Part shown: positions 1 through 64,000 of the stretch, piece after piece
Layout of the letters: the number at the start of each line of letters is the position of its first letter
Position numbering within the stretch: the first letter of the stretch is position 1
DNA from: Myxococcota bacterium
GTDB lineage: Bacteria; Myxococcota_A; UBA796; CAJQPC01
DNA: 64,000 nucleotides
Reading direction: 5' to 3'
NCBI GenBank assembly: GCA_036012755.1
Contig: DASCPX010000193.1
Coordinates: forward strand, 1-64,000
Translations under genes and position numbers: made by a program
The notes under the pieces: generated by a model
What the model saw: the letters and a program-made list of their open reading frames with translations, nothing else
Databases searched by the model: none
What the model was told of the DNA's origin: nothing

Positions 1-99
1 CGAAGTCCTCTCCGAACCGACGAATGGCATCCCGGCCTTCGGGGTCGGTGCGAGTGCGGTCGACGACCGTGACCGATGTGACGTCCGGCGGCAAACCGA

Positions 100-197
100 T
101 GTGCGATCTGGGCGAGGCTGACGCGCCGGGTCCCCAAAAATGCACGCCCGTGTGCAATCTGGGCGAGGCTGACGCGCAGGGTCCCCAAAACTGCACG
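100..197. repeat. Two near-identical ~47-bp units (period 51 bp), each imperfectly palindromic; REP-like
   Basis: tgtgcgatctgggcgaggctgacgcgccgggtccccaaaaatgcacg (100-146) and tgtgcaatctgggcgaggctgacgcgcagggtccccaaaactgcacg (151-197); the ends GTGC(A/G)..TGGG / CCC..TGCAC can pair. Confidence 0.8.
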
Positions 198-214
198 GCT
201 GCCAGATCAGTGCT

Positions 215-237
215 CAAGGACCGTCCTGCGGTCCTTG
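215..237. terminator. Perfect 9-bp stem hairpin, possible terminator or RNA-stabilising element
   Basis: CAAGGACCG-tcctg-CGGTCCTTG downstream of the long minus-strand operon; no clear U-tail. Confidence 0.35.
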
Positions 238-281
238 GAGACCGATCAGGTCCTCGTGCGACAGGTCCTCGTCGTCGTCCC

Positions 282-378
282 CCGTCACCGTCACCGTCAC
301 CCGTCACCGTCACCGTCACCGTCACCGTCACCGTCACCGTCACCGTCACCGTCACCGTCACCGTCACCGTCACCGTCA
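282..378. repeat. (CCGTCA)n hexanucleotide microsatellite, 16 units with one extra C
   Basis: 3 units at 282-299, an extra C at 300, 13 units at 301-378; lies just past the stop codon at 387. Confidence 0.95.
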
Positions 379-386
379 GACATCTC

Positions 387-2078
387 TCAGCGCAACATCC
401 GCGCCACCAGCAACCCAATCCCTGTCGCGATCACCGTCGGGAGAAAAGCCGGCACTGTCCCTGCTGCTGCTACGCCCACCAGGACCGCCAGGACCGCGAT
501 CCCCACCAATCCCCCCAGCGGCCGAGCCCACCCGGGCAACCGTCTCGCCACCAGCGCTGTCCCCAACCCCGCGATCAACGCTGCCAGCGCGTCCCACAGT
601 GGCCTTCCCAGCCGCAAGGCCCGCTGCCGAGCCAATGACTCCAAGAGCGCCGCGTGCAGCTCTACTCCCTGCCTCGACCCAAGGGATGTTCGCAGCCGAT
701 CCCCTCGCCCAGACAGATCCCCGATGAACACCACCTTCCCTGCTGCTCCACCATAGGGCCCGCTCCAGTTCAACTCCGGGCTCGGACCCACTGGCGGCAG
801 GTGGAGCCGCCCTCCGGACAGCGGGTTCCGTGTGACCCCGACCTCCAGCTGCCCCTCGCGCACGACCGGCTCGGCGTTGAGGTGGGCGCCAAGCCCCAGC
901 ACCGCGAGATGCCAGGCGGATCCTTCCTCGACGGACATCTCTACCGGAGCCCGCCGGACCTTGCCAAAGAGCACATCCCGCTCGAACTCCGCGACGCCGA
1001 CGACGAGACCATCGATGACCGGCCTGGACACGGTCTCGCCATCCACACGAAGCGGAGCGATGACAGGTACTTCCAGCCCGGTCAGCGCCTCTGACAGCGC
1101 CGCGTCGTGCTCCGTCTCCGCGAGCAACAGCACATCGAGCACGACCGCCGTGGCCCCAGCCTCCTGGAGCTCCGACAGCAGCTGTGGATACTCCGCGCGC
1201 AGCTCCCGACGATCGACGTCGGCGGGCAGCGCAATCAGCACAGTCTCCTCGGCCTCCAGGGTGCCGTGCAGCAAGGAGACGACCGCCGGCCGCAGGGCCA
1301 GCTCCAGGAAGTCCAGCGCCGAGCTCAGCGCCAACAGCGGCGCCACGAGCACCAGCACCCACTGCCAGGGCAGGCGACGAGGGGGAGCCGCGCGGGGAAA
1401 CAGCGGCGCCAGAGCCGCCTCGAGTGTGGCCACCGGTCGAGCCAGCTCGTGCTCCGGCGCCCCCTCTCGAGGCAAGACGACCTGGCGCAGCCCCTCCGCT
1501 GCCCTCAGCTTGGCCGGGATGCCCGCTACCTTGGCGACTCGACCGTCCAGCTCGACCGCGCCGGTGAAGCCGACATCCCGAGGAATGCGTACCCCCTCGC
1601 GAGCCGCTCGCGTAGCAGCCGCGATGGCCAGTCCCAGCGAAGCGCCGCGGACCCTCTGCGCCTCTGAGAGCTGCCAGCGCACACCGAAGCGTCGGGCCTC
1701 GTCCCCGAGCGCAGCAGCGACCGCCACCTGGGCCCCGAGCAGGGTCTCCTGGGCCGCGCCCTGGGTCGTCCAGACCCCGCGCCCCCCAGCGGAGAGATCC
1801 ACGACGACCTCGACCTGGTGACCCTCGCCCCGACGGTCGACGACCAGGGCGATGGCCCGTGCCCTCAGCGGCGTGGCCTGGAGCGCGCGCCTCTCCAGCT
1901 CCTCCCTGATGCCTTCGTCCAGGACGTGGGGCAAGAGGCTCGCGGCCATCAGGGGATCCTCGGGCAGAGCCTCGCGAAGAGCCCGGTGGAGCTGACCGAG
2001 CGCGGTCTCGTGCCTGACGGAGTCCTCTGCGTCCTCTGCGGCGACGACCGCCTGGAGCAGCTCGCCGAGACCCCTCAT
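387..2078 (-). CDS. Lon/S16 protease domain - TM - CHASE2 sensor - 3 TM fusion protein
   Basis: GASLG...FTGAVELDGRVAKVAGIPAKLRAA..VVLP with Lys 43 residues after Ser, as in Lon; CHASE2-like motifs GATAVVLDVLL, DAALSEAL, GKVRRAP, GKVVFIG, GVELHAALLESL; hydrophobic C-terminus; start ATG 2078 overlaps the add stop (ATGA). Confidence 0.75.
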   Translation of the reverse strand: MRGLGELLQAVVAAEDAEDSVRHETALGQLHRALREALPEDPLMAASLLPHVLDEGIREELERRALQATPLRARAIALVVDRRGEGHQVEVVVDLSAGGRGVWTTQGAAQETLLGAQVAVAAALGDEARRFGVRWQLSEAQRVRGASLGLAIAAATRAAREGVRIPRDVGFTGAVELDGRVAKVAGIPAKLRAAEGLRQVVLPREGAPEHELARPVATLEAALAPLFPRAAPPRRLPWQWVLVLVAPLLALSSALDFLELALRPAVVSLLHGTLEAEETVLIALPADVDRRELRAEYPQLLSELQEAGATAVVLDVLLLAETEHDAALSEALTGLEVPVIAPLRVDGETVSRPVIDGLVVGVAEFERDVLFGKVRRAPVEMSVEEGSAWHLAVLGLGAHLNAEPVVREGQLEVGVTRNPLSGGRLHLPPVGPSPELNWSGPYGGAAGKVVFIGDLSGRGDRLRTSLGSRQGVELHAALLESLARQRALRLGRPLWDALAALIAGLGTALVARRLPGWARPLGGLVGIAVLAVLVGVAAAGTVPAFLPTVIATGIGLLVARMLR

Positions 2079-2965
2079 CGAACGAACGCGGCCTCGTGAC
2101 CGAAGGCGGTGAAGGCCTCGACCTGGACCGCGCCGATGCCCTCGATCCGCTGCACACGCTCGAGCTCCGCGGGCAGCGTCACGCCGGAGAGCAAGGTGTT
2201 GTCGGTGTTCACGCAGACCCGCACCCCCCGGCGCAGCCACCGGGCCAAGGGGTGGTCCTCGATCCGCGAGATCACCCCCGTGTGCCAGTTCGAGCTTGGA
2301 CAGGCCTCGATCGTCACCTCCTCTCCGAGCACGAGGTCGAGCACCTCGCCCGAGTCCAGAAGGGTCGTCCCGTGGCCGATGCGCTGAGCCTTCAGCTCCC
2401 TGATCGCGACAGCGATCTCCTCAGCCGGGCGACCCTCTCCAGCGTGCACCGTGCGTCCGATGCCGTAGGCCGCAGCACGCTGGAATGCCGAGCTGTAGGC
2501 CTCCATCCCGAAGCGGTGAAGCGGCGTGGGTCCGCCTGCGAGGTCGATGCCGACAACCCCCTCACGAGGGATCGCGGCCGCGACGAGCCGATCGAGCACC
2601 GCCGGGTCCTCGCCATAGAGACCGCAGAGGATCAGGCCTGCGCGCCCGTCGATGCCCTCCAGGGCGGCGTCGATGTAGGCCTCGAGCGGATCACCGTGGA
2701 GCTGGGGCGCGAAGCGGATCTCGAGGGTGGTGATGCCCTCTACCGCGGCGTCCTCGCACATCTCGTCGGCGATCCGGGTGACCGCGGCAGGGCTGCGGAG
2801 CAGGGACAGGGTGAAGGCGAAGCGCGACAGGGCGGCGTCGAGGCCCATGCCCGGTGAAAACGCGAGCTTCTGTGGTACGTCCAGGCTGAGCACGTCGGCG
2901 AGGTAGCGCACCGTGCCCGGGCGCAGCGAGCCGTCGAGGTGGCGGTGCAGCTCGCTCAGTCCCAC
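2075..2965 (-). CDS. add: Adenosine deaminase family protein
   Basis: ELHRHLDGS, EIRFAP, GIDLAG, TVHAGE, RIGHG, EACPSSN, NTDN motifs. Confidence 0.9.
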   Translation of the reverse strand: MGLSELHRHLDGSLRPGTVRYLADVLSLDVPQKLAFSPGMGLDAALSRFAFTLSLLRSPAAVTRIADEMCEDAAVEGITTLEIRFAPQLHGDPLEAYIDAALEGIDGRAGLILCGLYGEDPAVLDRLVAAAIPREGVVGIDLAGGPTPLHRFGMEAYSSAFQRAAAYGIGRTVHAGEGRPAEEIAVAIRELKAQRIGHGTTLLDSGEVLDLVLGEEVTIEACPSSNWHTGVISRIEDHPLARWLRRGVRVCVNTDNTLLSGVTLPAELERVQRIEGIGAVQVEAFTAFGHEAAFVR

Positions 2966-3555
2966 AAGGTCCGACCCGCCTCTGCCAGCGCCGGCTCCAG
3001 CAGGGAGTCGAGGTGGGGGAAGACCTTGACCGGCACGTCGAGCAGGCGCCCGAGGTCATCGAAGTTGTGGGTCGAGCTGTGGTCCGGGCAGCGCCGGTTG
3101 AGCACGACCCCGCAGCAGGAGAGTCCGCGAGCGCGGATGGCGTCGACCGTGAGTCGAGTGTGGGAGATCACGCCGATCCGATCCGCCGCGACCACGAGCA
3201 CCGGCCAGCCGAGCACCGCCGCGAGATCGGCCACGTCGTGCCACCAGTCCAGGGGCACCTTCCAGCCACCGACACCCTCGACGATGCAGCGCTCGGCCTG
3301 GTGCTTGCGGATCCAGGCGACCACCTCTGTGAGCGCGATGCGGCGGCCTTCCAGCTCCGCGGCGCGGTGCGGCGACAGGGGGTTCTCCAAGGAGACCCCG
3401 ATGGGCGAGCCGAGCAGCTCGGCGTCCCCGTCGCCTCCGGTGGCGACCGGCTTCAAGGCCACACGCCCGGGATCCGCGGCACGGATCGCAGCGGACACGA
3501 CGGTCTTCCCGACGTCAGTGTCGGTGCCCGTGACGAAGAGCCGCTGGGGGATCAT
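2956..3555 (-). CDS. bioD: Dethiobiotin synthetase
   Basis: FVTGTDTDVGKT P-loop, KPVATG, SPHRAA, VEGVGG, GVISHTRLT. Confidence 0.92.
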   Translation of the reverse strand: MIPQRLFVTGTDTDVGKTVVSAAIRAADPGRVALKPVATGGDGDAELLGSPIGVSLENPLSPHRAAELEGRRIALTEVVAWIRKHQAERCIVEGVGGWKVPLDWWHDVADLAAVLGWPVLVVAADRIGVISHTRLTVDAIRARGLSCCGVVLNRRCPDHSSTHNFDDLGRLLDVPVKVFPHLDSLLEPALAEAGRTLWD

Positions 3556-4049
3556 TCCTCTGATGCCTGAGCGTAGGTGGTGGGCTTCGGCTTGCGGCTG
3601 ACCTCGTCGGCGAGGGTATCGAAGAGCTCGCCAGCGACGGCACCCACACCCTCGCTGAAGACCCTCGCGCCCTGCACCAGGGGCGACCAGCCGTCATCGT
3701 CCGCCGAGTCCACCCGCTCGGACTCTCGTCCCTTCTCCCGGGTGGCGTCGACGGCGTCGCCAGGCTCGGTCGGGTGTTCGGTCATTCCCTCGCCCGCGGA
3801 GCGAAGCCAGTGGCCGACGGCCTCGCCGGCCTTCTCGATGGCGCCGTCGATCTCCGGGGTGACGACCGTGCGGTCAGGCTCGCCCTCGGCGACGTCCGCC
3901 CGCGGTCCGAGCACCTTGCCCGCTACTCCGGTGGCGAACTTGCCGAGATCGTGGAGCCCATCGGAGAGGTCCTGGACGAGCTTGTCGGCCGGTTTCTCCT
4001 GCTCCTCTGAAGCATCGTCGTTCTCGATGGGGGTGTCGTCGGTGCTCAT
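3552..4049 (-). CDS. Hypothetical acidic protein
   Basis: MSTDDTP... start overlaps the upstream stop (ATGA) with GGAGG upstream; coupled at both ends inside an operon. Confidence 0.7.
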   Translation of the reverse strand: MSTDDTPIENDDASEEQEKPADKLVQDLSDGLHDLGKFATGVAGKVLGPRADVAEGEPDRTVVTPEIDGAIEKAGEAVGHWLRSAGEGMTEHPTEPGDAVDATREKGRESERVDSADDDGWSPLVQGARVFSEGVGAVAGELFDTLADEVSRKPKPTTYAQASEE

Positions 4050-4807
4050 GTGGTCCTCCAGTGATCTCTCTCGCGCACGACCTCGCCTCTGGCTTCGAGC
4101 CACTGCAGGTGGCACACGGCTTGACGGGCGGCGAGAGGGTAGACAAAGCGCGGAATGGTGTCGCCGTAGACGATCTCTACGACTCCGAGGGGATCTACGG
4201 CGCCCGCCGCGAGGGCATTGCGGATCTGCTCCGTGCGGTGATTGCGATGGTCGATGTACTCGTCGAGCTTGGCCACGGCGTCGGTGATGGGCGCGCCATG
4301 AGCCGGGTGGAGCACTCGGGGGGAGAGCGCCTTGAGCCGCTCCAGTGACGCCAGGTAGAGGGCGAGGTCTCCCTCCGGCGGGTCGAGGACGATGGTGCCG
4401 TCCGAGGCGATCATGTCGCCACAGACCACCTCTCCATCCCGATGGAGACAGAGGTGACCAGGGGTGTGGCCAGGGGTGAGGAGCACCTCCCAGCCATGCA
4501 GATCGTCGCCATCGTCGAGGGTCTGGTCGACCTCGAAGGGGAGGGCCTCTGCCGTCCAGGCATGGGCCAACACCGGCAGGGCCAGGGCCGCGCGGAGCCG
4601 CCGCACACCGCCGATGTGATCCGGGTGGTGGTGGGTCAGCAGGATGCGTTCGGGGGCGCGATCCGCGAGCCACTGCTCCAGGCGCTCCTGCTCCTCTGGC
4701 CAGGGCGAGGCGGGCTCGACGACGGTCCGGCCATCGAGCAGGTAGCAGTTGGTGTGCGTCGCCGGCGGCAGCGTCGGCGTGCGGAGGGCAAGGACCTCGA
4801 CGCTCAC
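4046..4807 (-). CDS. MBL-fold metallo-hydrolase (LACTB2-like, C-terminal winged helix)
   Basis: TPTLPPATHTNCY, THHHPDHIGG, TPGHTPGH, GD, PAHG; GTG start overlaps the upstream stop. Confidence 0.88.
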   Translation of the reverse strand: MSVEVLALRTPTLPPATHTNCYLLDGRTVVEPASPWPEEQERLEQWLADRAPERILLTHHHPDHIGGVRRLRAALALPVLAHAWTAEALPFEVDQTLDDGDDLHGWEVLLTPGHTPGHLCLHRDGEVVCGDMIASDGTIVLDPPEGDLALYLASLERLKALSPRVLHPAHGAPITDAVAKLDEYIDHRNHRTEQIRNALAAGAVDPLGVVEIVYGDTIPRFVYPLAARQAVCHLQWLEARGEVVRERDHWRTT

Positions 4808-5997
4808 AGGACCTTCTGGCTCATGAAGAACAGCAGCGCCATCAAGAACAGCAGGCAGACCAACAGGACGGTCCACTCGCCGAAGATCGGGTGGCGACGC
4901 TCCTCCGGCAGCGCAGGACTGATCGGAGGAAGCTCGGGGAGCACGTCGGTCTCGGTGTCGATGTCCCGGCTGTCCTCGTCGAGCAGTGGGAGCGCCTTGG
5001 GGTTGCCCAGCAGCACCGGGGGCTCGGCCGTGTCGAGCTCGCGGCGGAGCTGCTCTCGCACGTCCCGGCTGACCTGCCGCTCCCCCTCGCCCACCCGGTG
5101 GAAGCCGGTGGGCACATCGACGGGATCGACCAGCTCGGAGAGGCGTGCGTGCACCCTGGCGTGGAGCTCGTGCCGGGCGCTGGGGCCTCCGTGCTCGCGG
5201 TGCAGGCCATGGAGCGCGCGGAGGAGCTCGCGGTCGACCCGGTAGCGATCGCGCGGGTCGTAGGCGAGGACCTTGCGCAGCAGCCGCGCCGCCGACGGGA
5301 AGCGGACGTCGAGGTCCCCCAGTGGCCCCTCGACCGACTCCAACAACAGCGGCGTGCCGTCGGTGCCGAGGTCCTGCAAGGGCATGCCCGCGAGCAGCTC
5401 GTAGAGGATCGCGCCGACCATCCACTGGTCACCGGCCAACTCGGCGATGCCGCCCCCGCGACGCTCTGGGGGCAAATAACGCGGATCCGCCTGGTCCCAT
5501 GGCCCGCCCAGACCGAGGACGTACAGGTCGCCCTCTGCGTCGATGAGGACCCTGGTCGGGTCAAGCCAGCCGTGGGCGATGCGACCACCGCCATCCAGCA
5601 GGATGCTGTGGGCGGCCCGCAGGGCGTGGGCGATCTCGAGGACGAGGTCCAGCGCCGTAGAGGGCGACAGCGGCACGAAGCCCCGGCGGGCGGCCTCCAG
5701 GATCTGCTCCAGCGTGACGCCTTCGATGTGCTGGAGGACAAGGGCCCCCTGGCCGGCGAAGAAGCCCACGACCGTGGGGATCCGTGGGTCGTCGACCCGG
5801 CGGAGCGCCTCGTACTCGCCACGGAGTGAGTGGGCGGCGTCGAGGTCGTCCACGTCGGCGACCAGGCGCACATCGACGTGCTGAGGCTCCTTCAGGGTGC
5901 CGTCGTCCCGGCGAGCCTCCCAGTGCTCCAACCCGCCGCCCTCGGACAGACGTCCGACCAGCTCGAAGGGACCGATGCGCTCGCCGATCGCCGCCAC
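4804..5997 (-). CDS. Ser/Thr kinase-fold protein with degenerate catalytic motifs (pseudokinase) and a C-terminal TM
   Basis: IGPFELVGRL..GG, GVTLEQIL, YLPPE, DQWMVGAILYELLAG, DPRDRY; HRD replaced by HGW, DFG replaced by GLG. Confidence 0.75.
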   Translation of the reverse strand: MAAIGERIGPFELVGRLSEGGGLEHWEARRDDGTLKEPQHVDVRLVADVDDLDAAHSLRGEYEALRRVDDPRIPTVVGFFAGQGALVLQHIEGVTLEQILEAARRGFVPLSPSTALDLVLEIAHALRAAHSILLDGGGRIAHGWLDPTRVLIDAEGDLYVLGLGGPWDQADPRYLPPERRGGGIAELAGDQWMVGAILYELLAGMPLQDLGTDGTPLLLESVEGPLGDLDVRFPSAARLLRKVLAYDPRDRYRVDRELLRALHGLHREHGGPSARHELHARVHARLSELVDPVDVPTGFHRVGEGERQVSRDVREQLRRELDTAEPPVLLGNPKALPLLDEDSRDIDTETDVLPELPPISPALPEERRHPIFGEWTVLLVCLLFLMALLFFMSQKVL

Positions 5998-6009
5998 GAC
6001 TCTCCAGAC

Positions 6010-9000
6010 TCAGAGATTCCGACGATACTCGCCGCCGACCTCGTAGAGCGCCCTGGTGATCTGCCCGAGGCTGGCGACGCGCACGGTGTCCATCAGCTCG
6101 TCGAAGAGGTTGCCCCCGGAGAGCGCCACCTCTGCGAGCTTGCGGAGAGCGGCCTCGCACTGGTCGGCGTGCTCTGCCTGGAAGGACCGCACCGACTCGA
6201 TCTGCGCGTCCTTCTCTGCATAGGTGGCGCGTCGGAGCTCCGGCTCCGGAGGCTCCCAGTCGTCCGCGAGGGTGGCCGGGTCCTCGAAGGTGTTGATGCC
6301 CACCAGCGGCAGCTCACCGGAGTGCTTGAGCTGCTCGTAGTGGAGCGACTCCTCCTGGATCCGCCCCCGCTGGTACTGGCGCTCCATCGCGCCGAGCACG
6401 CCACCGCGCTCGTCGAGGCGCCCGAACTCGGCGAGCACCGCCTCCTCGACGAGGTCCGTGAGCTCCTCGACGATGAAGCTGCCCTGCAGGGCGTTCTCGT
6501 TCGCGAGCAGGCCGAACTCCTTCGCCAGGATCAGCTGGATCGCCATGGCTCGGCGGACCGAGTCCTCTGTCGGGGTGGTGATGGCCTCGTCGTAAGCGTT
6601 GGTGTGGAGGCTGTTGCAGTTGTCGTAGAGCGCGAGCAGCGCCTGCAACGTGGTTCGCACGTCGTTGAACTGGATCTCGCGAGCGTGGAGGGATCGGCCG
6701 CTGGTCTGGATGTGGTACTTCAGCTTCTGGCTGCGCTCGGAGGCGCCGTAGCGCTCGCGCATCGCGACGGCCCAGATGCGGCGAGCCACACGGCCGATGA
6801 CCGTGTACTCGGGGTCCATGCCGTTGCTGAAGAAGAAGGACAGGTTCGGCGCGAAGTCGTCGATGTCCATGCCGCGGGCGAGGAAGGCCTCGACGAAGGT
6901 GAAGCCGTTGGCCAGCGTGAAGGCCAGCTGGCTGACGGGGTTCGCTCCGGCCTCTGCGATGTGGTAGCCGCTGATGCTCACCGAGTAGTAGTTCCTGACT
7001 CCGTTTTCGATGAACCACTGCTGAATGTCTCCCTGCATGCGCAGGGCGAACTCGGTCGAGAAGATGCAGGTGTTCTGTGCCTGATCCTCCTTGAGGATGT
7101 CGGCCTGTACCGTGCCGCGCACCCTTCGTAGGGCCTCTTCGCGGGTCATCCCGGACTCGGCCGCCTGGTCGATGGCGGTGTTCAGGTACATCGCCAGCAG
7201 GATGGGGGCGGGCCCGTTGATGGTCATCGAGACCGACGTCGTCGGCGCGCAGAGGTCGAAGCCCCCGTAGAGCACCCTCATGTCGTCGAGGTGAGGCACC
7301 GACACGCCCGCCTCGCCGACCTTGCCGTAGATGTCGGGTCGGACATCGGGGTCTTCGCCGTAGAGCGTGGCGCTGTCGAAGGCGGTGGAGAGTCGATGGA
7401 CCGGCTCGCCCTCGCAGAGGTAGTGGAAGCGCGCGTTGGTGCGAGCAGGGCCGCCCTCGCCCGCGAACATGCGCTTGGGCAGCTCGCCGAGGCGCTTGAG
7501 CGGGAAGACACCCGAGGTGAAGGGGAAGTGCCCGGGCAGGTTCTCGCACAGCCGCCAGCGCAGGATCTCGGCGTCCGAGCTGAACTTCGGCAGCGCCACC
7601 CGGCGGATCTGCTGGTGCGAGAGCGACTCGTGGACCAGCGTCTGGCGGACCTCGCGCCCCCTCACGGTGTAGACGAGCTCGTCGCCGGCGTACTGCTCCT
7701 TGATCGCCTCCCAGTCCGACAGCAGGGCATCGGCCCGCTCGTCGAGGACCACGACGCTGGGATCGATGTGGAGCTCTGGGAGGAGCTCAGCGGCTCGTCG
7801 CAGGGCGGCGCGATCCCCGGCCAGCGCGACCTGCTGCTCGCTCCAGGCGTGGTAGTCGGCCACGGTCTGCTGGATGCGGCCGAGGTAGTCCTGGCGTCCA
7901 CCGGGGATGAGCCCGTGGCGCTGGGGGCTGGCCTTCGGGCCGTCCGGGACGAGAGTCCGGTGGGGTTCGCCGGTGTGGGCCTCGAGCAGCCCGAGCAGGT
8001 GGCGGTAGGCGGCGTTGACGCCGGGGTCGTTGAACTGGGAGGAGATGGTGCCGAAGACCGGGAGCTCATCCAGGTCCGCGTGGAAGAGCTCGCGGTTGCG
8101 CGAGAACTGCTTGCGCACGTCGCGGAAGGCGTCCTCGGCCCCCCGGCGATCGAACTTGTTGACCACGACCACGTCGGCGAAGTCGAGCATGTCGATCTTC
8201 TCGAGCTGGGTTGCGGCGCCGTACTCCGGGGTCATCACGTAGATGCCGATGTCGACGAGGTCCATGACCGCGCTGTCGCCCTGCCCGATGCCGCTGGTCT
8301 CGACGATGACGAGGTCGTAGCCGGCGTCCTTGCAGGCGGCGACGGCATCGACTGTGGCCGCGGACAGCGCCCCGCCGGCGGAGCGCGTGGCGAGGCTGCG
8401 CATGAAGCAGCGACCGCCGTGGATGTTGTTCATGCGGATGCGGTCGCCAAGCAGCGCCCCACCGGTCCGCTTGCGGGTCGGATCGATCGACAGGATCGCG
8501 ACCCGACGCACGGGATCGTCGCGCAGGTAGCGCAGGACGAGCTCGTCGGTGAAGCTCGACTTCCCGGCCCCGCCGGTGCCCGTGATGCCGACGACCGGAA
8601 GGGGCAGCGCTGCCGCGGCGTCGAGGCGAATCCGCAGGTCACCCGGCATCGAGCCGGCGCTGTCGACCTCGCGCTCGCAGAGCGTGATCGTCCGCGGGAG
8701 CCCGACCGGACCATGCTCGCTGACGTCGAAGTCGGCCCGTCGAACCAGGTCCGAGATCATGCCGACGAGGCCCATGCGCCGGCCGTCCTCTGGGGAGTAG
8801 ATCCGGGTGATGCCGTAGTCGTGGAGCTCGCGGACCTCTCGCGGCACGATGACGCCGCCCCCGCCTCCGAAGATGCGGATGTGCTCGGCCCCGGCTTCGA
8901 CGAGAAGGTCCCGGGCGTACTTGAAGTACTCGAGGTGGCCACCCTGGTAGGACGAGATCGCGATGGCCTGGGCGTCTTCGTCCAAGGCAGCCTTCACGAC

Positions 9001-9159
9001 CTGCTGGACCGAGCGGTTGTGTCCGAGGTGCACGACCTCGCAGCCGTGGGCCTGGATCAGCCGCCGCATCACGTTGATGGCCGCGTCGTGTCCATCGAAC
9101 AACGACGCGGCCGTGACGACGCGCACACGGTGACGGGGCGTGTACTTCTCGGGGCTCAT
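6010..9159 (-). CDS. icmF: Fused isobutyryl-CoA mutase / MeaB-like GTPase
   Basis: N-terminal B12-binding [16 protein letters not shown]; GTPase [20 protein letters not shown]; mutase [33 protein letters not shown]. Confidence 0.95.
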
Positions 9160-9175
9160 GCCCTACTGGTAACGC

Positions 9176-9526
9176 CTATGGCGAGGGAATCGGAGCGATG
9201 CCGATGGGGGTCGGGGTGGGCTCGATCGAGATCGTGCCCGTGTCGCGGCCTGCGACGTAGTCGAACTCGATGCCGCCTTCGCGGGTGAGCCCGATGGGAC
9301 CGATCTCGAAGCCCACGCGTGCGTCCGACTCCACGCGGCAGCGCAGGTCACCACGCGGAGTGGCCTTGCAGAAGACGGTGACGTCCCCGAGATCGCGCCC
9401 ATCCATGGTGGCGATTTCGTATTCGTCAGGGCTGTTCTGTATGACATCCGAGACGGACACGTCCATCACACCGGTGAGGGTAGAGCTGGACATTCCAGCG
9501 AAAGCTGCGGCAATAAAGAGCATCAT
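9176..9526 (-). CDS. Hypothetical secreted protein
   Basis: Strong RBS (AGGAGG); short hydrophobic leader MMLFIAAAFAG; two Cys. Confidence 0.65.
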   Translation of the reverse strand: MMLFIAAAFAGMSSSTLTGVMDVSVSDVIQNSPDEYEIATMDGRDLGDVTVFCKATPRGDLRCRVESDARVGFEIGPIGLTREGGIEFDYVAGRDTGTISIEPTPTPIGIAPIPSP

Positions 9527-9677
9527 CGTTTGATACCTCCTGTTGGTGAAACGTCCTGCCCTTCCTGTACTTTCAGTCGCTTTCTCTCACTTCTCTGTCA
9601 CGACTCGTCGACCGGACAGCAGTGAGATGGCACGGCAAGACCAGGCCCGGGACCATCCGGTTCCGGGGTGCCGATTC

Positions 9678-9866
9678 CTACTCCCCCTTACAGAAGAAAC
9701 CCGCGAGGCGTTTCGAAAAAGGCGACGCCCCGGGGCGGGGGGCGGAGAGATCCTCGCTGCCAGCCGGGACCAGCTCGAGGTCGCAGTCGACACAGACCGC
9801 GCCGAGCCCGAACTGCCGCCCACAAGCCGGGCACTCCAGAGGTTCGCCGTTGTCCGTGTAGGCCAA
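9678..9866 (-). CDS. Small zinc-ribbon-like protein
   Basis: GGAGG before TTG at 9866; CPAC...CVDC. Confidence 0.55.
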   Translation of the reverse strand: MAYTDNGEPLECPACGRQFGLGAVCVDCDLELVPAGSEDLSAPRPGASPFSKRLAGFFCKGE

Positions 9867-9885
9867 GGTGCCTCCTGGCGAAAAG

Positions 9886-10443
9886 CTAGGCACCAGGCAC
9901 AGTCTCGGCAACGCCGGCCGCTGTCGCCCAGGCCGTGAAGGTGTCCTCTCCGAAGAGCACGAAGTGCACCTGATCGAGGGCCCCGTGGTGCTCGCGCACA
10001 GCGCTGAGGGCTATGTCCGCGGCCTCTGCGAGGGGGTAGCCGTAGACACCGCAGGAGATGGCCGGAAAGGCGACGCTGGACAGCGACATGGAGTTCGCCA
10101 GCTCCAGCGAGGCCCGGTAGGCCGAAGCCAGCGTCCCGGGGGGGTCGGGATCGGATCGGAAGATCGGCCCTACCGTGTGGATGACGTGCCGAGCTGGCAG
10201 TTCGAAGCCAGGCGTGACGCGGGCCTCGCCCGGGGGGCAGCGCAGACCACCCGGTGCCGGGATGGCGCGACAGGCCTCCAGCAGCTCGTGGCCGGCCGCC
10301 CGGTGGATGGCTCCGTCGACCCCGCCCCCACCGAGCATGCGCGAGTTCGCGGCGTTGACGATGGCGTCGACCTCTAGGGCGGTGATGTCCCCACGCCGGA
10401 GGATCAGCACGGATCGGGGGGACAGGGGGATCTCGACGAGCAT
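9886..10443 (-). CDS. Macrodomain protein (O-acetyl-ADP-ribose deacetylase / ADP-ribosylhydrolase, YmdB-like)
   Basis: [44 protein letters not shown]. Confidence 0.93.
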
Positions 10444-11255
10444 CAGATCACAGAGCGCAGAGCGCGGATGTCCTCGACGATGAAGCCCCGATCGGCGGCG
10501 GCCAGGAAATCCAGCTCGTAGGCAGGCGTGAAGCGGTTCACGACGAGGCCGACCCGAGCGCCCATCGCGTAGGGCACGCAGAGGTCGAGCTCGAAGATGT
10601 CGCCGACAACGACGAGGTCGGCCCAGGTTGCGCCCTCGCGCTCGAGCAGCATCGCCAGCACGTCGTGGTAGAGCCGACGGCGCAGCAGCACGGGGCGGGA
10701 CAGGCCTGGCAGGCTCATCGACTCCGGCAGGGCCGAGAACTCGGGATCCAGCACGTACTTCCGGGCCCGACCAAAGACCCTGGGGACCAGCCAGTCCTGG
10801 CCCAGCGCGCTGAGCTTTGCCTGCACGGCGTCGGTGTGGGAGTTCGTGACGACATAGACCGGCTTGCCCTCGAAGCCGTCCAGGACCGCCTCGGCGCCAT
10901 CCCGGAAGACGTTGTCTGTCTTGGGGTAGTTGTACTTGTAGAGGATGCCGTCCAGGAGCCGGTCCCTCTCCTCGATCACCGAGAAGGCGCCGTAGTGATC
11001 GAGGATCTTGCGGGCCACCGGCATGACCCGCAGGTAGGGGTCGACCACCGCCGGAGCGACGATGTGGCCGCCGAAGACCCAGCCGTAGCGGTCCGGGTCG
11101 GCCTGGACCTCTGCCTCGAAGCGCAGCGCCAGGGGCTCGAGGTCCTCGACCGACACTCCGCAGAGCACAGCGAGGTCACCGAGGTAGCCCTCTCGGTAGG
11201 GCCCGCCTTCGGCCTCTGCGTCGGTCATAGTGCCGTCGAAGTCCAGGACCAGCAT
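10443..11255 (-). CDS. HAD-superfamily hydrolase
   Basis: LDFDGT (motif I), VVTNS (II), VVGDIFELD (IV). Confidence 0.8.
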
Positions 11256-13297
11256 CAGTTCTCCTCCAGATCCGGCTCGGGGACAACGACCTCGACGAGC
11301 CGGCCCTCGCGCACGTCCGCCTCCGTAATCCGCAGGCGCCCGACGACGACCTCGTCCACGTACAGGATTGCCGCGTCACCGGTGCCCACGACCCCATCGT
11401 CAGAGGTCCAGTAGGGCACCCGGATCGCGAAGTGGCCCTGTTCATCGGCGGTCTGGGCCATGCGCCAGGGCCTGGTGAGCTCGGCGACGTGGAGCGGAAT
11501 CCGGACACGGACCTCGGCCCCGGGGCTGGCCACACCGGTCACCACGGCACCCTCGACGAGCTCGTAGACCCAGGCGCCGGGGGACTCGAGGCGGGGGTGC
11601 ATGCTCGCCGCGAAGACGGCCCGGAGGCGGTCGACGTAGAGGTCACCGCCGACCGTCAGCGCCTTCATCGGGCCCTCGACGTCGTCGAACTCGGTGGTCT
11701 CGAAGACGAGGTAGCGCAGCCGGTCCCGCTCCATCATGGAGTAGATGAACTCGGGCTCCTCTTCGTACATCCGCTGGGTGTCGAGGTAGCGCTGCACCCC
11801 GCCGGCGTAGGTCCCGAAGTGGCCGATGTGCTCCGGACGCTCAGCGATCCCGGAGAGCCAGTGGCCGTGGTCCCAGGTGCCGGCGACGCCATACTCCGGG
11901 GCTGTCGCCGAGACCTCTGGAGTGTTGTCGCGGATCCAGAAGTAGGCCTCGAAGCGCCAGGGACGCTGGTACTGCCGGGCCTTGGGGTTGACCCAGGCGC
12001 TCTCCATCACCTCTACCGAGTGCAGGTTGCCGATCACCACCGCCAACACAGCGAAGTACGCAGGCACACGCGGGATGGACACCAGCGCCCCGGCCAGCAC
12101 GACGCCCAAGAGCGGCGCCAGCGTCCAGCCGAAGCGAGCCTGGAGCAGCAGGAAGACGAAGGCACCGGTGGTCACTGCGACCACCGCCATGAGGCCTCCG
12201 TCCCGACCCCGCCACGCCTTCCAGCCGAGCCAGCCCAGCACCAACGGCAGGGCCGGAGAGAGCCAGCTGAGGATGATGACGATGCGCTCCCAGCTCCGAA
12301 AGGCGAACAAGCCGTTGTCGAACAGCGGGTGCATCTCCTGCACCGTGTCGAGCCAGGGGTCCTCTGTCAGGAGCCACTGTCTCAGCCCGGTCATGACGAA
12401 GGGGGCCATCGCGATCCCGGCGACGACGAGGCACACGAGCCCGACGCCACCGACCACCAACCGGCGCTCCGGAAAGGCCTTGAGGGCGAAGAGCCAGGCG
12501 GCCCCGACCGTGAGCACCAACATCATCGCGGGGTGGAAGCCCGAGAGGTAGGCGTAGGTGAAGGGCGTGCCGCCAGCGACCCCCATGGCGATGGCCGGAG
12601 GCGCGAGGACGAGCACGCCGAAGGCCATGCCCGCGATCGAAGACCAAGGCGTCTCCTTGCTCATCAGGCCGGCGAGGCAGAACGCCCCCATGCCCAGGGC
12701 CGCGTACATGAGGCCGCCGACCCAGGCGAGGCAGGCGCAGGCAGGCAGCAAGCCCACCATCCACCAGCGCGGCTTGTCCCGCGTCGCCTCGGCGGCCATG
12801 GCGACCAGGAAGAGCCCCTCTGCCGGGTTGTGGTCGAGGCGCGCGAACTGGGTCGCTGCGACGTGCATGGGGACGATGGCGACGAAGACCCCAGCCGCCA
12901 GGCCGGCCCACACGCCGAACAGCCGCCTGGCCAGATCCGCCGAGAGCAGGACGGTGATCACACCGACGAGCAGGCCCGCGAAGCCGAGCCCGGCCTGGAA
13001 ACCGAGGCTCTCCGTGGAGAAGCCGCCGCAGATCCAGGCGAAGAGCGCGAGCCACCCGTCCCAGCCCGGCGCCCAGGGCACGGTGGCCCCCTCCGGGTAG
13101 CCGAGGAAGGGGTCCCACACGCTCGGCCAGGGAGGGTGCTCGAAGAAGCTCATCGCGCGGCGAAGGTGGTAGGCGGAGTCCCCATCGCTGGGGATCAGCT
13201 GGCCGTCCCGGAAGTGCGTGGTGGGTCTGGACAGGCGGACGGCGACGGCGAGCAGCCCGGTCCCGACGATGCCTGTCCGCCAGACGCGCTCGCTCAT
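11255..13297 (-). CDS. STT3/AglB-like oligosaccharyltransferase
   Basis: Multi-TM N-terminal region with DSAYHLRR, YPEG, DHNPAE, TVQE (TIxE-like) and a soluble C-terminal domain with TWDHGHW (WWDYG-like). Confidence 0.8.
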   Translation of the reverse strand: MSERVWRTGIVGTGLLAVAVRLSRPTTHFRDGQLIPSDGDSAYHLRRAMSFFEHPPWPSVWDPFLGYPEGATVPWAPGWDGWLALFAWICGGFSTESLGFQAGLGFAGLLVGVITVLLSADLARRLFGVWAGLAAGVFVAIVPMHVAATQFARLDHNPAEGLFLVAMAAEATRDKPRWWMVGLLPACACLAWVGGLMYAALGMGAFCLAGLMSKETPWSSIAGMAFGVLVLAPPAIAMGVAGGTPFTYAYLSGFHPAMMLVLTVGAAWLFALKAFPERRLVVGGVGLVCLVVAGIAMAPFVMTGLRQWLLTEDPWLDTVQEMHPLFDNGLFAFRSWERIVIILSWLSPALPLVLGWLGWKAWRGRDGGLMAVVAVTTGAFVFLLLQARFGWTLAPLLGVVLAGALVSIPRVPAYFAVLAVVIGNLHSVEVMESAWVNPKARQYQRPWRFEAYFWIRDNTPEVSATAPEYGVAGTWDHGHWLSGIAERPEHIGHFGTYAGGVQRYLDTQRMYEEEPEFIYSMMERDRLRYLVFETTEFDDVEGPMKALTVGGDLYVDRLRAVFAASMHPRLESPGAWVYELVEGAVVTGVASPGAEVRVRIPLHVAELTRPWRMAQTADEQGHFAIRVPYWTSDDGVVGTGDAAILYVDEVVVGRLRITEADVREGRLVEVVVPEPDLEEN

Positions 13298-13318
13298 GGG
13301 GCGGGATACTACGCCGCC

Positions 13319-14032
13319 ATGCTGAAACCGCTGCCCGATCCCCTCCTCAGCATCGTGATCCCCGTCTACGACGAGGAGGCCACCCTCGACGAGATCATCA
13401 GGCGGGTGGATGCCCAGCCCTGGCGCATGGAGATCCTCGCGGTAGACGACGGGAGCACCGACCGCAGCCTGGAGATCCTGCGCCGCCTCGAGGACGAGTA
13501 CGACGACCTGCGCGTGTTCTCGATGCCGAAGAACAGCGGAAAAGGCGCGGCACTACGAGAGGGCTTCTCCCAGGCGCGAGGCGACATCGTGGTGATCCAG
13601 GACGCCGACCTCGAGTACGACCCGGGTGACTACGCGGCGCTGCTCGAGCCCATCCTCGACGGTCGAGCCCATGTCTGTTTCGGCAGCCGCTTCCTCGGCG
13701 GTCCCCACCGGGTCCTGAACTACCACCACTACCTGGCCAACCGGACGCTGACGAACCTGAGCAACGTCTTCACCAACCTGAACCTCACGGACATGGAGAC
13801 CTGCTACAAGGCCTTCCGCCACGAGGTCCTCGACAGCATCTCGATCACCGAAGACCGCTTCGGCTTCGAGCCCGAGTTCACGGCACAGGTCGCGGCCCAC
13901 GGCTTCAGGGTCTACGAGGTGCCGATCAGCTACTCCGGGCGAGACTACGAGGAAGGCAAGAAGATCACCTGGAAGGACGGCGTTCGAGCCCTCCGCGTCA
14001 TCGTGACCTCCCGGTTCAAAGCCATGCGGTGA
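13319..14032 (+). CDS. Glycosyltransferase family 2 (polyprenol-phosphate glycosyltransferase-like)
   Basis: LSIVIPVYDE, VDDGSTD, NSGKGAALREG, IQDADLEYDP, GSRF, TDMETCYK, GKKITWKDG. Confidence 0.92.
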   Translation: MLKPLPDPLLSIVIPVYDEEATLDEIIRRVDAQPWRMEILAVDDGSTDRSLEILRRLEDEYDDLRVFSMPKNSGKGAALREGFSQARGDIVVIQDADLEYDPGDYAALLEPILDGRAHVCFGSRFLGGPHRVLNYHHYLANRTLTNLSNVFTNLNLTDMETCYKAFRHEVLDSISITEDRFGFEPEFTAQVAAHGFRVYEVPISYSGRDYEEGKKITWKDGVRALRVIVTSRFKAMR

Positions 14033-14078
14033 AAGGCGCCGCAAAAGGGGATACTCCGCGGCCTTCCAGAGGTCCCCC

Positions 14079-16103
14079 ATGCTCCGCCTCCTCTTCGCTG
14101 CGCTGCTGTTGTGCTCGTCCACCGCTCAGGCGGAGGAGCCCACGGAGGAGCCGAGCTTCTTCGACAAGACGGACGCGGCCTTCGCAGAACACGTGGTCGG
14201 ACCGCTCGCGTCGGTCCTGTTCTTCGACATCGCCTTCTGGGACAACTCGCTCACGAAGGGAGACGGCCTTGGCGAGACCGTCGGCGACGAGCGCGTCGTC
14301 GACTGGAGCGAAGACGACGGCTACGTCTTCCAGCAGGTGCTCAGGGCGCCGGTGGCGGAGCTCGAGGCCCGCGTCACAGGCGAGATCGAGGTCACCGACG
14401 AGGTCACCTGGTACCTCTCGCGGAACGAAGAGGGCATCAACGTCGGCAGCGTGCTCGCCCAGCCGACCAACATGATCGACGAGGAGTCGGAGCCGAACGA
14501 GGACGGGAACTACGTCATCGAGGGCTTCGCGCCCTTTCCGATCGAGGTCACCGTCGACGAAGAGACAGGCGCCGTCACCGTCGTCGAGGCGAAGGAGATC
14601 CCGCTCCCCGATGGCTATGACATCGGGTCCCATGTGAGCGTCGAGCGCAACGGCATCGTGGCCCTCGACGGCGTCGAGTACGTCGTGGACGCCATCGACG
14701 GCGACGAGGCCGTGCTCATGGGCGCGTCGCGCAGTGAAGACCTGGTCCTGGACAACCCCCAGGACATGAAGCTGCCCATCGTCGTGGTGTGGCTGGTGCT
14801 GGGCGCGATCTTCTTCACCCTGCGCATGAACTTCATCAACATCCGCGGCTTCGTGCACTCGCTGCAGGTCACGGCGGGCAAGTACGACAACCCGGACGAC
14901 CCTGGCGAGATCAGCCACTTCCAGGCGCTGTCCTCGGCGCTGTCCGCCACGGTCGGGCTCGGCAACATCGCCGGTGTCGCCGTGGCTGTCGGCGTCGGCG
15001 GCCCCGGCGCGGTCTTCTGGATGATCTGCGCCGGCTTCCTCGGCATGAGCTCGAAGTTCGCCGAGTGCACCCTGGGCCAGATGTACCGGACCATCGGTCC
15101 CGACGGCAAGGTCATGGGCGGTCCCGTGCGCTACCTCGAGGCCGGGCTCAAGGAGCTCGGCATGGGCGCCATGGGCAAGGTCCTGGCCGTGGTCTTCGCC
15201 ATCATGTGCATCGGCGGGAGCCTCGGCGGCGGGAACATGTTCCAGGCCAACCAGAGCTACGCGGCGGTGGCAGAGGTCGTGCCGATCTTCGCCGACTACG
15301 CCTGGCTCTACGGCCTCGTGCTCGCCGGCATCGTCGCGCTGGTGATCATCGGCGGCATCAAGTCCATCGGCAAGGTCGCCGGCATCATCGTGCCCGTGAT
15401 GTGCGGCATCTACGTGCTCGCAAGCCTCTGGATCGTCGGCTCCCACGCCGCCGAGCTGCCAGCTGCCTTCTCGCAGATCATCGGCGAGGCCTTCACCCCC
15501 GAAGCCGGCAAGGGTGGCCTCATCGGCGTCCTCATCATCGGCTTCCAGCGCGCGGCCTTCTCGAACGAGGCCGGCATCGGCTCCGCCGCCATCGCCCACT
15601 CCGCGGCGAGCACGGACGAGCCGGTCCGCGAGGGTATCGTCGCCCTCCTCGGCCCCTTCATCGACACGATCATCGTCTGCACGATGACCGGGTTGGTGGT
15701 CGTCATCACCGGCGCCTACAAGGGCGAGGCCCAGGGTGTCGTCATGACGTCAGAGGCCTTCGGCTCCGTGCTGAGCTGGTTCCCCCTGGTGCTGTCGCTG
15801 GCGGTCGTGCTGTTCGCCTTCTCCACGATGATCAGCTGGAGCTACTACGGCGAGCGGTGCTGGAGCTACCTCTTCGGCGACAAGCCGCTGGTAGGCATGA
15901 TCTACAAGGTCGTCTTCCTCGCCGCAGTCTTCTTCGGCGCGGTCTTCAACCTGGGCTCGGTGCTCGACTTCTCCGACCTGATGGTGCTCGGCATGGCTTT
16001 CCCGAACATCCTCGGCGTCGTGCTCTTGAGCAACAAGGTCAGGGCGGCCCTCGACGACTACTGGGGTCGGCTCAAATCGGGCCAGATGAAGGTCCGAAAG
16101 TAG
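14079..16103 (+). CDS. Alanine/glycine:cation symporter (AgcS/AlsT family) with a large acidic N-terminal insertion
   Basis: SHFQALSSALSATVGLGNIAGVA, GGPGAVFWM, GNMFQANQ, FSNEAGIGS, FIDTIIVCTMT, SWSYYGE. Confidence 0.93.
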   Translation: MLRLLFAALLLCSSTAQAEEPTEEPSFFDKTDAAFAEHVVGPLASVLFFDIAFWDNSLTKGDGLGETVGDERVVDWSEDDGYVFQQVLRAPVAELEARVTGEIEVTDEVTWYLSRNEEGINVGSVLAQPTNMIDEESEPNEDGNYVIEGFAPFPIEVTVDEETGAVTVVEAKEIPLPDGYDIGSHVSVERNGIVALDGVEYVVDAIDGDEAVLMGASRSEDLVLDNPQDMKLPIVVVWLVLGAIFFTLRMNFINIRGFVHSLQVTAGKYDNPDDPGEISHFQALSSALSATVGLGNIAGVAVAVGVGGPGAVFWMICAGFLGMSSKFAECTLGQMYRTIGPDGKVMGGPVRYLEAGLKELGMGAMGKVLAVVFAIMCIGGSLGGGNMFQANQSYAAVAEVVPIFADYAWLYGLVLAGIVALVIIGGIKSIGKVAGIIVPVMCGIYVLASLWIVGSHAAELPAAFSQIIGEAFTPEAGKGGLIGVLIIGFQRAAFSNEAGIGSAAIAHSAASTDEPVREGIVALLGPFIDTIIVCTMTGLVVVITGAYKGEAQGVVMTSEAFGSVLSWFPLVLSLAVVLFAFSTMISWSYYGERCWSYLFGDKPLVGMIYKVVFLAAVFFGAVFNLGSVLDFSDLMVLGMAFPNILGVVLLSNKVRAALDDYWGRLKSGQMKVRK

Positions 16104-16106
16104 CCG

Positions 16107-17675
16107 GTGGATCCGTCCATCCTGTCGCTGCTCCCCGCGCTCATCGCGGTGGTGCTGGCGCTGACGACCCGGAACGTCATCCTGTCGCTCTTCGCCGCGG
16201 TCTGGACCGCGGGCACGATGATGCATCCGGTCTCCTTCTCGCTGCCGGTCGTCGAGTACACGGTCTCGGCGTGGAACCCCCTGGCCGGCCTCTACCACTC
16301 GGTCGACCCCTACATCGTGGACGCCGCCGCGGACCGCGACAGCATGAAGGTCACGATCTTCTCGCTCTTCGTGGGCGGCGCGGTCGGTGTGATGGCCAAG
16401 GGCGGTGGGACCGCCGCCCTGGTCGAGCGCATCGTGAAGCACGCTCGGAGCCGCCGAAGCGGCATGCTGGTGACCTGGCTCTCCGGCATGCTCGTCTTCT
16501 TCGACGACTACGCGAACTGCCTCGTCGTGGGCGCGTCGATGCGCCCACTGTGCGACAAGCTGAAGATCTCGCGCGAGAAGCTCGCCTACCTCGTCGACTC
16601 CACCGCGGCGCCGATCGCGAGCATCGCGCTGGTGTCCACCTGGATCGGCTACGAGGTCGGGCTGATGGGCGACGGGCTCGAGATGGCAGGTATCGAAAAA
16701 GACGCCTACGCCTTCTTCATCGAGGGCATCGGCTACCGCTTCTACTCCATCTTCACCATCGTCTTCGTGGGTGCGGTGGCGTTCTTCGGCCGCGACTTCG
16801 GACCGATGAGAGCGGCCGAGGAGCGGGCGATGAGGGCCCCCGAGGCGGAAGGGGAGCTCGCCCAGAAGGACACGAGCCCGGCCCTGCCGCTCTTGGCAAT
16901 CCTCCCCATCCTGACGCTGGTCGGAGTCACCTTCGGCCACCTCTACGTCGTCGGCAGCGCAGCCGCGGCCGAGGAGGGGCTGGCCAACCCGGCGCTGTTC
17001 GAGATCATCGGCGGCGCCGACGGCTACGACGCGATGCTGCAGGGCTCGCTGGCTGGAATGGTCGTGGCGATGATCCTCGCCGTAGTGCTGCGGGCGCTGT
17101 CGCTGACGGACACCTTCGAGGCCTGCATCAAGGGCATGACGACGCTGTTCCCGGCCCTGGTCGTGCTCATGCTCGCCTGGGCGCTCGGCTCCGGCATGGC
17201 CGACCTGCACGCCGCAGACTACCTCGTCTCGGTCCTTCAGGACTCGCTCCACCCGGCGCTGGTGCCGACCGTCGTCTTCGTTGTGGCCGCCGGCATCGCC
17301 TTCGCGACCGGCACGAGCTTCGGCACGATGGGCATCGTGATGCCGATCGTCATTCCGCTGTCATTCGCGCTGGCGCCACACGATCCGGTGATCGCGCTGG
17401 CCGCCAGCGGCGCGGTGCTCTCGGGGGCCTGCTGGGGTGACCACTGCTCGCCGATCTCGGACACGACCATCCTCTCCTGCGTCGGCAGCGACTGTGACGT
17501 GACGGCCCACGTGAAGACCCAGCTGCCCTACGCGATGGCCTGCGGCGCCATCAGCATCGTGCTCGGCACGCTCCCCGTTGGTTTCGGCGTCCCCCTGTGG
17601 ATCGTCATCCCCCTCGGGCTGGCGGCTTGCGTGCTCACGGTCCGCTTCGCCGGGAAGCAGCCTCAGCCCGCCTGA
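16107..17675 (+). CDS. Na+/H+ antiporter NhaC-family transporter
   Basis: FFDDYAN, SREKLAYLVDSTAAP, ATGTSFGT, GDHCSPISDTT, HVKTQLPYA. Confidence 0.9.
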   Translation: MDPSILSLLPALIAVVLALTTRNVILSLFAAVWTAGTMMHPVSFSLPVVEYTVSAWNPLAGLYHSVDPYIVDAAADRDSMKVTIFSLFVGGAVGVMAKGGGTAALVERIVKHARSRRSGMLVTWLSGMLVFFDDYANCLVVGASMRPLCDKLKISREKLAYLVDSTAAPIASIALVSTWIGYEVGLMGDGLEMAGIEKDAYAFFIEGIGYRFYSIFTIVFVGAVAFFGRDFGPMRAAEERAMRAPEAEGELAQKDTSPALPLLAILPILTLVGVTFGHLYVVGSAAAAEEGLANPALFEIIGGADGYDAMLQGSLAGMVVAMILAVVLRALSLTDTFEACIKGMTTLFPALVVLMLAWALGSGMADLHAADYLVSVLQDSLHPALVPTVVFVVAAGIAFATGTSFGTMGIVMPIVIPLSFALAPHDPVIALAASGAVLSGACWGDHCSPISDTTILSCVGSDCDVTAHVKTQLPYAMACGAISIVLGTLPVGFGVPLWIVIPLGLAACVLTVRFAGKQPQPA

Positions 17676-17721
17676 AGCAGGGCGGCGAGCCCCTCTCCCG
17701 AGCTCAGGGTGAAGGGGGACA

Positions 17722-19758
17722 TCACTGCGGCGTCAGCCACCCCTCCTGCTCCAGCACCCGAGCGATCTCCGAGGCCAGCACCTGGTGGCCTCGCCGGCTG
17801 AGGTGGCAGTCGTCCAGGAAGATGTTGGGGTCCTCTTGCTCGTGGAGGTACGCCGCGGCGTCGAAGAAGAGCCCACCGTGCTCCTCGGCCAGCTCGCGCT
17901 GCATCTCGGCGTACTCGGCGAGGGGCCCGGGGTCCGGGTTGAGGCCCTCGGTCATGAGCAGCACCCGGGCGCCCACCCCTTCGGCGGAGGCGAGCACGGC
18001 GCGGAGGTTGTCGCGGGCGTCGTCCACCGGCACGGCGACGCCGGTGTCCCGCCGGGCCAGGGCGAGCACCGTCGTCTTGAACCCGAAGTACAGGCTGCTG
18101 CGCTCCATCAGCGGCGTGCCCAGATCCTGCCCGGGCCGGTAGCGCGCGTAGAGCGTCGAGTAGGGCACCGCCGACTCGGTGAGCAGGTCGTTGTGGGCCA
18201 CGTACACCGCCAGGATGTCGGGCTCGAGGGTCTCCATCTGGGACTCGGCGTAGAGCCGCACGTGCAGGGTGTTCCAGCCGCCGACGCCCTGGTTGACCAC
18301 CTCCCAGCCCTCGAGACGCTGTTCGAGCTCGGCGGGCCAGAACAGCTCGATGTCGTCCATCTGGAAGGCCCCGCCGGTGCTGCTGCCCCCGAGCGCCACG
18401 ATGCGCGGCGTGTCGCTGGGCGGAGGGGGGCGCACGGGGAAGCCGTCGCTGGGGTAGCGACGGTACTGGCGCAGCTCCATGAGCTCCTGGAACTCGAGCC
18501 CGGCTCGCTGCCAGCCCTCGCTCACGGTCCAACCCCGGGACAGGGCGCTGGTCCGGATGGCGATCTCGCCGCAGACCAGGACGAGGGCAAGCAGCCCGTA
18601 GCTGGCCAGGACGCGGCGAGGGAAGGGGTTCTTGTTCACCCAGGCCAGCCCGGCCCACGGGAGCAGGGGAAGGCCCACGGCGAGCCAGTCCACGAGCCCT
18701 GCACGGGAGCCGATCCAGGGCACGCAGACCAGGAGCGCGGCCAGGCCGGCGCAGAGGGCCCCGGTGCGCCACAGGGGCCCCCGAGCCCAGGCGATCAACG
18801 CCGCGAGCGCCGCGGGCAGGGTGCTCAGCAGCAAAGGACCGGTGAGGCTGGCCACCTCCAACAGCCGCATGCGGTCGAGCACCACCCGCATGTCCAGCGC
18901 GAAGAGCAGGGGCCCTGCGCACAGCGGAAGGAGCGCCAGGGCCCGGCGGTCCCGGCCGAGGAGGCCACCCAGCGCGGCGAAGAGCAGGGCCAGCGGCAAG
19001 GCCAGCCAGCCGCTGCGCAGGCCAGCAGCGAAGGACCCTCCTCCCCAGCCCTCGATCTCCACCGAGCGGAGCTGGATGCGTCGGATGCCGCCGCTCAGCA
19101 CCAGCGGCCCGGCGTCGTGCCCACCAGTGCAGCGGCCCACGGCCTGGCCGGACTCGAGGAGCTCCACGCCCCCCTCGCGCACGCGCAGCACAAGGTCGAG
19201 CTCCTCCGGCGGCGCCACGTCGCTGGTGCAGCTCAGGCCGTTGAGCCCGAGGTAGGTCCCGCGGGTGCGGTCCACGAGCACGCTCGCGCCCTCCTGGAGG
19301 TTCTGGATCGAGAGCCCGGGCTTCTGGCCGAAGACCGGCGGAGGACCGCCGCCGGAGTCGCCGCCGGGAGCGGCGCCCGGGCCTCGAGCACCGGCAGGTC
19401 CGGGCGGAGGACCGCCAGGCCGCGGGCCCGCAGGCGCCTGGGGACCCGCGGCCTCGAGGTCCACGCCAAACTGGACGCGCAGCTGGCCGCCATCGGGGAC
19501 GCGGGCCCGGACGCGGATGTCGCCCTCGTCGAAGCGCAGGCCGACCGGAGACAGGGCCCGGTAGAACCACAGGTCCACCGTCCCCGGGCGCTCGGCCAGC
19601 GGTCCGGCCATCCACGCCGTCTCGATCGGGACCGAGCTCTCACGCTCATCCCAGGAGCTTGGATCCGCCTGGCCCATCGCACCGGAGAGCGCCCACCACA
19701 GGCTCAGCCCCCACGCGGCGCCGCAGAGGGCCCCGAGCGCCCGCCAGGCGTGCCTCAC
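17722..19758 (-). CDS. Multi-TM membrane protein with a C-terminal SGNH/GDSL hydrolase domain
   Basis: ALGGSSTGG, NQGVGG, AHND, DDCHLS blocks; several TM helices; Gly/Pro-rich tract in the N-terminal part. Confidence 0.8.
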   Translation of the reverse strand: MRHAWRALGALCGAAWGLSLWWALSGAMGQADPSSWDERESSVPIETAWMAGPLAERPGTVDLWFYRALSPVGLRFDEGDIRVRARVPDGGQLRVQFGVDLEAAGPQAPAGPRPGGPPPGPAGARGPGAAPGGDSGGGPPPVFGQKPGLSIQNLQEGASVLVDRTRGTYLGLNGLSCTSDVAPPEELDLVLRVREGGVELLESGQAVGRCTGGHDAGPLVLSGGIRRIQLRSVEIEGWGGGSFAAGLRSGWLALPLALLFAALGGLLGRDRRALALLPLCAGPLLFALDMRVVLDRMRLLEVASLTGPLLLSTLPAALAALIAWARGPLWRTGALCAGLAALLVCVPWIGSRAGLVDWLAVGLPLLPWAGLAWVNKNPFPRRVLASYGLLALVLVCGEIAIRTSALSRGWTVSEGWQRAGLEFQELMELRQYRRYPSDGFPVRPPPPSDTPRIVALGGSSTGGAFQMDDIELFWPAELEQRLEGWEVVNQGVGGWNTLHVRLYAESQMETLEPDILAVYVAHNDLLTESAVPYSTLYARYRPGQDLGTPLMERSSLYFGFKTTVLALARRDTGVAVPVDDARDNLRAVLASAEGVGARVLLMTEGLNPDPGPLAEYAEMQRELAEEHGGLFFDAAAYLHEQEDPNIFLDDCHLSRRGHQVLASEIARVLEQEGWLTPQ

Positions 19759-19883
19759 GCTGGAGCTCGCCCGCTGCGCTGGCGCCGTCCCGACATGCGG
19801 CAGAGGATACGCGCAGCGGCCCCCGCGCAGCGCTGGGGGGACCCTTCCGGTACCCTGGGCGGGCTCTCGGAGGAGGCCCCCGG

Positions 19884-22391
19884 ATGAGCCGGACCGCCCG
19901 CATCGCGCTCGTCGCCGCTGCCCTCGGCGGCATGGCCGCGGTCGGGGCGGAGGTGGTCTTCACCCGGCGGCTCGCGCTCATGTTCGGGGTCACCGCCCCC
20001 GCCGCCGCGACGGTGGTGGCGGTGTACATGGCGGGCATGGCCCTGGGCTCGGCCTGGGGCGGGCGCTACGCGGACCGACTGGCGTCGCGCGCCGGGCTCC
20101 TCTACGCCGCGGCGGAGGGCTTCGCCCTGGTCTGGGCGCTCTTGTTCCTGCCCTTCGCCGACGCGCTCAGCGCGATGATGGCCCGGCTGGACTCCAGCTC
20201 GACGATGCTGGCGGCAGGCATCGGCGCCATCGTGCTCGTCGGCCCCCCCGCCGTGGCCAGCGGCGTCACGTTCCCAGCGCTGACCCGCCTGGTCGCCGAC
20301 GAGGGACACCTCCGCCGGCTGATCGGCGCCAACTCCGCCGGCGCCGCCCTGGGGGCCCTGCTGGCCGGACTCTGGCTGCCCTCGCTGCTCGGCTACACCG
20401 GCACCCTCTGGATGGCCGGCGGCCTGAGCGCCGTCGCGGGGCTCCTGATGCTCGGCATCTCGCGGGGCCAGGCCCCGGAGACCTACGAGCCCCTCGCCGA
20501 GCCCAAGGACCCCCTGCCCTGGCAGCGAACCGCGGTGATCTACGCCGCCCTCGGCGCGACGGGCATGGCCGCCGAGATCGGCTGGACCCGCCTCCTGGAG
20601 CAGACCGGCCCCAACCCGGGAGCGCTGACCTTTCCCCTGGTGCTCGCGGCCTACCTCCTCGGCCTGGGCCTGGGCGGCGCCGCGCTCGAGCCACGACTCC
20701 GGGTCTTCGGAGAGCGCAAGGCGCTGGGCATCTGCGTTCTGATCAGCGGCTTCGCGACCCTCGGCGGGGTGCTCCTGCTGCCCCTGATCCCCCCCGAACA
20801 GATCATGGGCCACGCCGTGGGCGAGGGCCTCCTGAACAAGCAGGTCTTCCAGGTCACGGGCCTCCAGGTCTCCATCGATCGGCTCCTGGTCTACCTCGGC
20901 TCCTCGGGCCTGGCGGGCGTGGCCAGCGGCGCGGGCTACCCCATCGCCGCCTCCGCCCTGGCCCGAGCGCGCAAGGGGCTCGGCACCGGGGTCGGCGTGG
21001 TCTGGTCCTTCGGCACCCTGGCGGCGGTGGGCGCCAGCCTCTGGATGGGCTTCCTGCCCAGCTGGGGGCCCGGCACCGTGCGCAGCATGGCCCTGGCCGG
21101 CATCGCCGTGCTCGTCGCCGGGCTCCTGCTGCAGCGCTCGAAGTGGCGCATCGCCATCGCGGTGGCCTCCGCGCTGGTGCTCCTGGTCCCCCCGTGGGCG
21201 GGCCTGCAGATCCCCCACGGCGAGGAGGTGCTGGCCTTCCTCGAGACCGCCGCCGGGCCCAGCGCCGTGACCTTGCAGGAGGGCTCGGACATCCAGGCGC
21301 CCCAGGGCCCCAACGAGAACGCCAACCGACCGGCCACGGTGCACGCCCCCGACCAGGCCCAGGGGCTGCGCTGGATCTACACCCACGGCGAGCGCGTCCC
21401 GGGCTTCGCCTTGAGCCTGGAGATCCCCCTGGCGCTGCACCCCTCGCCCGAGCGGGTCGTGCTCATCGCCTTCGGCACCGGCGTCAACACGCCGCTGATG
21501 CTGGCGGACCCTCGCGTCACCGAGCTCACCGTCGTCGACATCGACCGCTCCCTGCCGCCCCTCGCCGAGCACATCCCCGGCGTCGGCGGCGGGCTCTTCG
21601 ACGGGGTGCGCAGCCGCTTCGTCAACGACGACGGCCGCCACTACCTGCGGGCGAGCACGGAGCGCTTCGACATCGTCTACAGCGACGTCGCCACCTACGC
21701 GCAGTACGTCGAGCTCGGCACGGTCGAGTTCTTCGAGCTCTGCCGGGATCGCCTCGCCCCCGGTGGCATGTTCGTGCTCAAGGTCCACACCGACACCCTG
21801 GAGGCCGAGGGCCAGGAGCGCTTCCTGGCCACCGTGCTGGAGGTCTTCGACCAGGTCCTGCTGGTCGACAGCCACGGGCCGATGCCGGTGCTCGTGGGCT
21901 TCCAGTCCACCCCGGATCGGGAGGCCTTCCTCGCCGCGGAGTCGGCGCTGATCGGGACCTACGGAGAGGCCTACCGCTCCCGGGTCGAGGGCTACCTGGT
22001 GCTCGATCGCGACGCCCTCGAGGCCCACCTCGCCCGCGGCCGTCCCAGCAGCGACGATCGGCCGATGCCGATGTCCACCGCGCTCGTGGGCCCCTACACC
22101 GAGGGCGCCTACGCCGCCTCCGGGCAGGACGACTTCTTCGCCGCCATCGACGCCGCCGGCCGCCCCCTCGGCGAGGTGCTCTGGGGCCTGCGGGGCGTCC
22201 GGCCGACCGCCTCGATCCGACCCGACAACCCGCCCCAGCCTCCCCACCGCGTGGGCTGGATCAAGAACCTCCTCATCGGCCTGGGCCTGGCCGAAGCCCC
22301 CGACACCGGGCCGCAGGACGTCGGCCCACCGCCCGAGCACCCCGGAGGACCCGGCCCCAAGGGTCCCCCGCTGCAGGGAGGCGCCCCCTGA
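19884..22391 (+). CDS. Fused multi-TM / spermidine synthase-like (class I SAM-binding) protein
   Basis: GGAGGAGG RBS; two EV.FTR / EI.WTR membrane repeats; VVLIAFGTG, VVDID, DDGRHYL, FDIVYSD, LAPGG. Confidence 0.85.
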   Translation: MSRTARIALVAAALGGMAAVGAEVVFTRRLALMFGVTAPAAATVVAVYMAGMALGSAWGGRYADRLASRAGLLYAAAEGFALVWALLFLPFADALSAMMARLDSSSTMLAAGIGAIVLVGPPAVASGVTFPALTRLVADEGHLRRLIGANSAGAALGALLAGLWLPSLLGYTGTLWMAGGLSAVAGLLMLGISRGQAPETYEPLAEPKDPLPWQRTAVIYAALGATGMAAEIGWTRLLEQTGPNPGALTFPLVLAAYLLGLGLGGAALEPRLRVFGERKALGICVLISGFATLGGVLLLPLIPPEQIMGHAVGEGLLNKQVFQVTGLQVSIDRLLVYLGSSGLAGVASGAGYPIAASALARARKGLGTGVGVVWSFGTLAAVGASLWMGFLPSWGPGTVRSMALAGIAVLVAGLLLQRSKWRIAIAVASALVLLVPPWAGLQIPHGEEVLAFLETAAGPSAVTLQEGSDIQAPQGPNENANRPATVHAPDQAQGLRWIYTHGERVPGFALSLEIPLALHPSPERVVLIAFGTGVNTPLMLADPRVTELTVVDIDRSLPPLAEHIPGVGGGLFDGVRSRFVNDDGRHYLRASTERFDIVYSDVATYAQYVELGTVEFFELCRDRLAPGGMFVLKVHTDTLEAEGQERFLATVLEVFDQVLLVDSHGPMPVLVGFQSTPDREAFLAAESALIGTYGEAYRSRVEGYLVLDRDALEAHLARGRPSSDDRPMPMSTALVGPYTEGAYAASGQDDFFAAIDAAGRPLGEVLWGLRGVRPTASIRPDNPPQPPHRVGWIKNLLIGLGLAEAPDTGPQDVGPPPEHPGGPGPKGPPLQGGAP

Positions 22392-23497
22392 ACCGCCGCC
22401 GCTGGCTCGGACGCGTCGGCCTGGTGGTCGGCGGCCTGCTCGTGGGCGCCGTGGCCGCGGAGCTCGGTGCGCGCATGCTCCAGCCCCGAGGCGCCTCGGA
22501 CCTGCTCTTCAACGCACCGGACAACAGCCCCCAAGGGCTCTACTCGGGGAGCCGCGAGCTCTTCTCCCTGCCTACGCCGGGCTTCACCGCGACCCAGACC
22601 TCCCTGGGGTACTCGGTCGACCTGCGCATCAACAGCCACGCCCTCCGCGGCCCCGAGCTCGGCGCGAAGAGCCAGCCCCGCTGGCTGGCGATCGGGGACT
22701 CCTTCACCTTCGCCGCCCAGGTCGCCGAAGAGGACAGCTTCACCGTGCTCTCCTCGGGGGCGCTCGGCCTCGAGGTCCTCAACGCCGGGGTCGACGGCTA
22801 CGGCACGTGGCAGGCAACGCGCCGCTACGAGCTCCTCGCCCAGGAGCTGGACCTGGACGGGGCGCTGCTGACCTTCTTCGTCGGCAACGACCTGACCGAC
22901 AACGACCACTGGCCGAACACGCGCCGCATCGCGGAGAACTTCGTCGAGGGGGAGCCGCTGGACCGGCTGCAGCGGGACCCCCTGACCGCGTGGCTGTCTC
23001 GCCACTCCTACCTCTACGGCCGGCTCCAGGTGCGCCGGGCCGCCGAGGAGCTGGCCAGCGGCAACTCCCCCAACCAGCTCCGCTGGCGCATGGAGCTCGA
23101 GCTCTTCCACGAGGACGGGGCCCATCGCCTCCGCGACATGGGCCGGACCACGCAGCAGGAGCTGCGCGACCTGCGGGACAAAGCGCGACGCAACGGCGAC
23201 GGGCTCCTCGTGGCGGTGGCGCCCCCGGCCTTCGCGGTCGACCAGGGCCGTGTCGCGCCGACCTTCGAGCTCGTCGGCCTCGACGCCGGGCAGGCCCGGG
23301 TCGAGGCCCCAGAAGAGGCGCTCATGGAGATCCTGGAGAGCGAGCGCATCTCCGCCTGCAACCTCGGCCCTCCCTTGAGGCAGGCGGAGAGCCAGGGGGT
23401 GCAGACCTACCTGGAGTACGACGGCCACTGGACCGTCGAGGGCCACCGGGTCGTCGCGGAGACCCTCGCGGCGTGTTGGGAGGCCCGGAGTCCCTGA
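22388..23497 (+). CDS. Membrane-anchored SGNH/GDSL hydrolase (AlgJ/AlgX-like)
   Basis: IGDSFT, NAGVDGYG, GND, DGHWTVEGH; N-terminal TM; start uncertain (CTG overlapping the upstream stop, or a nearby GTG). Confidence 0.82.
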   Translation: MNRRRWLGRVGLVVGGLLVGAVAAELGARMLQPRGASDLLFNAPDNSPQGLYSGSRELFSLPTPGFTATQTSLGYSVDLRINSHALRGPELGAKSQPRWLAIGDSFTFAAQVAEEDSFTVLSSGALGLEVLNAGVDGYGTWQATRRYELLAQELDLDGALLTFFVGNDLTDNDHWPNTRRIAENFVEGEPLDRLQRDPLTAWLSRHSYLYGRLQVRRAAEELASGNSPNQLRWRMELELFHEDGAHRLRDMGRTTQQELRDLRDKARRNGDGLLVAVAPPAFAVDQGRVAPTFELVGLDAGQARVEAPEEALMEILESERISACNLGPPLRQAESQGVQTYLEYDGHWTVEGHRVVAETLAACWEARSP

Positions 23498-23499
23498 GC

Positions 23500-25215
23500 T
23501 CAGCGTGGCAGGGGCGGCGCCCCCGGCATGAGCCAGAGGGCCAGGTTCCCGTCGTTGTAGGCGGGCTGGCCGAGCAGCTCCGAGATCCAGCTGCGGCGCT
23601 CCTCGAAGCCGATGGGCCGCTCGCCGGGCTTGGGCGGCTGCCCGCTGAAGAGCACGACGTAGTGGAAGCCCCCGGCGTCCTCGGCGCTCCAGTCGCGCCG
23701 AGCGGCCTGGCCCGGGTCCGAGATCAGGGCGGACAAGAGCTCGGACTGGGCCACGTTGTCGTCCCAGGCGCCGGGGATCGCACCTGGGAGCTGCCAGCCC
23801 ACCGCCGTGTCGATCGGCTGCTGGTGCCAGACCTGCCAGTGCAGCATGCCCGCCTTCACGTTCCTGGCGGGGAGCTGCAGCATCGGGTGCTGCCCGGGCT
23901 CGGCGCCCAGGCGCCGGAAGACCTCTGGCACCTCGACGGCCTCGGTCGGCACCGGAGGCAGGGCCGGGGAGAGGCGCAGCATCGCCGCGCCCTCGTAGAT
24001 GGACCACGGCGCCACCAGCGCGAGGGCCAGCCCACGCTGCCACAGGGGCCGACGGGTGGCCGCGAGGGCGCCGGCGACCACCGCGAAGCACGGCAGCAGC
24101 AGCATCGACCAGCGGTAGGGCCACCAGAAGCGCGAGAAGCCCGGCAGCAGGTCCAGCGCGCGGTGTGGCATCGGCACGGCCACGGGCTCGCCCCCGACCA
24201 TCCAGGGCAGCCAGAGGTAGCGCCCCAGGGAGAAGACGGCGGCCACCAGCCCCACGCCAGCCAGGAAGCGCGCGGGGCCGCGGAGCCGCCAGGCGCCTAG
24301 CGCCAGGACCGGCAGGGCGAGCAGCGGCCACCGCCTGGAGGCGTCGCGGTGGCTGGGCGCGAAGGGCCCCTCCAGGGCCCAGGGCAGCGCCATCGCGCCG
24401 TCGATCCCGCCCGCCTCCTGGGCGTTGAGCAGGCCGTGGTCCGAGCCCTGCACCGAGCCGATGACGACCGGGGCCAGGAAGGGCAGCGCCACAAGGAAGG
24501 AGGCAACCCCGACGATGAGCAGGTCCACCAGGGCTGCTCGGTCCAGGCGGCGCCGCGCAGCCCGGGCCAGGACGTCCAGGCCCAGCACCACCAGCAGCAT
24601 GTAGGCGCCCATCCAGTACACCGCGCCCGAGAGGCCCAGGGCGACGCCGGTGGCCACCGCGAGGCCCCGCGACCCCGGGCGCTCTCGGAGGCGGGCGTAG
24701 CCGACGAGAAAGGCGAGGATTGGTGCCAGCAGGGCCTGTTCCCCGCGCCCGGAGGCGCACTCGACCACGCCGAAGCAGAGAGAGGCCCCGACCAGGACCG
24801 CCAGCGCCGCGGAGACCCGGTCCCCCCCCAGCCGCCGCGTCGCCACGCCGGCGATGACGCCGGTCAGCGCGGTGAAGACGATGGCGGCGGCGCTGAGCGC
24901 TCCGACCGGCCCGACCGCCCAGGTCAACGGCACCGCCGCCAGCGGCGCACCGAGGTTCCAGATCGAGGCGCCGATCTGGGCCCCCATCGGCCAGAGGAGG
25001 TCCTCGGCCCAGAAGGGGTTCGACAGCGTCGCCACCGAGTCCGCGACCCGGTCGTACCACCAGATGCTCGTGATGACGTCCGGGTTGTGCAGCCCAACGA
25101 GGCTGTGGGTCCCGACCTGGGACGCGAGCGGCCAGGACATCAGGGCGGTCGCCGCGAGCGCCAGCGCGAGCCAGACCAGGGCCTCGATCCTGGGGGGGCG
25201 TTCCGGCGAGCTCAC
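23500..25215 (-). CDS. Polytopic membrane protein, GT-C-like glycosyltransferase (paralog 1)
   Basis: TM1 followed by PDVITSIWW...WPMG; ~12 TM; C-terminal soluble domain with QVWHQQP. Confidence 0.65.
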   Translation of the reverse strand: MSSPERPPRIEALVWLALALAATALMSWPLASQVGTHSLVGLHNPDVITSIWWYDRVADSVATLSNPFWAEDLLWPMGAQIGASIWNLGAPLAAVPLTWAVGPVGALSAAAIVFTALTGVIAGVATRRLGGDRVSAALAVLVGASLCFGVVECASGRGEQALLAPILAFLVGYARLRERPGSRGLAVATGVALGLSGAVYWMGAYMLLVVLGLDVLARAARRRLDRAALVDLLIVGVASFLVALPFLAPVVIGSVQGSDHGLLNAQEAGGIDGAMALPWALEGPFAPSHRDASRRWPLLALPVLALGAWRLRGPARFLAGVGLVAAVFSLGRYLWLPWMVGGEPVAVPMPHRALDLLPGFSRFWWPYRWSMLLLPCFAVVAGALAATRRPLWQRGLALALVAPWSIYEGAAMLRLSPALPPVPTEAVEVPEVFRRLGAEPGQHPMLQLPARNVKAGMLHWQVWHQQPIDTAVGWQLPGAIPGAWDDNVAQSELLSALISDPGQAARRDWSAEDAGGFHYVVLFSGQPPKPGERPIGFEERRSWISELLGQPAYNDGNLALWLMPGAPPLPR

Positions 25216-25258
25216 CGGCGGACCATACCCCGCCTCAACTCCATGCCATCATCCGCCC

Positions 25259-27022
25259 ATGGCCCTGGCCCGTCGCTGCTGGCCCCTGCTGGTCTTGGCC
25301 CTGGGCGCGCTGCTGCCGATGGCCAGGGTCCTGGCGGGCCCCCGCAGCCTGCTCGTCGGCACCGAGCTGAGCGATGTCTACAAGCACGCCTGGGCCTTCT
25401 GGCACGTCACCGAGACCCTCGGCTGGCCCCGCACGACGGCGCTGAACCACCCCGACGGCGGCCTCTTCCTGGACATGATGTGGGCGCCGGCGCTCTTGAT
25501 GCTCCCCGTCACGGCGGTGGGCGGCGCCGTGCTCTCGGCCAACCTGTGGATGTGGCTGTCGCTGTGGCTGGTCGGCGCCTGCACCTGGTGGCTCGCGCGG
25601 GAGCTCGTCGGCGACGGGGCCGGGGCGCTGCTCGGCGGGCTCGCCGCCCAAACCGCCACCCCGCTCCTCGGCTACCCGATGCTCAGCGGCGTGCACGAGC
25701 GCCTGGGGGTCTGGGTCTTTCCGCTGGTGGTGCTCATGCTGCTCCGCATCCGCGACCGGGGGGGGATCTGGGAGGTCGCCGTGGCCGCGGGCGGGCTGGG
25801 CTTCGTCGCCCTGGGCTGCCAGGCCTACGGGCTCTACGCCGGGGGCCTCCTGCTCATGGGCCTGCCCCTGTGGCTCGGCCACCCCCGCGACTGGCTGCCG
25901 CGGCTGAAGCGACTCGCCCCGGTGGGCCTCGCCCTGCTCCTGGTGATGGGCGCGGTCTACGCGGTCTCCTACACCCTCACCACCGATCCGGAGAGCCTGG
26001 TCCCGCAGCCCGGTCGCCTCGGTGAGGGTCCGAAGCTGATCCTGGACGCGGCCACCGTGGGCGGACTGCTGGACCCCCGCGTCGCCGCCTCGGTCCAGCC
26101 GACCCTAGGCGGTGACGAGCTCTACGTGCTCACCTACCTGGGCTGGATGGGGCTCGGCCTGGCGCTGGTGGGCGCCGCGCTCGCCCGCGGAGGCAGACGC
26201 TGGGACGTGCGCGGCCTGACCGCGCTGGCGCTCTTGATGGCGCTCCAGAGCCTTGGCCCCCACTTCCAGGTCGGCGCCCAGCACTTCGTGAACCCGCTGT
26301 TCGTGGCGATGGCGGCGGTGATCCCCCACTACGGCAGCAACCCCCCGGTCTGGCAGAACGTGCTCGCGGTCGCCCCCTTGCTGGCCCCGGGGATCGCCGC
26401 CGCGATCGAGCGCGCGCCGCGAGGCTCCTGGGCGCTCGCGGGCCTCGCTTGGGTGGCCATCGTCGCGGAGCGCGCCGCCACCCTGCCGGTGGCCTTCCCC
26501 CTGCCCGTCACCGCCGCCGAGGTCGCCGAGCCCTACGCCGCGATCGTCGAAGAGGGCGCCGTCGCCGAGGTTCCGCGCATCTACCGGGACCTCACCACCG
26601 CACACGGCTCGCTCTTCATCAGCCAGACCGCGCACGAGCGGCCGGTCCCACACACGATCAACATCGGCGCGAGCCCATGGGACAGCTACGCGCCCCTGGC
26701 CCGCGGGGTTGCTCGGGACTGGGGCGAGGCCGCGGCCTGCCTCAACGGCGCGGGCTACCGCTACCTCGTCGTCCACCGGGACCACTTCAGCGGACAGAGC
26801 GCCGCCGCAGAGGCCATCGACGGGCTGTCCCGCGCGGCGTCGGTGGTCGCGGACGATGGCGTCGTCGCGGTCTTCGATCTCGGGCCCGTGCCTGGGGAGA
26901 CCACCCACGCCGGCCCCGCGCTGTCCCGCTCCAGCATGGAGCTCGTCCAGCAGGGGCTCGCCGGTCGTCCCCTCCGCGTCGGCGACCTCCGACCCGACTG
27001 GACGCGCTGCCCCGCCCGCTGA
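25259..27022 (+). CDS. Polytopic membrane protein, GT-C-like glycosyltransferase (paralog 2)
   Basis: SDVYKHAW...HPDGG; many TM; C-terminal QTAHERP, GYRYLVVH. Confidence 0.65.
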   Translation: MALARRCWPLLVLALGALLPMARVLAGPRSLLVGTELSDVYKHAWAFWHVTETLGWPRTTALNHPDGGLFLDMMWAPALLMLPVTAVGGAVLSANLWMWLSLWLVGACTWWLARELVGDGAGALLGGLAAQTATPLLGYPMLSGVHERLGVWVFPLVVLMLLRIRDRGGIWEVAVAAGGLGFVALGCQAYGLYAGGLLLMGLPLWLGHPRDWLPRLKRLAPVGLALLLVMGAVYAVSYTLTTDPESLVPQPGRLGEGPKLILDAATVGGLLDPRVAASVQPTLGGDELYVLTYLGWMGLGLALVGAALARGGRRWDVRGLTALALLMALQSLGPHFQVGAQHFVNPLFVAMAAVIPHYGSNPPVWQNVLAVAPLLAPGIAAAIERAPRGSWALAGLAWVAIVAERAATLPVAFPLPVTAAEVAEPYAAIVEEGAVAEVPRIYRDLTTAHGSLFISQTAHERPVPHTINIGASPWDSYAPLARGVARDWGEAAACLNGAGYRYLVVHRDHFSGQSAAAEAIDGLSRAASVVADDGVVAVFDLGPVPGETTHAGPALSRSSMELVQQGLAGRPLRVGDLRPDWTRCPAR

Positions 27023-27025
27023 GCT

Positions 27026-28069
27026 TCAGCCCGGGCGGTTGCTGGTGGCGCAGCGGAAGCCGCTGGTCTTGCGCCGGACCTCAGCCTGGAACTGGTGCCG
27101 CTCCCCCGCCGGGTTGGGCCGGAGGTCGGTGAAGTAGCTGCCGCCGCGCACGGCCACGTAGATCGTCGGGGCCTCGACGCGGAGCCCCTCCCAGGTCTCC
27201 CCGACGAGGCGGCCCTCCGCGGCCTCCCAGGTCTCGACGCGGCCGTCCGACGTCCACTCCCAGACATTGCCGAAGAGGTCCTCTGCGCCGACGTGGCTGC
27301 GGCCTCCAGGGAAGGAACCCACCGGGGAGGTGGAGCGGTGGCCGTCGCTGTCGTCGAAGCCCTCGGACTCGATGGTGCCGTGGTTGAAGCGCGCCCCGTC
27401 GTAGTCGTCGCCCCACGGATAGACGCCGTCGCCGGGCCCCAGCGCTGCCAGCTGCCACTCGGCCTCTGTAGGCAGGCGCTTGCTCGCCCAGCGGCAGTAG
27501 GCCTGGGAGTCGTACCAGCTCACGAGCACCACCGGGTGGTCCCCGGTCCCCGGCGCGTAGTCGCCGCCGGACCAGTTCCAGTCCTCGTCGGAGTCGATCT
27601 CGCCGACCTGGGGCGGCCGGTAGCCCGTCTCGTCGAGGAACACCTTGTAGGCCTCGCGCGTGACCTCCGTCCGGTCGATCCAGAAGGCCTCGACCCGGGC
27701 CAGTCGTGGCTCGAGCTGCATGCCGTCGCGCATCTCCCAGCGCTCGAAGCTGCGATCGGCGGGACCGATCCGGCCCGGAAGACCGCCGGGACCTGGCGGC
27801 GGGCCGGCGCCTGGAGGAGGACCGGCGGCGCCTCCGGGCCCGGGTGGCCCGGGGCCGGGGGGCGCGCCGTGCGGGCCCGGCCCGCCCTCCTTCGAGGGGA
27901 CCTCGTCCGCGTCGCGGGCCTCCAGGAAGCTCGGCGTGCCCTCGACGGGCTCGAGCCACTTCGGGCCCAGCGTCACCACCCCCTCCGCGACCGGCACCAT
28001 GCCCTGGACGACCTCGACCGCAGCGGGGTGACCAGCCCCTCCGGAGGTGCATGCCAAGAGCTCGATCAC
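27026..28069 (-). CDS. FGE-sulfatase (SUMF1/EgtB/PvdO) domain lipoprotein with a Gly/Pro-rich insertion
   Basis: FWIDRTEVT, HPVVLVSW, RLPTEAEW, YPWG, GNVWEW, RGGSY, GFRCA; GTG start overlaps the upstream stop. Confidence 0.85.
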   Translation of the reverse strand: MIELLACTSGGAGHPAAVEVVQGMVPVAEGVVTLGPKWLEPVEGTPSFLEARDADEVPSKEGGPGPHGAPPGPGPPGPGGAAGPPPGAGPPPGPGGLPGRIGPADRSFERWEMRDGMQLEPRLARVEAFWIDRTEVTREAYKVFLDETGYRPPQVGEIDSDEDWNWSGGDYAPGTGDHPVVLVSWYDSQAYCRWASKRLPTEAEWQLAALGPGDGVYPWGDDYDGARFNHGTIESEGFDDSDGHRSTSPVGSFPGGRSHVGAEDLFGNVWEWTSDGRVETWEAAEGRLVGETWEGLRVEAPTIYVAVRGGSYFTDLRPNPAGERHQFQAEVRRKTSGFRCATSNRPG

Positions 28070-28836
28070 GGGCTCGGCTCCGGGGCGTAGGCGCAGCGGA
28101 AGCCAGTCGTGAAGGCCACCCGCGAGGGCTCGGCCGGCTCTCGGTGGGCGCAGGCGCAGTAGCTGGGGAGCGAGGTGAAGGAGCCGCCCTTGAGCACCCT
28201 CCAGGTGCCCTCCTCGGGCCCGCTCGGGTCGGTGGCGTCCCCAGTGGTGCCCTCGCGGTGGTACCAGTCCGCGGTCCACTCCCAGACATTGCCAGAGGCG
28301 TGGAGCAGCCCGTGCGGGGAGCGCAGGTCCGTCGCCTGGGAGGACACGGGCTGCGTGCCCACCGACTGGGCGAGTCCGTGCTTGCCGTAGTTGGACCAGG
28401 CCGGGCTGACCTCCTCGCTGTCTCCCCAGGGGAAGCGCCGCTGACCGTCCCCGCAGGCCGCGTGCTCCCACTGGGCCTCGGTGGGCAGGTGACCGCCCCG
28501 GGCCCGGCAAAAGGCCTCGGCCTCGAACCAGGTGACGGCGACCACAGGGTGGTCTCCGGAGCGCCCGGCGGCGCGCAGCTCGGCGCCCGCGCCGTTCGGA
28601 TGCTCCTGGGCCCAGGCCCAGCCCGCCTCGCTCCAGTGGGCCACTGTCTGGTAGCCCTCCTTCGCCCAGCTCTCGAACTGGGTGACGCTCACCTCCGCGC
28701 GGTCGATCCGGTAGTCGGACAGGGCGACCGTGCGCGGCGGCGCGTCCGGCTCCTGGGCGCCTCCTTGCTCGAAGCTCCCGGCGGGGATCTCCACGACGTC
28801 CATCCCCATCATCAGCGCCAGGAGCGTGAAGGCCAC
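28066..28836 (-). CDS. FGE-sulfatase (SUMF1/EgtB/PvdO) domain protein
   Basis: IDRAEVS, HPVVAVTW, LPTEAQWE, FPWG, GNVWEWTADWY, KGGSF, GFRCA. Confidence 0.88.
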   Translation of the reverse strand: MAFTLLALMMGMDVVEIPAGSFEQGGAQEPDAPPRTVALSDYRIDRAEVSVTQFESWAKEGYQTVAHWSEAGWAWAQEHPNGAGAELRAAGRSGDHPVVAVTWFEAEAFCRARGGHLPTEAQWEHAACGDGQRRFPWGDSEEVSPAWSNYGKHGLAQSVGTQPVSSQATDLRSPHGLLHASGNVWEWTADWYHREGTTGDATDPSGPEEGTWRVLKGGSFTSLPSYCACAHREPAEPSRVAFTTGFRCAYAPEPSP

Positions 28837-28841
28837 GCCCG

Positions 28842-28851
28842 AGCCTACCGT
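28842..28851. promoter_or_regulatory. Candidate symmetric bidirectional -10 element between divergent genes
   Basis: AGCCTACCGT reads TAGGCT on minus (5 nt before GTG 28836) and TACCGT on plus, sharing the central TA. Confidence 0.45.
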
Positions 28852-28865
28852 GCAAGGATGCCTCG

Positions 28866-30458
28866 ATGAGCCCGCCCGCCGCCGACAAGCGCTTGCTGCT
28901 GGCCGGGGCGGCCGCAGTCCTGGTGCTGGTCCTCTGGTCCGCTCGGGGCGTGCTCCTCGATCCCGCCGGGCTCATCCTGGGGGACCGCCCGGACACGATC
29001 CATCACGTGTGGGGCCAGTGGTGGATGGCTCAGTCGGGCGCCGAGGGAGGCCTCAGCACCTGGACCAGCTACCCGAGCGGCGAGTACGGCTCGGTCCTCT
29101 GCCCCCTGGGGAACCTGCTCGTCCGCCCCGTCGAGTGGCTCGGCGGCGCCGTGCTCGCCTACAACCTGCTGTCGGTGCTCTACCTGCTCTTCGACGCCCT
29201 CGCGGTGGGGCTCCTGGCCCGGCGGGTGGCCCGGAGCGACCTCGCCGGGGTCGTGGCGGCTCTCGCGATGGTCGTCGCCCGGCCCGTGATCGCACACGTC
29301 GCCCTCGGCAACACGGAGGGCGCCGCCATCGGCTGGGTGGCGCTGGTGGCCTGGGTCGGCCTCCCCTGGGCCCGCGGAGAGAACCGCCTCGGCGCCGTCG
29401 TCGGCCTGCTCTGCGGCGTCGCGGTAATCGAGAACCCCTACAGCCTCCCGATCCTCGCCATCGTGGCCCCGGCGCTGGCGCTGCGGCGGCTGGTCGCCGG
29501 CCCCGGTCGCTGGCGGCAGCTCGCCCTCGCGGCGGTCGCTGGTCCGATCCTCCCCGGCCTCCGGCTCTGGCAGGTCGGCGAGGGCCTCGGCGGCAACTTC
29601 ATGCGCCACGCCGCGCCCTTCGACTGGCTGGGCTTCACGTGGACGGTCTGGGATCCGGACTGGAGCCTGGCCGGCTGGCAGCTCCTCTGGCCCTGGCCGC
29701 GCATGCAGTTCCCCGAGATGACGCTCGAGCTCTACGAAAACGGCGGCTTCGCCTTCGTCGGCCTGGTCGCCCTCTGCCTGGCCCTGGGCGGTGGTGTCCT
29801 CCAGTGGCGGAGGGCCCTGCCCTGGCTCGGGCTGGCGCTCCTCTTCTTCCTCCTGGGCCTGGGCTCGACGCCCCTCGGCGACTCGGGACCGCCCGGGCTC
29901 TTCCTGCTGGCGAACTCGGTGATCGTGCAGGTCCTGCCGGCCCTCACACAACCCCTGCGCTTCCTGGCCTTCGGGACCGGCGCGCTCGCGGTGGCCGCGG
30001 GGGTGGGCGCGGCCCGGCTGCCCTCGAGGCCGTGGGTCGCGCCCCTGTTGCTCGCGCTCCTGGTCGTCGAGGGCTTCACCCTCGGCGGCCCCTCGATCCG
30101 GATCCCCGTGATCGACACCCGCGGCACCGAGTGCCTGGCTGCGCTCGAGGGGCCGGTCCACACCCTGACGCCGACCGGACCCACGGCATCGGCCAACGGC
30201 GCCGCCCTGCTGCTTCAGCTCGTGCACGGCCAGCCCGGGACCCACGTGGGCGTAGGGGGGTGGACCCGAGTCGACGAGGCGGACGCCCGCTCCCTCGAGG
30301 AGCGAGGCGTGCGCTGGGTCCTCGTGCCCGAGGAGGGGCTCGCCGCGACGACCTGCGGCGGCTGGAGCGCCCTTCCGCTGAGCGCCTGGACCCCCGAGCT
30401 GGAGCAGCGCTTCGCCCCGGGCCAAGGCCCCAGCCCGCAGCCCCGTCCGCTGCGCTGA
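28866..30458 (+). CDS. Polytopic membrane protein, GT-C-like glycosyltransferase (paralog 3)
   Basis: PDTIHHVW...YPSG; many TM; C-terminal QLVHGQP, GVRWVLV. Confidence 0.65.
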   Translation: MSPPAADKRLLLAGAAAVLVLVLWSARGVLLDPAGLILGDRPDTIHHVWGQWWMAQSGAEGGLSTWTSYPSGEYGSVLCPLGNLLVRPVEWLGGAVLAYNLLSVLYLLFDALAVGLLARRVARSDLAGVVAALAMVVARPVIAHVALGNTEGAAIGWVALVAWVGLPWARGENRLGAVVGLLCGVAVIENPYSLPILAIVAPALALRRLVAGPGRWRQLALAAVAGPILPGLRLWQVGEGLGGNFMRHAAPFDWLGFTWTVWDPDWSLAGWQLLWPWPRMQFPEMTLELYENGGFAFVGLVALCLALGGGVLQWRRALPWLGLALLFFLLGLGSTPLGDSGPPGLFLLANSVIVQVLPALTQPLRFLAFGTGALAVAAGVGAARLPSRPWVAPLLLALLVVEGFTLGGPSIRIPVIDTRGTECLAALEGPVHTLTPTGPTASANGAALLLQLVHGQPGTHVGVGGWTRVDEADARSLEERGVRWVLVPEEGLAATTCGGWSALPLSAWTPELEQRFAPGQGPSPQPRPLR

Positions 30459-30499
30459 GGCCGCGAGAGAAAAAAGCGGCCGCGCCCATGACAGGCGCA

Positions 30500-30516
30500 G
30501 TAAACAGTGTGTATAC
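30500..30516. promoter_or_regulatory. AT-rich imperfect palindrome, candidate repressor operator
   Basis: GTAAACA-gtg-TGTATAC (arms match 6/7), 8 bp upstream of ATG 30525. Confidence 0.45.
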
Positions 30517-30524
30517 ATGCGCCG

Positions 30525-31435
30525 ATGTTCGCCTCGATCCTAGCTTGTACACCGGCCCCAGAGGGCTACGACCTGTCCACCCAAGAGCTCGAAGAGGAGC
30601 TCGAAGAGGAGCTCGAAGAGGCCGACAGCGCCGAACCGCGGGACAGCGACCCACCGACCGACACCGGAGAGGACGACCCGCAAGAGGACAGCGACCCGCC
30701 AGACCCAGAGGGCTGGATCGACGAGGTCGGCCTCTACATCAACCTCGGAGACTCGGTCGCGGCCGGCTACGCGCCGGCGGCGAGTACGGCTACGCCTGGC
30801 TGCTGGACGAGAACCGGGGCTGGTCGAGCTACGAGGGCCAGGACCTCTCCACGCGCTCCGCCGCCCAGGTGAAGCACATCGCCGACTCCGGAGCGACCAG
30901 CGCCGAGATCCTCGAGAACCTGCGCTCGGCCTCGCTCCCGAGCGTCTCAGGCGAGGTGGTCGTGACCATCAGCGCCGGCGGCAACGACTTCAACGACGAG
31001 ATCACCACGATGGTGTTCTCGGCCTACACCGAGGCCGCGGCAGCCGGGGTTCGAGAGAACCTCGCGGCGATGATCGACGAGCTCAGGGACCACTACCCGG
31101 AGGCCCGGATCTACGTGATGAACATCCAGGATCCGACTGGCGGAACCGGAACCGTACCCGCGGGCCTGGACGAGGGCTTCTGCAGCTTCGTCGACCAGTG
31201 GGGCGCCTACATCGGACCGACGGTGGTCGAGAACCTGGGCATCATGAACGCCGCGATCGCCGAGGAGACCGCCACCCAGGGAGCGGAGCTCGTGGACTAC
31301 AACGACTGGTTCCTGGACCATGGCCTCAACACCAGCGACGGCTGGATGAGCGACGACTGCGCCCATCCAACCGACGAAGGTCACCACGAGATCCGCCGGC
31401 TCATCTGGTCCAGCTGGACCGGGGATCTCTACTGA
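30525..31435 (+). pseudogene. SGNH/GDSL hydrolase lipoprotein split by an apparent 1-nt deletion near 30771 (pseudogene or sequence error)
   Basis: First frame: MFASILAC...NLGDSVAAGY. Second frame: AGGEYGYAWLL...SAGGND...DCAHPTDEGH. Confidence 0.75.
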
Positions 31436-31493
31436 TCACTCGCTGATGCGCATGATCATCGAGGCGCCGTCGGGGGCGGAGCCCACCGCGGAT

Positions 31494-33935
31494 CTACGGC
31501 GTCGTCGAGTACCCGGGGTCCGGATCGCAGGCGTCCGCTTCGGCCGTAGAAGCGTCGCTGCTGCCCTCTGCGTAGGTGTTGAGCTCGTTGTAGTCCAGCC
31601 GGATCCGACCGACCCCGCCGTCGCCGCCGAGGCGAGTGTGGGTGGTCTCTCCGTCGCCGCCCGCGGCGGACAGCGCGTCGGTGGCCAGGGTCATGGCGTC
31701 CGCGACCAGGAAGATCGAGCCCCCGGCCCCGCCGCCGGCGCCGTATGTCCAGGTGCCCTGAGCCGCGTTGTCGGTGGATCCGCCGTCAGCCAACAGCCCG
31801 TCCGCGTCGTCCACCTCGATCTCGAAGGCCGCGATGTAGACCATGCCCGCGCCGTCACCCCCCGGTCCGGGCGTGCCCCCGCTCGGCGTGGTGGTGCCTC
31901 GCCAGACGCCGCCGCCGCCAGAGCCGAAGAACAGGGTCGACAGATCCGCCGAGCCGTAGGTGTCCCCAGCGTATGGCGCCGTCGCCGAGCCGCCGGTCCA
32001 GGAGTCGCCGTCGGTAGCGCCCCCGGCGTACTCGCCGCCCGCACCGGTGATGTGGGCGCCGCCACCGCCATAGTTGTTGATCCAGTGGCCGTAGCTCTCG
32101 TTGTAGGCGGAGCAGGCGCCGTCACCGTCACCGTCCCCTTCTCCAGCGTAGGACTCGCCCTGGTAGCTGTCGCAGTTGTACGAGGTCCCGGTCGCGCCAG
32201 CCTCGTAGCCGAGCTCGCTGACGGAGACGCTCGAGCCGCTCTCGACGCTGACGGTGCCGGTCGCGCGCAGGGCCAGGATGCCCCCTGACTCGCCGTCCCA
32301 CGCGTCCACCGACAGACTCGACGAGCCCGTGATCGTGACGTCCGTGTAGTTCGGCACGCGCTGCACCAAGACCGTCTGGTCGGTCAGATCGGCGTTGGAT
32401 GACTCGCCGTAGGTGCTGGAGACCGCAGAGGTCAGGGTGATGGTCGTGGTGGTCACCGAGTCGACCTCGCCGAACTCGTAGGCGCCGACGTTGGTGTAGG
32501 AGCTGTCGGAGCCGTGGAGGTTGATCAAGAGCACCTCGTCGCCCGCCGCGAGCCCGCTCAGGGTGCCGTCCACCGTCACGTCGGAGCCGCTGATGGCGCT
32601 CACCGGCCAGCTGACGATGTCGCCGGAGTCGTGCAGGTTCGTGTCGGATGAGACGCTCAGCGCCCCGTCGCTGCCGGAGCCGGTCCAGTGGGCGTCGTCC
32701 ACGTCCCCGTCGCAGTCGTTGTCGACCCCGTCGTAGCGCTCGCGCGCGCCCGGGTAGGTGTCCGCGTCCGTGTCGTCACAGTCCGTGTCGTCCTCGACGA
32801 AGCCCCTCGGCTGGTCGCACTCGTCGTCGCTGACCGACGCGTTGCCGTAGCCGTCGCTGTCGGCGTCCTCGTACCAGGTCGTCACGTCCAGCGCCGAGTC
32901 CTCGTCCGTGTCCCCGTCACAGTCGTCGTCGATGCCGTTGCAGTACTCGTCGGCCCCGGGCCAGACGTCCGCGTCGGTGTCGTCGCAGTCGTCCGTGTTG
33001 TCGACGTAGCCGCTGGGGGCGTCGCAGGCCTCTGCGCTGAAGCTGCCATCGCCGTAGCCGTCGCTGTCGTAGTCGATGTACCAGGTCTCCCCGTCGGTGA
33101 GCCCCGGGTCCTCGTCGTCGATCCAGTCGTTGCAGTCGTCGTCGATGTCGTTGCAGACCTCTGCCGCGTCCGGGTTCACCGCCGGATCGCCGTCGTCGCA
33201 GTCGGTGTCGTCGTCGACGTAGCCGCTGGGTGCGTCGCAGGCCTCGACGCTGTTCTCGGATCCAAAGCCGTCGCTGTCGCCGTCCTCGTACCAGGTGGAG
33301 AAGTCCACGGCGTCCTCGTCCGTGTCACCGTCGCAGTCGTCGTCGACGTCGTTGCAGACCTCTGTGCCGTCGGGGTTCACCGAGGCGGAGGTGTCGTCGC
33401 AGTCCCCGGTCCGCGCGCTGTAGCCCTCGGGCGGGTCACAGGCATCGAGGGTGGCCTCCCCACCCCAGCCGTCGTTGTCGCTGTCCTCGTACCAGAGCTC
33501 GGTGACGTCTTCGTCGACCTCGCCGTCGCAGTCGTTGTCGACCTCGTCGCAGCGCTCGGCGGCCTCTGGATAGGTGTTCGGGTCGAGGTCGTCGCAGTCG
33601 GCGCCGTTGTCGGCGGTCCCGGAAGGCTGCTCGCAGGAGCTCGAAGCGACTGAGGAGTCGCCGAAGCCGTCTTCGTCGGCGTCTCGGTACCAGGTTCCCG
33701 CGTCGGTGGCGTCGTCCTCGTCGATCTCCCCATCGCAGTCGTCGTCGATGTCGTTACAGAGCTCCTCGGCGTCCGGGAACACCGCCGGGTCCTGGTCGTC
33801 GCAGTCTTCGGTCTCGTCGAAGCCGTCTCCGTCGAGGTCGTCCGGGAGCGTCAGACCCGCGCTGTCGTGCACGACGGCGGTGTCGGCGATGTAGTCCTTG
33901 TTGCGGCAGCCAAGGGTTGCGAGGACCAAGAGCAT
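31494..33935 (-). CDS. Surface lipoprotein with Asp/Cys-rich putative metal-binding (MopE-type) repeats and a Gly-rich C-terminal domain
   Basis: MLLVLATLGC leader; about six repeats of WYxDxDxDG(F/Y)G...DCDD...P...E.C.xxDDDCDG; GGGAGGS motifs. Confidence 0.88.
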   Translation of the reverse strand: MLLVLATLGCRNKDYIADTAVVHDSAGLTLPDDLDGDGFDETEDCDDQDPAVFPDAEELCNDIDDDCDGEIDEDDATDAGTWYRDADEDGFGDSSVASSSCEQPSGTADNGADCDDLDPNTYPEAAERCDEVDNDCDGEVDEDVTELWYEDSDNDGWGGEATLDACDPPEGYSARTGDCDDTSASVNPDGTEVCNDVDDDCDGDTDEDAVDFSTWYEDGDSDGFGSENSVEACDAPSGYVDDDTDCDDGDPAVNPDAAEVCNDIDDDCNDWIDDEDPGLTDGETWYIDYDSDGYGDGSFSAEACDAPSGYVDNTDDCDDTDADVWPGADEYCNGIDDDCDGDTDEDSALDVTTWYEDADSDGYGNASVSDDECDQPRGFVEDDTDCDDTDADTYPGARERYDGVDNDCDGDVDDAHWTGSGSDGALSVSSDTNLHDSGDIVSWPVSAISGSDVTVDGTLSGLAAGDEVLLINLHGSDSSYTNVGAYEFGEVDSVTTTTITLTSAVSSTYGESSNADLTDQTVLVQRVPNYTDVTITGSSSLSVDAWDGESGGILALRATGTVSVESGSSVSVSELGYEAGATGTSYNCDSYQGESYAGEGDGDGDGACSAYNESYGHWINNYGGGGAHITGAGGEYAGGATDGDSWTGGSATAPYAGDTYGSADLSTLFFGSGGGGVWRGTTTPSGGTPGPGGDGAGMVYIAAFEIEVDDADGLLADGGSTDNAAQGTWTYGAGGGAGGSIFLVADAMTLATDALSAAGGDGETTHTRLGGDGGVGRIRLDYNELNTYAEGSSDASTAEADACDPDPGYSTTP

Positions 33936-34002
33936 GCGGATCTCCAGAGGGCAAGAGATCCACCTTAGACCCAGTCGGTGCCGAGAGACTTACACTCCGG
34001 CG

Positions 34003-35829
34003 ATGCCAGATCAGACAAAGGGAATCGACACCGCCATCGGGCGGGTCGGCGATGTGCTGTACTTCCTCGGGGTAGGGCTGTTTCCCTTCAGCCTCGGCTC
34101 GGTCGTCGGCTTCTATGCCGCGGACCAGGGCGTGCGCTGGCTGCCGGACACCATCGGCTGGGTGCTCGGGGGCTGCCTGTCGGCCCTGATGCTGATCATC
34201 GTCGGCCGCTGGCTACGAGGCCGGCTCTACACGATGACCGAGCACGGCCTCAAGCTCAGCCGGCGCCTGACCGTGGCCGTCGCGCTCTTCGCCGTCGGCC
34301 TGAGCGGCTGGCTGGTCGTCTTCTGGCTGGAGAAGCCCGCGCCCTTGACGGAGCTCCCGCGCAAGGACTTCGAGGCCGCCTGGGCGATCGACGCCCAGAA
34401 CTACGAGGATCTGAACGCCAGCGCCGAGCTGCTGCTGGTGCGCCTGGAGATCTCCCCGATGTTCCAGGAGGGAGACCGGCTGCTGACCGCCGACGAGGAG
34501 GCCGAGCTCCTGGTCGCCTGGCGCTCGATGTACGACCTCTGCTTCGCGCTGGACCAGATCCGCGTCTTCTACGAGGACTGGTACCGCTTCGACCCCTCCC
34601 GAGCGGAGCGCAGCTACCACCTGCGCAGCTTCTTGCTGCTGCACCTGTCCGAGCTCGCCATCTACGAGAAGTCCACCCGCTTCGCGACCCTGGTCACGCA
34701 GAACGCCGACGCCGAGAAGCTCCTGAACACCCCTCACCCCCAGCTCGGACTGCAAGAGGACAGCTTCTCCCTCTTCCGACAGCAGCTCCACTCCTCTGAC
34801 GAGGCCGGACGACTGCTGGCGGCCCAGCGCTACCGCAGCTTCTTCGGCACGGCGATGGACGGCGAGAACGAGGCTCGCAGCTACGGCGCGGGCAACCTCT
34901 GGGCCGCGGTCGAGCAGCACCGCAGCGTGATCAACTCGGTGAACCCGCTGGAGCGCGGCGAGACCTCTGTGCGCGGCGACCTGCAGCTCTTGAAGCGAGC
35001 CGTTCGCCACACCTGGTACCCGACACAGAAGACCGTCGCGGAGTGGTTCGGCGACACGCGGACCAGGCGCATCGGCTGGTACCTCATAGGCGAAGAAGAT
35101 GTCGCCGAGATGGACCCGGCGCTCGAGCCTGGGGACATCCTGTTGTCGCGCAAGAACTGGTACCTCAGCAACATCGGCCTTCCCGGCTTCTGGCCGCATG
35201 GGCTCGTCTACATCGGCGACTCGGAGAAGTTCCAGGACTACTTCGACGAGCCAGAGGTCCGCGCCTGGCTCCTCGAGGAGACCGGCGAAGACCAGCGCCT
35301 GGATCAGTACCTCTCCGAGCGCTGGCCCCAGCACTGGAGCCGCTACGTGCTGGGCGACGACGGTCACCCGCACCGCGTCCTGGAGGCGATCAGCGAGGGC
35401 GTGGTCTTCAACACCCTGGAGCACGCCTCTGGCGACTACCTCGCCGCGATGCGCCCGCGGCTGGACAAGGTGGCGAAGGCCCAGGCAATCGTCGAGGGCT
35501 TCGAGCACCTCGACAAGCCCTACGACTTCGACTTCGACTTCGCCACCGACCACGCGCTGGTCTGCACAGAGCTCGTCTGGCGCATGTACCGGCCCGCCGA
35601 GGGGAAGGAGGGGCTCGACTTCGACATCGTCGAGGTCGCCGGTCGGCGAACGCTCCCTGCGAACGTGATGGTCGAGCAGTTCGCCCGGGAGAGGGGCACC
35701 GACGACCAGCAGCTCGACTTCATCTGGTTCTACGACGCGCGGGAGCGAGAGCAGGATGTCGTCGTCGCCGACGAAGAGGCCTTCGCGACATCCTGGGAGC
35801 GAGTCAAGTGGGACGTCGCCCAAGAGTAA
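34003..35829 (+). CDS. Membrane-anchored permuted papain-like (YiiX/YebB, NlpC/P60) cysteine hydrolase
   Basis: 3 N-terminal TM; PGDILLSR, GFWPHGLVY, LEAISEGV, PYDFDF, LVCTELVW; TACACT 6 nt before ATG 34003. Confidence 0.8.
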   Translation: MPDQTKGIDTAIGRVGDVLYFLGVGLFPFSLGSVVGFYAADQGVRWLPDTIGWVLGGCLSALMLIIVGRWLRGRLYTMTEHGLKLSRRLTVAVALFAVGLSGWLVVFWLEKPAPLTELPRKDFEAAWAIDAQNYEDLNASAELLLVRLEISPMFQEGDRLLTADEEAELLVAWRSMYDLCFALDQIRVFYEDWYRFDPSRAERSYHLRSFLLLHLSELAIYEKSTRFATLVTQNADAEKLLNTPHPQLGLQEDSFSLFRQQLHSSDEAGRLLAAQRYRSFFGTAMDGENEARSYGAGNLWAAVEQHRSVINSVNPLERGETSVRGDLQLLKRAVRHTWYPTQKTVAEWFGDTRTRRIGWYLIGEEDVAEMDPALEPGDILLSRKNWYLSNIGLPGFWPHGLVYIGDSEKFQDYFDEPEVRAWLLEETGEDQRLDQYLSERWPQHWSRYVLGDDGHPHRVLEAISEGVVFNTLEHASGDYLAAMRPRLDKVAKAQAIVEGFEHLDKPYDFDFDFATDHALVCTELVWRMYRPAEGKEGLDFDIVEVAGRRTLPANVMVEQFARERGTDDQQLDFIWFYDAREREQDVVVADEEAFATSWERVKWDVAQE

Positions 35830-35903
35830 GGCTTACAGGTCTTCAGTCTTCGGCTGGATGACATCTCGTGGCATCCTGAGACAGTCTTCGGTAGGAGGTC
35901 ACC

Positions 35904-36305
35904 ATGCGTCTGAACCGTGTCGTCGCGCGCTACCGGTCTGGGGACCTCGTGAAGGGCATGACGACGGACTTCGACCGCGCCGCCCTGCGTTTTCACGTAG
36001 AGCCGACCTGCAACGCGTACACCCAGACCGTCGTCGACGTGCGCATGCTGAAAGCGGTCTTCTTCGTCCGCGAGCTGGCGGGTGACCGCTACTACGACGA
36101 AGACAACGAGTTCGACGAGATGGGCCGCCCGGTCGGCACGATTCGCGTCACGGTGAGGTTCCGAGACGGCGAGATCCTGCGCGGCTACACCCACGAGAGA
36201 GAGCGCAGGGGCGAGGGCTTCTTCATGATCCCCAGCGATCCCTTCAGCAACAACCGGCGGATCTTCGTGGTCTACGGCGCGGTGGAGAACCTCTACTTCC
36301 AGTAG
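35904..36305 (+). CDS. DUF6982-like protein
   Basis: AGGAGG RBS; VVARYRSGDLVKGMTTDF, LKAVFFVR, VRFRDGE.LRG, GFF.IP.D...NNRRIFV. Confidence 0.7.
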   Translation: MRLNRVVARYRSGDLVKGMTTDFDRAALRFHVEPTCNAYTQTVVDVRMLKAVFFVRELAGDRYYDEDNEFDEMGRPVGTIRVTVRFRDGEILRGYTHERERRGEGFFMIPSDPFSNNRRIFVVYGAVENLYFQ

Positions 36306-36360
36306 GCGAGTCCTCGTCCATGAACCTGTCGGACATCGAGACCGACCATGGGAGCCCCCA

Positions 36361-37116
36361 GTGGAGGTGATCCGCATCCCTGTCCTGCAGGACAACTACG
36401 TCTGGCTGATCCGCTCGGGCGAGGCGGTGGGCGTCGTCGACCCGCCCCTGCGCGAACCCGTGCTCGACGCGCTGGCCGAGCGCGGCTGGAGCCTGGACTG
36501 GATCATCACCACCCACCACCACTGGGATCACACGGGGGCGAACCTGGCCTTGAAGGAGGCGACCGGCTGCCGCGTCGTCGGCTCTGGACACGACCGGGAC
36601 CGCATCCCGGGCATCGACGTGGAACTCCGGGACGCTGACCGCTGGAGCTTCGGGGACGACGAAGCCGAGGTGCTCTTCGTCCCCGGTCACACCAGGGGCC
36701 ACGTCGCCTACTACTTCGCTGCGGCCGGGAGGCTGTTCTGCGGCGACACACTCTTCCTCGGCGGCTGCGGCAGGCTCTTCGAGGGCACGCCGGGGCAGAT
36801 GTGGACCAGCCTCTCGAGGATCCGCGATCTACCAGGGGACACCTGGGTCCACTGCGCCCACGAGTACACGGCGTCCAACCTGCGCTTCGCGCTGACCATC
36901 GAGCCCGAGAACGCATCGCTGGTCGCGCGAGCCGAGGAGGTCCGGCGACTGCGTGAGGTTGGCGAGCCGACGGTGCCGGACCGCCTCGCGCGGGAGCTGG
37001 AGACCAACCCCTTCGTACGCGCCGACCACCCTGACGTCGCTGCGGCGGTGGGTCTGAGCCCATCCCAGCCTGCCGAGGTCCTTGGCGCAGTGCGGGCGCT
37101 CAAGGACAGCTTCTGA
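36361..37116 (+). CDS. gloB: Hydroxyacylglutathione hydrolase (glyoxalase II)
   Basis: DNYVWL, THHHWDHTG, PGHTRGH, FCGDTLF.GGCGRLFEG, CAHEYT..N, TNPF.R. Confidence 0.93.
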   Translation: MEVIRIPVLQDNYVWLIRSGEAVGVVDPPLREPVLDALAERGWSLDWIITTHHHWDHTGANLALKEATGCRVVGSGHDRDRIPGIDVELRDADRWSFGDDEAEVLFVPGHTRGHVAYYFAAAGRLFCGDTLFLGGCGRLFEGTPGQMWTSLSRIRDLPGDTWVHCAHEYTASNLRFALTIEPENASLVARAEEVRRLREVGEPTVPDRLARELETNPFVRADHPDVAAAVGLSPSQPAEVLGAVRALKDSF

Positions 37117-37136
37117 TCCCGGGCCGCCACGCCGAG

Positions 37137-37871
37137 GTGCTCGGTGGGGACACTCTCTGGCGGGAGAGCGGCTCGGGCCCCCCGCTCTTGCTGCTGCACG
37201 GTGTGCCGACCTCGTCCCTGTTGTTCCGAGACGTGATGGACCACCTGCCAGGGCGCGTCATCGCCCCGGACCTCCCGGGCTACGGGGACAGCGCACCGCT
37301 GCGGGCCGTGGACCTCGGGGCCTACGTCGACTGGCTCGAGGCCTTCCTGTCCATGCTCGGGCTCGACTCTGTCACCGTCGCCGGGCAGGACTTCGGGGCC
37401 TACCTCGGCGCCGGGCTGGCGGGACGCGGCAGGGTGGAGGCTCTGGTGCTGACCTCGACGGCGCTTTCATGGGGCTGGGCGCCCTCTGTCCTGGCGGCGC
37501 TCCCACCCTTCGACCGGCTCTTCTACAGCCTCTTTGGCGGGCGCGCCTACCTCGCCCGTGCAGAGCGCGGGCAGGTGCTGACGGCCCTGCACGTGGGTCG
37601 CATCGAGTCCGACCCGGACCTTGTGGGGCGCATGCGTCGCACGGCGCTTGCGATCCGAGGCGTCGATCCAGAGCCCCTGCGACAGATCCCGACGACCTGC
37701 ATCTGGGGCTCGGAGGATCCGCTCTTCCCAGCGTGGATGGGCCGCCGGACCGCAGCTGCCATCGGGGCACGGTGGCAGCTCATCGAGGGCGGACGACACA
37801 CGTTGCCCTGGGATCGACCGCTTCAGTGGGCCGCGGCGGTGAGGGAGTTCCTTCAAGGCAACCCCGACTGA
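37137..37871 (+). CDS. Alpha/beta-fold hydrolase
   Basis: LLLHGVP, APDLPGYGDS, GQDFG (Asp nucleophile type), WGSEDP, GRH. Confidence 0.85.
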   Translation: MLGGDTLWRESGSGPPLLLLHGVPTSSLLFRDVMDHLPGRVIAPDLPGYGDSAPLRAVDLGAYVDWLEAFLSMLGLDSVTVAGQDFGAYLGAGLAGRGRVEALVLTSTALSWGWAPSVLAALPPFDRLFYSLFGGRAYLARAERGQVLTALHVGRIESDPDLVGRMRRTALAIRGVDPEPLRQIPTTCIWGSEDPLFPAWMGRRTAAAIGARWQLIEGGRHTLPWDRPLQWAAAVREFLQGNPD

Positions 37872-37901
37872 TCCGTTGGGTCCGGCAGGAGGGTCCACCC
37901 A

Positions 37902-38891
37902 ATGGCGGCCGCTTGTCCCCAGCCCGACCTCGTGAGCTTGATTCGAGCAGGCGAGGTCGAGGACCTTCGCGGAGCCTGGCTCGTCGACGCCGATCTCACC
38001 GGTGTCGATCTGACCGGCGCGGACCTGTCCGGCGCGGACCTGTCCCGGGCGAAGCTCGCCGGAGCCACGCTGATGCTGGCGGACCTCTCGGAAGCGACGC
38101 TCTTCGAGGCGGATCTCAGCGGAGTCGAGGCGACCGGTGCTTGCTTCCGAAAGGCTCACCTGAGCCACTGCAAGGCCCCCGAGGCTGGCTTTGGGCGGGC
38201 CGACTTCACCGGCGCCGAGCTCGTCGGTGCCTCCTTCGAGGGGGCCAGCTTCACCCAGGCGACACTCGACGACGTCGACGCCCGCACGGCCGACTTCTCG
38301 AAGGCCCGCCTGACCGAGGCCTCCGTCCAGGGGAGCGACTTCACTCGCGCGCGGCTCTGCGAGACCGATCTCCAGGATGCCAGGGTGGACGGCGCGTTCT
38401 TCCAGCGGGCGGACCTCCGCGGCGCCAGCTTCAGGGGAGTGCGCGGCTACCCGACCGCGAACTGGGTGGGCGCGGACCTTCGCGACGCCGACTTCTGCGG
38501 CGCCTACCTGCTCCGCCGCGAGGCCATCGACCAGAACTTCCTCTGGGAGTTCCGACGCCACAGCCGCACCAACGCGATGCTCTACATGGCCTGGAAGGCC
38601 ACCTCGGACTGCGGTCGCAGCGTCGCGCGCTGGGCGACGCTCACCGGCTTCATCGCCTTGTTGTTCGCCGGAGCCTACTGCTTCGTCCCGATCGACTTCG
38701 GAGGCGACGAGACCTGGCTGTCGCCGCTCTACTTCTCGGTCGTGACGCTGACGACCCTCGGCTACGGCGACGCCCTGCCGACCAACGTCCTGAGCCAGGT
38801 GGTGGTGATGGTGGAGGTGGTCCTCGGCTACGTGATGCTCGGAGGTCTGCTCAGCATCTTCGCGAACAAGATGGCGTCCCGAGGAGAGTGA
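37902..38891 (+). CDS. Pentapeptide-repeat protein fused to a two-TM potassium-channel domain
   Basis: Extensive A(D/N)LxG / ADF repeats; YFSVVTLTTLGYGD selectivity filter. Confidence 0.88.
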   Translation: MAAACPQPDLVSLIRAGEVEDLRGAWLVDADLTGVDLTGADLSGADLSRAKLAGATLMLADLSEATLFEADLSGVEATGACFRKAHLSHCKAPEAGFGRADFTGAELVGASFEGASFTQATLDDVDARTADFSKARLTEASVQGSDFTRARLCETDLQDARVDGAFFQRADLRGASFRGVRGYPTANWVGADLRDADFCGAYLLRREAIDQNFLWEFRRHSRTNAMLYMAWKATSDCGRSVARWATLTGFIALLFAGAYCFVPIDFGGDETWLSPLYFSVVTLTTLGYGDALPTNVLSQVVVMVEVVLGYVMLGGLLSIFANKMASRGE

Positions 38892-38892
38892 G

Positions 38893-39726
38893 ATGTTCGC
38901 TGCCCTGAAGAGCATGTTCGATCCGAAGCAGAAGCTCCGCGAGACCCTCGGCGACTCGGCCCTGCCGAGCTTCAAGGCCGTCACGATGCAGACCCTCCGC
39001 AAGCTGCGGGATCCGGAGGCCTCGTCCCAGGAGATCGCCAAGCTCGTGGCCAGCGACCCGGGGCTGTCCGTCAAGGTCCTCTCGACCGTGAACTCGGCGG
39101 CCTTCGGTCTGCGCAGGCCGGCCACCGATGTCGGCCACGCCATCAACCTCCTCGGGCGCGGCGGCGTGGAGGGCATCGTGCTCGGAGTCGCGGTCAAGAA
39201 CGCCCTCCCGATGGACGGCGCCGATGGCTACGACCCCATCATGTTCTGGCGGGCCGCGGCTGTCCGCGCTGCAACCGCGAAGGCGCTCGCCGACGCCCTG
39301 GACCCGAAGCACCGCATGCTCAGCTTCACCGCCGGGCTGCTCCAGGACATGGCCGTGCCCCTGCTCGCCCACCGCGCCTCCGGCTATGGCCGCGTCCTGC
39401 GGGCCTGGCACTGCGGTGACGTCGAGTTGGAGGCGGCCGAGCGCCATGAGTACGGCTGGGACCACGCAGAGGTCGCCGGCTGGCTCGCCTCCGACTGGGA
39501 GTTCCCGGCGGTCCTCGGAGACTCGATCGTCGGCCACCACGGCGGCTGCGACAGCCCCTTGCCGATCCAGCTGGTCGGGCTCATCCACGAGGATCCACGC
39601 TTCGGCATGGACCGCGTGATGGACCTGGCCCGCGACCGCTGCGGCGCCGCCGCAGAGGAGCGAGTTCGCCGAGCGCTGATCCTCGGCCAGGAAAACGGGG
39701 CCGCCATGGCGGGGTTGTTCCGATAG
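38893..39726 (+). CDS. HDOD domain protein
   Basis: LPS, DPGLSVKVLSTVNSAAFG, AINLLG, FW, AGLLQDM, DHAEVAGWL..WEFP...HH. Confidence 0.88.
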   Translation: MFAALKSMFDPKQKLRETLGDSALPSFKAVTMQTLRKLRDPEASSQEIAKLVASDPGLSVKVLSTVNSAAFGLRRPATDVGHAINLLGRGGVEGIVLGVAVKNALPMDGADGYDPIMFWRAAAVRAATAKALADALDPKHRMLSFTAGLLQDMAVPLLAHRASGYGRVLRAWHCGDVELEAAERHEYGWDHAEVAGWLASDWEFPAVLGDSIVGHHGGCDSPLPIQLVGLIHEDPRFGMDRVMDLARDRCGAAAEERVRRALILGQENGAAMAGLFR

Positions 39727-39735
39727 ACAGGAAGC

Positions 39736-40755
39736 GTGCTCGCCCTCCTCTGCGGACTCGCGCTCGGCTCGGAACCCCCGGATTTCGCCGAGTGGGCCAC
39801 GCGACAGACCCCGCCAGAGGACCACCCCGAGCGCGCCGAGGGCTGGGACTTCGCGGCGGAGCTGTTCGCGCGGCTAGCGCGCGTGGTGGAAGACAACGAG
39901 ACCACCTCTACGTTGTTGGTGGGACGTTCGGTCGAGAAGCGCCCGATCTGGGGCTTCCGGGTCCAGGATCCCGGGGTCGAGCCAGAGCAGGAGCTCCTGG
40001 TCATCGCCCAGCTCCACAGCCTCGAGTGGATCGGCCCGGAGGTGGCCGTCGCGTTCCTGGAAGGCATCGCGTCAGCCCCGCCTCCGGGGGTCGTCGTCAC
40101 GGTCGTACCCATCGTGAACCCCGACGGCCGGTGGCGCTCGGAGCAGGACCTGCTCAACGACGAGGTGCGCAGCTACCGTCGAGCCAACGCCAACGGCGTG
40201 GACCTCAACCGCGACTGGTCCATGCACCGCGACAGCGACGTCATCTGGTCGAAGCTGCCCTGGACGCGGCGCCACTATTACAGCTCACCTGCGCCGCTGT
40301 CCCAGCCCGAAACCCAGGCGGTCGACCGGCTCGCCGCTGAATCGCCGCCCGACGCCTTCGTGAGCCTCCATGCCTTCGGCGGCTACGTCGAGACACCCTG
40401 GGGCGGCGTCTACGAGCCCCCGCCCGACGACGAGCGACTGAAGGCCACTGCCTACGAGATGGCCGAGGCCATGCCGCACCGACCCTACCGGGTCATCCAG
40501 ATCAACCACTGGGTGCGCACCTTTCGCGCGCTCGGCTGCGAGGTCGACCACTTCTACGGGGTCTACGGCGCGGACGCCTTCCTCATCGAGCTGACCAGGA
40601 GCGGAATCACGCTAGCTCCTTCGACCTGGCGGGACTACTTCCGCTGGTACAACCCGGTGGACAAGACCGAACACGTCGACAACGGCGTGGCAGCGCTGGA
40701 GGCGCTCCTCCACCGCATGAGCGCAGAGTCGCGAGGCCTCATCGAGCCCTTGTAG
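39736..40755 (+). CDS. M14 family zinc carboxypeptidase, secreted
   Basis: GRSVEKRPI, HSLE, NPDG, RANANGVDLNRDW, SQPET, SLHA, IEL. Confidence 0.9.
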   Translation: MLALLCGLALGSEPPDFAEWATRQTPPEDHPERAEGWDFAAELFARLARVVEDNETTSTLLVGRSVEKRPIWGFRVQDPGVEPEQELLVIAQLHSLEWIGPEVAVAFLEGIASAPPPGVVVTVVPIVNPDGRWRSEQDLLNDEVRSYRRANANGVDLNRDWSMHRDSDVIWSKLPWTRRHYYSSPAPLSQPETQAVDRLAAESPPDAFVSLHAFGGYVETPWGGVYEPPPDDERLKATAYEMAEAMPHRPYRVIQINHWVRTFRALGCEVDHFYGVYGADAFLIELTRSGITLAPSTWRDYFRWYNPVDKTEHVDNGVAALEALLHRMSAESRGLIEPL

Positions 40756-40774
40756 GGAAACCACGACACCCAGA

Positions 40775-40943
40775 AGGTAATGCCCCGCTCGGGACCATCC
40801 CGAGCGGGGCATAATGAACAGCGGATGTCAGTAGGGACCCGTCTCCAGGTCCAGTGGGCACCGAAACACTGCCGCCGAGAGGGAATTCTCTCAACGGGTT
40901 CACCAGGAATCCCTGGCGCCTACCGGCTTCCGCCGCCTGGCAC
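40775..40943 (-). ncRNA. Candidate sigma-54-dependent structured small RNA (five-way junction), family not recognised
   Basis: Closing helix CGGUAGG/CCUACUG encloses four abutting hairpins; G-U pairs and GNRA loops work only on the minus strand; upstream -24/-12 promoter; downstream terminator; no credible ORF. Confidence 0.7.
40780..40812. terminator. Perfect 15-bp stem hairpin, probable bidirectional terminator
   Basis: ATGCCCCGCTCGGGA-cca-TCCCGAGCGGGGCAT between the + operon end (40755) and the convergent candidate ncRNA. Confidence 0.75.
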
Positions 40944-40953
40944 ACACTTCTAA

Positions 40954-40970
40954 AGCAAGGGGCGTGCCAA
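40954..40970 (-). promoter_or_regulatory. Sigma-54 (RpoN) -24/-12 promoter
   Basis: Minus strand TTGGCACGCCCCTTGCT matches TGGCAC-N5-TTGC(A/T); predicted +1 near 40943. Confidence 0.85.
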
Positions 40971-41012
40971 CAGAAAAAGTGCAGTGATTCGGCCTGCTTC
41001 GAAAAAAGGGCC

Positions 41013-41077
41013 CTGCGACCCGAACGTCGCAGATGGGGACTCCGTACACCGATCTTGTGTTGGGGATTTCATACACC
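41013..41077. promoter_or_regulatory. Candidate enhancer-binding-protein sites upstream of the sigma-54 promoter
   Basis: Palindrome CTGCGAC-N6-GTCGCAG (41013-41032); direct repeats TGGGGACTCCGTACACC (41034-41050) and TGGGGATTTCATACACC (41061-41077), 14/17 identical. Confidence 0.6.
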
Positions 41078-41143
41078 ATCGGCGGCCTCGGGGATCGCCG
41101 GCTTGAAAGGTGGCCATCGCTGGGCGATCCTTGGGCCCACCGA

Positions 41144-42718
41144 ATGCCGGACACTCCACTCGAGCACGAGAACACCTCTGGACTCGTCGATCCCTTGATC
41201 GGCCGGGTGCTCGCGGGCCGGTTCCGGATCCTCGAGTGCATCGCCCAAGGCGGCATGGGGCGCATCTACCGCGCAGAGCAGGCCCCGCTGGGCCGCACGG
41301 TGGCGGTGAAGGTCCTTCACCTCGACGCTCGCAACCAGGATGACGGCAACTTCCGCGAGCGCTTCTTCCGCGAGGCCTCGGTCTGCGCCCGCCTGACCCA
41401 CCCGAACACGGTCCGCATCTTCGACTACGGGACCGACAACGGGGTCTACTTCATCGCGATGGAGTACCTGGAGGGGCGGACACTGAACGACCTCATCCGC
41501 AAGGAAGGGCCGCTGAGCATCGACCGCACGATCACCATCGCGCGCCAGATCTGCCGCTCGCTCGAGCAGGCCCACGGCCAGGGGGTGATCCATCGGGATC
41601 TGAAACCGGCCAACGTCTTCCTCGCTGCGCACGGGCCGGACGAGTTCGTGAAGGTCCTGGACTTCGGGCTCGTGAAGGCGGTCGACTCGAAGTCGCATGT
41701 CACCCAGACCGGGAACATCCTCGGCTCTCCCGCCTACATGAGCCCGGAGCAGGTCCTCGGCACGCCTGTGACCGGGCGAGCCGACGTCTACGCGCTGGGA
41801 GTCATCCTCTACGCCTGCGTGACCCGCAACCTGCCCTTCAAGCGGGACAATCCGCTGGCCGTGCTCAACGCTCAGGCCCACGCCGAGCCCCCACCTTTTT
41901 CGAAGACCGCACCTGACCTCGACATCCCCTGCTCGCTGGAGTGGGTCGTCATGCGCTGCCTCGAGAAGAAGCCAGAGGACCGCCTCGCCTCGATGGCGGA
42001 GCTCGAGCGAGCCTTGAAGCTCGTGGACATGGAGCTGCACGGATCCCTGGAGGGCTTCGACTGGCAGCTGACCGACGGGCGCCTGGACCTGCCCCCCGGG
42101 ATCGAAGACTCGGGGATCGAACGCACCCCGCGACCTTCGCCGACGCCTTCCACGGCCGTCCAGGATGCGCCGAGCAGCCCGACGCTGAACACGCAGCCGG
42201 ACTCCGGCCGGCCGGTGAAGAAGTTCGTGCTCGCCGCGGTCATCGTGCTGCTCCTGGGCTTCGGGGCGATGTTGGCCCTGGCGGTCGGCTTCTTCGTCGC
42301 TCTCCAGCCCGAGCCGCTGGAGCCCACCGAGCCGGTCCCCGCAGAGGTCGAGGTCGTGGCGGAGCCTCCAGTCGACATCGCCGCGGAGCTGGGTTTCGAG
42401 CCCTCGGAGACCTCGGAGGCCTCGGAGGACGTGGGCTCGGAGGCCTCGGAGGACGTGGGCTCAGAGGCCCCCGTGGAGCTCACCGAGACGAAGAAGGCCA
42501 CCCCGAAGACCACCAGGAAGACGACCTCGAACAGGGGTCGTGGGACCACTACGAAGCGGAGTCCGACGACCGGGACCACCGGCACCTCCACGACGAGCGA
42601 AGATCCGCCCGTCGAACCCCCTGACGAGGCCGGCGAGGGCCAGGACCCGGAGCAGGACCCTGACGACTGGGGTAGCGTGAAGCCCGCCTCCGACCTCAAG
42701 GATCCCTGGGCAGATTGA
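41144..42718 (+). CDS. Transmembrane Ser/Thr protein kinase
   Basis: GGMGRIY, VAVK, HPNTV, HRDLKPAN, DFG, GSPAYMSPEQ, DVYALG; TM followed by a low-complexity tail. Confidence 0.95.
   Translation: MPDTPLEHENTSGLVDPLIGRVLAGRFRILECIAQGGMGRIYRAEQAPLGRTVAVKVLHLDARNQDDGNFRERFFREASVCARLTHPNTVRIFDYGTDNGVYFIAMEYLEGRTLNDLIRKEGPLSIDRTITIARQICRSLEQAHGQGVIHRDLKPANVFLAAHGPDEFVKVLDFGLVKAVDSKSHVTQTGNILGSPAYMSPEQVLGTPVTGRADVYALGVILYACVTRNLPFKRDNPLAVLNAQAHAEPPPFSKTAPDLDIPCSLEWVVMRCLEKKPEDRLASMAELERALKLVDMELHGSLEGFDWQLTDGRLDLPPGIEDSGIERTPRPSPTPSTAVQDAPSSPTLNTQPDSGRPVKKFVLAAVIVLLLGFGAMLALAVGFFVALQPEPLEPTEPVPAEVEVVAEPPVDIAAELGFEPSETSEASEDVGSEASEDVGSEAPVELTETKKATPKTTRKTTSNRGRGTTTKRSPTTGTTGTSTTSEDPPVEPPDEAGEGQDPEQDPDDWGSVKPASDLKDPWAD
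42413..42460 (+). repeat. Exact 24-bp tandem duplication in the kinase tail (SEASEDVG x2)
   Basis: tcggaggcctcggaggacgtgggc twice, followed by a partial copy. Confidence 0.85.
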
Positions 42719-43401
42719 CCCTCGCACTGCTGATGCTCCTCACCGGGAGCGCCCTCGCGCAGGACTCCGACGCGCGCGCCAGGGAGCTCTATGAAAACGG
42801 CGCCATCCTCTACGAGGAGGGGCGCTACGAGGACGCGATCGTCGCCTGGGAGGAGGCCTATCGCCTCTCCGACCGCCACGCGCTGCTCTACAACATCGCC
42901 AACGCCTACGAGCGGCTGGGCCAGTACGAGGAGGCCATCGTCGCGCTGGGTCGCTACCGGGCCTACGCCCCGGCCACCGAGCGCGAGGTCCTCGACCGCC
43001 GCCTGAGGAACATCGAGCGCCGCATGCTGGAGGAACAGGGCTCGTCGACCTCTACGGTCACGCCGGTGGATCCCACACCCAGGCCGGTCGAAGGCTCGAC
43101 CATCCAGGCCCTGCCAGTCGGGCTCCTGAGCGTCGGCGCGCTGGCCCTGGGCACGGGCACGGCGATGGCCATCCGCTCGCAGTCCGCCGGCGTCGAGCTG
43201 GAGGTCGCCTGCGTCGAGGGGATGTGCCCGGACAGCGCCCAGTCGCTGCTCGACAGGAACCGGCGATCGGCGATCATCGCCGACGTGGGCTTCGCGGTCG
43301 GCACGGCCGCAGCCGCGACGGGGGTCGTGGTGCTGGTGATCGACGGGCGAGCCACGGTCGCGCCGGTGCCGGGCGGGTTGGTCCTGGAGGGCCGCTGGTG
43401 A
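42715..43401 (+). CDS. Secreted/membrane tetratricopeptide-repeat protein
   Basis: Signal peptide; ARELYENG..LYEEGRYEDAI, LLYNIANAYERLG; hydrophobic C-terminal region. Confidence 0.82.
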   Translation: MTLALLMLLTGSALAQDSDARARELYENGAILYEEGRYEDAIVAWEEAYRLSDRHALLYNIANAYERLGQYEEAIVALGRYRAYAPATEREVLDRRLRNIERRMLEEQGSSTSTVTPVDPTPRPVEGSTIQALPVGLLSVGALALGTGTAMAIRSQSAGVELEVACVEGMCPDSAQSLLDRNRRSAIIADVGFAVGTAAAATGVVVLVIDGRATVAPVPGGLVLEGRW

Positions 43402-44861
43402 TCCTGCTCGTCCTCGGCTGCACCCTCGCCCGCTATGAGCAGGTCGACTGCGTGGACCACGGCGAGTGCCGGGAGACCTTCGGGCTGCTCTGGGTGTGCG
43501 GCGAAGAGGGCTTGTGTGCCGAGTCCGAGCCCCACCCACGGTGCCTCTCGACCTGGCCGGACGACCTCTTCATCCGACCCGAGAACTACGGCGACCACAT
43601 CCTGATCGGCTCGATGTTCGACCACTCCTCCGACGCAGCCGAGGTCCAGGCTTCTCGGCTGCCAGTCATGCAGGTCTCCGACGAGGGCGGCGTAGAGGAC
43701 ACCGAATACGCCATGGTGGAGTGCTCCTACGAGACCGACTCCTCCCTGGACGAACTCGACTATCCGAGCTCCGCGAGGGAGACCTCGCAGTGGATGGTGG
43801 ACGTGCTCGGCATCCAGGGAATCGTCGGTCCGGCGACGTCCTCCCAGACCCAGGAGGCCTACAACGCGACCGCGGACCGAGGGGTGCTCATCATGAGCCC
43901 CTCGGCGACCTCGCCGACCTTGATCAACATCGATGGTCTCGAGAAGACCGACGAGGACCCCGGCATGCTCTGGCGGACCGCCCCGCCCGACTCGCTCCAG
44001 GGGGTGGCCGTCGCAGAGGACATGAAGAGCCGTGGCCTGCGGGACGTGGCCGTCATGTACCAGACCGGCCCCTACGGCGAGGGCCTCGCGGAGGTCTTCC
44101 TGGAGAGCTTCCAGGACGACTCGCACGACGCCGTCGCGCTGGAGTTCGAGACGACCACCGAGATCACGGAGGGCACAAGCGATCTGTTCGTTGACGAACC
44201 GGGGCTAGAGGAGGTCTTCTTCATCTCCAGCGAGCTCACGGACATCACGGCCTTCATCAACGCCGCTGGAGAACTCAGCGCCTTCACCAGCGATGGCGCC
44301 GGCATCTTCCTCGCGGACGGCGCCGCGGATGACCAGCTCTTCGAGCAGACGGACTCGGACCTCTACGACAGCATCCGCGGGACCCGACCATCGGTACCCA
44401 GCGGTCTCGTCTACGAGACCTTCGCCTCGGCCTATGCGGCGGCCTATCCGGGAGACAAGGCGGACGACTCGGTCTACACGGCCTACGCCTTCGACGCGAC
44501 CTGGCTCGTGATCTACGGCACAGCCTGGTCGTACTACCGAGACGGCGAAGCGGGGGTGATCGACGGCCGCGGCATCGGCCAGGGCCTGCGGCGGATCTCC
44601 AACGGCACGGAGATCCTCATCCGTCCGACCTACTGGAACGACGTCAAGGCGCGGTTCTCCCTGTCCCAGGGTATCGACGTGCAGGGGGCCTCTGGCGTGC
44701 TGGACTACGACCCGGACACGGAAGAGACGACGGCGCCGATCGAGGTCTGGCAGATCAACTCATGGGGCGATGGCTTCGAGCACTGCAAGACCTTCTGCTG
44801 GGAAGACGGCGCCCCCGTCGAGTGCACCTTGGGAACCGAGGTCGACTGCGGCGACGACTAG
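43398..44861 (+). CDS. Periplasmic-binding-protein type I (LivJ/K-like) lipoprotein with a Cys-rich N-terminus
   Basis: MILLVLGC; IVGPATSS, SPSATSPTL, WRTAPPDSLQG, YGEGLA, AYAFDA, GASGVLD; no ABC permease adjacent. Confidence 0.82.
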   Translation: MILLVLGCTLARYEQVDCVDHGECRETFGLLWVCGEEGLCAESEPHPRCLSTWPDDLFIRPENYGDHILIGSMFDHSSDAAEVQASRLPVMQVSDEGGVEDTEYAMVECSYETDSSLDELDYPSSARETSQWMVDVLGIQGIVGPATSSQTQEAYNATADRGVLIMSPSATSPTLINIDGLEKTDEDPGMLWRTAPPDSLQGVAVAEDMKSRGLRDVAVMYQTGPYGEGLAEVFLESFQDDSHDAVALEFETTTEITEGTSDLFVDEPGLEEVFFISSELTDITAFINAAGELSAFTSDGAGIFLADGAADDQLFEQTDSDLYDSIRGTRPSVPSGLVYETFASAYAAAYPGDKADDSVYTAYAFDATWLVIYGTAWSYYRDGEAGVIDGRGIGQGLRRISNGTEILIRPTYWNDVKARFSLSQGIDVQGASGVLDYDPDTEETTAPIEVWQINSWGDGFEHCKTFCWEDGAPVECTLGTEVDCGDD

Positions 44862-44871
44862 TGCCCGTCCA

Positions 44872-44901
44872 GGGGGGCCCTGCCCCCCGGGCCTACGGCC
44901 C
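44872..44901. terminator. Two abutting GC-rich hairpins between convergent genes (terminator or REP-like)
   Basis: GGGGGGC-cct-GCCCCCC followed by GGGCC-tac-GGCCC. Confidence 0.5.
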
Positions 44902-46103
44902 TACAATCCCCCCACCCAGGTCCGGATCTCGCTCGGGCGCTCGGCGGTCCACTCGAGGAAACAGGCGACCCGCGCGTCCCGGTCCTCTACGGTCCAGTTG
45001 ACCGATGTCTCGAGCGGCGGGTAGTCCTCGAGCATGTCCCGGTTGCGCTCCATGGCATCTACGAGGTCGGCTGACTCCATCCAGTCCGCGACCCCGAGCA
45101 TCGCCGCTCCAAGGTCCTCTCGGCAGCCCTCGTCGGACATGCAGAACGAGCCCAGCCAGCCCACCGAACTGGATGTGTCGACGTCCCGGTACAGCGGCTC
45201 GCAGTCGGGGTTGGCCGCCGAGGGCGGGTAGGCGTAGATGAACGTGGAGTCCGCACCCCAGGGAGACAGGCTCAGTCGGTCCTCGGCCGGGTCGTGGTAG
45301 ACGAAGAAGTTGTTGAGGTTGAAGCTGTAGCTGTCGGGGTGGTTCACCGCTCGCTCGACAGCCAGGAAGGCTATCAATGCCTCCCAGTCGAAGGCCCCCA
45401 TCAGCGCCTCCGCGGTGCCCTCGGCGACCGCCTCGCAACCGCGCACGAGTCCGTCTTCGTCGAAGTCGTCTCCGGTCTCCTGCAGATCGAAGCAGCTGCA
45501 GTCGCTGGTGAAGTCGCAGTTCCGGGTCATCTCCCACAGTCCGCCGTTGCTGTCGGGCCAGGTGTGGTCGATGAAGGCATCGTCCATCGACTCGAGGATC
45601 GCGTACAGACCCAGGTATCGATCGTTCAGGGTCACGGCAGCGTAGCCAGTGCGAGGGGCCGGACTGCCGTTGGCCCGAAAGGTCCAGTAGGCCATGGTCT
45701 CCGCCATCATCGTCGGGTCCCAGACCTCGTTGTTCATCGTCAGGCGCTCGAGCCCATGCAGCCGCTGTCCCTCGACGTACTCGTCGAGCTTGATCTTCCA
45801 GGCGGGCTTCTGATCGACGGTCTGGAAGCTGGCGCTGCCCTTCAGCCGGACGCCCACGTGCTCCCAGGCGCTCCCCCCGAAGACCAGGCTCCCCTCCACC
45901 CAGACCGTGGGCTGAGCGCGCAGCGCCGCCACCGCCTCGTCCTCGAGGACGATGGTGACCTCGTGGACCAGGTGGGGGTCGAAGACCGGGTCGGAACCGG
46001 GCACCGACTCGACACCGGCGTCCGAGTCACCGGTCTCCCCGATCACGGGCAGGCTGTTTCCGGCGGTACAAGAGGACAACAGCGCAGGGAGGAGCACCGA
46101 CAC
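44901..46103 (-). CDS. CotH kinase family lipoprotein
   Basis: VGVRLKGSASF, KPAWKIKLD, GLERLTMNN..DPT, YLGLY..LE, DSY..N.NNF, PWGAD. Confidence 0.88.
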   Translation of the reverse strand: MSVLLPALLSSCTAGNSLPVIGETGDSDAGVESVPGSDPVFDPHLVHEVTIVLEDEAVAALRAQPTVWVEGSLVFGGSAWEHVGVRLKGSASFQTVDQKPAWKIKLDEYVEGQRLHGLERLTMNNEVWDPTMMAETMAYWTFRANGSPAPRTGYAAVTLNDRYLGLYAILESMDDAFIDHTWPDSNGGLWEMTRNCDFTSDCSCFDLQETGDDFDEDGLVRGCEAVAEGTAEALMGAFDWEALIAFLAVERAVNHPDSYSFNLNNFFVYHDPAEDRLSLSPWGADSTFIYAYPPSAANPDCEPLYRDVDTSSSVGWLGSFCMSDEGCREDLGAAMLGVADWMESADLVDAMERNRDMLEDYPPLETSVNWTVEDRDARVACFLEWTAERPSEIRTWVGGL

Positions 46104-46133
46104 CCCCGCAGGCTACCGCGCGGACCCCTCACG

Positions 46134-47480
46134 TCAGTCGTCGTGCCGTCGTGCCTCCTCGATTCCCCAGGCGATCGCGGTCAGGCTGCGCTTCGCCTTC
46201 GACCCGAAGGTGGCGGCCAGTCGCTCGCCGATGAGGTTGGCGTCCAGCACACCGAGCCTGGTCAGCGCCCAGGCCATCGCCGCCGTGGCAGCGTTCTTGG
46301 CTCCGGCCGTCTTCCGGAAGGGAAGTCTGACAACGGCGGCCCTGATGCCATCTGGCACCTCGAGGGTCGTATCGACCACGAGCAGGGAGTCCGGGCGCAG
46401 GGAGGCCAGGGTTCCGCGCCCGGCGAGCTTCGCGATGCCGTCCACTGAGACCGCGATGACGCAGTCCGGCGAGACGATGCCCGTGTAGTGGATGGGGTCG
46501 GCGGACAGGATGAGCTCCGAGATGGAGTGCCCTGTGCCCTGGGTCACGAGGTTGTCGTTCTTCTGTGTCGCATACAACCCGGCTTCGACGGCCAGGGTGG
46601 CGGTGGTCCTGACCGTGGTCTGGACCCGCTCGCCGGCGGTGCCCGCGATGACGAGGCTGAGCGACCCGACCAGATCGTGCTCCGGCGGACTGGCCGCGGA
46701 CGCAGGTCCGGACTTCGGCGCACCCTGGGCCCTGCCCTGCAGCGCTCGGCGGTAGGTCGTGCGGTCCGTCCGGTGGGTGCCGATCCCGAGAGGCTCGCCA
46801 GTGGCGGCGGCGATCTCGCGCAGCTTCCTCGCGTTCATGGCGTTCCACTTCACGCTGAACGCCGTGCACAGCTCCAACACCTCGACCACGGCGAAGCCCG
46901 GATGCTCGATGGCCTCGAGGATGCGGTCGGGGAGCGCCTTGTCCGTGGCGATCTCCCGTGCCAGGAAGGTTGCGCCAGCGGCCCGGAGCATGCCGAGGAT
47001 GTCCATCGGAGGGAGCGGGTTGCCTGCGGGCGTCGTCGGGCTGACCCAGTCGTCCGGAGACAGCCCGGAGGCCTGGCCCCCCGTCATCCCATACAGATGG
47101 TTGTTGTGCAGCACCACCGTGACGTCGACGTTGAGCTGGGCAGCTGCGAGCAGGTGGAGGAGCCCGATCGTAGCGCCGCCGTCTCCGATCACGACCACTG
47201 TCCGGAGTCGGCCGTCGTTGAGCACGCCGTCGGTGACGCTGATCCCGGTCGCGAAGGCGGTCGAGCGTCCGTGGGTGGTGTGGACCGTGTGGACGCTTGG
47301 GAGCAGACGATCGACGAGGCCCACGCAGCCGATGTCGCTCACCACGCAGAGGTCGGTGTGGGGCAGCCCCGTGCGCTCCAGGGCGGTCGCTAGGGCCCTG
47401 GTGATCAGGGTGTGGCCGCAGCCCGCGCAGTAGGGGAACGGCACGGACCCGAGGACGCCGCCCTTCTCCTCACAGTGCAT
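46134..47480 (-). CDS. 2-oxoacid:ferredoxin oxidoreductase, fused beta (TPP-binding) + gamma subunits
   Basis: YCAGCGH, SDIGC, THGRS, GDGG, NNHLYGMTGGQ; C-terminal gamma-like IAGTAGERV...GHSISELILS. Confidence 0.88.
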   Translation of the reverse strand: MHCEEKGGVLGSVPFPYCAGCGHTLITRALATALERTGLPHTDLCVVSDIGCVGLVDRLLPSVHTVHTTHGRSTAFATGISVTDGVLNDGRLRTVVVIGDGGATIGLLHLLAAAQLNVDVTVVLHNNHLYGMTGGQASGLSPDDWVSPTTPAGNPLPPMDILGMLRAAGATFLAREIATDKALPDRILEAIEHPGFAVVEVLELCTAFSVKWNAMNARKLREIAAATGEPLGIGTHRTDRTTYRRALQGRAQGAPKSGPASAASPPEHDLVGSLSLVIAGTAGERVQTTVRTTATLAVEAGLYATQKNDNLVTQGTGHSISELILSADPIHYTGIVSPDCVIAVSVDGIAKLAGRGTLASLRPDSLLVVDTTLEVPDGIRAAVVRLPFRKTAGAKNAATAAMAWALTRLGVLDANLIGERLAATFGSKAKRSLTAIAWGIEEARRHDD

Positions 47481-48594
47481 CGACGACCTCCTGTGGCCGG
47501 ATCATCGCGCCCATCCTGTTGACGCCCACGACGGTCTTGCCCCTGAGCACATCACCGAGGGCCATGCGGTACTGACCGCCGAGGTTCTCCTCGACGACCA
47601 CCACCCGCTCGATGCCCTCGAGGGCTCTGGCCAGGGCAGTCCGCGGCAGGGGGAAGAGGGTCCGCGCGTTGACCATGGACACCGCGACCCCTCTCGAGCG
47701 GGCGATGGCGAGCGCGTCCCGGCAGGCCCGGGCCGACACGCCGTAGGAGATGAGCAGCGTCCGGGCGCCCGGATCAGGGTCCCAGTCCACCGTGGCCAGC
47801 TCGGGCTCCGCGGCGTCGATCTTCCGCTGGAGGTGGCGGAGCACCGAGAGGGTCTCAGGGTCGTCCTTGCGCAAGCGCCCGGCCTTGTCGTGAGCGGATC
47901 CCGTGACCGTCACCGCTGGCGAGGAGCCCACCGGGACGAAGGCGGGCACGTCCTCTTCCCGCAAGAAGGCGTAGGTGTCGAAGGGGCCGTCTCCGCTCCA
48001 ACGCGGGCGGTCGAAGTCCGGAACCGACGGAAGCCCGGCCACGTCCACCACCTCCTGCGTGCTCGAGACCTCCTTGTCGCTGAGCACGACCACGGGGGTC
48101 CGGAGGCGCTCGGACCACTCGAAGGCCCTCAGCGTGTCTTCGTAGCACTCCTGCGCGCTGGAGGGCGCGAAGATGGGGAAGGTGTAGCCACCGCTGGTAG
48201 CCATCGACACCAGCCCGATGTCTCCCTGGGCGCCCAGGGTCGCCGCCCCGGTGCAGGGGCCGAGCCGCTGGACGACGGCGACGACGAGGGGTGTCTCGGT
48301 CATCACCGCGTAGCCCACGGACTCGATCATCAGGCACCAGCCCGGACCCGAGGTCGCGGTCATCGCGCGTGCGCCGGCTATGGAGGCGCCGATGCAGTAG
48401 GCGATGGCGGAGATCTCGTCCGGGGCGGACATGCCCACTCCGCCAAGCGCAGGCAGGGCGCGGGTCATCTCCGCGAAGATCTCCGAAGCGGGCGTGATCG
48501 GGTAGCCCGCGAAGAAGCGGCAGCCGGCATCGACGGCGGCACGAGCGGACATCGAGTTGCCGGTCGTGAAGAGGCGGGCGGGGGTCATCGTCAT
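47470..48594 (-). CDS. 2-oxoacid:ferredoxin oxidoreductase alpha subunit
   Basis: GCRFFAGYPITPASE, DEISA, MTATSGPG, QRLGPCTG, VVEENLGGQ. Confidence 0.92.
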   Translation of the reverse strand: MTMTPARLFTTGNSMSARAAVDAGCRFFAGYPITPASEIFAEMTRALPALGGVGMSAPDEISAIAYCIGASIAGARAMTATSGPGWCLMIESVGYAVMTETPLVVAVVQRLGPCTGAATLGAQGDIGLVSMATSGGYTFPIFAPSSAQECYEDTLRAFEWSERLRTPVVVLSDKEVSSTQEVVDVAGLPSVPDFDRPRWSGDGPFDTYAFLREEDVPAFVPVGSSPAVTVTGSAHDKAGRLRKDDPETLSVLRHLQRKIDAAEPELATVDWDPDPGARTLLISYGVSARACRDALAIARSRGVAVSMVNARTLFPLPRTALARALEGIERVVVVEENLGGQYRMALGDVLRGKTVVGVNRMGAMIRPQEVVDAL

Positions 48595-48708
48595 CGCCGG
48601 CCGACGTATTCCGTTCCGAGCCGGACGGGGACCACGCCCCTGCCAGATTCTGACCTCCCCCCCTCCGATTCCCACCTCACGCTCCACCCGTCTCGATAAG
48701 AAGCCTGC

Positions 48709-50067
48709 ATGGTCATCGTCCGCTGGAACCGAGGCACCCTGGTCTTGGAGGGAGTCTCCCCCCAAGCCATGCCCCCGGGCTTCGTGTGGGACGACCGCGT
48801 GCGCAGGCCACGGGGAGAGGCCCGGCTCTACCACGACACGGTCCTGGCCCTTCACCGCGCCGGCACGCCCTACCGCGACGAGGCCCGGGGCTGGGCGACC
48901 CTGGAGCGCCCACACACCACCCCCAAGACGGCGAGGAGCTACCAGTCAGAAGCCTTCGAGGCGTGGCGGGAGGCCGGGCGTCGCGGCGTCGTGTCCCTCC
49001 CCACCGGCTCCGGGAAGAGCTTCGTCGCGGAGCTCTGCATCGCGGACACGAAGCGACCGACCCTCGTGGTGGCGCCGACCATCGACCTCTGCACCCAGTG
49101 GCAGCGGAACCTCGCCGCCGCCTTCGGGGACCCGATCGGCGGCCTCGGCGGCGGCCAGCACGCACTCGAGGACATCACCGTGTCGACCTACGACTCGGCC
49201 TACATCCACATGGAGCGCTACGGCGACCGCTTCGGCCTGGTGGTCTTCGACGAGGTCCACCACCTCCCGGCACAGGCATACGCCCAGATCGCAGAGATGA
49301 TGCTGGCGCCCTACCGCCTGGGGCTCAGCGCCACCGTCGAGCGTCAGGACGGGGCCCACCTCGACCTCGCGTCGCTGGTCGGCCCCACGATCTACGAGAA
49401 GGGCATCAAGGAGCTCTCAGGCCACGTGCTCGCGGACTACCGGGTACAGCGCGTGACGGTCGAGATGGGACCGGACCGGCAGGCGGAGTACGACGAGAAC
49501 ATGGCTCGCTATCGGGGCTTCATCGCCTCGCGCGGGATTCGACTAGGGGGGCGCAACGGCTGGCAGCGATTCCTCATGGAGGCAGCCCGCAGCAAGCAGG
49601 GCCGGGCCGCCCTGCGCTCCCACCGGGAGACCCGGCGGCTCATGCACGCCACCCCCGCCAAGCTCGACGCCCTCGATCAGATCCTCGAGCAGCACCGGGG
49701 ACAGCGGGTCATCGTCTTCACCAACGACAACGCCACGGTCTACCGCATCAGCCGGGACTTCCTCGTCCCCTGCATCACCCACCGCACGGGCACCGACGAG
49801 CGGCGGCGGGTGCTGGAGGCCTTCTCCGCCGGCGAGTACACGGTCATAGCGACGAGCCGGGTCCTCAACGAAGGCGTCGACATCCCCGAAGCCCAGGTTG
49901 GCGTGGTGCTCTCGGGCAGCGCCACCGTGCGGGAACACGTCCAGAGACTCGGCCGCATCCTCCGGCCCTTCGAGGGCAAGGAGGCAGTGCTCTACGAACT
50001 GGTCACAGAGGGCACCACAGAGGTCCGTCACTCCGAGCGCAGGAACGAGCACGATGCTTACCGGTGA
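48709..50067 (+). CDS. SF2 helicase, XPB/Rad25-like
   Basis: RSYQ, LPTGSGKS, DEVHHL, LGLSAT, VLNEGVDIP, QRLGRILR. Confidence 0.92.
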   Translation: MVIVRWNRGTLVLEGVSPQAMPPGFVWDDRVRRPRGEARLYHDTVLALHRAGTPYRDEARGWATLERPHTTPKTARSYQSEAFEAWREAGRRGVVSLPTGSGKSFVAELCIADTKRPTLVVAPTIDLCTQWQRNLAAAFGDPIGGLGGGQHALEDITVSTYDSAYIHMERYGDRFGLVVFDEVHHLPAQAYAQIAEMMLAPYRLGLSATVERQDGAHLDLASLVGPTIYEKGIKELSGHVLADYRVQRVTVEMGPDRQAEYDENMARYRGFIASRGIRLGGRNGWQRFLMEAARSKQGRAALRSHRETRRLMHATPAKLDALDQILEQHRGQRVIVFTNDNATVYRISRDFLVPCITHRTGTDERRRVLEAFSAGEYTVIATSRVLNEGVDIPEAQVGVVLSGSATVREHVQRLGRILRPFEGKEAVLYELVTEGTTEVRHSERRNEHDAYR

Positions 50068-51241
50068 CCTGGTGCGTGTCCGGAGCACGCGCGAAGGGGT
50101 GCGGCCCAGCTTCGTGAAGGTCGAACAACGCACGCTGGAGCGAGCGGAAGAAGTCCTCCAGCTCTTCCACGAGGGCGTCGAGGAGTCCCGGACCCGCCAG
50201 GAGCTCACCGACGGCGTGCTGGAGCTCGTCGGAGACGGCACCGACCACAAGATCTGGCGAGGCATGGCCAAGCTGCTCTCCGACAAGGCCGAGTTCGTGA
50301 CGGAGGCCCCGCTCCCCCCCGTCGAGCTCCGCGCCAGGCTCTTCGGCGAGGTCGGCGCTGGTCCTTCGAGGGCCAGGGCGATCGAGACCTACGCGCGAGT
50401 CGCCGAGGAGCTGGGCTCCACCCCGGCGGTGCTCCGCCGACTGCTCTTCGCGGACCGGAAGGAGGAGCAGCAGATCCAGGCGCTGCCGGTCGACGACGCG
50501 AGCTGGCTCGTGCATCGCTACAACGTCGCCCTCGTCCAGAGCGTCCTGCTCAAGGCCACCAGCCTCACCGTGACGCTGAAGGCGCCGAAGAGCGAGCGCC
50601 TGCGCCAGCTATTCAGAGGCATCGCCTTCCACCGGCTGATGTACAGGGTCCAGCCGATCGCAGACGGCGTGCGGTTGGAGCTCGACGGCCCCGCCAGCCT
50701 GCTCCGCCTCAACACTCGCTACGGCATGGCCCTGGCGAACTGGTTCCCCGCCCTCCTGCTGCAGGACGGGGCCTGGGAGCTGGAGGCGGAGGTGCGCTGG
50801 ACGAGGCGGCGGCTGCGCAAGAAGCTGGTGCTCAGCTCGGAGCAGGGCCTGGTGAGCCACTACCAGGACAAGGGGGCGTGGCGCTCCCGGACCGAGGAGT
50901 GGTTCCTGCAGCGCTTCCAGAGTCTCGACTCCGGCTGGACCATCGAGGACGGCACCGTGCTCGATCTCGGTGGCCAGGGTGTGGTCTGCCCCAGCTTCAC
51001 CTTCCGCAAGGGGCGCCGGCGAGCCCACCTGGAGATCGTCGGCTTCTGGCGCAAGGCCTGGCTGCAGCGCCGCCTCGAGCTGCTGGAGCGACACGGCCCG
51101 GGCACGCTCGTCCTGGCGGTGAGCACCCGGCTGGAGGGCGCCAAGCAGGGCCTCGGCCGGTTCGCGGGTCAGGTGGTGTCGTTCAAGGAGGTCGTCCCGG
51201 CCAAGGACGTGCTCGCCCTCATCGAGGAGATCGCCGTGTGA
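50054..51241 (+). CDS. DUF790 family (Bax1-like) endonuclease
   Basis: MLTGDL, LFAD, RYNVALVQSVL, DGPASL....RYG, LEIVGFW; overlaps the XPB gene. Confidence 0.85.
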   Translation: MLTGDLVRVRSTREGVRPSFVKVEQRTLERAEEVLQLFHEGVEESRTRQELTDGVLELVGDGTDHKIWRGMAKLLSDKAEFVTEAPLPPVELRARLFGEVGAGPSRARAIETYARVAEELGSTPAVLRRLLFADRKEEQQIQALPVDDASWLVHRYNVALVQSVLLKATSLTVTLKAPKSERLRQLFRGIAFHRLMYRVQPIADGVRLELDGPASLLRLNTRYGMALANWFPALLLQDGAWELEAEVRWTRRRLRKKLVLSSEQGLVSHYQDKGAWRSRTEEWFLQRFQSLDSGWTIEDGTVLDLGGQGVVCPSFTFRKGRRRAHLEIVGFWRKAWLQRRLELLERHGPGTLVLAVSTRLEGAKQGLGRFAGQVVSFKEVVPAKDVLALIEEIAV

Positions 51242-52418
51242 CCAGGACCGCCAGCAGAGCCAGCAGCCAGCCCGCCGAGATGGGGGTGGTGACACACCCG
51301 CCGACGTGCTCTTCGTCGACGTCGGAGAGGTCCTTCGGCTCACGGTCGCCGTCGTCGTCCCCGTCATCGCCGTCGTCGCCCGGATCCTCGAGACCCGTGT
51401 CGTCGACCGGGTCTTCGATCTCGGAGTCGGTGTCCTCTGGGGTCGAGTCGTCCGGGATCTCGTAGGTCACGCGGAGCCGGAAGGCGTCCACCCAGGCATC
51501 GGAGTCCCTGGCGCCGCCGGGGTGGTCGTAGAGCTTCACGGTGGCCTCGACCGCCGAGACATCTGCCCAGCCCCAGGCGCGCTCGTCGCTCAGATCCAGC
51601 GTCGTCCAGCCCGTGGAGGTGCTGCCGAAGACCGTGCTCGCCGATCCGCCGCCGTCGAGCGACAGGTCCAGCTCGTATGTCCCCGAGTCGTACTGGGTCC
51701 TGCTGCGCACACCCAGCTCGACGCCGGTGATCGTGCCCTCGCTGCAGCCGCCGAAGCCCCATGCCTTGAGGTACTCGCCGGAGTCGACGTTCTCTGAGTG
51801 GGCCTCCAGATCATCGGCCTCGCCGGTGGCGTAGGAGGCGCTCGACCAGCCGCTGCCATCGGCCACCGTCGCCCACAAGTCGATGCTGTGAGCGCCGACG
51901 TCCGTCGAGCAGTCCAGCTCCGGGACCTCGACATCCCCAGGCTCGAGCAGCACGAAGCGGACCGCGTTGGCCTCGTCGGACTGGTCGTCATCGTCGCCGT
52001 CGAGGGTGACGTAGCAGGAGCCGAAGCCCGCGTCGCACTGGACCTCGCCCAGCTCGAGCCAGTCAGAGGCGCCCTCTCCACGCTGGTCGACGACCACGTG
52101 ACCCACGCTGCCATCAGCGCTGTAGAGGTAGTGGTCCGCGTCGTAGGTCCGGTTCTCGGTCCGACGGAACCACGTGTCGATGCGGTAGGTGCCCGCGGTG
52201 GAGATGCTCGGCGTCCAGGTCGCGGTGCCGCGGCGGTCGCTGCCGCCGACGGTGTGCGAGGTGTAGTGGTAGCTCGAGTCGCCGCCGTCGTAGCCGTAGC
52301 CGTTGCTGCTCCAAGTGGTCCAGTCATCGCCGGTCGTGGTGAACCCAGGGGCGCCGTCTTCGTCGTCGATGACGACGGTCTCCGCGTTCGCGAACGCAAG
52401 ACACAGGGGCAGGAGCAC
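51219..52418 (-). CDS. Secreted protein with a golvesin/Xly-like beta domain and a MYXO-CTERM-like C-terminal anchor
   Basis: GGAGGAG RBS; VVIDDED, ATWTP....GTY, VDQR..WLELG, ANAVRF; acidic linker then GGC...GWLLALLAVLVTRR. Confidence 0.72.
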   Translation of the reverse strand: MLLPLCLAFANAETVVIDDEDGAPGFTTTGDDWTTWSSNGYGYDGGDSSYHYTSHTVGGSDRRGTATWTPSISTAGTYRIDTWFRRTENRTYDADHYLYSADGSVGHVVVDQRGEGASDWLELGEVQCDAGFGSCYVTLDGDDDDQSDEANAVRFVLLEPGDVEVPELDCSTDVGAHSIDLWATVADGSGWSSASYATGEADDLEAHSENVDSGEYLKAWGFGGCSEGTITGVELGVRSRTQYDSGTYELDLSLDGGGSASTVFGSTSTGWTTLDLSDERAWGWADVSAVEATVKLYDHPGGARDSDAWVDAFRLRVTYEIPDDSTPEDTDSEIEDPVDDTGLEDPGDDGDDGDDDGDREPKDLSDVDEEHVGGCVTTPISAGWLLALLAVLVTRRSPR

Positions 52419-52570
52419 GTCTCCTCCGCCGGTGCCGGCGAGGAACCCTACCAGAGGACCCCACCCCGAGATTGCCGATTCCGTGTCAGGACTTGCCGCT
52501 GGCTCCCGGCGGCACCAAATCTGCACGAACGGCGAGCACCTCGCGCGGTCGATCTCCACCGGAGATCACC

Positions 52571-53602
52571 ATACATGCACTCATCCTGTCCCTGCTCGCC
52601 GTGCTGCTGTGCTGCGGAACCCCGTCCCCGACAGCGCTCAGCGAGCCGAAGGAGCCCGTGAACACTGCACAGATCGACGATCGTCTCGTCATCCCCACCG
52701 TCATCCAGCACGGCGGCTTCGCCGTCTTCCCCATCGTCGACACGAAGGCCACCAAGCGCCCCAAGGGCAAGTACCTGACCCTGGACGAGGCCCTCCAGAC
52801 CGAGATCCTCGAAGTCAAAGAGGTCGACGAGTCCGGCAGCGTGCCGACGCTCCTGGTCCACAACAAGGGCAAGCACCCGGTACTCCTCTTCGTAGGTGAC
52901 GTGGTCACCGGCGGAAAACAGGACCGCGTGATCACAGAAGACCTCGTCCTGGAGCCCACGGAAGAGCCCGTCAGCGTCGCCGTCAACTGTGTGGAACAGG
53001 GTCGCTGGAGCGGCGCCACCGGCATCCATTTCGGCTACGGCGGAAAGGCCGAAGCCGACCTGATTCGCGCGCTGGGAGAAAAGAACCAAGGCACCACCTG
53101 GTCGAAGGTCGCCGAGCTCAACGCCCAGAAGGCCGTCGCGACCGGGGCGCCGGGACTCGCACCCGCCAGCGGGACCTACCGGGCCAGCCTCGAGAACGAG
53201 GCGGTCGACGAGCAGATCACGGCCGCGCGAAAGGTCATCGACACCGAGCTCGACGAGATCGACGGAGTGGTCGGCCTGGTGCTCGCTCTCGACGGCGAGG
53301 TCGACAGCGCCGAGCTCTACGCCCACCCGAACCTCTTCGACAAGGCGCAGGTCGGCCTGGTCGACTCCTACGCCCGAGAGGCCCTGGGGCGCGATCTCTT
53401 CGAGAAGCGCACCAATCCCCCCACCGCCACAGAAGCCGCCACCTTCGTACGAGAGGCCCGCGAAGCCAAGGTCGTCGAGGAAGAGGCCAAGGCCTCATCC
53501 GTCTCACGCAGGCTGGACTCGCTGGAGTCAGAGGCCTTCGTGCTCTCTGCCGACGACGGCACGGTGGTGCGCGAGCGCATGCACAAGAAGAAGAAGAAGT
53601 GA
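52571..53602 (+). CDS. DUF6569 / ARPP-1-like domain protein with an N-terminal hydrophobic leader
   Basis: YLTLDEAL, GSVPTL, GDVVTGGKQDRVI, CVEQGRW, QGTTW..V; start uncertain (in-frame ATA after GGAG, or GTG 52601). Confidence 0.72.
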   Translation: MHALILSLLAVLLCCGTPSPTALSEPKEPVNTAQIDDRLVIPTVIQHGGFAVFPIVDTKATKRPKGKYLTLDEALQTEILEVKEVDESGSVPTLLVHNKGKHPVLLFVGDVVTGGKQDRVITEDLVLEPTEEPVSVAVNCVEQGRWSGATGIHFGYGGKAEADLIRALGEKNQGTTWSKVAELNAQKAVATGAPGLAPASGTYRASLENEAVDEQITAARKVIDTELDEIDGVVGLVLALDGEVDSAELYAHPNLFDKAQVGLVDSYAREALGRDLFEKRTNPPTATEAATFVREAREAKVVEEEAKASSVSRRLDSLESEAFVLSADDGTVVRERMHKKKKK

Positions 53603-54489
53603 AGCGCGGGCGTTGGGCGCTCGCTGCCGCGTTCATGCTCATGCTCGTGCCCAACGTCGCCGCGGCCCTGCACGCCCGCGCGACGCTGACCTTCGTCGAG
53701 GAGGGCGAGCGCACGCAAAACCCAGAGAACCTCGGCTCGTTGGAGGTCCTCGCGACGCTCTTGACCGGGGTTCGCGTCCCCAAGCCGACCTCGGCCGAAC
53801 CCACCGGCAAAATCGGCGAGCTCGCGATCACGGAGGCGCTGCCTGGCTAGACTGCCGAGGGCGTGGTGCTGCTGTTCCACGGCTACTCGGCCAGCCGAGA
53901 CCAGGTCGAGCCCGTCGCGGCCGTCTTTCGCCAGCTCGGATGGGCGACGATCACGGTGGACTTCCGCGGCCACGGCCACTCCCCGGGCAACACCACGACC
54001 CTGGGCTGGCGCGAGGCAGAGGACGTCCGAGCGGTCTTCGAGGCCCAGGACGCCCGACCCATCGGGCTCTACGGCTTTTCGATGGGCGCCGCAGCGATGC
54101 ACCGAGCGGCCCAGGACCTGGAGGGAGTCGACTTCCTGGTGAGCGAGGCCTGCTTCGGGCGCATGGAGGACACGGTGCGCGTCCGCTTCGACGCGATGGG
54201 GCTGCCGTCGAGCCCGGGCACGGAGCTCCTCCTCTTCTGGGGCGGCGTCCTCGCCGACATCGACGCCGGAGCGCACAACCCGGTCGAGTACGCCGCGAAC
54301 GTGCAGGCCCCGCTGCTCGTCGTGCAAGGGGACGAGGACCTCCGCGTCACGCTGGAGACAGCCCGCGCGCTGGGTGGTGAGCTCGTCGTGCTCGAGGGGG
54401 TCGGACACGAGCTCGGGGCCGTGGCCGCTCCGGAGCGCTTCCGCGCTGGCCTCGATGGGTTCCTCCAGGAGCGCCTCGGCGAGCGCTGA
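53599..54489 (+). pseudogene. Alpha/beta hydrolase with an in-frame TAG at 53848-53850
   Basis: 53599..53850 and 53863..54489 share a frame; N-terminal TM, then LLFHGY, DFRGHG, GFSMG, QGDED, GH. Confidence 0.7.
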
Positions 54490-56691
54490 TCAGCTCGGGA
54501 ACTCCCAGCCCGTGGCGGTGGTTCCGTCCTCGAAGACCCAGATGCGCTGGTCTGCATCCCAGGGACCGGTGTACTCGACGGTGCCACCACCGGGGAAGTC
54601 CACACTGATGACGTCGACGGTGTCGAGCTCGCCGAGCCCGAAGTGGAGATAGGCGCTGTCCTGGTCGCCCTGTCCCGTGCCGCCCGTGACGTGACGGACG
54701 ACCGTGGTGTCACCGCTGCCGACCCGCACCGTGGCCCCGTAGGCGCCCCAGTTCGAGTCGACGCCGCCGATGGCTCGGACCTGCACCCAGTGGCCTGTCC
54801 CCGCCGTGTTCTCCAGCAGGTAGCTGGTGATGGTCAGGTCCTGGTCGCCGTCCTGGTCGAAGTCCGAGACCGCGACGCCCCAGGCGCCCGTGATGTCCTG
54901 GAGCCCGGCCGAGAGCACGTCGAGCTCGAAGGTGCCGTCACCGTTGCCCCAGTAGAAGTCCGTCGGGCGGCCGCTGTAGGTCGCCGAGATCACGAGATCG
55001 AGGGCGCCGTCCTGGTCGAAGTCGGCGAGCACGGGGACCGAGTGGGTCTCAGAATAGCGCAGCCCCGACTCGTTGGAGTAGGGCGTGTCCCAGTCGCCCT
55101 GCTTGTCGACCCAGGTCCCGTCGCCAGCGTTGATCATCACGCGGGTCTTGTCAGAGAAGGTCCAGAAGCGCGGATGGGCGAGGTTGGCCTCGATGAGGTC
55201 GAAGCTCCCGTCGTTGTCCAGATCGCCCCAGGCCGCGCCGATGCTGTGGCCGTAGTAGGACGAGCCGAACTCCTTCACTCCGGCGAGCTCGGTCGCCACG
55301 CCGGCCTCCTGGACCCAGTCCTCGCCGCCCTCGCCCACGATGTTCCAGTAGAACAGGTTCTTGTGGAGCGTGTAGTCGTTGATGAAGATGTCGACCCAGC
55401 CATCCTGATCAGCGTCGATGGGCGCAGCGCCACGGCCGGAGTAGGGCCAGTCGGAGAAGCCGTACTCCCCGGTGATCTCGGTGAAGGTGCCGTCGCCGTT
55501 GTTCAGCCAGACCTGGTCCTTGTAGAAGTCCCAGTCGGTCCAGCAGATCATGTCCGGCACGTAGACGTCGAGGTCGCCGTCGTTGTCGAGGTCCCACCAC
55601 GCCGCGGCTGGTGAGGGCTGGTGGTTCTGCGTCTCATCGGAGGCGCAGAGGTTGTAGTCCTGGATGTCCGTGACCCCCGCGGACTCGGTCATGTCGATGA
55701 AGGTCCCGGAGCAGTCACCCTTCCAGAGGCTCTCGCCGGCGGTGGTGGACTCGGCGAAGACGAAGAGATCGAGGCAGCCGTCGTTGTCGTAGTCGCCCCA
55801 GACAGCGCCAGATGCCGACACCGAGTCCGACAGGTCCTGCGTGAGCTCGAAGGTGCCGTCGCCGAGGTTCCGGTAGATGCGGGAGTTGGTGTTGAGATCG
55901 TCCCAGCCGTCGTTGTCGAAGTCGCCCCAGGACTGGCGGGAGCCGACCGAGAGCTCGCCGGTGGCGTCGACGAAGACCTTGTCCTCTGGCGGGTCCTCCA
56001 GGTACTCGACGTAGATGCGGATGAGGTAGTCGTACTGGAAGGGGAAGGAATAGCCCGGGTAGTAGGTCGGCGTGCCGAGCTCCGGCGTGTTGAGCGCCGA
56101 GTGGCAGTCACCCCAGGAGCCGCACTCGGTGTTGTTGGCGCCAGCGTCGAACAGCACGGCGAGGTCGGTGTTGTCGGCCCGCTGGTGGGCGGCGTGGACC
56201 AGACCCGGCTGCTCCGTGTCGACCGGCGTGTCGAGGACGTAGGTGGTCCAGCCGCCGTCCTCGATGTCCTCTATGCAGCGGGTGCCCGTCCACAGCGGGT
56301 CCTCGTGCCAGAAGTCGAAGCCGTTGTGACCGAAGTCCGGGTACACGCCCGCCTCGACCTCTGTGCCCTCGGGCCAGTCGGCAGGCAGGTTGGTGTAGGC
56401 GATCGCAAAGGCGTGGATGCGCGTCGGACGGTCCAGCTCGAAGCGCACGGACTCGTTGAGCACTGTGTCGCGCAGCTCGACGCCGTCCGCCGTCCAGGTC
56501 TGCCCGGTGATGTCGTAGACGCCCACACCGTCGTCCCAGGAGAGCTCCACCCAGCTCGGGTCGATGTCACCGAGCGCCGTGCCGCATCCCTCTGGGGCGC
56601 TGTCAACGCTGTCCAGACCGCTCTCGGGCTCGGGATCCGGGTCGGGCCTGGTGTCGTCAGGGCCATTGCAAGCAAGCACGAAGAGGAGCAC
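54490..56691 (-). CDS. CRTAC1-like lipoprotein (FG-GAP/VCBS repeats + ASPIC/UnbV)
   Basis: Repeated WGD(F/Y/L)DNDGxxDL and N.GDGTF; C-terminal GATVRV...LHFGLG; MLLFVLAC leader after GGAGG. Confidence 0.9.
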   Translation of the reverse strand: MLLFVLACNGPDDTRPDPDPEPESGLDSVDSAPEGCGTALGDIDPSWVELSWDDGVGVYDITGQTWTADGVELRDTVLNESVRFELDRPTRIHAFAIAYTNLPADWPEGTEVEAGVYPDFGHNGFDFWHEDPLWTGTRCIEDIEDGGWTTYVLDTPVDTEQPGLVHAAHQRADNTDLAVLFDAGANNTECGSWGDCHSALNTPELGTPTYYPGYSFPFQYDYLIRIYVEYLEDPPEDKVFVDATGELSVGSRQSWGDFDNDGWDDLNTNSRIYRNLGDGTFELTQDLSDSVSASGAVWGDYDNDGCLDLFVFAESTTAGESLWKGDCSGTFIDMTESAGVTDIQDYNLCASDETQNHQPSPAAAWWDLDNDGDLDVYVPDMICWTDWDFYKDQVWLNNGDGTFTEITGEYGFSDWPYSGRGAAPIDADQDGWVDIFINDYTLHKNLFYWNIVGEGGEDWVQEAGVATELAGVKEFGSSYYGHSIGAAWGDLDNDGSFDLIEANLAHPRFWTFSDKTRVMINAGDGTWVDKQGDWDTPYSNESGLRYSETHSVPVLADFDQDGALDLVISATYSGRPTDFYWGNGDGTFELDVLSAGLQDITGAWGVAVSDFDQDGDQDLTITSYLLENTAGTGHWVQVRAIGGVDSNWGAYGATVRVGSGDTTVVRHVTGGTGQGDQDSAYLHFGLGELDTVDVISVDFPGGGTVEYTGPWDADQRIWVFEDGTTATGWEFPS

Positions 56692-56749
56692 GGAGAGACC
56701 TCCGAAGAGCGAGAACGTAGCAGGTAGAACGCCCGGCCCGTCAGCTTCG

Positions 56750-58423
56750 TCAACGAGCGATGGTGATGCCCAGCTCTTCCAGGCGCTCCCTCAGCGCCTC
56801 CATGTCTCCCTCGCGCACCAGGCACTGACCGCGCACGACCTCTCGGGCCAGCAGCGGCCCGGCGATGTGGTCCCGCCGGATGGCGTCTGTCACGCTGGCG
56901 GGGAGGTGGATCACCAGCGCCGCCTCGGTGCGGGCGGGCTCGACGCCGCTGGCGGCCCGGACCCGGACCTCGAGCTCCCCGGGCAAGGTGGAGTCGACGT
57001 GCAGACGCCGGAGGGTCTCGAGCAAGCCGTTGACGTCATCGACAGGTCGGGGGGCGACGTCGAAGTACCAGTGGCGGCGATCACGGCCCGCCAACGAGCC
57101 CACTCGCGCCAGCGCCGCGCGGACGGTGAGCGCGTCGCGACCAACCGGAACGACGATGCGATCCCCCTCCATGTGGAAGGCGGCCGGAGGCGGCTCCGTG
57201 TAGTCGATGACGCGACCGGCCCCCGGCCCCCGACGGAGCCTCCCCTCCTCGTCCTCCACGACGGTCACGCCCGAGAACAGGGTGATGCGCTCCGCGGAGC
57301 GCGCCCACTCCACGATGGACTGCTGCACCGTGAGCGGGACTCCGGTCCGGCTGTGCTCGGCCAGGAAGTCCAGGACATCGAGGTTCCCCACCGCCATGTC
57401 CGCGGCGACGCCGCCTCGGGTGAGCTTGTGGCGGTGGACCCGGTCTCCATCGACGTATGGGGCGAGCCGGCAGAGACGCCCGTAGTCGCTGGAGGAGAGC
57501 TCTCCGGCGCCGACGATTATGTCCATGTCCGGAGTGAGCAGGAAACCCGTGGGGAGGCGTGGCTGCTCGCCGGGCTTGCGCACGGAGACGAGCCCCTCCG
57601 CGTCTCGAGAGCCCTCCAGCACGCCGATGCGATGGAAGACCTCTGCCGCGAGACGCAGGGCGGCGTCCGGGTTGCCGGGCAAGGCGCCCGCGGCCCTGTC
57701 GCCCAGCAGGGCGAGCACGTCATCGATCCTGGCCCAGTGCTCTCCGACGAGGCGCAACAGCAGGCGACCAGCGGCGTGCTCGTCGCTGTCGAGGACCACC
57801 GCAGGATCGACCAGCCTGCGAGGCCGGGACTCGGGGAAGCCATAGAGGCGACCCGCGGCTGGACGGGCCATGCCGCAGGCCCGGGCCAGGCGAAGGGCCA
57901 GACGCCAGCGCGCCGGATCCCCCAGGGAGCCGAGCAGCCGGTCGATCTGGTCCTTTCGCGGAGAGCCATCACGGGTCAGCGACGGAGGCCTGGCCTCCAG
58001 GGCCGCAGCGGCCACGACCCTGTCGAAGCGAGCATCCCCCGGCGGGAAGCTCGGGGCACCGGGGGCGGCCGGAAGGGCACCGGCGAAGGGATGGCGACCA
58101 CGCAGGTGCGGGCTCAGACGCGAAGCCGCAGCGTAGAACCGCGGGTCGATCGTCGCCCCGCTGGAGGGACGCGCCCGGGGCAGCACGAAGCCTCCGAGCC
58201 AGAGCATCTCGTGGGTCTCGATCCTCCCGGCGAAGCGCGGGTCGATGGGATCCCCGGCGTCCCCGGCCAACAGCAGGGTGTCGAGGAGGTCCCGGTCGTC
58301 CCCGCCGAGTGCCTCCGCGCGTCGCAGGACCGAGGAGGGGTCATCGATCTCGTCGATGCCTACGGGCATCTCGGCGCGGAAGCTCGCGTCGTAGGCGTCG
58401 ACCAGCCGCGCGAGCTCGCTCAT
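56750..58423 (-). CDS. Protein with an XPB-type helicase-associated (Helicase_C_3) domain
   Basis: LLTPDMDIIV, HKLTRGGV, VLDFLAEHSRTGVPLTVQQSIVEW; no Walker motifs. Confidence 0.7.
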   Translation of the reverse strand: MSELARLVDAYDASFRAEMPVGIDEIDDPSSVLRRAEALGGDDRDLLDTLLLAGDAGDPIDPRFAGRIETHEMLWLGGFVLPRARPSSGATIDPRFYAAASRLSPHLRGRHPFAGALPAAPGAPSFPPGDARFDRVVAAAALEARPPSLTRDGSPRKDQIDRLLGSLGDPARWRLALRLARACGMARPAAGRLYGFPESRPRRLVDPAVVLDSDEHAAGRLLLRLVGEHWARIDDVLALLGDRAAGALPGNPDAALRLAAEVFHRIGVLEGSRDAEGLVSVRKPGEQPRLPTGFLLTPDMDIIVGAGELSSSDYGRLCRLAPYVDGDRVHRHKLTRGGVAADMAVGNLDVLDFLAEHSRTGVPLTVQQSIVEWARSAERITLFSGVTVVEDEEGRLRRGPGAGRVIDYTEPPPAAFHMEGDRIVVPVGRDALTVRAALARVGSLAGRDRRHWYFDVAPRPVDDVNGLLETLRRLHVDSTLPGELEVRVRAASGVEPARTEAALVIHLPASVTDAIRRDHIAGPLLAREVVRGQCLVREGDMEALRERLEELGITIAR

Positions 58424-58965
58424 GCGCCGGACTTGCTCGCCGTCCACTCGCCCCGAGCGGTGCACTCGATGCTGGTGTCGTCGTCGTCGGTCGAGATGCC
58501 GTACCAGGCGAAGCCCTCGATGTACACGCGGCCTCGATACACGTCGTCATAGGCCAGCCCCCCCATGGCGACGTGGATCATGCCGTAGCGGCTGTCCTGG
58601 TATTGGCCCGAGAAGGTGACGCCCCCGGTCGAGGACTCGATGCCCCAGAACTTCACGTCCTCGAGGTCCGGGTCGTCCCAGGTCGCGTAGAGCTGGTCGG
58701 GCCAGCGCCCACCTACCTCCATGGCACCGTCGAAGGGCAGGTCCGAGCCTGCCTTGAAGCCGTCGAGGCCGCAGCTCTCCGTGAACAGGTTCTTGCCTAC
58801 GTCCGAGGTCCAGTTCCCGAGCACGTTGGGCACGTTGCCCGTGTCCCCTCCGGGGCCGTCGATGTCTCCGCAGACAGAGGTGCTGTCTTCGGCGCCCGAG
58901 TCGTCGTTGTTTCCGCGACAGGCCACGAGCGAAACGAGCAGCAGGATCAGGGATGGCGTGTTCAT
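58420..58965 (-). CDS. Hypothetical lipoprotein
   Basis: MNTPSLILLLVSLVAC lipobox; coupled at both ends by ATGA overlaps. Confidence 0.72.
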   Translation of the reverse strand: MNTPSLILLLVSLVACRGNNDDSGAEDSTSVCGDIDGPGGDTGNVPNVLGNWTSDVGKNLFTESCGLDGFKAGSDLPFDGAMEVGGRWPDQLYATWDDPDLEDVKFWGIESSTGGVTFSGQYQDSRYGMIHVAMGGLAYDDVYRGRVYIEGFAWYGISTDDDDTSIECTARGEWTASKSGA

Positions 58966-59606
58966 GAGTCTTCTTCCTCGGTGATGACGACCTCGACTCG
59001 GCGGTTTATCTCGCGCCCTTCGGCGGTCGCGTTGTCGACGATGGGGCGCCACTCGCCACGACCTGCGGCGGTGAAGCGATGGGGAGAGACCCCCCAGTCG
59101 GAGACGAAGGAGCGCACGACCGCGGCGGCTCGAGCAGCGGAGAGCTCCAGGTTCGACGGGTACTGACGCTTGAGCCGCCCGCTGATGGGGGTGTCGTCCG
59201 TGTGGCCGATGACCAGCACGTGGGTCTCCAGGTGCAGGTTGAGCGCGGTGCTCAAGAGGTCCATCACCATCTCGGACTCCGACCGCAGCCGGGTCGAGCC
59301 CGGGGCGAACATCGTCGCTCCCGGGAGGGTGACGATGGTCTGGTGCAGCCCCCGCTCGATGCCGACCTCCTGACCCGCGAAGACCTGGCGCAGCTCGGTG
59401 TAGATGACCGGAGGGGGAAGGGTCCCGCTGTCGCAGGTCTTCAGCTGCTCGCTCAGGCGGGCGTTCTCCTGCTTGAGCGCGATGACCTCGCGGTCGAGCT
59501 TCTGGACCAGGTCGGTCTCGCCCCGAACGTGGCGCGGGACGCAGCCCGCCACGAGAGCGAGGCTCGCTCCCGCCAGGAATGCTCGTCGATCGGTGTCGGC
59601 GCCCAT
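58962..59606 (-). CDS. OmpA/MotB-family peptidoglycan-binding lipoprotein (Tat-like leader)
   Basis: DRRAFLAG...VAGC; coiled coil; GHTDD, SNLELSAARA, GRGEWRP, NRRVEV. Confidence 0.9.
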   Translation of the reverse strand: MGADTDRRAFLAGASLALVAGCVPRHVRGETDLVQKLDREVIALKQENARLSEQLKTCDSGTLPPPVIYTELRQVFAGQEVGIERGLHQTIVTLPGATMFAPGSTRLRSESEMVMDLLSTALNLHLETHVLVIGHTDDTPISGRLKRQYPSNLELSAARAAAVVRSFVSDWGVSPHRFTAAGRGEWRPIVDNATAEGREINRRVEVVITEEEDS

Positions 59607-59621
59607 CTGGCCAGAGAATAG

Positions 59622-60029
59622 CTACGAAGTCAGGGCCCTGGCGCGGATAGCGCGCAGGATGTCGAAACGCGTGATGGCTCCCACGAGGTCCCGGTCCCCC
59701 GAGACCACCGGCAAGCGGCGGAAGTCATGGTGCAGAAAGAGGCCCGCGGCGTAGTAGACGTTCATCTGCGGAGTGACCGTGACCGGGTCCCTGGTCATGA
59801 AGTCCGCGACCGTTCCCGCGGCGCGCGGTCCGCCGACTCCGCCGATGGTCAACAAGCGCAGCATGTCCTTCTCCGTGACGATGCCGATGACACGTCCGAC
59901 CTCGTCGAGGACAGGAGCCCCGGTGACCTTCGAGTCCAGCGGGAACGCCACCGCCTCGTAGATGTCGACGTCCGCGGTCAGGCTCGGGACCACCGTGTCC
60001 ATGAACTCGCGAACGGTCGGCTGGCGCAT
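59622..60029 (-). CDS. CBS-domain pair protein
   Basis: TVREFM, TGAPVLD...GIVTEKD, TVADFMT, RRLPVV...GAITRFD; AGGAGG RBS. Confidence 0.88.
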   Translation of the reverse strand: MRQPTVREFMDTVVPSLTADVDIYEAVAFPLDSKVTGAPVLDEVGRVIGIVTEKDMLRLLTIGGVGGPRAAGTVADFMTRDPVTVTPQMNVYYAAGLFLHHDFRRLPVVSGDRDLVGAITRFDILRAIRARALTS

Positions 60030-60057
60030 TCGCCACCTCCTACACCGAGAATCGTCC

Positions 60058-60951
60058 TCAGCTGAGGGGGAGCGCGAGGCTGTCTATGACCCAGTCCTGG
60101 GGACCGAATGTCTTGGAGTTCTGGCGCGCCTGGCCAGAGGCGCGGAAGCGCAGGAAGCGATCAGCCCAGCGGCGCAGCGACAGCGGGAAGCGCCACTCCC
60201 ACCGGTCTTTGCGGCGCACCCGCGCCATCATCATCCAGTGGAGCGTGATCGGGTGGTGCTCGACCGGGTCGCCGAGACATGGCATGCCCTCGAGATCCGC
60301 TGGGACCTTCGAGAAGGCGATTCGGCCGTCGGAGTCGACGCCGATCCAGTCGTTCTCAGGAGGGTGGCCGAGGGCATCCGCCCAGTCGAGCAGGCCCTGG
60401 AGATCCTCGTCGGCACCCTGGCGACGTGCCATCTTCGCGAAGGCGCGGCCGCATGCCTCTGCGTCGTTGGTGGCGCGATGGGCGCCTTCGAGTCGCACAT
60501 CGAGCCGGCTGCAGAGGTCCTGGAGCTTGTGGGACCGGGCGTCGGGGAACACCCGCTTGGACAACAACAACGTGTCGATCTCGGCGAAGGGATCGGGCCA
60601 CACGCGCCCGGCCCGCTCGAACTCCATGGACAAGAAAGCGCGGTCGAAGGCGTAGTTGTGGGCGACACAGACACCGCCCTGCATGACGCGAGCGATCTCG
60701 TCGATCTTCCCGGCGAACAGCGGCGCGTTGGCGACGTCAGCGTCCGTGATTCCCGTGACCTGGGTCGCCTTGGGCGGGATCGGTCGCTCCGGGTTGAAGA
60801 GCGCGTGGTGACGCTGGACGCCGACGACCCGCCCCTCGCGGCCGATGGTCAACTCGACGGCGGCCCACTCCATGATGCGGTCGTCGTCGAAGGGTCTCAG
60901 TCCCGTCGTCTCGGTGTCGTAAGCGACGATGCGCAGCTCCTTCCACTTCAC
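60058..60951 (-). CDS. DEDDh 3'-5' exonuclease (DNA polymerase III epsilon-like)
   Basis: YDTETTG, AHNYAFD, IDTL, HRATNDA. Confidence 0.9.
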   Translation of the reverse strand: MKWKELRIVAYDTETTGLRPFDDDRIMEWAAVELTIGREGRVVGVQRHHALFNPERPIPPKATQVTGITDADVANAPLFAGKIDEIARVMQGGVCVAHNYAFDRAFLSMEFERAGRVWPDPFAEIDTLLLSKRVFPDARSHKLQDLCSRLDVRLEGAHRATNDAEACGRAFAKMARRQGADEDLQGLLDWADALGHPPENDWIGVDSDGRIAFSKVPADLEGMPCLGDPVEHHPITLHWMMMARVRRKDRWEWRFPLSLRRWADRFLRFRASGQARQNSKTFGPQDWVIDSLALPLS

Positions 60952-61502
60952 AGCAAGGTCTCCACGGCGGCACGCGCCGCGTCCTGCGCAGCGTTGCGGT
61001 GGACGAGCCACTCTGCGTGGGCGTCGGGGCCGACGACATTGGAGATGCCGAGCACGGCCAGGAAGGGAACATCGCGCTGGGCGCAGGCACAGGCGGCGCC
61101 GAAGGCCTCCATGTGCTCCACCTGCCAGCCGTCCGAGAGCCGACCGGCGAGGACGGTGTCGGTCGTCACGGCGCCGACGGTCAGCACGTCGGCGCGAGGA
61201 AGGTCGACGCGCTCGAGGAACTCCGGGTGGCACTCCACCGGGGCGGGGCGGCGCGGTACGTAGCCGAGCCCCATCGCGGCGACCCCGTGAGAGAGCCCAC
61301 AGCGACGGGCCGCCACGGCCTGGCCGATCTCGAGCCCACTTCCGGGGTAGGCACCCGCCGTGCCTATCAGGACCACCGCGTCCGGCCTGCGCTCGACGAG
61401 CAGCGTCGCCATGCGGGCGGCGACGACCACCGGACCGACGCCAAGGGCCGCTCCGTCGAGGTAGCCGAGCTCTTCGCGGACGGCAGAGACAAGGAGGATC
61501 AC
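60948..61502 (-). CDS. Nucleoside phosphorylase/nucleosidase family protein (futalosine hydrolase- or MTA/SAH nucleosidase-like)
   Basis: SAVREE, GVGPV, IGTAGAY, EHMEAF, GISN.VG. Confidence 0.75.
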   Translation of the reverse strand: MILLVSAVREELGYLDGAALGVGPVVVAARMATLLVERRPDAVVLIGTAGAYPGSGLEIGQAVAARRCGLSHGVAAMGLGYVPRRPAPVECHPEFLERVDLPRADVLTVGAVTTDTVLAGRLSDGWQVEHMEAFGAACACAQRDVPFLAVLGISNVVGPDAHAEWLVHRNAAQDAARAAVETLL

Positions 61503-62176
61503 GTCGCGGCAGCTATCACACTGGTGGTCCGGTCGCGGGCCTCTTCGAGCTGCGCGCGGAAATCACCGAGGCTCCAGAGCTTCGCTCCCGAGCGAGGTGT
61601 GCGGACCACCCAGCTGTCTCCGAAGTCGGGCTCCACGTCGGAGCCGCTGGTGGCCTCGACGAGGTGGACGAGGCTCTTGTGGGCCCCCCGGTGGGTCTGC
61701 CAGGCCTCGAAGGCCGTGCGCGAGACGAAGGCCCCGTCCGCGCAAGGCACGCCGTCGAGGCTGACCGGCGCGAAGAGCCTCGGGATCGCCATCGACGCCG
61801 CCACCGCCCGGGGCAGCGGCCCCGAGGTGACCAGTCGGTGCTCCCCCGCCGCGGTCATCACACCCACGCCGAAGGGACGGGGCAGATCCTCGAAGCGGGC
61901 AGGCAACAGCTCGCTGATGTGCTCGATCACCGAGTCCATCGTGAAGAGCCCGCGCCACAGCGCGAGGTGGGGCGAACACAACGACAGCGGCCGGCGAGAG
62001 GACAGCTCCCGCGCGAGCTCCGCGGCGCTCAGCCCCGCCGTCCACAGGCTGCCGGCGAGCGCCCCGGAGCTGGTTCCGACGACACCGTCGACCTCGATGC
62101 CCGCCTCCTCGACGGCGAGGAGGAAGCCACACTGACGGGCAAAGGCGAGGAAGCCACTGGAGAGGACCAGGTCCAC
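61499..62176 (-). CDS. Patatin-like phospholipase
   Basis: LVLSSG, GTSSGA, ASMAIP.LF.PV, DGA; start assigned at GTG 62176. Confidence 0.82.
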   Translation of the reverse strand: MDLVLSSGFLAFARQCGFLLAVEEAGIEVDGVVGTSSGALAGSLWTAGLSAAELARELSSRRPLSLCSPHLALWRGLFTMDSVIEHISELLPARFEDLPRPFGVGVMTAAGEHRLVTSGPLPRAVAASMAIPRLFAPVSLDGVPCADGAFVSRTAFEAWQTHRGAHKSLVHLVEATSGSDVEPDFGDSWVVRTPRSGAKLWSLGDFRAQLEEARDRTTSVIAAAT

Positions 62177-62191
62177 GGTGTAGAGAGCCTC

Positions 62192-64000
62192 GTGCTGACG
62201 CTCCTTGCCGCGTGCGCTTCCGATCCGCCACCCGTGGCGTTGACCGAGGTGCCCATCGAGCACGCCCCGATCGTGCTCGTCACCCTGGACACGACCCGCG
62301 CGGACCGGATCGGCGCCTATGGCCATGTGGCGGCTCGGACCCCGAACCTCGACGCGCTGGCCGCCAGGGGGACGCGCTTCTCCTCGGCCTGGGCGCCCGT
62401 ACCGCTGACGATCCCCAGCCACTCGACGATCCTCACGGGCCTGCTCCCTCCACGCCACGGCGTCCGGGACAACGGCGACCACCGGCTCAGCGAGGACGCC
62501 ACGACCCTCGCCGAGCACTTCGCCGCCGACGGCAGGCGCACCGCCGCGAGCGTGGGCGCCTTCGTGACCCAGTCACACTGGGGCTTCGGCCAGGGCTTCG
62601 ATGTCTACGACGAGTCCCTCCACGTGGCCTCCGAGTCCCTGAGCTGGCACGTCGAGCGCCCAGCCAACGAGGTCGTGGCCGCGGCCGACACCAGCGCCGA
62701 CTTCCTCTGGGTGCACCTCTTCGACGCCCACGCCCCCTACCTCCCCGATCCGGCCTTCGAGGACCCCTACGACGCCGAGATCCACCGCCTCGATGTCGCC
62801 CTCGGTGTCCTGTTGTCGACCCTGCCGGCGGACGCCACCGTCGTGGTGGTCGGTGACCACGGAGAGGGCTTCGGCGAAGGCGGAGAGGACGCCCACGGCC
62901 TGCTGTTGGAGGACGGGGTCCTGCGCGTCCCCCTCATCGTCGCGGGGCCGGGCGTGCCCGTCGGCGTCGTCGAGCGACCGGTCTCCCTCGCCGACATCAG
63001 CCCGACGATCCTCCGCCTCGCCGGGCTGCCGGCGCCTGGCGACCTCGATGGCCGCGATCTCTTCGACGAGAGCGAGCGGATCGGCGTCTACAGCGAGACC
63101 CGCTATGGCCACCACCACTTCGGCTGGACCCCGCTGGAGCGCTTGACGGCAGACAGCTCGAAGCTGGTGCGCGGCGCCCGCCTGGAGGGTGACGAGACCC
63201 TGCTGGCAGAGCTCGACCGCCTCTCGTCGCTGCCGCCGGCCTTTGCCGCGGCCGAGGCGACCCTGGACCCGAGCACCGTCGAGCAGCTCCAAGCCCTGGG
63301 CTACCTCTCGGAGGGCGGCTCCGGCGCTCACTCGGGCATCGATCCGCGCGACGGCATCGAGCAGATCGCCAAGCTCGCCGCGCTCCGGGAGCTCCCCCCT
63401 GCAGAAGCCCTCGAGGCGATGGCGGTCCTGCTTGCGGAGAACCCCGGCTGGCGTGACCTGCGCATGCGCCGCGGCTTGTCGCTCGCCCGACTGGGCAGGA
63501 CCGACGAGGCCCTGGCCGAGCTCACAGACGCCTACCGGGACGGCCCGGGCAGCACGACCGCCGTCACCATCGGGGAGCTCTGGCTGCGGCAGGGGGACCC
63601 CGCCGAGGCCCTCGGCTGGTTCCTCGAGGCCCTCACCATCGATCCTCGCTCGGCGACCGCTCGAGCGGGCCAGGCACAGTGCCTGGCCATGTCGGGACAG
63701 CTCGACGCGGCTCAGGCCGTGATCGACGAGGGCCTCGCCGAGACCCCGGACCACGCCGACCTGCTGCTCGCCGGAGCTGTCCTCGCTCTCGCCACGCACC
63801 AAGGCGAAGAGGACTGGATCGAGGCGGTCGAGGACATCGTCGCCCGCCGGCCGACCCAGGCCCGGCTGAACCACGTGCTGGGCTCGCTACACCTCCGCGC
63901 GGGTCACCCCGAGGAGGCCGAGCAGGCATTCGAGCAGGAGCTGCGGATGCAGCCTGGGAACGTCGCCGCTCGCCTCGACCTCGTGCGCCTCTACCAGGAA
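62192..64000 (+). CDS. Sulfatase-like hydrolase/transferase lipoprotein with C-terminal TPR repeats (runs off the window end)
   Basis: Read manually, absent from the ORF track: MLTLLAAC, VTLDTTRAD, TPNLDALA, TIPSHSTILTG, WVHLFDAHAPY, GDHGEG, EQLQALGYL, then TPR-like helices. Confidence 0.88.
   Translation, partial: MLTLLAACASDPPPVALTEVPIEHAPIVLVTLDTTRADRIGAYGHVAARTPNLDALAARGTRFSSAWAPVPLTIPSHSTILTGLLPPRHGVRDNGDHRLSEDATTLAEHFAADGRRTAASVGAFVTQSHWGFGQGFDVYDESLHVASESLSWHVERPANEVVAAADTSADFLWVHLFDAHAPYLPDPAFEDPYDAEIHRLDVALGVLLSTLPADATVVVVGDHGEGFGEGGEDAHGLLLEDGVLRVPLIVAGPGVPVGVVERPVSLADISPTILRLAGLPAPGDLDGRDLFDESERIGVYSETRYGHHHFGWTPLERLTADSSKLVRGARLEGDETLLAELDRLSSLPPAFAAAEATLDPSTVEQLQALGYLSEGGSGAHSGIDPRDGIEQIAKLAALRELPPAEALEAMAVLLAENPGWRDLRMRRGLSLARLGRTDEALAELTDAYRDGPGSTTAVTIGELWLRQGDPAEALGWFLEALTIDPRSATARAGQAQCLAMSGQLDAAQAVIDEGLAETPDHADLLLAGAVLALATHQGEEDWIEAVEDIVARRPTQARLNHVLGSLHLRAGHPEEAEQAFEQELRMQPGNVAARLDLVRLYQE

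Follow-up and report, generated by a model that had tools for sequence, protein, structure and literature searches.

The question raised by this locus is whether a gap between genes, at positions 40775–40970 of the 64,000-nucleotide stretch of Myxococcota DNA that was analysed (hereafter the window), encodes an RNA on its minus strand and, if so, what such an RNA is for. A preliminary description had proposed a stand-alone structured RNA driven by sigma-54. This proposal is supported by the promoter, by covariation among homologs, by independence from the neighbouring genes and by the lack of a matching Rfam family, and it is very probable that the RNA is real, structured and stand-alone.

Transcription signals and fold at the locus

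A sigma-54 (RpoN) -24/-12 promoter, TTGGCACGCCCCTTGCT, occupies 40954–40970 on the minus strand, with its GG at 40968–40967 and its GC at 40956–40955. It matches the consensus TGGCACG-N4-TTGC(T/A) given in the accessible text of PMC9765219. Transcription is predicted to start at 40943, as had been proposed, and both the sequence check and the presence of a GG-N10-GC promoter at constant distance in 37/37 homologs (an alignment of 37 distinct sequences, described below) bear this out. Further upstream lies a palindromic enhancer-like site, TGCGAC-N6-GTCGCA (41014–41031, minus strand), that was missed in the first reading. It starts 63 nt upstream of the -25 G and, judged by its sequence, is a putative binding site of a sigma-54 activator. 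In its family form, TG(G/C)G(A/G)C-N6-G(T/C)C(G/C)CA with two mismatches at most, the palindrome was found in 36/36 homologs with at least 150 nt of upstream sequence, compared to 15.4% of random 200-nt windows. As this consensus was drawn by eye from the same homolog sequences on which it was scored, the fixed position of the palindrome, which starts 57–63 nt upstream of the -25 G in 27 of the 36 homologs, is stronger evidence than its frequency. It is present twice or more in 21/36.

A second, imperfect palindrome of the type GTGT...GG...TTTCC.TACA was observed at 40751–40769, just beyond the 3' hairpin, and again at 41055–41075, upstream of the enhancer-like site. Similar sequence occurs upstream in L129, L135 and L139, and a perfect form lies near another sigma-54 promoter of the source genome (G000:C149:28932). 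This second palindrome is possibly the site of another regulator.

The predicted RNA spans 40775–40943 on the minus strand, that is roughly 164 nt to the end of its 3' hairpin and roughly 170 nt with the tail, both ends being predicted. The 15-bp 3' hairpin (40780–40812, minus strand) is a probable intrinsic terminator. The terminator hairpin of the preliminary description was recovered as a hairpin in both the minimum free energy (MFE) and the centroid structure, but its U tail is weak at this locus and a simple terminator scan makes no call on it in the source genome. In the homologs a 3' hairpin of at least 9 bp is present in 35/37, followed by a mean of 4.6 U in 9 nt (34 of the 37 scored). 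Two mechanical open reading frames that overlap the RNA, 40854–41198 on the plus and 40900–41265 on the minus strand, were set aside on account of length changes among homologs that break the frame.

Folding of 40945–40770 of the minus strand resulted in an MFE structure of -100.7 kcal/mol that is identical to the centroid (z -6.31), and none of 200 shuffles was as stable. The plus strand folds well too (-86.4 kcal/mol, z -5.85) and folding alone can therefore not fix the strand. The minus strand is fixed by the orientation of the promoter in 37/37 homologs together with a U-G/C-G interchange in helix P5, where 31 of the 37 homologs carry U-G and 6 carry C-G. G-U wobbles and GNRA loops had been taken as pointing to the same strand; the interchange in P5 agrees with this, but GGAA, which was counted as one of the GNRA loops, is not looped in the MFE structure since the closing helix extends outward via two small internal loops.

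The closing helix, the four inner hairpins and the 3-nt AAC linker that had been described are all in the MFE and centroid structures. The 5' strand of P1, which closes the junction (40919–40925, minus strand, as are all elements of the fold), pairs with 40835–40829; two-sided changes are seen in 6/6 of its modelled pairs and 85.9% of cells are paired. Outside it, the 5' strand of the outer closing helix (40929–40937) pairs with 40825–40817, and its irregular pairing is retained in most homologs despite variable sequence. The P2 hairpin (40901–40918) is variable in length and loop, with two-sided changes in 4/4 modelled pairs, and is missing altogether in one homolog (G003), a four-way variant. 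P3 (40872–40897) is about one helical turn long in nearly all homologs and has two-sided changes in 9/10 pairs. P4 (40852–40871) carries a large loop, L4 (40866–40857), on a stem in which 4/5 pairs show two-sided changes, and P5 (40836–40851) is a 6-bp hairpin with a GAGA tetraloop (40845–40842). Linkers between helices are 0–3 nt long, which leaves the junction almost without unpaired bases.

Homologs, covariation and distribution

The element is single-copy in the 6.7-Mb source genome. A BLAST search over 60 relatives returned 11 homologs, and a covariance model (R1) applied to 151 genomes of the order scored 59–126 bits in the source genome, in 12/21 other genomes of family f1 and in 7/22 genomes of family f5. 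Nothing above 21 bits was found by R1 in 107 genomes of five other families, and a covariance search of 151 genomes sampled from the phylum brought no further match above 27.3 bits; the best 21–34 candidates per genome were scored in these searches, so divergent members may be missed. Within the genomes scanned, clear copies were found only in the two families f1 and f5 of one order. A core model (R2) added a divergent copy in G007 at 41 bits, which retains the promoter, the enhancer site and the hairpin and has the usual genes around it. The same model gave 25 bits in G010, a lower-G+C genome, at a locus with other neighbours than usual (G010:C33:15956-16110, plus strand; L184:1416-1570). Here the promoter, L3 and P4 are kept, L4 has one change and the GAGA hairpin is replaced; this copy is a probable degenerate homolog. 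Weak model matches of up to 30.5 bits in other families were rejected, no promoter being present in those inspected.

Searching 185,579 species genomes with an exact core pattern gave 42 loci, 16 of them real and 26 due to chance, and a metagenome scan gave 22 loci, 21 real and 1 chance. From the latter, 16 were kept once the chance locus, a truncated copy, a near-duplicate and three sequences that duplicated genome copies had been removed. The alignment accordingly consists of 21 copies from 20 genomes and 16 metagenome sequences, or 37 distinct homologs, with G007 and G010 left out. Phage and plasmid collections yielded no match and viral contigs a single one, which was due to chance. Each carrier genome holds one copy except for a tandem pair in G105 (L067:538-684 and 878-1023), in which each copy has its own promoter, two enhancer sites and a 3' hairpin. 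The many promoter-less copies expected of a REP or MITE element were not seen; there is one copy and the promoter is always present. A promoter-plus-loop pattern run on 154 genomes of the order was noisy, and none of the 8 candidates taken from it scores with the core model. At G005:C65:24663 (plus strand; L198:464-700), in a genus-g4 genome without a scoring copy of the family, a sigma-54 promoter precedes an element made up of an extended closing stem, a head that branches and a U-rich tail. This element does not score with the core model and may be a degenerate member of the family or a different RNA.

Covariation among the homologs is strong. In the 37 sequences, of mean identity 54%, 92.1% of cells pair and 26 of the 31 pairs show two-sided changes. 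The covariation score was 0.595, compared to 0.202 for shuffled alignments (0/500) and 0.083–0.141 for slid partners, in an alignment that was fitted to the structure and contains related, non-independent sequences. When RNAalifold was run independently on the 21 copies, each of the five helices reappeared, P4 being shorter and shifted in register, and in unconstrained folds the probability of P5 was at least 0.94 in 35/37 homologs. The six top mutual-information pairs were all pairs of the structure; mutual information over the 37 homologs gave no pseudoknot signal and no covarying tertiary pair.

Comparison with known RNA classes upheld the claim that the fold is unrecognised and possibly undescribed. 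Rfam 15 had no match at gathering score in the window, nor on L178 and L184, and at E<=10 the best score was 20.9 bits, far below the cut-off, with no family recurring on the RNA across 15 homolog loci. The Pxr model RF01812 does not match at the locus; its best score in the genome is 25 bits against a cut-off of 80, at other positions, and a Pxr search of 151 phylum genomes was without match anywhere, its positive controls being silent as well. 6S RNA (C211), tmRNA (C14) and an RNase P-like signature (C248) are located elsewhere in the genome, no tRNA lies in the window, and there is no Rfam match to SRP RNA at the locus; the SRP RNA of the genome was not found elsewhere with short motifs. 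The features of a small RNA are present: the -24/-12 promoter in 37/37, the enhancer-like site in 36/36, and a 3' end of its own, independent of neighbours.

A second, larger candidate non-coding RNA was observed at G000:C129:91100-92304 (plus strand; L157:1601-2805), where a sigma-54 promoter is followed by approximately 1180 purine-rich bases that hold no coding-like ORF and end in a hairpin and U run. It is single-copy and has no Rfam match. Segments of it match 40/154 genomes of the order in six families, which makes it more widespread than the five-way RNA; at the 7 best homolog loci, 5/7 have an upstream same-strand sigma-54 box and 0/7 an Rfam match.

Possible functions of the RNA

Conservation is concentrated in L4, the P5-GAGA hairpin and the L3 loop, that is in terminal loops rather than at the junction. 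L3 begins A-A-U (A in 35/37, A in 34/37, U in 37/37). The 3' side of L4 reads UCGGUGCC, with GUGCC in 37/37 homologs, the preceding C and G in 36/37 and the U in 35/37, and P5 is 100% paired with GAGA in 37/37; L4 and P5 owe part of this invariance to the way in which the homologs were collected, since 16 of the sequences were retrieved by a pattern requiring it. That P5 can change is evident from G007, where GAGA is retained on a different stem, and from the probable homolog G010, where it is lost. L4 varies in size from 9 to 12 nt, this variation is confined to its 5' side, and the loop holds the longest invariant unpaired stretch in the RNA. Its 3' side is a candidate seed or contact surface.

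On this basis the RNA might be a trans-acting regulator that pairs with mRNA leaders through L4, a reading preferred here tentatively and at somewhat less than even chances. An enhancer-binding activator, which would also drive some ten surface and lipoprotein genes, would switch the RNA on. A stacked P3-P4-P5 head, with its fixed P3 length, GAGA tetraloop and L3 A-A-U, would keep L4 exposed and would probably bind a helper protein instead of Hfq. L4 (UCGGUGCC) could then pair with GGCACC(GA) beside the ribosome-binding sites of target mRNAs and alter their translation or stability, thereby tuning a cell-surface programme. The grade given to L4 pairing reflects a complement signal limited to one genus, set out below, together with a precedent for Hfq-independent pairing close to Shine-Dalgarno (SD) sequences: Pxr and MXnc1 of Myxococcus xanthus, a species without Hfq, pair in the vicinity of the SD sequences of several mRNAs, according to the accessible part of 10.1101/2025.09.11.675593. 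If L4 pairing is true, a bacterium lacking Hfq uses a rigid multiway scaffold to display a seed.

The 8-base complement of L4 occurs near 16/4837 heuristic starts, below the expectation from coding density, and about 7 of these 16 are lipoprotein genes. Its core GGCACC was found in the -30..+3 window of 30/643 lipoprotein-like starts versus 57/3809 others (p 1.8e-6), a comparison in which the lipoprotein class was chosen after the first 16 hits had been viewed and in which start calls are more accurate for signal-bearing genes than for the rest. GGCACC ranks 2/2245 among six-mers and 1/1160 among starts with an SD match; with strong-SD starts the counts are 10/137 versus 5/557. Its positions cluster at about -6 to -12 and -15 to -27, and Sec-like genes are raised for it as well (4/109). 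Across genomes, test versus control matches were 29 versus 43 in the three genomes of genus g1, which are kin and in which some GGCACC hits are paralogs, compared to 27 versus 102 in 22 RNA-negative relatives (p 0.003). In the 18 carriers outside g1 they were 23 versus 86, a ratio of 0.27 against 0.26 for the 22 genomes of these two families that lack the RNA (p 0.55). When the 21 carriers were pooled, p was 0.077, and family f7 gave 65/285. Enrichment of the L4 complement is confined to genus g1, the source genome and its two congeners. It follows that the signal reflects either a lineage-specific target set or a habit of the SD spacer, and GGAGGCACC may be such a lineage habit. Among 56 tRNA genes there is one 7-base match to the L4 complement, in tRNA-Sec; rRNA was not found in the assembly using short primer motifs.

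The proposed activator was approached through the palindrome. At 12 of 59 strong sigma-54-like sites in the genome, that of the RNA included, a palindrome lies 50–111 nt upstream, as compared to 5.6% of random positions. The other 11 sites precede five lipoprotein-like genes, one FadL-type outer-membrane protein and one short ORF that we take to be pilin-like and that has no Pfam match. The lipoprotein bias is suggestive only, since such genes are common (643/4452 heuristic gene calls) and also follow sigma-54 sites without a palindrome. The cognate activator was not singled out among 20-odd sigma-54 activator matches in the genome, and no sigma-54 activator gene is among the neighbours in the window or at 19 homolog loci. 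In 154 genomes of the order, counts of the exact enhancer-plus-promoter pattern were near those of a reversed control. Promoters of the source genome (G000) that share the palindrome, at about 57–68 and 80–99 nt, include C27:144810(-), C27:67326(+), C59:109879(+), C16:161740(-), C63:69849(+), C129:62198(+), C157:42356(-) and C179:160213(+). Several stand before genes that are almost leaderless and encode very short lipoprotein signals, and one stands before the gene of an amidase lipoprotein. The palindrome does not match the Nla28 half-site CT(C/G)CG(C/G)AG as given in the accessible text of PMC9765219, and its half-sites are absent from the accessible text of PMC3333781.

Counting against an L4 seed, conservation over three loops and a sequence-conserved P5 stem exceeds what a seed needs. 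The close rival to L4 pairing is a protein decoy or scaffold, in which the P3-P4-P5 head would titrate one RNA-binding protein whenever the activator fires; we regard this as possible, with a chance of about one third. The invariant bases are spread over three distinct loops, each of fixed geometry, and over the P5 stem, with linkers of 0–3 nt between the helices, which fits such a role, as does the tandem duplication in G105, where a promoter and hairpin for each copy would suit an effect of dosage. GlmY sets the precedent of a decoy RNA with feedback on its activator (accessible text of PMC7073468). Every partner that could be named failed, however. A CsrA sponge was rejected as CsrA occurs in 11/20 carriers and in many genomes lacking the RNA, and the homologs show no conserved repetition of GGA loops. 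Hfq, the Ro60/TROVE protein of YrlA-type Y RNAs and the RapZ of a GlmY/GlmZ-type system were not found in the 96%-complete genome, in which controls were detected, and no RNA-binding gene is a conserved neighbour. The genome does hold a lineage-specific CsrA-like gene of 81 aa with a basic tail (G000:C27:89471-89602, minus strand; L040), followed downstream by a presumably queA-like gene and patchy in distribution (45/151 genomes of the order).

More broadly, the RNA might owe its action to its tertiary fold instead of working as a plain antisense RNA, either in feedback on sigma-54 by binding the holoenzyme or activator, or by binding a small molecule in trans. This is rather unlikely but would, if true, amount to a new class of regulatory RNA. 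An orphan aptamer or catalytic RNA, with the tight five-way junction as ligand pocket or active site in trans, we consider slightly less likely again. The compact multiway junction with a GNRA tetraloop resembles the five-way lysine riboswitch (PMC3082890), and one stem is optional, but the conserved bases sit in terminal loops around a junction nearly devoid of unpaired bases, no riboswitch or ribozyme model is consistent across 15 homolog loci at E<=10, and no tertiary pair covaries. A decoy of the sigma-54 holoenzyme with 6S-like feedback is very unlikely. It draws on the invariant GUGCC(A), whose reverse complement is the -24 box sequence (T)GGCAC (GUGCC in 37/37 homologs, GUGCCA in 23/37), on the long irregular closing stem and on the predicted transcription of the RNA itself by sigma-54. 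The match is, however, a coincidence of 5–6 bases spotted post hoc, and the -24 box is recognised in double-stranded DNA. By eye, there is no bubble and the homologs share no conserved internal complement, and a canonical 6S RNA is found elsewhere in the genome.

The remaining readings turn on the neighbouring genes. In the window the RNA is convergent with an M14 zinc carboxypeptidase gene (PF00246; 39736–40755, plus strand), which lies upstream on the same strand in many relatives, and divergent from a Ser/Thr kinase gene (PF00069; 41144–42718, plus strand; start codon inferred, the longest ORF beginning at 41033). Across 21 neighbourhoods (the window, 19 loci and G007), the RNA is followed immediately by a same-strand gldA/gldF/gldG-like ABC operon in 10/21, usually with the M14 gene upstream, by another same-strand gene in 2/21 and by a convergent gene in 8/21; 1/21 was unclear. 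The absence of a same-strand gene downstream, from which a cis riboswitch had been judged unlikely, thus holds in the source genome but not in 12/21 neighbourhoods, and since many relatives have the operon there that argument does not suffice. The conclusion itself was borne out on other grounds. A sigma-70-like TTGAC box lies between the RNA hairpin and the operon in 7/9 loci (by eye) and likewise precedes the operon at 8 loci in genomes that lack the RNA. In two RNA-negative genomes one passes straight from the M14 gene, identified by its C-terminal motif and by eye, into the box, and no remnant of the RNA is seen. These junctions, the box of the operon and the varied neighbourhoods argue that the RNA is a self-contained gene, subject to loss, relocation, inversion and duplication. 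Since its place and orientation shift with respect to the genes around it, and since the operon is served by a promoter of its own, the RNA is stand-alone and not a leader. A cis leader or riboswitch of the ABC operon, stranded at this locus by rearrangement, is largely refuted: the operon downstream in 10/21 neighbourhoods and the layout of aptamer plus terminator speak for it, but a convergent gene follows in 8/21 with the RNA still fully conserved, the operon lies on another contig in the source genome, and the box precedes it with or without the RNA. Least credible along with it is a non-functional repeat, MITE or chance fold beside a promoter-like motif, for although high G+C sequence folds easily (plus strand z -5.85), gene position and orientation change and the distribution is patchy, there is one copy per genome bar one tandem pair, promoter and enhancer site are always present, compensatory changes persist at 54% mean identity, and the phage, plasmid and viral searches gave nothing but one chance match.

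Comparison with known systems

Few regulatory RNAs are known from Myxococcota and a literature search found none for these uncultured lineages. No description of the RNA was found in the published literature searched, by titles and listings, and supplements of surveys could list the motif. The main texts of the motif surveys PMC11109978 and PMC8632094 are without mention of myxobacteria or RpoN, and the supplement of PMC5568312 holds none of the motifs of the RNA. On sequence grounds the RNA stands for a real family, apparently absent from existing catalogues, that is of a known kind and of unusual architecture, its regulatory target and expression being predicted. The full description, with a 37-sequence covarying structure, promoter, enhancer site, candidate surface-gene regulon and candidate seed, is submittable as a new family.

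Like the lysine riboswitch, the RNA arranges five helices round one junction with an optional stem and a GNRA loop; the Moco riboswitch is a five-way junction as well. Five-way riboswitches, however, act in cis with conserved junction bases, whereas the new RNA depends on no downstream gene and has no Rfam match. With the sponges CsrB/RsmZ and CrcZ it shares a stand-alone, multi-hairpin form, and the genome has a CsrA-like gene. Such sponges are marked by repeated GGA or CA-rich motifs; here no such motifs are repeated, CsrA is not co-distributed and no Hfq was found. NrsZ and Qrr1-5 are simple stem-loop series. As far as the accessible sources describe them, sigma-54 and an activator yield a trans-acting RNA that pairs with mRNAs, as is proposed here, but they are gammaproteobacterial and without sequence or model match to the new RNA.

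Transcription of GlmY is sigma-54-dependent. As a QseF-activated decoy of RapZ, GlmY resembles the new RNA in being activator-driven and tied to envelope homeostasis (accessible text of PMC7073468). It differs in that no RapZ was found in the genome, there is no Rfam match and the fold is another. Pxr of Myxococcus xanthus (RF01812) is likewise stand-alone, with a predicted sigma-54 promoter and an upstream enhancer region, and it is myxobacterial, Hfq-independent and requires a loop, SL1, for function, as far as the accessible texts of PMC5684412 and PMC5568312 go. According to the same texts Pxr is 108 nt long, consists of three consecutive stem-loops, lies behind the activator gene pxrR and is reported from Cystobacterineae. 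In contrast, the new RNA is about 164–170 nt long, forms a closed five-way junction, has no adjacent pxrK/pxrR activator genes and no RF01812 match. Of the known systems it is Pxr that the new RNA works most like, yet by model, fold, length and gene context it is not Pxr.
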